Of a DNA stretch of 20,000 nt, positions 1 through 20,000 are shown one piece after another. A program made the position numbers and the translations under genes. Each line of letters starts with the position of its first letter. The stretch's first letter is position 1. The notes under the pieces were generated by a model, which worked only from the letters and a program-made list of their open reading frames with translations, did no database searches and had not been told where the DNA came from. Source of the stretch: Tricharina praecox (lineage: Eukaryota); NCBI RefSeq assembly GCF_024521635.1, contig NW_026250421.1, positions 740,954 to 760,953 on the forward strand, written 5' to 3'.

Positions 1-1464
1 TCGCTGTCCACCCCCGCCTTAAGCAGCTGCCGCACCAATTCAATCCTCTTCTCGTGCACTGCCTTGTGTATGATTCCAATCCCTCCTAATGTATCAATGC
101 TTGCCCCCGCCTCTAGTAATAACCTGCAGATGGCCTCGTTGCCATCGTAGGCAGCGAGTGCAAGCGGCGTTCGCCCTTCGGAATCAACCTTCTCGATGTC
201 TGCCCCTGCCCCTGCTAATAACTCGCAGATGTGCTCGTGGCCCTCATAGATAGCGAGGGCAAGCGGCGTTCGCCCTTCGGAATCAACCTCCTCTATATCC
301 GACCCCATCGCTAGCAAAGTTCGAACTATGTAATCATTGCCTCCATTAATTGCATTATGGATTCGACCCCGCGATGACCATTTCATTTTCAACGACCGCG
401 AAGACTGCCGCCTGCTTGACGGCGGTGGGCTCATCTGAACGGCTTTTTGTCCCATAAATCTGATAAATGAACGGGAAGTTCGAACACCGAGATCTCGGAA
501 ATTGATAGGTCACCCAGGCTCATGTCTGAAAGCATTGACCAGCTCCCATCTTCACCTGGATTACTCATGAAGGATGACGACGATTGATGATCTGCTCTCA
601 TACCCCAGAGTTGCGCCCGCTTGTATGGTCTCGAGTCTCTCGAATCCACTGTGAACGACGGTAACAGAGACCAGATTGACCGGGTGGATCGGGTGGAACC
701 GATGCTGAAGGATGTTTCTGTGCTCTTAATCTATGCGGTGTCGTCTGGGATCGGTCGGAAAGCGAGGTTTGCGACGCCAAATTCGCTCGTGGGATTAACG
801 GAGGACGCATAAGTGGATCCATTTGATTGATGTGCAATGAGCCCTCGAAGCTGCACCGAGATTACGTGGTTGGAATCCAGAATCTGTGCCATGATCTCGT
901 GCAACTTTCCGAGACTTTCAGTGGCCTCTGCAGCGGTGTGACTGAGAAATATCAGTTAGCCATGCTTGTGGCGTCAATGAAAATACCGACTTACCACTGA
1001 ATTATACCCAGCATCAAATTCAAACTCAGCTTGTGCCGCTGAAGGTCCTCGATGACTTCGGTGACCTGCGCCTCTTTCCACGCCGCCCATTTGACCCGCT
1101 CACACATGAGTCCCGCTTTACCGGCTGGCACACTCGGATCGACAATCCCCACCACCTCGCTCAAGTACTTATCCAGACTGGAACAGACCAAGACACCTCC
1201 GCTCAAGGTTGCGATAAGATGATGGACGGATATCATTGTTAATCTGTTCTGTTGCCGGCTCTTGCTTTGACCGATAACAAAGAGTTGAACTTCACAGAAG
1301 ATGACGTTCATGTCTTGCATCTCGTCTATGACACAACTAATGGACTCTGGCGCACCCTTCGCTTTCGCTCCGCAGTCGTAGACACCTTTGAGCATACTGA
1401 TGATCTTTGCCGAAATGCCGATAAGCCCGGCGATCGAGGCGACGACTGACAAAGGGTCCGACAT
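1..1464 (-). pseudogene. HeLo-like (fungal STAND N-terminal domain) + ankyrin-repeat protein gene, apparently disrupted; 3' end lies beyond the left window edge
   Basis: Exon 1 is 1464-995 (MSDPLSVVASIAGLIGISAKII...ERVKWAAWKEAQVTEVIEDLQRHKLSLNLML, typical HeLo-like N-terminus). Intron 994-942 has GTAAGT, GCTAAC branch and CAG. Exon 2 continues in frame (CHTAAEATESLGKLHEIMAQIL...) but has TAG at 733-731 (DDTA*IKST), then a family-typical segment (SRPYKRA...SWSMLSDMSLGDLSISEISVFELPV) ending in TGA at 433-431. Ankyrin repeats (GRTPLALAIYEGHEHICELL; GRTPLALAAYDGNEAICRLLLEAGA) follow in a different frame from about 434 to 1. Confidence 0.8.
160..289. repeat. Nucleotide-identical 31-nt segments in adjacent ankyrin repeats (99-nt period)
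   Basis: GCAAGCGGCGTTCGCCCTTCGGAATCAACCT occurs at 160-190 and 259-289; both encode VDSEGRTPLA on the minus strand. Confidence 0.9.
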
Positions 1465-3289
1465 TGTTCTTTCGGCGACGAATGTAACCGATTCGGATTC
1501 GGCAGCGGCGACTGGACGAGGGTAGATTTGGGTCGTGGGATCTTGTTATGTTTGCGAACACGGCCAGTTCGATGTAGATGGCACACTATTGGCGGCTAGT
1601 TTGCTGGGCGGGCTTCGTTCTTCCGAAGTGCGATCGATTCACGTCTTCGAAGTCGCCTGAGATGACGGCGTAGCAGGCGGAGATAGTAATAATTGTGTCG
1701 CGAGTCGTTGGGAAGTTCTGGTGGTAGCTGTGGGTTCAGGTGAAGGGTATTGAGGAAGAGTTGGCCACGTTCAGAGCCCCGCTCTCAGCGGTGGCGCGGC
1801 GAAACACATTCGACACTGCCTGCAGCCAATCATGCATGGTAGCTGCATGGCCCGCAGGACAGTAAGCAAGCTTCCAGGTTCCTGAAAGGGCGACGGCGAA
1901 GTGTTACGCTTCTAGAGAAGCAATCTTGGAGCATGACCAATGTTACCATATTTTTTTTTAGATGGCCAATCGCACGCATCATAGGTTCGTCAAGAGATAG
2001 CCATTCGCCCTGCAGGCGTTGGTAACGGAGGATCAAGAGTCTGAGCTGGAGGAATTCAGTTATGTTTTTGATTGCAACCAAGGGAAGATGGTATAGCCAA
2101 TGGTTGTTTTTGTATGTACTTTGGGTGAAGGCTTCAAGTCGTATGTGCAAGCATGGTGGGGTGGAACGGCTTCAAGTGGTTGCGAATCACTAATCATCAC
2201 TCGCTGATCCTCGTTCTTGCTGGCTTTATTTCCGCGAGCTTTATGTTTTGGTCATCTCGTTTTTATTCTTTCTTTCTGTCTTTCCTTCTATGCGCGGATG
2301 GGCCGGGCTGAGAGCAATAGGGAACCCACATCGAGCTTGCGGCCAGCGGCCGGAGACAGTAGGGTAGAACTGGATGTGTATACAACCATGATCTGATAAG
2401 GTCGAATGCCATGATGATAAAATAAAACAAAAAAAACACCAAAAGAGTCTACGATCAGACGCCTTTACTCAAGCTCCATTGGTATACCTCAGGGCTAATT
2501 CGGACGCACTTTCTTACGCCTCCGTTTCCGTAGCTGAATCCACGCCCGGTACACAGATAAATTCGAGCGCACCCAACACATGAGCGGACAAAGAACGAAG
2601 TGGGACCTACTAGAAGGATCTCACACATGTCTCTATAGAGTACCGTCTCCATGACGAAATAGGATAGTGGTTGCTATCCTACCGAAGCCCATGTCAATTG
2701 CAATAGCACCGAATATTGTGAAGTTACTTCCACTTTGATACTGTGATTCCTGAGGTTCTCGGGCTGAACGGTGCACATTGACCGATATGATTCCATCCTG
2801 ATGCCTACCTTATATTACTGGTCCATTGCCGTTCCTGTCGCCCAAGTGCTGACCCATACCATTCAAACTCAGTTCCCGAGTCTACCATGTCCATCTTTTC
2901 CTCAAGCGCCGAGGTGGTAATGTTCCACGTTCACCACAGCATGACAGCCTTGAGCTCCTTAGCGTTCGGACGGTGTGCATTGCATGCCCCATCCATGATA
3001 TAAAACACCGATTCGCGATCTCCCCGCACCACGGGCGAAGTGTTGCGAGCTACGTAGAGTAACTTCACCTCCCCCGGTGGCGCATATATCATACCTTAAA
3101 CTCCCCTGCGTGATAGGTGGCGGTACACATCGTCACGACCGCCAATAAACTCTCCTCCGCGAACCGTGTCCAGAATCCACTTCATGATGACGTCTCCTCA
3201 ACCCGACGAGAGCAAAACCAAACCTTCCTGCCCTGCACGTACATACTCTCATTGCCACCTCTCCACACCTCACCTCCCCACCTCCCTAC

Positions 3290-3336
3290 CTCCCCACCAC
3301 CCCACCACCCACCACCACCACCACCACCACCACCAA
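3290..3336 (+). repeat. (CCA)n / C-rich microsatellite just upstream of the small mitochondrial protein gene
   Basis: Run of CCACCACCA... shortly before the ATG at 3356; it produces the spurious poly-Pro and poly-His ORFs in the track. Confidence 0.85.
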
Positions 3337-3355
3337 CATCCAAACCCCAATCACC

Positions 3356-3794
3356 ATGTCATCAATCGCCGGCTCCGCTTCGCAATCCGGCAGCCTCTGG
3401 CGAGCCGCACGGAAGGATCCCGAGATCTACGGGATGGCCTTCCTCGTGCTGTCGACATTCAGTGTATTCGGGTACTATTTCGGGCGTCACAGCACTGCGC
3501 AGATGCGGATGGGCGAGGAGCGCATCAACATTGCCGAGAACACTGCGCCGTGGAGCGAGGGAGCCCCAGTCGAGAACTCGGACCGTAACAACTTCAAGTA
3601 CATGTACCACCCCGGCGGCGATATCAGGAATGCCCCCAAGAAGGCCCCGAGCGCACTTAATGCCGTGATTGTCCCTGCAGTGACGTTGCCGAAGGTATGT
3701 GCTGCCGCGTGAGGGAGGGAGAAAAGGGATGCGTGCTGATGGACAACAGAGTCTCCATGAGAGGTTCAATAAGTATGGGAAGGACAACTATTAG
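3356..3794 (+). CDS. Small single-TM protein, NDUFA4/COXFA4 (MLRQ/B12D)-like; 2 exons (3356-3694, 3750-3794), 127 aa
   Basis: ATG in TCACC context. The pattern ARKDPEIY + hydrophobic helix (GMAFLVLSTFSVFGYYFG) + APW...FKYMY parallels NDUFA4 (AKKHP-TM-EPW...YKFY). Intron 3695-3749 has GTATGT, GCTGAT and CAG; last exon reads SLHERFNKYGKDNY*. Confidence 0.8.
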
Positions 3795-4162
3795 CTGGGA
3801 ACAGCTAGAGGGATTCGGACATAGGTAGATGGTTGTTTGTGAAGGAAGAGGGGATATTCTGTTCAATGGGATAAGTCAATAAGAATCATGCTCAAACAGA
3901 CGGAGTAGAAGGCTGTGACAACCGCCACTTCCCACCGTGCCATAACCTACGAGGAAGGGGGCATCGTGCAGAGGTTTCGGCGTTGACCAGGTATAGGAAT
4001 ATCACGCATAATCACATCGAATGGTAGGTTCCAGCAGGTACAAGTCAAAAGGAATCGCATTTTACAAAGACATCCACACATCGTTACATTTGCTCTCCTC
4101 CACGAAAGCCCAGCCCAGCTCAAATCAAGATAACGCCATAATGTAATCGTAAAAAAACAACA

Positions 4163-4490
4163 GAAAAAGGGGATAAGAAGATGTAAACGTAATAAAAGGA
4201 AAAAAAAAGAACGAAAAGCAGATCAAAGTACGTCAAGGCCCCCAGGCCAAACGTAAAAAAACATCGTGAAAGAATAGGAGAAAAAAGGGGGATAAGAAGA
4301 TGTAAATGTGATAAAGGAAGAAGAAAAAAGGACGAAAAGCAGATCAAAGTACGTCAAGGCCTCCAGGCCAAACGTAAAAAGGGGGGGTGGTAAGATGAAA
4401 ATGCAATAAAAGGGGAAAAAAATGACGAAAAGCAGATCAAAGTACGTCAAGGCCCCCAGGCCAAACGTAAAAAAAAAACATCGTGAAAAC
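4163..4490. repeat. Three-copy imperfect tandem repeat with a conserved 49-nt core, in an A-rich intergenic block
   Basis: Core ACGAAAAGCAGATCAAAGTACGTCAAGGCC(C/T)CCAGGCCAAACGTAAAAA at 4211-4259, 4332-4380 and 4425-4473 (periods 121 and 93 nt). Flanking GGGATAAGAAGATGTAAA and ACATCGTGAAA segments are each shared by two copies. Confidence 0.92.
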
Positions 4491-4689
4491 AATAACAGAT
4501 GCCACAAATCTATCCTAATCGTGTCAACTCCCCCTCCCCCTCCCGGCCGCCCCCCAAGCATTACATCTCCAGTTTTCCGACCACTCCTAATTCACCGCAA
4601 GTGATGATGCAAGTAAGTAATGAAAGTGAAACCCCCCAAACTGACCAACGAAAAAGAATAAGAAAAAATGTAGAGTCAAATATGTAGGT

Positions 4690-4875
4690 GGAGAAAACAT
4701 CAAGAAAAAAACGGGAGAAAACATCGCGAAAAAAAAGTAGAAAAAAGTAAAAGAAAACAAGTAGAAAAAAAGTAGAAAAAAGTAAAAAAGAGTAACAAAA
4801 CAATAGTTCCCATCCATGCAAGTAAAATCAATTCAACATCAGTCGAAGTCTTCGATTTCGAAGAAAAAAAAAGTA
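4690..4875 (+). repeat. A-rich low-complexity tract with AGTAGAAAAAA-type units (U-rich 3' flank of the minus-strand gene)
   Basis: Repeated AGTA(G)AAAAAA units at about 4737-4795 and multiple A runs; lies just downstream of the stop at 4896. Confidence 0.75.
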
Positions 4876-4895
4876 ACACCTGGTATAGTTGAAGC

Positions 4896-6656
4896 TTAAG
4901 CGGCTCCGTCATCCTCGTCGTCGTCCGAACTCTCAAAGTAATTGATGGCGGTTGAGCTGCGCTGGCTCTTTCTCCTATTCGGATCCTCGTCTCTCAGACG
5001 CACGGCTTCCCTGCCCTTCGATGCACGTTTGAGGTCTTTCTCACGCTGCGCCGTGGCTTCCGCTGCCGATGGCGTGGCGACTGTGGGGAGTCCGGCGTTA
5101 CCGCCCGCAGTGAAGGCGGGCATAGGAGCTGCGGCTGTGGTGGTCATGGTCGAGTCGCCGCTTCCACTCACCTGGAAGAAACTAAGCAGGGTTCGCTGCT
5201 GCAAAGGCTGCATGCTCCTCTCAGCCGCAGCCTTGTCACCGGCTCCGTGAGGCTGAGGGGGGGCGGTAGTGTGAATGAAACGCAATGGCTGTATCGAACC
5301 GGAAGGTAGCGGTGTGGGTGTGATCGAGGTGGCGCTAGCTCTACGACCCTGCGATTTCGCCTTTGCCTTGACTTTGGTGGCGGTTGGGGAGAGGGGTTTC
5401 GAGACAGAACGCGTAGATGACGCGGAGCGACGACGCGTTGCACGAGCCTCCATGGTAAATTGGAATGGGATCTGGACGCGGCTCGCATTCTCGTTCGAGG
5501 GGGCCGTCAAACCAGGTGCTACCGGTGGTGCCGACGGGGCTTCTGAGGGAATTACGATCGAGGATGCCCGGGAGCGCGACTGCAAACGGGGAGGCGGAGG
5601 GTGACGAGAGGCGTCAATCGTTTGGTCTGGCGCGACCCCTGTCGGCGTGGGTGCAAGAGGCGCGGTGAATTCCATAGGAACATCTTCCATAACTTCCTCC
5701 TTCGTCACCGCTTCCGGTGGTGATGCCGCCGCAGGCATCGGAGCCGCCAGGGCATAGGGCTCTCCGTTCCGGTGCGGCTGCTCCTGCTGGGGCAGTACGC
5801 CAGCCACAGCCGTCTCGGTGGGTATCGCATTGTAATTGATAGATGAGTACCCTTCCATAGCCGTATCTGGCTCCTCCTTCACGAAACCATGTTTTCCATT
5901 CTGGCCATCCACCTGTGACCACATGCTGCCGACCGAGCCGGCATTCAAAGTAGTGGCAGTGGAGGTGACCGGAGGATTCCTCTCTGATCCTGTAGGAGAA
6001 GGGGTCGGCTGGCCGAATATGAACTTATTCTCCAGCCCCCCCGGTGACCACGATGATTCCTCCCAACCCGTCACCGACGGTGTAGCCTCCATGTCCCGTT
6101 CCATGGACATCGATCCTTCCGACGATTGGTCAACGGAGCCACCCTTCATGAACTTTCCGTTTCCTGCCCTTTTCTTGCCGGCAATGTCCTTCCAGTTATT
6201 ATAGCTCTTGTCGGAGGCCGGGCCCTTCGGTGGCGGTGGTGGATGCTCGGTCTTCTGCTTCTTTTCGAACTTGCCGCCTTTGCCCCTACGAGCCTCCTGC
6301 ATTGCCCGCATCCTCTCCCGCTTTCTCTTGGTTTCCTCGTCCTTCCTGCGGCGTTCATCCTCTCGTCTCTCCCGCATCCTGCGCTCTTCGTTCATGCGGA
6401 GATTTCTCTCCGCCTGTTCCTTCTCGAGAATCTTCGCCAAGTCCTCTGGCTCGACCTTCAGTGCACGCTCGAACGGTTCCAGCATGCGAAGGATCAACGT
6501 CTCCCGATTCCGCCAGCAGATGTCGCACTTCAGGTCACGCTCGGATGATGGATCGACGTGCATCAGGTCGTGGCCGCACTCGGCGAGGCGGTCGGGGTTT
6601 GTACGTAGGGTGCGCAGCGAGCGACGGCGGTTGCCGGCGGCGGTTGGGGGCTCCAT
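4896..6656 (-). CDS. Hypothetical, largely disordered protein with a Cys/His motif, charged coiled coil and basic NLS-like stretches; start uncertain (first in-frame ATG 6656; frame open upstream to about 6938)
   Basis: Uninterrupted frame of about 2 kb. ECGHDL...KCDICW motif, E/R/K-rich helix (EERRMRERREDERRRKDEETKRKRER), KKRAGNGKF and KVKAKAKS basic clusters, acidic C-terminus. No family recognised. Confidence 0.8.
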   Translation of the reverse strand: MEPPTAAGNRRRSLRTLRTNPDRLAECGHDLMHVDPSSERDLKCDICWRNRETLILRMLEPFERALKVEPEDLAKILEKEQAERNLRMNEERRMRERREDERRRKDEETKRKRERMRAMQEARRGKGGKFEKKQKTEHPPPPPKGPASDKSYNNWKDIAGKKRAGNGKFMKGGSVDQSSEGSMSMERDMEATPSVTGWEESSWSPGGLENKFIFGQPTPSPTGSERNPPVTSTATTLNAGSVGSMWSQVDGQNGKHGFVKEEPDTAMEGYSSINYNAIPTETAVAGVLPQQEQPHRNGEPYALAAPMPAAASPPEAVTKEEVMEDVPMEFTAPLAPTPTGVAPDQTIDASRHPPPPRLQSRSRASSIVIPSEAPSAPPVAPGLTAPSNENASRVQIPFQFTMEARATRRRSASSTRSVSKPLSPTATKVKAKAKSQGRRASATSITPTPLPSGSIQPLRFIHTTAPPQPHGAGDKAAAERSMQPLQQRTLLSFFQVSGSGDSTMTTTAAAPMPAFTAGGNAGLPTVATPSAAEATAQREKDLKRASKGREAVRLRDEDPNRRKSQRSSTAINYFESSDDDEDDGAA

Positions 6657-7750
6657 TGCAGCGGCAATAGCGGGGGAGAAGTCAGCGTCGGTGACGGCGG
6701 CGACGGCGGCAGCGGCGGTGGCGGCGGTGCCAGCCAGGACGGAGTCGGGGGCCGGAGAGAGAATGACGGGCGGCGATGGTGTATTGGGGGGGATGGGTGA
6801 GAGTGGCGCTAGATGGCGATGGTTAGGGGTGTGGTGCTGGCCATGCAACGGAGCCGCGTTTTCGGTGAGGCAGCACGGGTAGCGAAGAAACGAGAGAACT
6901 GCACGACAGAAGAAGAAAAATCGTTCGGATAGAATTGCTCACAATTGCAGAGCGAGAGCTCCAAGAGCAATTTTGGGTGTAAGCTCTGGTTGTGGGTTGT
7001 GGGTTGTGGTGTTGTGGTGGAATGGGAAGAGATGGAGGTGTGTTGAAAGAAGAAGGAAGGATTGGGGGAAGTTATACCTAGTCGGCGAATTGTTCTGGTG
7101 AGAGTCATTATTTCTTCTTTCTGGCTGGTCCGCTTCCTTTTCTGACCTCCCTGTTTCCGGTCCGCTGCTCTTTTAATGTTTTAATGCTTTCTTTTTTATT
7201 TTGGCCGACTGTTGCGTCGTGTCGAGCCAGCCCGCTCGTCCTTCAACGTTGCCAGCAGGTCTCGTTCATTCGGGTCGTCACTCCGGCCCCTTTATGGCCG
7301 TGGCCGTGGCCGCCTGCTCGACCCTCATCCCGGCCACGCCCTTGTTCCACCTGCCGTTGCGTAGATCATGGCGTGCACACATATAGGGCTGCTGTGGCTG
7401 CTGTCTGTACTCGAGGGCCTTCCTTTGGCCCACAAAGCACAGCCTGATGGTGACGGCGGTCGATTAAAACACCGCCCGCATCAGGCGCGAAGAAATAAAA
7501 AAGGCCGGTTCTTTCCACCCCGCCCATGCCCCGCTCGCTCGCCCTCGTCTCCCGCTACGTCGACTGGCTCGCACCACTCCGTTTCTTCCAGCCAGTGCAA
7601 CGCGAAGATGGTCGAGCTATAGCCCGACCTACGCATATAAACCAGCAGCCAAACAGAAGGCATACCTGCCTTCTTGCCTAGATGCTACCTAATGCACAGC
7701 GGCCACCCACCACGCCGAGCGCCCCCACAGATCCTCACCGCCGGGGACAC

Positions 7751-7751
<1 letters not shown>

Positions 7752-7794
<43 letters not shown>
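7752..7794 (+). repeat. (CAGC)n tetranucleotide microsatellite
   Basis: About 10 consecutive CAGC units. Confidence 0.95.
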
Positions 7795-8300
7795 TGTTGG
7801 CATGGTATGGCTACACGTTGCAGCATGGCAAGCGTCCCGTAAGACATCTACCTTTGTCTTGAGAAACCGCAGTCACCATTTTAATGATGCTCTCCCTAGG
7901 TGTAGAGAGCTCTCCGCTGTCAGTCGACAGCGGCTCTCGGCTAGCGGCCACCGACTTGTTTTGATCAAAGAGACCTCGTCCCTCCACCCCGGACGGTTTC
8001 TGGCAAAAAGCCCGCATCCGCCCGTGTGCATGCAAGCTCGACCAACCCCAAGCACCGTCGAGGCTCTTGGAGCTGGATAAAGCCACCACACATCTCCCGT
8101 TTCCCTCCCGCATCCCTATGCGATTTTGATGCCACCGTCACAGACGCTGCAGCACCAGAGCTCCTGCTCGCAGGAAGGCACGCACCCCCCGTGCCGCGAA
8201 TCAAGTTCTAGTGGACGTTGATTCCCTTGCCGTCCAGCCAGCACGGGCACAACAAGAAACGAGCCATCGAACATCCATCATCATCGTCGTCTCTTTCGCT

Positions 8301-8643
8301 GTCCTGTCCTGTCTTGTCTGTTCTGTCTGTCCTGTCCTGTCCTGTCTGTCCTGTCCTGTCTTGTCTGTCCCGTCTGTCGTGTCCTTTCCTGTCTGTTCTG
8401 TCTGTCCTCTTCTGTCTTGTCTGTTATGTCTGTCCTGTCTTGTCTGTCCTGTCTTGTCTGTCCTGTCTTGTCTGTCCTGTCTGTCGTGTCTTGTCTGTTC
8501 TGTCTATCTTGTCTGTCCTGTCTTGTCTGTTCTGTCTGTCCTGCCCTATCTGTCCTGTCTTGTCTGTTCTGTCTGTCCTGTCCTATCTGTCCTGTCTGTC
8601 CTGTCTGTCCTGTCTGTCCTGTCTGTCCTGTCTGTCCTGTCCT
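8301..8643 (+). repeat. TGTC-based low-complexity satellite (TGTC/TGTCC/TGTCT/TGTTC units) ending in (CTGTCCTGT)6
   Basis: About 340 nt nearly devoid of A on the + strand. Perfect 9-mer array at 8587-8640; recurring higher-order block GTCTTGTCTGTTCTGTCT. Confidence 0.95.
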
Positions 8644-8753
8644 GGCCGAATTCGGCGTTTGATCCGCCCGAGCAGATGAACGACTGGATCGGAGCAACAC
8701 GACACAAGAACCCGGCGATCTCACCAATAGCTCTATCACGCGGCCCAGGATGT

Positions 8754-8777
8754 ACTCCACTCCACTCCACTCCACTC
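8754..8777 (+). repeat. (CTCCA)n pentanucleotide microsatellite
   Basis: ACTCCACTCCACTCCACTCCACTC. Confidence 0.8.
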
Positions 8778-11565
8778 TGGATCGAATGCCCCCACAACAA
8801 ATTACAGCCGGCCACAAGCCCGCAATCCAGCCATCCGGCGCCAACCCTCCACCCTCCACCCACCACCACCCGACTCACGTGCAACACTTCACTTGCGAGG
8901 GCCTGTACGTGCATAAAATGTATGAAAATCCTCAATATCGTGGTGCTGGCCTCGGGCAGTGGCCGGAGGATCGGATCATTCATTTACCTGATCACCGTCC
9001 CCGTGGTGTCAATGTTTCATACCAGAGTATGCACTAGCTGCAGACACGTCCGCTTCAGTACGACGATGCCGGGAACGGAACCGGAGCTCACATCACGGTA
9101 AGTTCTTGAGTCGAGTCGAGTCCCCTTCCCCACTGCACGCAACTCCCGCTAACACCTGAAGCAGCCTTTATCCGCTGCAGGCACATTTACCGTGCAACGG
9201 CACCCGGAGAGAGGGCCGAAGACACAAAGTCGGTCGCAGATTGCTGCTTGTAACAGTAAATGAGGCCGTAGTGCTTAGTGCTCGGCGATGTTCAGAGAGG
9301 AAGCATCGTGGATTTCCACATTGCACGGTGGCCAGAACGGTGGTTCGTCGACCATGCCGGTGGTGTCGTCGGTTTCCTAGGCGATCAGATCCAATGCTCC
9401 TCCATTTGGTGGGCAGCTGAACTCTGTTCCCCATGTGTTCGTTTTGCCTTCTGTGCACCTTGCGAAATTCCTAAGGGCTCAGTGCGGCGAAGCCGATTCA
9501 CCCGGAAGCGACGCATTTCCGAGAATTCCATGGCTCCCACCCCAGGCGCCGGTGCAGAGAACTTCAAATTCTGTGTCTCTTTCGACTACAGCTATGGTGA
9601 CTCCGTGCACTTACCAGCTTTCGGTGCCATCCATCGTGTCGGCACGTTCTCTTGGCGAGTGTGAAGCATCGGGATCTCAGAGCGACTGGCTGGTGATTCC
9701 CCATACAGCAAAGCGGACGCCAAGGATGGGAACATAGGTACGTTGGGATGAAATGATCGAAGGATCGACGGCCTCAGCGATTGCTTCCCCTACGGTTGTG
9801 ACTTTCAAGTTTCCACGAGCTTTGAAAGATTGCCCTTGGTGTCAAGCAGTCGATGACGTGGGTGTTCCCCGGTGGAGGAGTAACCGCATGCCGAAGCAGC
9901 AATTTCTGGTCTGGAGTCTTCCAACGACAGCAAATCGCTTCTCCTTCACAGGTTGGACGGAGCAGGTCATCAGACCCTTTGCAACCCCGGGCTGGTGTTG
10001 AATCACGGATGCTAACTAGCAGTCTATGCCAGAATCCTCCAATCACGGGCGTATCCAGATGTCCCCAACCGTACCGTTGGTGGACACGATGTTGGTCTCC
10101 TTGAAAGAATGCTATGTACCAAGCGAATCCAGCCGGGCTGTCACCAGCCACCGTCGGATGTTTTGCTGTACATGTGGCCAAGTGACTGCGCCACGGCTCT
10201 ATTGTAGAGCCACTCCATCACCACGGCCCGGGGTGAAAGAACCGGCGTCTCTAGAGTAGAGTACAGCCAGTCGAGCTAGTCCCATTCTGTCGTGCTGACT
10301 GATCAATTTGCCAAGCCCCCTGGTCATCTATCATCGATCATCAACACACTGGCGAGACCCGAGGATGTAATGAGAACTTTTTCGAGCTCAATGGGGATGT
10401 GGTTTTCGCTCTTGGAGTCTCCTCGCCGGTTTGTACGGGTGTGTCGAGGCGCCTGTTAGCCGCAGAAGCGGGTTTAGCGCGGTAGTCAGTTGTTTAGGTA
10501 TCCTCGCTTGCTCCTCTCTCGTTGTGTGAGCGATTCGCTGATTTCTCCTTCCTGGAAACATGTTCAGCAGTGAATCCATCACAGATGCCAGACATCAAGA
10601 TATGGTACGCGGTGGAACGTCCCTGGTGAAGCCGAGATGTGGATGCGGATGTGGCTTCGATGTCAATGTGGCTGAGGCCCGAGCTGTAGAGCTTTTGTGA
10701 TGTGCCCGGAGGCCAGAGCTCCAGGGCATGAACTGAAGGCGAAGGGCAGAGTTCTGCTCGTCGAAGGTTTGAAGGATCGTGGGAGAAAAGAAGAAGGTTA
10801 ATTTCGTACTGGCAAGAGAAGCGAGAGAAGGATGATGAAGAAGAGAGCTGCAGCTCTCGACCCTGGACTCCCGGGCTGGTTGACTTTGCCAAGGCGGCCC
10901 TGCAGTGGGTTTGCCAAGTCGCTTCCAGGGACGAGGCTCCTTCGTCTCTGGATCGCCAAGCCTTTATCCCGTGACGATCCTGCAGGTTTCGTTCATGTAA
11001 TCCTCGGCTGAATTCTTGTCTATTCTTATCACCGCGAGCTCCAAGTCACTACCCAGCACTCGTCAGTGCAATTGAGCTCCTCTATTCACGTGTCAGCCCA
11101 GTCATGATCTACCTATCACAGTCGAATGCTACGATGACCAAGCAAAAAAAAGCAACGGACAAGCCTTAGTCATCCGTTGGCACCCAGTCATGCTCCGACG
11201 CTTGGGTCCTTGCCTTGGCTGACCACACTTCTGTGTCGATAGGTACATACCAGGAATCGAAGCCAGGGATCGGAATGGGACCGGGACATCATTAAGGTAC
11301 CCTTTGGAGCCGGTCACTTGCCCCAAGAATGGCTTCAGAAGACTTATAAATTGACGGATGTTCACGGGCGGAAAGAAGCGTCAAGAAATCCAAGCGTCAC
11401 ATTTTTCCACATGGCCTTACATAGAAATATTAGACAGAACATGGTGGCCATCTATCTCAGAAAAAAAATTCAGGAACGCCCGAAAACGAAAGTGATTATC
11501 CCAAACGCCGTCGAAATATGATGCACGCCTCGCAAACTCCTCCCACATGCCCGCCTGCGCCTCCA

Positions 11566-12758
11566 CTATTTCCCGTTCATCTTCCACGTGCCCATCCACT
11601 TGCCCGCAGCAAATATCCACTGCCCGGCGACCACAGGCTCGCCCTTCTTGACCCTATCCACCAGGCGGTGGAGGGTTACAGTACCACCGGCATAGTCCTG
11701 CTTCTGGTTCTCCTGTACGGTCTTTGGGTTTGGCGGGAACGGCTCGCGGTTGACCGGCTTGGTCACGTTGTTGTGCGCGTCTGCTACTTTCATTGGGTCG
11801 CCCTGTTTGGTGCCGGTCAGCAATGGTCTCCCAGGTGGAAAAGCAGAGGGAAATGGGAACGGACCTGGTCAACGAAATCCAGCAGCACGAACCCGCCCTT
11901 CCGGCCCCACTCGCTCGTACACTTCTTTACGCCGTCCTTCAGGTTGCCCACCCCCGTGTCTCCATTGAGCGTGGCTGAATAGGTATCATTCGCCGCATAA
12001 AGACCCAAGGTCTCACTGATAGTTCTGTACAAGAACCTATTCATGAACCCCATCCTGTCGGTCGCCAGTACGTCCTTCAGCAGAGCCTGTCCCTTGAACG
12101 CCGACGGTCTCGTCGCATAGCAGGTATAGTTCGCCGGATCGAAGACTTCAAAATCAGTTTCGAAGATGTAGTCAAACTCCGGGAGGAGGTAGGGGACGGC
12201 CTTGACGTCGGCGGAGGTGCTAATGAAGGATACCAGCCGTTTCTTATCGAGGATCATGGACTGCAGTGTAGGCCACTGTGCGCCGGTCTCCGGGACGTAC
12301 GCCAGATCCGCCAGACCCGCGGCGACGAACGCCTCCGCGATGCGGGTGGGCGGGATCTTGCCATCGTTGACCAGGAGCAGGGTGACGACTTCGTTCTGGT
12401 GCTGGCGCATCCAGGCATTGATGCCTATCAACCAGTCCTTGAGCAATCCGGCGTCGAAGATGCTGCACGTGGTGTGGCACAGGCGGATCTCGTTCATTTC
12501 GAGGTGGATCTGCGACTGCAGTAGTCGGATCCCCGCCGATAGCTGGATGCTCGCGTTGTGGAACTGGTTGCCGCCCGTCGCGAAACTGTTTTTGGCCGTC
12601 CGTACGAAGGCAGAGTTGTGCGCGCCTACGTGCAGGATGGCGTTGTAGGTTACGTTGCAGAGGGACGGTGAGGAGTTGCAGGCGGTCACGTCGTAGGCTG
12701 CGGCGGCGAGGTGGACGAGCCCGAGGCCGGCGGACAGGAGCAGGCTGGAAAGACGCAT
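11566..12758 (-). CDS. Secreted PLC-like phosphodiesterase (PI-PLC X-domain superfamily); 2 exons (12758-11865, 11802-11566), about 376 aa
   Basis: Signal peptide MRLSSLLLSAGLGLVHLAAA; CNSSPSLC; catalytic-His motifs GAHNS and LCHT; QLSAGIRLLQSQIH; NEVVTLLLVN; FVLLDFVD. Intron 11864-11803 (GTCCGT, GCTGAC, CAG) joins in frame to GDPMKVADAHN. Confidence 0.92.
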
Positions 12759-13664
12759 GGCGGATGGTTCGGTTCGTTTCGTGCGGACGAAAGTGGGACG
12801 ATGGAAGGAAAGGAAAGAAAAGGAAAGAGAACGAGATATCGATCGATAGAAGTGCGAATCCTGTCTCCGGCCTTCTAAGTTGCTTTGTCGTCCTCAGCCC
12901 TAGCTGAGCTCAGCCCCACCTAGATCAAACAAAAATACCCCATCACCACCAATCCTGTGCCTGTGCTGCCACAAAGCTCAAACAGTAGAGTGAGGGGTGC
13001 CCAACTAGAATGCAGCGTGTTCGAGGTATCAAGGTATCTTTTCCAATCTCTAGACAAATCAGACATTGGAATAACATGCGGATGCTATTTCGGGCAGGGG
13101 CGACGTAAGGTGGACCCCGGCAATGGGCACTGGGCACCGGACATGATTGGGTACTTACTAACAACTGGGCACCGGGCTCTGGGCAGGGCTTTGAGGAGTT
13201 GCTGTTGAAACTTGAGCAGGCATGCGGAACACGCTAAGCTGCGTGATCCCTAACCCTGGGTGTGAGATCGTCTCCGGAAGTGGAGGCGAGACAGTGACAG
13301 TGGCAGCGGGGGCGGGGGGGTAGAGATGCTTCGCAGAGATGTCAGACTGAACGGGGGTTGCTGGAGATTCGAGAAGATCCGGTGTGATGAATACCATCAT
13401 CGGGTAGAAGTCGTGATGGAAATGACAAACGAACGCCGCGACGAGCATGGAGATGAGCCAATCATGAGCACGCATATATAGCACCTATAGCTGTCTGTTG
13501 TACACACATAGCTCCCCGCAACCCCACCATGTAGAGTGGATACAGCAGGTGTAGGCTAACCCCACCTCCGGTAGATATCATTGTGCCATCAAAATATCCC
13601 TTTCCCCTCAATTCTCATTCTCCTCCTCACTGCAGTTACGATTCACGCCGATCACGCCCCAGCA

Positions 13665-14432
13665 ATGTCTGCCTGTGCCTCCTATTTCTCGTCCTTCCTC
13701 CCGGAAACACTCGCAAAGTACTTCACGCGCAACCGCACATTCCTCACGCTGCTCCTGACCCCGCACCTGCTCCACCGGCTCTACGGAAACTACACGCTCT
13801 TCCACTCCCTCGGGCCCAGCGGAGTCCCACGGAACCCAATCGGCTGGGCGATCTCCTCGAGCCTCAAGCTCGTCACTCGGGAGACCCTCTCGACGACGCA
13901 GTACAGCTTGGATGGGCCTGCATATCTCGCACCTCTCCCCGCTCGAGCGGGCGAGCGTCCAACCAAGAGCTGGCATCCGGTCCCGCAGCGGCAGATCACG
14001 CAGCTGCCGTCGGAGGATGTGATCGAGGCGGTGCAGAGCGCGCTGCTGGAGATCCACGCGGAGTTCTACGACGTCACGGAGCAGCGCACGAGCGAGTTCG
14101 AAAAGCACGGGCAGGCGCTGTTCGTAAAGAAGGATGTGCCCGATGAGGGTGTGTCGAAGGCTGTGGTCAAGACGAAGAGGGAGGTCGCGCATGTGCACGA
14201 GACAGACGGGAGCGTGCATGTGGTTATGTCTTCGCATGCGGATTGTAGGGATGTTGTCGAGAAGGGGTGGGGCGAGAGGCATCCGCTCGCGGGTGTGGTG
14301 CTCGAGAAGGAATACCTCATGATTTATGCGCCGAGGGACTGGGATGAGGTCAACGTGGTGAGGGGTATTTTGGAGGCGGCGGTCAGGGGGGCGGTGGGGA
14401 AGGCGAAGCCAACGCCCGGACAGTGGAACTAG
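13665..14432 (+). CDS. Fungal luciferase (Luz)-family protein (Luciferase/DUF5519-like domain), 255 aa, intronless
   Basis: Motifs NYTLFHSLGPSGVPRN, LPARAGERP, PQRQITQL, TSEFEKHGQALF, TKREVAHVHETDGSVH, KGWGERHPLAG and IYAPRDWDEVNVV occur in the same order as the blocks I recall for Neonothopanus Luz. ATG in AGCA-ATG-T context. Confidence 0.85.
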   Translation: MSACASYFSSFLPETLAKYFTRNRTFLTLLLTPHLLHRLYGNYTLFHSLGPSGVPRNPIGWAISSSLKLVTRETLSTTQYSLDGPAYLAPLPARAGERPTKSWHPVPQRQITQLPSEDVIEAVQSALLEIHAEFYDVTEQRTSEFEKHGQALFVKKDVPDEGVSKAVVKTKREVAHVHETDGSVHVVMSSHADCRDVVEKGWGERHPLAGVVLEKEYLMIYAPRDWDEVNVVRGILEAAVRGAVGKAKPTPGQWN

Positions 14433-14525
14433 AAGAAGCATCACAGAGAGAATCGCATCATAGATGGAGATGCAAACCGCCCCCACCCCATAGAATATAC
14501 ATTATTTTTGCGATACTATGCCTGT

Positions 14526-15764
14526 CTAGTGGAATTCACATTGCCAGCCCCCATCATGCTCGTACCATCCACCATTAATCAGGTCCAATTCCGTGTCCCT
14601 CCAGTATTTCTCCTTCCCGTCGTGCTTAGTCTTCATATCCAAATCGCCAATTCCGCAATCGATACCGTCCACGCCAGGCGCATCCATATCGACTCTCAGA
14701 AACACCGTCAGATCCCTAACGGTCATGGCATCCATGAAGGTATCGGGGATGCTCCCCAGCGGCCCCTCCGGATCCAGCCTAATCTGAACCGCCGCAAGAA
14801 TGGGCATCAACTCGCTCCGCACCAGGAACGCAACCACCTTCGCCTCCAACCTCTCCCGCTCAGCCTCCCACGTCGTACCAGCTGGCAACACAAACCTCTT
14901 AGGTAGCGTTCCGGGTATCAGGAACCTCACCGCGCGCCGCACCCTCTCCGGCTCCCCCGACGCAAGGTCAAGCGGACAGAAACCCCGCCCACCACCCTTC
15001 TTCAGCCTCAGCGCACAGGTCCGGCAGTGCTTGGCGCCCCGGGGCGCCGACGGGCTCTGCACCACCCACTTCGGTTTGAACTCGACTAGCAGCTGGCGCT
15101 CCGTGTGCGGCGACATATCGGCGACGAGGAACGCGTGCGACTCAGTGGTCTCGAGGTACATCCCGGCGCGTTTCTGCGGGCGCCCGTTCCGAGCCTCGAG
15201 CTCCCGTAGCCGCACGTTTTCGCGCACGATGAGCGACGGTGGGAGGCGGACCAACTCCGTGGCTACCAAGAGATCCCGGGGGAAGAGGGGGAACGCAGTA
15301 GTCGTAAGGTAGGTGTATGCGGCTAGGTTGGGCTGGGCCGACGGTAGCGTCTTGCGGAGTCTCAGCAGACGGTTGGCGAGCGAGATTGAGGGAGTTTTGT
15401 CGGCGGAGTCGGGCTGGGCAATGCGAAAGATGATGTTTGCTGCGCCTTCGGCGAGGTAGGAGAGGGAGATTTCGAGCGGAAGGATGGGGTCAGTGGTCGT
15501 GGGGTCAGTCGTATTCTTCGTCGGGGCAGTTACGGAGGCCGTCATTGGAGGCGGGGTAGAATATCCGGTGAGGGTAGAGTCGGAGGCAGCAGCGGGCACG
15601 ACGGTAGCGGTGGAGGTCATCGTTTCGTTCGACGGCGGATGTGCGGAGGAGCGGTGTGGTGGTGGCAAAGGTGGAGGTGGTCGCGTGAAGAGGCGGGCGA
15701 CCAGAGTCAGGGCGAGCGCAGCCACGAGTGTCGCGACGAGCGGGAATAGGTCCCAGGAAGCCAC
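14526..15764 (-). CDS. IPK1: Inositol-pentakisphosphate 2-kinase; start either GTG 15764 (412 aa) or first ATG 15620 (364 aa)
   Basis: Ipk1 motifs YLAEGAANIIFR, LLRLRK, VEFKPKW, CRTCA, FCPLDL, AMTVRDLTVF and DLDMK in the expected order; intronless. Confidence 0.93.
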   Translation of the reverse strand: MASWDLFPLVATLVAALALTLVARLFTRPPPPLPPPHRSSAHPPSNETMTSTATVVPAAASDSTLTGYSTPPPMTASVTAPTKNTTDPTTTDPILPLEISLSYLAEGAANIIFRIAQPDSADKTPSISLANRLLRLRKTLPSAQPNLAAYTYLTTTAFPLFPRDLLVATELVRLPPSLIVRENVRLRELEARNGRPQKRAGMYLETTESHAFLVADMSPHTERQLLVEFKPKWVVQSPSAPRGAKHCRTCALRLKKGGGRGFCPLDLASGEPERVRRAVRFLIPGTLPKRFVLPAGTTWEAERERLEAKVVAFLVRSELMPILAAVQIRLDPEGPLGSIPDTFMDAMTVRDLTVFLRVDMDAPGVDGIDCGIGDLDMKTKHDGKEKYWRDTELDLINGGWYEHDGGWQCEFH

Positions 15765-16493
15765 GATTGCGATTTATCGAGGTTTTTCCCGTATGTCGGG
15801 AGAGAATTTGGTTCCTGCAACTTTGCGGGGTGTTATAGCGAGATGGAAGAGGGGCGACGACCGAGGGGCAGAGGTTATCGCTAGAGGGAGGGGCGACGGT
15901 GAAGACGCAAAATACCGTAGAAAAGTGGGGAGCGAGAGAGGGATAGAAAGGGAGAGAGAGGGGGAATAGAAGGTTGATCTTCCCCGGGGAAGCCCCCATC
16001 ACCCTCGCGCTTCGCCTCCGGTCCCTTGCTCCTCCAACTGGACGGGCCGCTGTTAGCGATAACCAACTAACTAGCTGAGCGTTCGTCTGAGTCCAAATTT
16101 TTCGCACAACACCCACGGAGCTTCCACCGAGATGCGCAATAGCGTTGTGTAACGCCACCATGGGGATCCCTCCCAAGACCACACAAGCTTCGAGGTGCCG
16201 AAAGCACGCAACTCAAGCGAACGAACGGGCGCGAAGCTGGGGAGGGGGGGCTGCGGATGACTGCCAGCCGGGGATTTACGAATCTGCGCCGCATTCTTCA
16301 GTCAGTATGCGAGGGCGAAACGGAGAAGTGTACTTTTGGGTGCTGCTTCTCCGAGTTGAATCACAAGGCCCACCCAAGTAGGTAATGCAACCGAGCGCAG
16401 GATTCCTTCGATTCCCAACTGCCAGTCGTCGGAGACTCTTATCTGCGGCGTGATATGTTAAGCAGCACTTCTTGAAGACCAACCACCGTTGGG

Positions 16494-16664
16494 GATTTGC
16501 GACCGGTTTCACTGCTACCATCATGGGTAGTACCTATGGTCACACCGCTTTCAACTTTTAAACGAGCGTGCTTCGTCTCTCGTCGACCGTTCGATTTGCG
16601 ACAGGTTTCACTGCTACACATAGTCACACCACTTTCAACGACTGTGCTTTGTCTCTCGTTGGAC
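16494..16664. repeat. Degenerate two-copy tandem duplication (about 99-nt first unit)
   Basis: GATTTGCGAC(C/A)GGTTTCACTGCTAC...GTCACACC(G/A)CTTTCAAC...GTGCTT(C/T)GTCTCTCGT starts at 16494 and again at 16593; the second copy has internal deletions. Confidence 0.8.
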
Positions 16665-17274
16665 ATCATTTTCTTTCCAAAAAATGTACCCAGTGCAATC
16701 CTCATGGTCGAAGGTTGAAGAACAAGACTGTTAAGGGACTTGGTTCCGGTTCCGAATCCCGTCACATCACATCGTGGAAAACGAGGCGGCCACTCATCGC
16801 TGCTCCCGCATTCGTTCGCCTCGTGCGCCTCGTTCGATCAGAATATGAGATGAGTACGTCGGAAACCTGTTCATAGTCAGCTGTGCGCGTACGCATAACC
16901 AAGCACCCTGTATTCTGGTGGCGCAAACGTCGGTCCGGTGAGTCTTGAGCCAGGCAATGTGGTTGCGCGCCGAGATACTGATCATGTTCGCGACTCAACA
17001 GAGACCCTCCAGCTTTCCAGCTCGATTATGTACTCTCTCCGCTTTGATTAAATATCTGTTCAGCCCTGTAGGCAGCAGGGCAGTTGGGCGAGTTGGCGAA
17101 ATGAAACGAGACGGGATGCTCCATGTCTACCGCTCTCGCACTATCTGATTACTCTACACGGATACGTATCGTTACTAAGAGCTGCATCAGCACCGGAAGA
17201 ACGGCATAGCCATGGATTGAAGACCCACTGGCCCTTACGCAAGGCACGTGCATATACCTACCTATCCCATCATC

Positions 17275-17364
17275 ACGCAGCGCTGTTGTTGGCCTTGCAG
17301 AATTTTGGGATGTCCCTACGCAACGCTGCTGTTGGCCTTGCAGCACGAACCTTGGGATGTCCCT
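17275..17364. repeat. Two-copy tandem duplication (43 and 47 nt)
   Basis: ACGCA(G/A)CGCTG(T/C)TGTTGGCCTTGCAG...TTGGGATGTCCCT at 17275-17317 and 17318-17364. Confidence 0.85.
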
Positions 17365-18811
17365 GTCCAGCGGTTGATATGGGCTCAGCATATTCGCTAC
17401 CGCGTGATATCGCCTGTGCCTGCGTAGCGCGACAAGAGGCAACATGGTATAATACATGCCGGGAATCGGGATGCAGCCCGGTAGCGGAAGCTAGGCTTAC
17501 CTCAAGCGCCCCACCACGGGAATGATCGAGCTATACACTACGAAGGAAGGAGCCACTGCTTGCCGCCGACGTCTAAGGACTGCTTGGACTTCCGTAGTTG
17601 AGTTTGGCCAGGTACGTCTTGCTGGCCCTGTATATTTGTTGGCAGCCACAGTTAGAACTAGTAGGTGCATGCTATCCAAACGACTTTTTTTGTTTAGTTA
17701 ATCATTACCCAAACGACTTTATCCGCTTCCCCGGCTGATGATGCGATCAGGCGAGTGATCGGTAGTGATATGTGATGGTGCTAAAAAGCGGCCGGTTTCC
17801 AGCAGTTCTGGGGTGACTGATATGGTGCACGGTATATCCAGACTCTGATGCCTGTACTTCCGAAAGGTTGAATCCAAACTTCCTCTTCCTCTTCCTCCAG
17901 GTTGTTTGGTTGGTTGTGGATGTTTTATGAAGCGGCCTTCAAGAATCAAAGCATCTAAAAATAGATGGTCCTCGGCACCCGGCCACAGCCGTGCAAGGTC
18001 TGAAAAGGGTACCGGGAAATTCACGCGCATCATTCCCCGACCAGAGAGTTAAAAGAAAGCTTGTTTCAGTTTGCTAGTCGCAGATCAATTGCTTTATCTC
18101 CCCGCGCAACAATCCCGAAGGTGTTCATCGAAGGCTGTGCACGCACTGTCACTCGAGACAGCTCCCAGTCGAAGCTACCTAGACACCATTGCCGCTTAGC
18201 TGCCCAGCTGACTGCCCGCACTACATTGATCATCGAGTGGTCAGTTAGCTCACCGCTGCTTGCAGGGTGTTACTGTGCGATGTCAAAAAATGTTGCATGG
18301 CCGGCATTGAGCGGCAAGAGGTACATACACATATGTACCTTCAGGCCAGCAGTACCAATCTACTTGGATAAACACCCCCTGGGAAAGTAACCCACGCCTT
18401 GGCCCTCGGCGACGAGTGTACATCTGAAGACATCATCTGCCTCTACTGATCCCAGTACGACCTGCCATTATCGCTAGAAGGGGCAACAGCTCTACCGAAC
18501 GCTGCGCAGCAGCATGTACAATATCTATTTACTGTACGTAGTGACAACGCCGACAAGGAACAAGGAATCCGATATAGACTTTTTTTCTCCCCGTCGCTGC
18601 CTGATGGGTTGTCGCCTTGCCTCAACTACAAGTTACCCACTTGGGAGTACGCACGTGTGTGTGGACTACCGGAACATATAAACACGCACGTACCCACCGG
18701 CAACAATGCTTTTCTCCCGCCATCCGTCGCAGTTGAGACGAATCTAATTTTCTTTACCCAAATTAATTTTTTCCTCGTTGCATTTTCGAGCATTCTTTGC
18801 ATATTCTCGAC

Positions 18812-19978
18812 ATGATCGCGGCTTCATATATACTCCTGCTCCTTGCCGCCGCGGTTTCCCGCGGCAAAGCCTGCGCTCTGCATGCCCGCTCGACGGTGGA
18901 ACGAAGGGACTCCCCAACTGGACAATGTGGCGCGGCGAACAGTGGCTATACGTGCACCGCCAGCACCGGAGCGAATCAGTGTTGTTCGCCAGCTGGATGG
19001 TATGGACGCCCTTTACTTGCAAAATCCCGTGGAGCTATGTACTAACCAGGTCAAAGGTGTGGGGATTCGACAGCACACTGCGGTATGAACTTCCGATTTT
19101 GGGCCGAGCTTCCCTACTGTTGCTGATGGTAATTCTCCAGGAACCGGATGTCAAAGCGCATACGGAGTAAGTGACCCCGATAGTGACCCACGGGGGTGGA
19201 ACAAAGAAAAACAATGAAATCTAACATGTGATAGACTTGCAGTCCCGCCGCAGCTGAGCCGACTTTGCCAGCAATTAGCACCCGCTCAAATCTTGGGAGC
19301 GTGCCATACGGTAGGCATACACACACCCTCACTTCCGGGACGACGCTGATTATAGTATAGGCTCGGAACTCTTTGCGTGCACGAAGGCGAATACCATTGC
19401 ACTGTACGTGTGCTTTTGCTCATAGAGTGTCACTCGCTAACCCACTTTAGTACCTTTGATGACGGGCCGTACTCGTACACCGCCGCGCTGCTGGACTTGC
19501 TGAAAGAAAAGGACGTCAAGGCGACCTTCTTCATAACGTATGACTCCCCTCATACCTTCCATCCAACGAAACTGACGCCCCGCAGCGGCAATAACCTCGA
19601 CAAAGGCGCCATCGACACCACCTCTACATGGAGCAGCGTAATCCAACGCATGTACGACGAAGGGCACCAAATCGGCTCGCACACGTGGACGCACGCCGAC
19701 CTCTCCACCGTGACCGAAAACACACGGCGCTACGAGATGATCCGTAACGAGCAGGCGTTCCTGTCCATTCTCGGACGGTATCCCACCTACATGCGGCCGC
19801 CGTACATCTCGTGCAATACCGCCTGCCAGACCACCATGGCAGCGCTCGGATATCACGTCATCATCTGGGATCTCGATACCGACGACTATAACAATGTTAC
19901 GCCAGAGCTCATCCAGAATGCTAAGAATAACGTCGATAACGCGTTGGCGGAGAATTGGGATTCCTATATGAGCATCGC
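18812..19978 (+). CDS. Secreted chitin deacetylase (CE4/NodB) with N-terminal CBM18 hevein-type domain; 3' end beyond the window. Exons 18812-18999, 19057-19082, 19141-19166, 19235-19310, 19361-19403, 19451-19537, 19586-19978
   Basis: Signal peptide MIAASYILLLLAAAVS. Spliced CBM18 reads QCGAANSGYTC...QCCSPAGWCGDSTAHCGTGCQSAYGTC. CE4 motifs LTFDDGP, KATFF, HQIGSHTWTH, RPPY and DTDDY. Every intron has a GT donor, CTAAC/CTGAC/CTGAT branch and AG; the next donor GTATGG is at 19979. Confidence 0.95.
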
Positions 19979-20000
19979 GTATGGCTGACTCTTCCGCCCC

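Follow-up and report, generated by a model that had tools for sequence, protein, structure and literature searches.

The IPK1 gene of Tricharina praecox carries, ahead of its first ATG, an in-frame extension that is homologous to coding sequence in related fungi and would add a hydrophobic helix to the N-terminus of the enzyme. Because this helix can apparently start only at a near-cognate GTG codon, the cell would probably make a little anchored and much more soluble enzyme, and on balance we lean toward a model in which leaky initiation at the GUG yields a minor membrane-anchored isoform and the AUG at 15620 a major soluble one. The window, as we call the whole stretch of DNA analyzed here, is 20,000 nt long (Tricharina praecox, NW_026250421.1:740,954-760,953, forward strand), and positions are counted from its first letter.

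By its sequence, the window gene is an ortholog of the annotated fungal inositol-pentakisphosphate 2-kinases. The predicted protein matches Pfam PF06090 (Ins_P5_2-kin) with a score of 158.6 bits (curated cut-off, 22.7), covering profile positions 1-373 of 375, and its best named matches are inositol-pentakisphosphate 2-kinases of Pezizales. The motifs AEGAAN, EFKPKW, QSP.AP, and C.P.D are all present and, in our alignment, invariant across 17 Pezizales sequences. If read from the GTG, the open reading frame (14526..15764, minus strand) encodes 412 amino acids, for which AlphaFold2 models an isolated helix at residues 4-27, disorder over residues 28-89, and a confidently predicted kinase domain.

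14526..14528, minus strand: IPK1 stop codon, from the reading of the open frame
14589..15458, minus strand: PF06090 inositol-pentakisphosphate 2-kinase domain, residues 103-392, E 3.8e-46
15459..15617, minus strand: Ser/Thr/Pro-rich linker that joins Met49 to the kinase domain, predicted to be disordered (pLDDT below 50 at residues 36-42 and 44-89)

The extension itself consists of 48 open codons, from GTG at 15764 through ACG at 15621, and its peptide would begin VASWDLFPLVATLVAALALTLVARLFTRPPPPLPPPHR. Three codons above the GTG an in-frame TAA, followed by ATC GCA ATC GTG, closes the frame to any start farther upstream. No AG dinucleotide occurs between 15776 and 15618, and 15908 to 15621 is free of ATG in every frame; as far as the sequence can tell, a near-cognate codon is the sole possible start for the extension. 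The 48 open codons, the TAA, and the lack of AG, together with a near-ideal context for the GTG (A at -3, G and C at +4 and +5), had been claimed in the initial annotation, and we reproduced all of them. The correspondence between the GTG and the initiating Met of relatives comes from alignment with P0004, P0006, and P0007.

15774..15776, minus strand: in-frame TAA, three codons 5' of the GTG
15762..15764, minus strand: candidate GTG start, in the context gcaatcGTGgct and within one codon of the ortholog Met position
15621..15764, minus strand: 48-codon N-terminal extension, comprising the helix and a Pro-rich linker and free of both ATG and AG
15618..15620, minus strand: AUG nearest the 5' end of the transcript, encoding Met49 when the protein is read from the GTG, in the context gaaacgATGacc with A at -3; putative start of the soluble isoform

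The openness of this extension is not unusual: its 144 nt remain open in 46% of mononucleotide shuffles, and a second frame runs without a stop through all 96 codons of 15908..15620. What is informative is the homology. Codon usage, scored against only 622 reference codons, lends weak support to coding in the helix half (GC3 0.81, with frame 0 scoring highest of the three frames) and none in the Pro-rich second half (GC3 0.48, frame 0 lowest). For reference, GC3 is 0.75-0.78 in three of four Pfam-supported coding stretches, 0.54 in the fourth, and 0.50 in the leader. RNA structure 3' of the GUG that might enhance initiation was not significant (z -1.53, with 14 of 200 shuffles folding equally well), and an Rfam scan of the whole window gave 0 matches.

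The helix that the initial annotation had placed upstream of the first ATG is borne out both by its hydrophobicity and by its homology to the helices of orthologs. AlphaFold2 and Kyte-Doolittle hydropathy locate it as follows.

15684..15755, minus strand: hydrophobic helix, residues 4-27, WDLFPLVATLVAALALTLVARLFT, predicted signal-anchor

Its pLDDT is 65-86, and it contains the highest 19-residue Kyte-Doolittle (KD) mean of the window protein, 2.14, where a value of 1.6 is the threshold for a transmembrane stretch. The hydrophobic helix exceeds chance: the mean of 2.14 was reached in 0 of 20,000 shuffles and in 154 of the 23,340 stop-free 19-mers that the six frames of the window contain. Flanking charges are 0 on the N-terminal side and +2 on the C-terminal side, and this asymmetry recurs among the 13 helix-bearing sequences, 12 of which have a net charge of at least +1 over the 12 residues past the helix and 11 an N-flank at or below 0. 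Under the positive-inside rule, such charge asymmetry sets orientation, here with the C-terminal domain in the cytosol. In hydrophobic length and in charge asymmetry with a cytosolic kinase, the helix is therefore predicted to be a signal-anchor. The ER or nuclear-envelope location suggested in the initial annotation, and a connection with Gle1, would be possible, and so would an anchor in the mitochondrial outer membrane, with which these features are also compatible.

A hydrophobic 19-mer 5' of the kinase motif is present in the window and in 12 orthologs (12 of 120 matches had a KD of at least 1.9; P0066 was dropped as a read-through of upstream DNA and P0004, with a KD of 1.84, was added). 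In Pezizales orthologs the helix lies at the equivalent place and starts with Met, which we verified as ATG in the DNA of four loci (L002, L003, L005, and L006, Pyronemataceae-like and Tuber-like); in orthologs known only as metagenome gene-caller proteins, the Met could stand for a GTG or TTG that was rendered as M. The conservation in relatives that the initial annotation had made a check on its proposal is thus found. By our reading of the alignment, 10 of the 13 helix-bearing sequences also have an in-frame Met at the place equivalent to Met49, and at the Tuber-like loci position -3 is a pyrimidine before Met1 and A before Met2. Pezizales gene models are inconsistent in this respect, starting at Met1 in some cases and at Met2 in others. 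Outside this group, a comparable helix was found in 0 of 56 evaluable additional representatives of other lineages (125 new ones, minus 30 with no recognizable motif and 39 with fewer than 19 residues upstream). A search for shorter protein fragments with the extension gave 0 matches among 321 candidates. Among the matches examined, the N-terminal helix with its tether appears only in Pezizales orthologs, and sequence comparison supports the coding homology of the extension well. Codon differences within it number one synonymous and no non-synonymous between L002 and L003 and five and four between L005 and L006, pairs that are too similar for dN/dS.

The closest relatives bear most directly on whether the extension is still in use. 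Our tree, (P0002,(window,P0003)), with support of 98/91 and 100/100, places the window inside a Pyronemataceae-like clade; its terminal branch is short (0.06), and the path to P0002, the nearest outgroup, is 0.18 substitutions per site. In P0002, known from its protein sequence, the start position is occupied by Val, and the extension of 48 codons aligns without gaps, with 23 of 48 residues identical to the window, a KD of 2.44, and only hydrophobic or aromatic changes at all seven positions that differ between residues 6 and 26. Above the Val, in contrast, P0002 aligns with the window DNA only with gaps of 3 and 10 amino acids, at low identity and across a stop. The P0002 frame is itself open up to an ATG 66 codons above the Val, and so P0002 might use AUG. 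In the sister lineage, the gene of P0003 (L001) differs from the window at 67 of 142 four-fold sites (dS 0.85-0.89); it has GCG at the start position and deletions of 2 and 15 nt, its helix frame is out of phase, and a TAA ends that frame 1 nt before the main ATG. Loss of the helix frame in L001 indicates that the anchor is dispensable in this clade.

Given the loss of the anchor in the sister lineage, the extension could instead be a decaying relic, and this is the main rival to leaky GUG initiation. According to this explanation, which we regard as doubtful but possible, the ancestral anchor AUG disappeared, either because ATG changed to GTG or because an AUG farther upstream was lost and the TAA came afterward; only the 364-aa soluble form works, the 48 codons persist as 5'UTR in which decay has yet to show, and whatever the GUG yields is noise. 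The frameshifts and stop in L001 show the same decay, and a terminal branch as short as that of the window leaves too little time for a recent loss of function to appear as decay. Moreover, a neutral p-distance of 0.25 leaves 59% of simulated sequences open, the Pro-rich half is without coding-like codon bias, several annotated orthologs begin at the second Met, and P0002 could start at its upstream ATG. However, the Val and the ungapped hydrophobic extension are common to the window and P0002 across the full path between them, and such conservation is improbable under neutrality: in simulated drift at p = 0.47, an identity of at least 23 residues arose in 0.2% of runs and a KD of at least 2.4 in 0.5%, and the joint probability of identity, KD, and no stop was 5e-5 at this p, rising to 0.0018 when p was 0.35 and to 0.015 when it was 0.25. 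The gaps and stop in the DNA above the Val, from which the extension is free, also argue against a relic, as do the A at -3 and G at +4 that the GTG retains and the high GC3 of the helix codons. Of the GUG-started anchor in the initial annotation, then, the coding homology and the forced near-cognate start stand, and its present use is qualified by the loss in L001 and by the relic that this loss keeps in play.

Two sequencing runs, X1 and X2, which come from two studies and carry two organism labels, probably place the extension inside a transcript. Their contigs are colinear with the genome over 14300-15908 and 14300-15903, run through the gene without a joint, and extend about 140 nt 5' of the GTG, although contig ends cannot define a transcription start. 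That the runs are RNA is itself inferred, in the case of X1 from a 90-nt GT..AG joint upstream and from a mean word depth of 532 on the gene against 0-15 upstream; the mean depth for X2 is 411. The supposition in the initial annotation that transcription begins above the GTG is consistent with these unspliced contigs. Three metatranscriptome runs contained almost none of the sequence words looked for, and two of these runs, X3 and X4, added nothing. Farther upstream, a spliced low-level transcript lies at 16075-16444, and depth is 0 from 15928 to 16001.

15765..15908, minus strand: 5' leader of 144 nt up to the X1/X2 contig ends, with no ATG in any frame
15919..15972, minus strand: pyrimidine tract, 93% C+T, just 5' of the contig ends, which, from filamentous-fungal promoters, we take to be a core-promoter CT box

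The transcript evidence leaves very little room for another explanation, namely that an upstream ATG exon is spliced onto the frame or that the frame is a chance opening in a C-rich 5'UTR with no coding history. The stop-poor composition of the region, with its second open frame, and the spliced transcript at 16075-16444 are in its favor. Yet the in-frame TAA and the lack of AG before the ATG exclude a canonical acceptor, the abundant contigs have no joint anywhere in 14300-15908 and no AG ahead of their ends, and the stretch of zero depth separates them from the spliced transcript; we therefore rejected an upstream exon. Pure chance is excluded by the homology between this helix and those of orthologs, and we rejected a chance reading frame on this ground and on the shuffled hydropathy values. 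Least probable of all, and with nothing found in its favor, is that the true codon is ATG and the G at 15764 an assembly or sequencing error, as the initial annotation had considered, or a single-isolate variant: we rejected such an error because both contigs, one of which may come from the sample behind the assembly, read G there with no variant letter anywhere on 14300-15903, and because the related P0002 carries Val at the same place.

In the leaky initiation model that we favor, the ancestral helix would have begun with AUG, and in the clade of the window that codon would have become GUG, held in a strong context by A at -3 and G at +4. Transcription would begin about 140 nt 5' of the GUG, and the mRNA would present no AUG ahead of 15620. 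A minority of scanning ribosomes may initiate at GUG 15764 with initiator Met-tRNA to produce the 412-aa enzyme, which would have a short lumenal or outer N-terminus, one transmembrane helix, a disordered tether of about 60 residues, and a cytosolic kinase domain. Most ribosomes would leak past the GUG to AUG 15620 and produce the 364-aa soluble enzyme.

IP6 and the inositol pyrophosphates derived from it control mRNA export, phosphate signaling, and other processes. To our knowledge, little is understood of where in the cell IP6 is made, and the IPK1 enzymes described so far are soluble. We suggest tentatively, and as an idea that falls a little short of being probable, that Pezizomycete IPK1 exists as membrane-tethered and soluble isoforms made from one unspliced mRNA and that evolution adjusts their ratio by strengthening or weakening the first start. 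If so, the Tuber-like lineages would represent a weak-context AUG, the window species and P0002 a strong-context GUG, and the sister lineage complete loss, and the site of IP6 synthesis, at a membrane surface or in the cytosol and nucleus, would be a regulated and evolving trait. Near-cognate initiation would also, unusually, be delivering a transmembrane anchor instead of a mitochondrial presequence; the dual-start isoforms known to us are mostly mitochondrial, and a transmembrane anchor would be added to the examples of this mechanism. A lineage-wide anchored IPK1 with a conserved second start could serve as a natural system for testing local IP6 synthesis. For annotation, an ATG-only model of the window IPK1 silently loses a conserved segment.

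Saccharomyces cerevisiae Ipk1, Arabidopsis IPK1, and human IPPK belong to the PF06090 family, whose model the window protein matches over its full length and with a confidently predicted kinase fold. They differ from the window protein in its N-terminal hydrophobic helix and disordered tether of about 60 residues, which among the matches examined are seen only in Pezizales orthologs, and a literature search on IPK1 with transmembrane segments and fungi yielded no anchored IPK1 by title or abstract among the papers listed. Signal-anchor proteins of the microsomal cytochrome P450 and Tom20/Tom70 types likewise have a short N-terminus, a helix of about 20 residues, a basic flank, and a Pro-rich hinge, with no sequence relationship to the window IPK1.

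In initiation, one likeness is to the cpc-1 genes of Pezizomycotina, for which PMC5487733 describes an in-frame, AUG-free extension conserved at the amino-acid level and near-cognate starts with conserved A at -3 and G at +4. Near-cognate initiation at cpc-1 has been shown in vitro and by ribosome profiling (PMC5487733), whereas for the window IPK1 it is predicted; the window extension is also short, and most relatives start theirs with AUG. Another likeness is to the DualAUG and DualNCC proteins, such as aminoacyl-tRNA synthetases (yeast ALA1 with ACG, GRS1 with UUG), which have two in-frame starts. Work on dual-localized fungal proteins describes weak AUG and near-cognate starts as swapping in evolution (PMC7049704 section 20, PMC5666671). 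In one of these sources GUG usually ranks second in efficiency among near-cognate codons (PMC5666671), and the other, in its treatment of dual-start fungal proteins, reports no enrichment for signal-peptide cases (PMC7049704). The window extension is open and AUG-free, closed upstream by a stop, begins in a strong context, and lies within a probable transcript. Like DualNCC proteins, the window IPK1 would thus have a near-cognate upstream start, a targeting segment, and then an in-frame AUG in strong context; it would differ from them in a segment that is predicted to be a transmembrane signal-anchor, not a mitochondrial presequence.

A match of residues 103-392 to PF06090 (inositol-pentakisphosphate 2-kinase; Pfam, E 3.8e-46) assigns this gene to the IPK1 family, and its frame continues upstream of the first ATG through 48 open codons led by a GTG.

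Elements of the IPK1 frame and its 5' region
GTG 15764 to the stop at 14526, minus strand: IPK1 open reading frame, 412 aa counted from the GTG
15620, minus strand: first ATG, codon 49 of the GTG reading
15776-15774, minus strand: in-frame TAA, followed by ATC GCA ATC GTG
15919-15972, minus strand: pyrimidine tract (93%), a short distance upstream of the transcript contig ends

Rereading the sequence confirmed the GTG-led extension reported in the initial annotation, whose account of the open codons, the TAA, the missing AG and the GTG context is correct in every detail. The GTG lies in the context gcaatcGTGgct, keeping A at -3 and G at +4, and the AUG at 15620, the second start, lies in gaaacgATGacc, with A at -3; no AG dinucleotide occurs from the TAA (15776) to that ATG.

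The open frame alone is no more than chance: 46% of shuffles of the 144-nt extension stay open, and a different frame is also stop-free across 96 of 96 codons from 15908 to 15620, in a region that is C-rich and has few stop codons. The hydrophobic helix is beyond chance. Its best 19-residue Kyte-Doolittle (KD) mean, 2.14, is the top value of the whole protein. No shuffle out of 20,000 attained it, and across the six reading frames of the window 154 of 23,340 stop-free 19-mers did. An AlphaFold2 model built on a 17-sequence alignment (mean pLDDT 79.7) places an isolated helix at residues 4-27 (pLDDT 65-86), disorder at residues 28-89 (pLDDT mostly below 50) and a confidently modelled kinase domain after it. 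Flanking charge sets membrane orientation under the positive-inside rule, and because the N-flank carries 0 and the C-flank +2 (at least +1 in 12 of 13 helix-bearing sequences), the kinase is predicted on the cytosolic side. As target membrane, the ER or nuclear envelope proposed in the initial annotation and the mitochondrial outer membrane would both fit.

Among the best 120 of 141 protein-search matches (P numbers), the closest named organisms are Pezizales: Sphaerosporella, Wilcoxina, Geopyxis, Tuber and Morchella. Twelve of these 120 carry a 19-mer with KD of at least 1.9 upstream of the AEGAAN kinase motif, and 11 of the 12 are Pezizales orthologs (P0002, P0006, P0007, P0008, P0010, P0015, P0017, P0022, P0024, P0027 and P0033). 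The twelfth, P0066, was left uncounted as an apparent read-through of AT-rich upstream DNA (loci L011 and L015), and P0004, whose KD of 1.84 falls below the threshold, was added because it has clearly the same helix. In support of the extension as coding sequence, these relatives carry a homologous helix that starts with Met where the window has GTG, exactly in P0004 and one codon off in P0006 and P0007 as judged by the basic residue closing the helix. The start is ATG in the DNA of four loci, L002 and L003 (P0006-like) and L005 and L006 (Tuber-like), while in orthologs known solely as metagenome gene-caller proteins the "M" may stand for a GTG or TTG rendered as Met. Searching the whole library with HMMER gave 125 further representatives from other lineages. 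Of these, 30 lacked a recognisable motif and another 39 offered fewer than 19 residues ahead of it; such a helix was found in none of the 56 evaluable ones. Among the sequences examined, the anchor is a feature of Pezizales.

A second in-frame start also recurs. A script placed an in-frame Met between helix and kinase motif in 11 of the 13 sequences that bear the helix; Met44 of P0008 sits inside the motif and was discounted, leaving 10 of 13. Orthologs annotated without the helix (P0003, P0005, P0013, P0019, P0020, P0028 and P0029) start at the equivalent site. The Tuber-like loci have a pyrimidine at -3 of Met1 and A at -3 of Met2, which is the Met1/Met2 context layout described for fungal genes producing dual isoforms by leaky scanning (PMC7049704). 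Public gene models disagree on the start, both in Tuber and Choiromyces (P0020, P0024, P0028, P0029) and within the pairs P0013/P0015 and P0019/P0022, some placing it at Met1 and including the helix, others at Met2 and omitting it, which points to inconsistent IPK1 annotation across Pezizales.

Kinase-domain sequences in 37 rows (the window, P0002-P0030 minus P0021, which has no motif, and 8 more distant matches) gave a maximum-likelihood tree that resolved the immediate clade as (P0002,(window,P0003)), with support of 98/91 and 100/100, and (P0007,(P0004,P0005)) as the sister group of this trio. Val occupies the start position in P0002, the outgroup of the trio. The P0002 extension has the same 48-residue length as that of the window and aligns ungapped with 23 of 48 residues identical, and across window residues 6-26 all 7 differences are hydrophobic or aromatic (P0002 KD 2.44). 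To gauge neutral expectation, the window and L001, the locus of P0003, provide a dS of 0.85-0.89, with 67 of 142 four-fold sites differing. In a neutral-drift simulation of 144 nt, conservative in that indels were omitted, a p-distance of 0.47 gave an identity of at least 23 in 0.2% of runs, KD of at least 2.4 in 0.5%, and both with no stop in 0.005%; the combined outcome rose to 0.18% at a p-distance of 0.35 and 1.5% at 0.25. Set against this expectation, the P0002 extension speaks for continued selection on the helix once Val had taken the start position; in P0002 that Val is read from the protein as a residue and not a codon.

The main rival reading, which we consider less likely than the two-start model but a serious alternative, is that the extension is instead a relic, its start gone, the soluble form alone mattering and decay yet to strike. 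The terminal branch of the window is short, and the Pro-rich half of the extension lacks coding-like codon use (GC3 0.48, with frame 0 the worst frame). The start of P0002 is also uncertain: its frame is open up to an ATG 66 codons upstream, which it might use. Furthermore, in L001, from the sister of the window, the homologous anchor DNA is recognisable but broken, with GCG at the start position, deletions of 2 and 15 nt, a helix frame out of phase with the kinase and ended by a TAA that precedes the main ATG by 1 nt, and two stops upstream in the main-ATG frame; the anchor has thus been lost at least once in the clade. Against decay, the window and P0002 share Val and an intact helix, and their extensions align ungapped whereas the sequence upstream of Val aligns only with gaps of 3 and 10 aa, low identity and the TAA. 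The GTG has also preserved its A at -3 and G at +4, and GC3 is 0.81 in the helix codons versus 0.50 in the leader.

At L001 2976-3080, an upstream ORF of 34 codons now begins at an ATG within the former helix and closes 1 nt short of the main IPK1 ATG; it is possibly a translational regulator newly arisen from coding sequence that was lost.

Two sequencing runs from two studies cover the stretch, X1 (depth 532) and X2 (depth 411). Their contigs occupy 14300-15908 and 14300-15903, respectively, end at those points and contain no other letters; G at 15764 is therefore confirmed in two data sets, one of which may be the source of the assembly. In the 5' leader, X2, a run that bears another organism label, carries a single extra base behind 15818, the sole indel in an otherwise identical 1.6 kb. 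Upstream of IPK1 the depth drops to 0 across 15928-16001 and is 5-15 across 16076-16445, where an X1 joint skips 16284-16373 with CT..AC ends (GT..AG on the minus strand) and an unspliced contig spans the same place. Both runs carry RNA as a provisional label; for X1 it is reasonable in view of the splice joint and of a depth step of a hundred-fold, from which it follows that the abundant transcript runs unspliced across the whole gene and extension and at least 139-144 nt beyond the GTG. No AG lies before the contig ends, and the pyrimidine tract at 15919-15972 sits a little further upstream; together these fit a transcription start near 15905, which contig ends cannot prove. No ATG occurs in any frame from 15908 to 15621, so for a scanning ribosome GUG 15764 is the first start-like codon in good context and AUG 15620 the first AUG. 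Very improbable, finally, are a sequencing error at 15764 (G in the contigs of both runs), a spliced upstream exon (no AG between TAA and ATG, and contigs without a joint) and a chance ORF (helix KD beyond shuffles).

Other features of the window
6-509, minus strand: ankyrin repeats (PF12796, E 6.9e-28), at the window edge
4896-6938, minus strand: open frame of 680 aa, no Pfam match
8130-9101, plus strand: open frame of 323 aa, no Pfam match
11817-12893, minus strand: open frame of 358 aa, no Pfam match
13575-14432, plus strand: convergent neighbour, PF17648 "Luciferase domain" protein (E 2.3e-18)
16075-16444, minus strand: low-level transcript upstream of IPK1 on the same strand (X1 depth 5-15)
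16284-16373, minus strand: 90-nt intron of that transcript (GT..AG, CTGAC branch-like motif), spliced and unspliced forms seen
Within 16494-16659: direct repeats, 25 nt, 96% identity, spaced 99 nt
Within 16494-16659: direct repeats, 27 nt, 85% identity, spaced 76 nt
19356-19985, plus strand: polysaccharide deacetylase domain (PF01522, E 9e-30), at the window edge

Because depth falls to 0 at 15928-16001, the 16075-16444 transcript is not joined to IPK1; its ORFs have no Pfam match, and it may represent either a non-coding gene or one for a small protein. The repeat pairs suggest a local tandem duplication upstream of it. Only 94 nt separate the stop of the PF17648 gene from that of IPK1, RNA contigs continue past 14300 into the PF17648 gene, and the 3' ends of the two genes probably overlap. 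Positions 8270-8400 are a repetitive low-complexity stretch rich in Val, Leu, Ser and Cys, and an Rfam search over the window found nothing.

Yeast Ipk1 acts at the nuclear periphery. A full-text literature search combining the enzyme, transmembrane and fungi returned no membrane-anchored IPK1 by title or abstract among the matches listed, and a search on Ipk1, the nuclear envelope and Gle1 yielded nothing on an anchored form. We read the gene as an IPK1 carrying a membrane anchor peculiar to its lineage, for which a near-cognate codon has probably replaced the original start.

In the two-start model, which we consider a little better than evenly likely, the ancestral layout would have had two in-frame starts on either side of a signal-anchor, the first of which turned into GUG in strong context in the clade of the window. 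A minority of ribosomes would begin at GUG 15764 with initiator Met-tRNA, yielding a minor 412-aa enzyme tethered by residues 4-27, and the remaining ribosomes would begin at AUG 15620, yielding a soluble enzyme of 364 aa. Among near-cognate codons GUG generally ranks second in efficiency, and context is important (PMC5666671, PMC5487733); swaps between weak AUG and near-cognate starts have been reported repeatedly for dual-localised fungal proteins (PMC7049704). The initial proposal of an anchored and a soluble isoform is supported in part: the coding homology of the extension and the absence of any AUG are solid; GUG translation and localisation we infer. The proposed mechanism would work like that of fungal two-start dual-isoform genes and like the near-cognate extension of cpc-1, although those cases are defined by direct initiation evidence and use of the GUG here is predicted from sequence.
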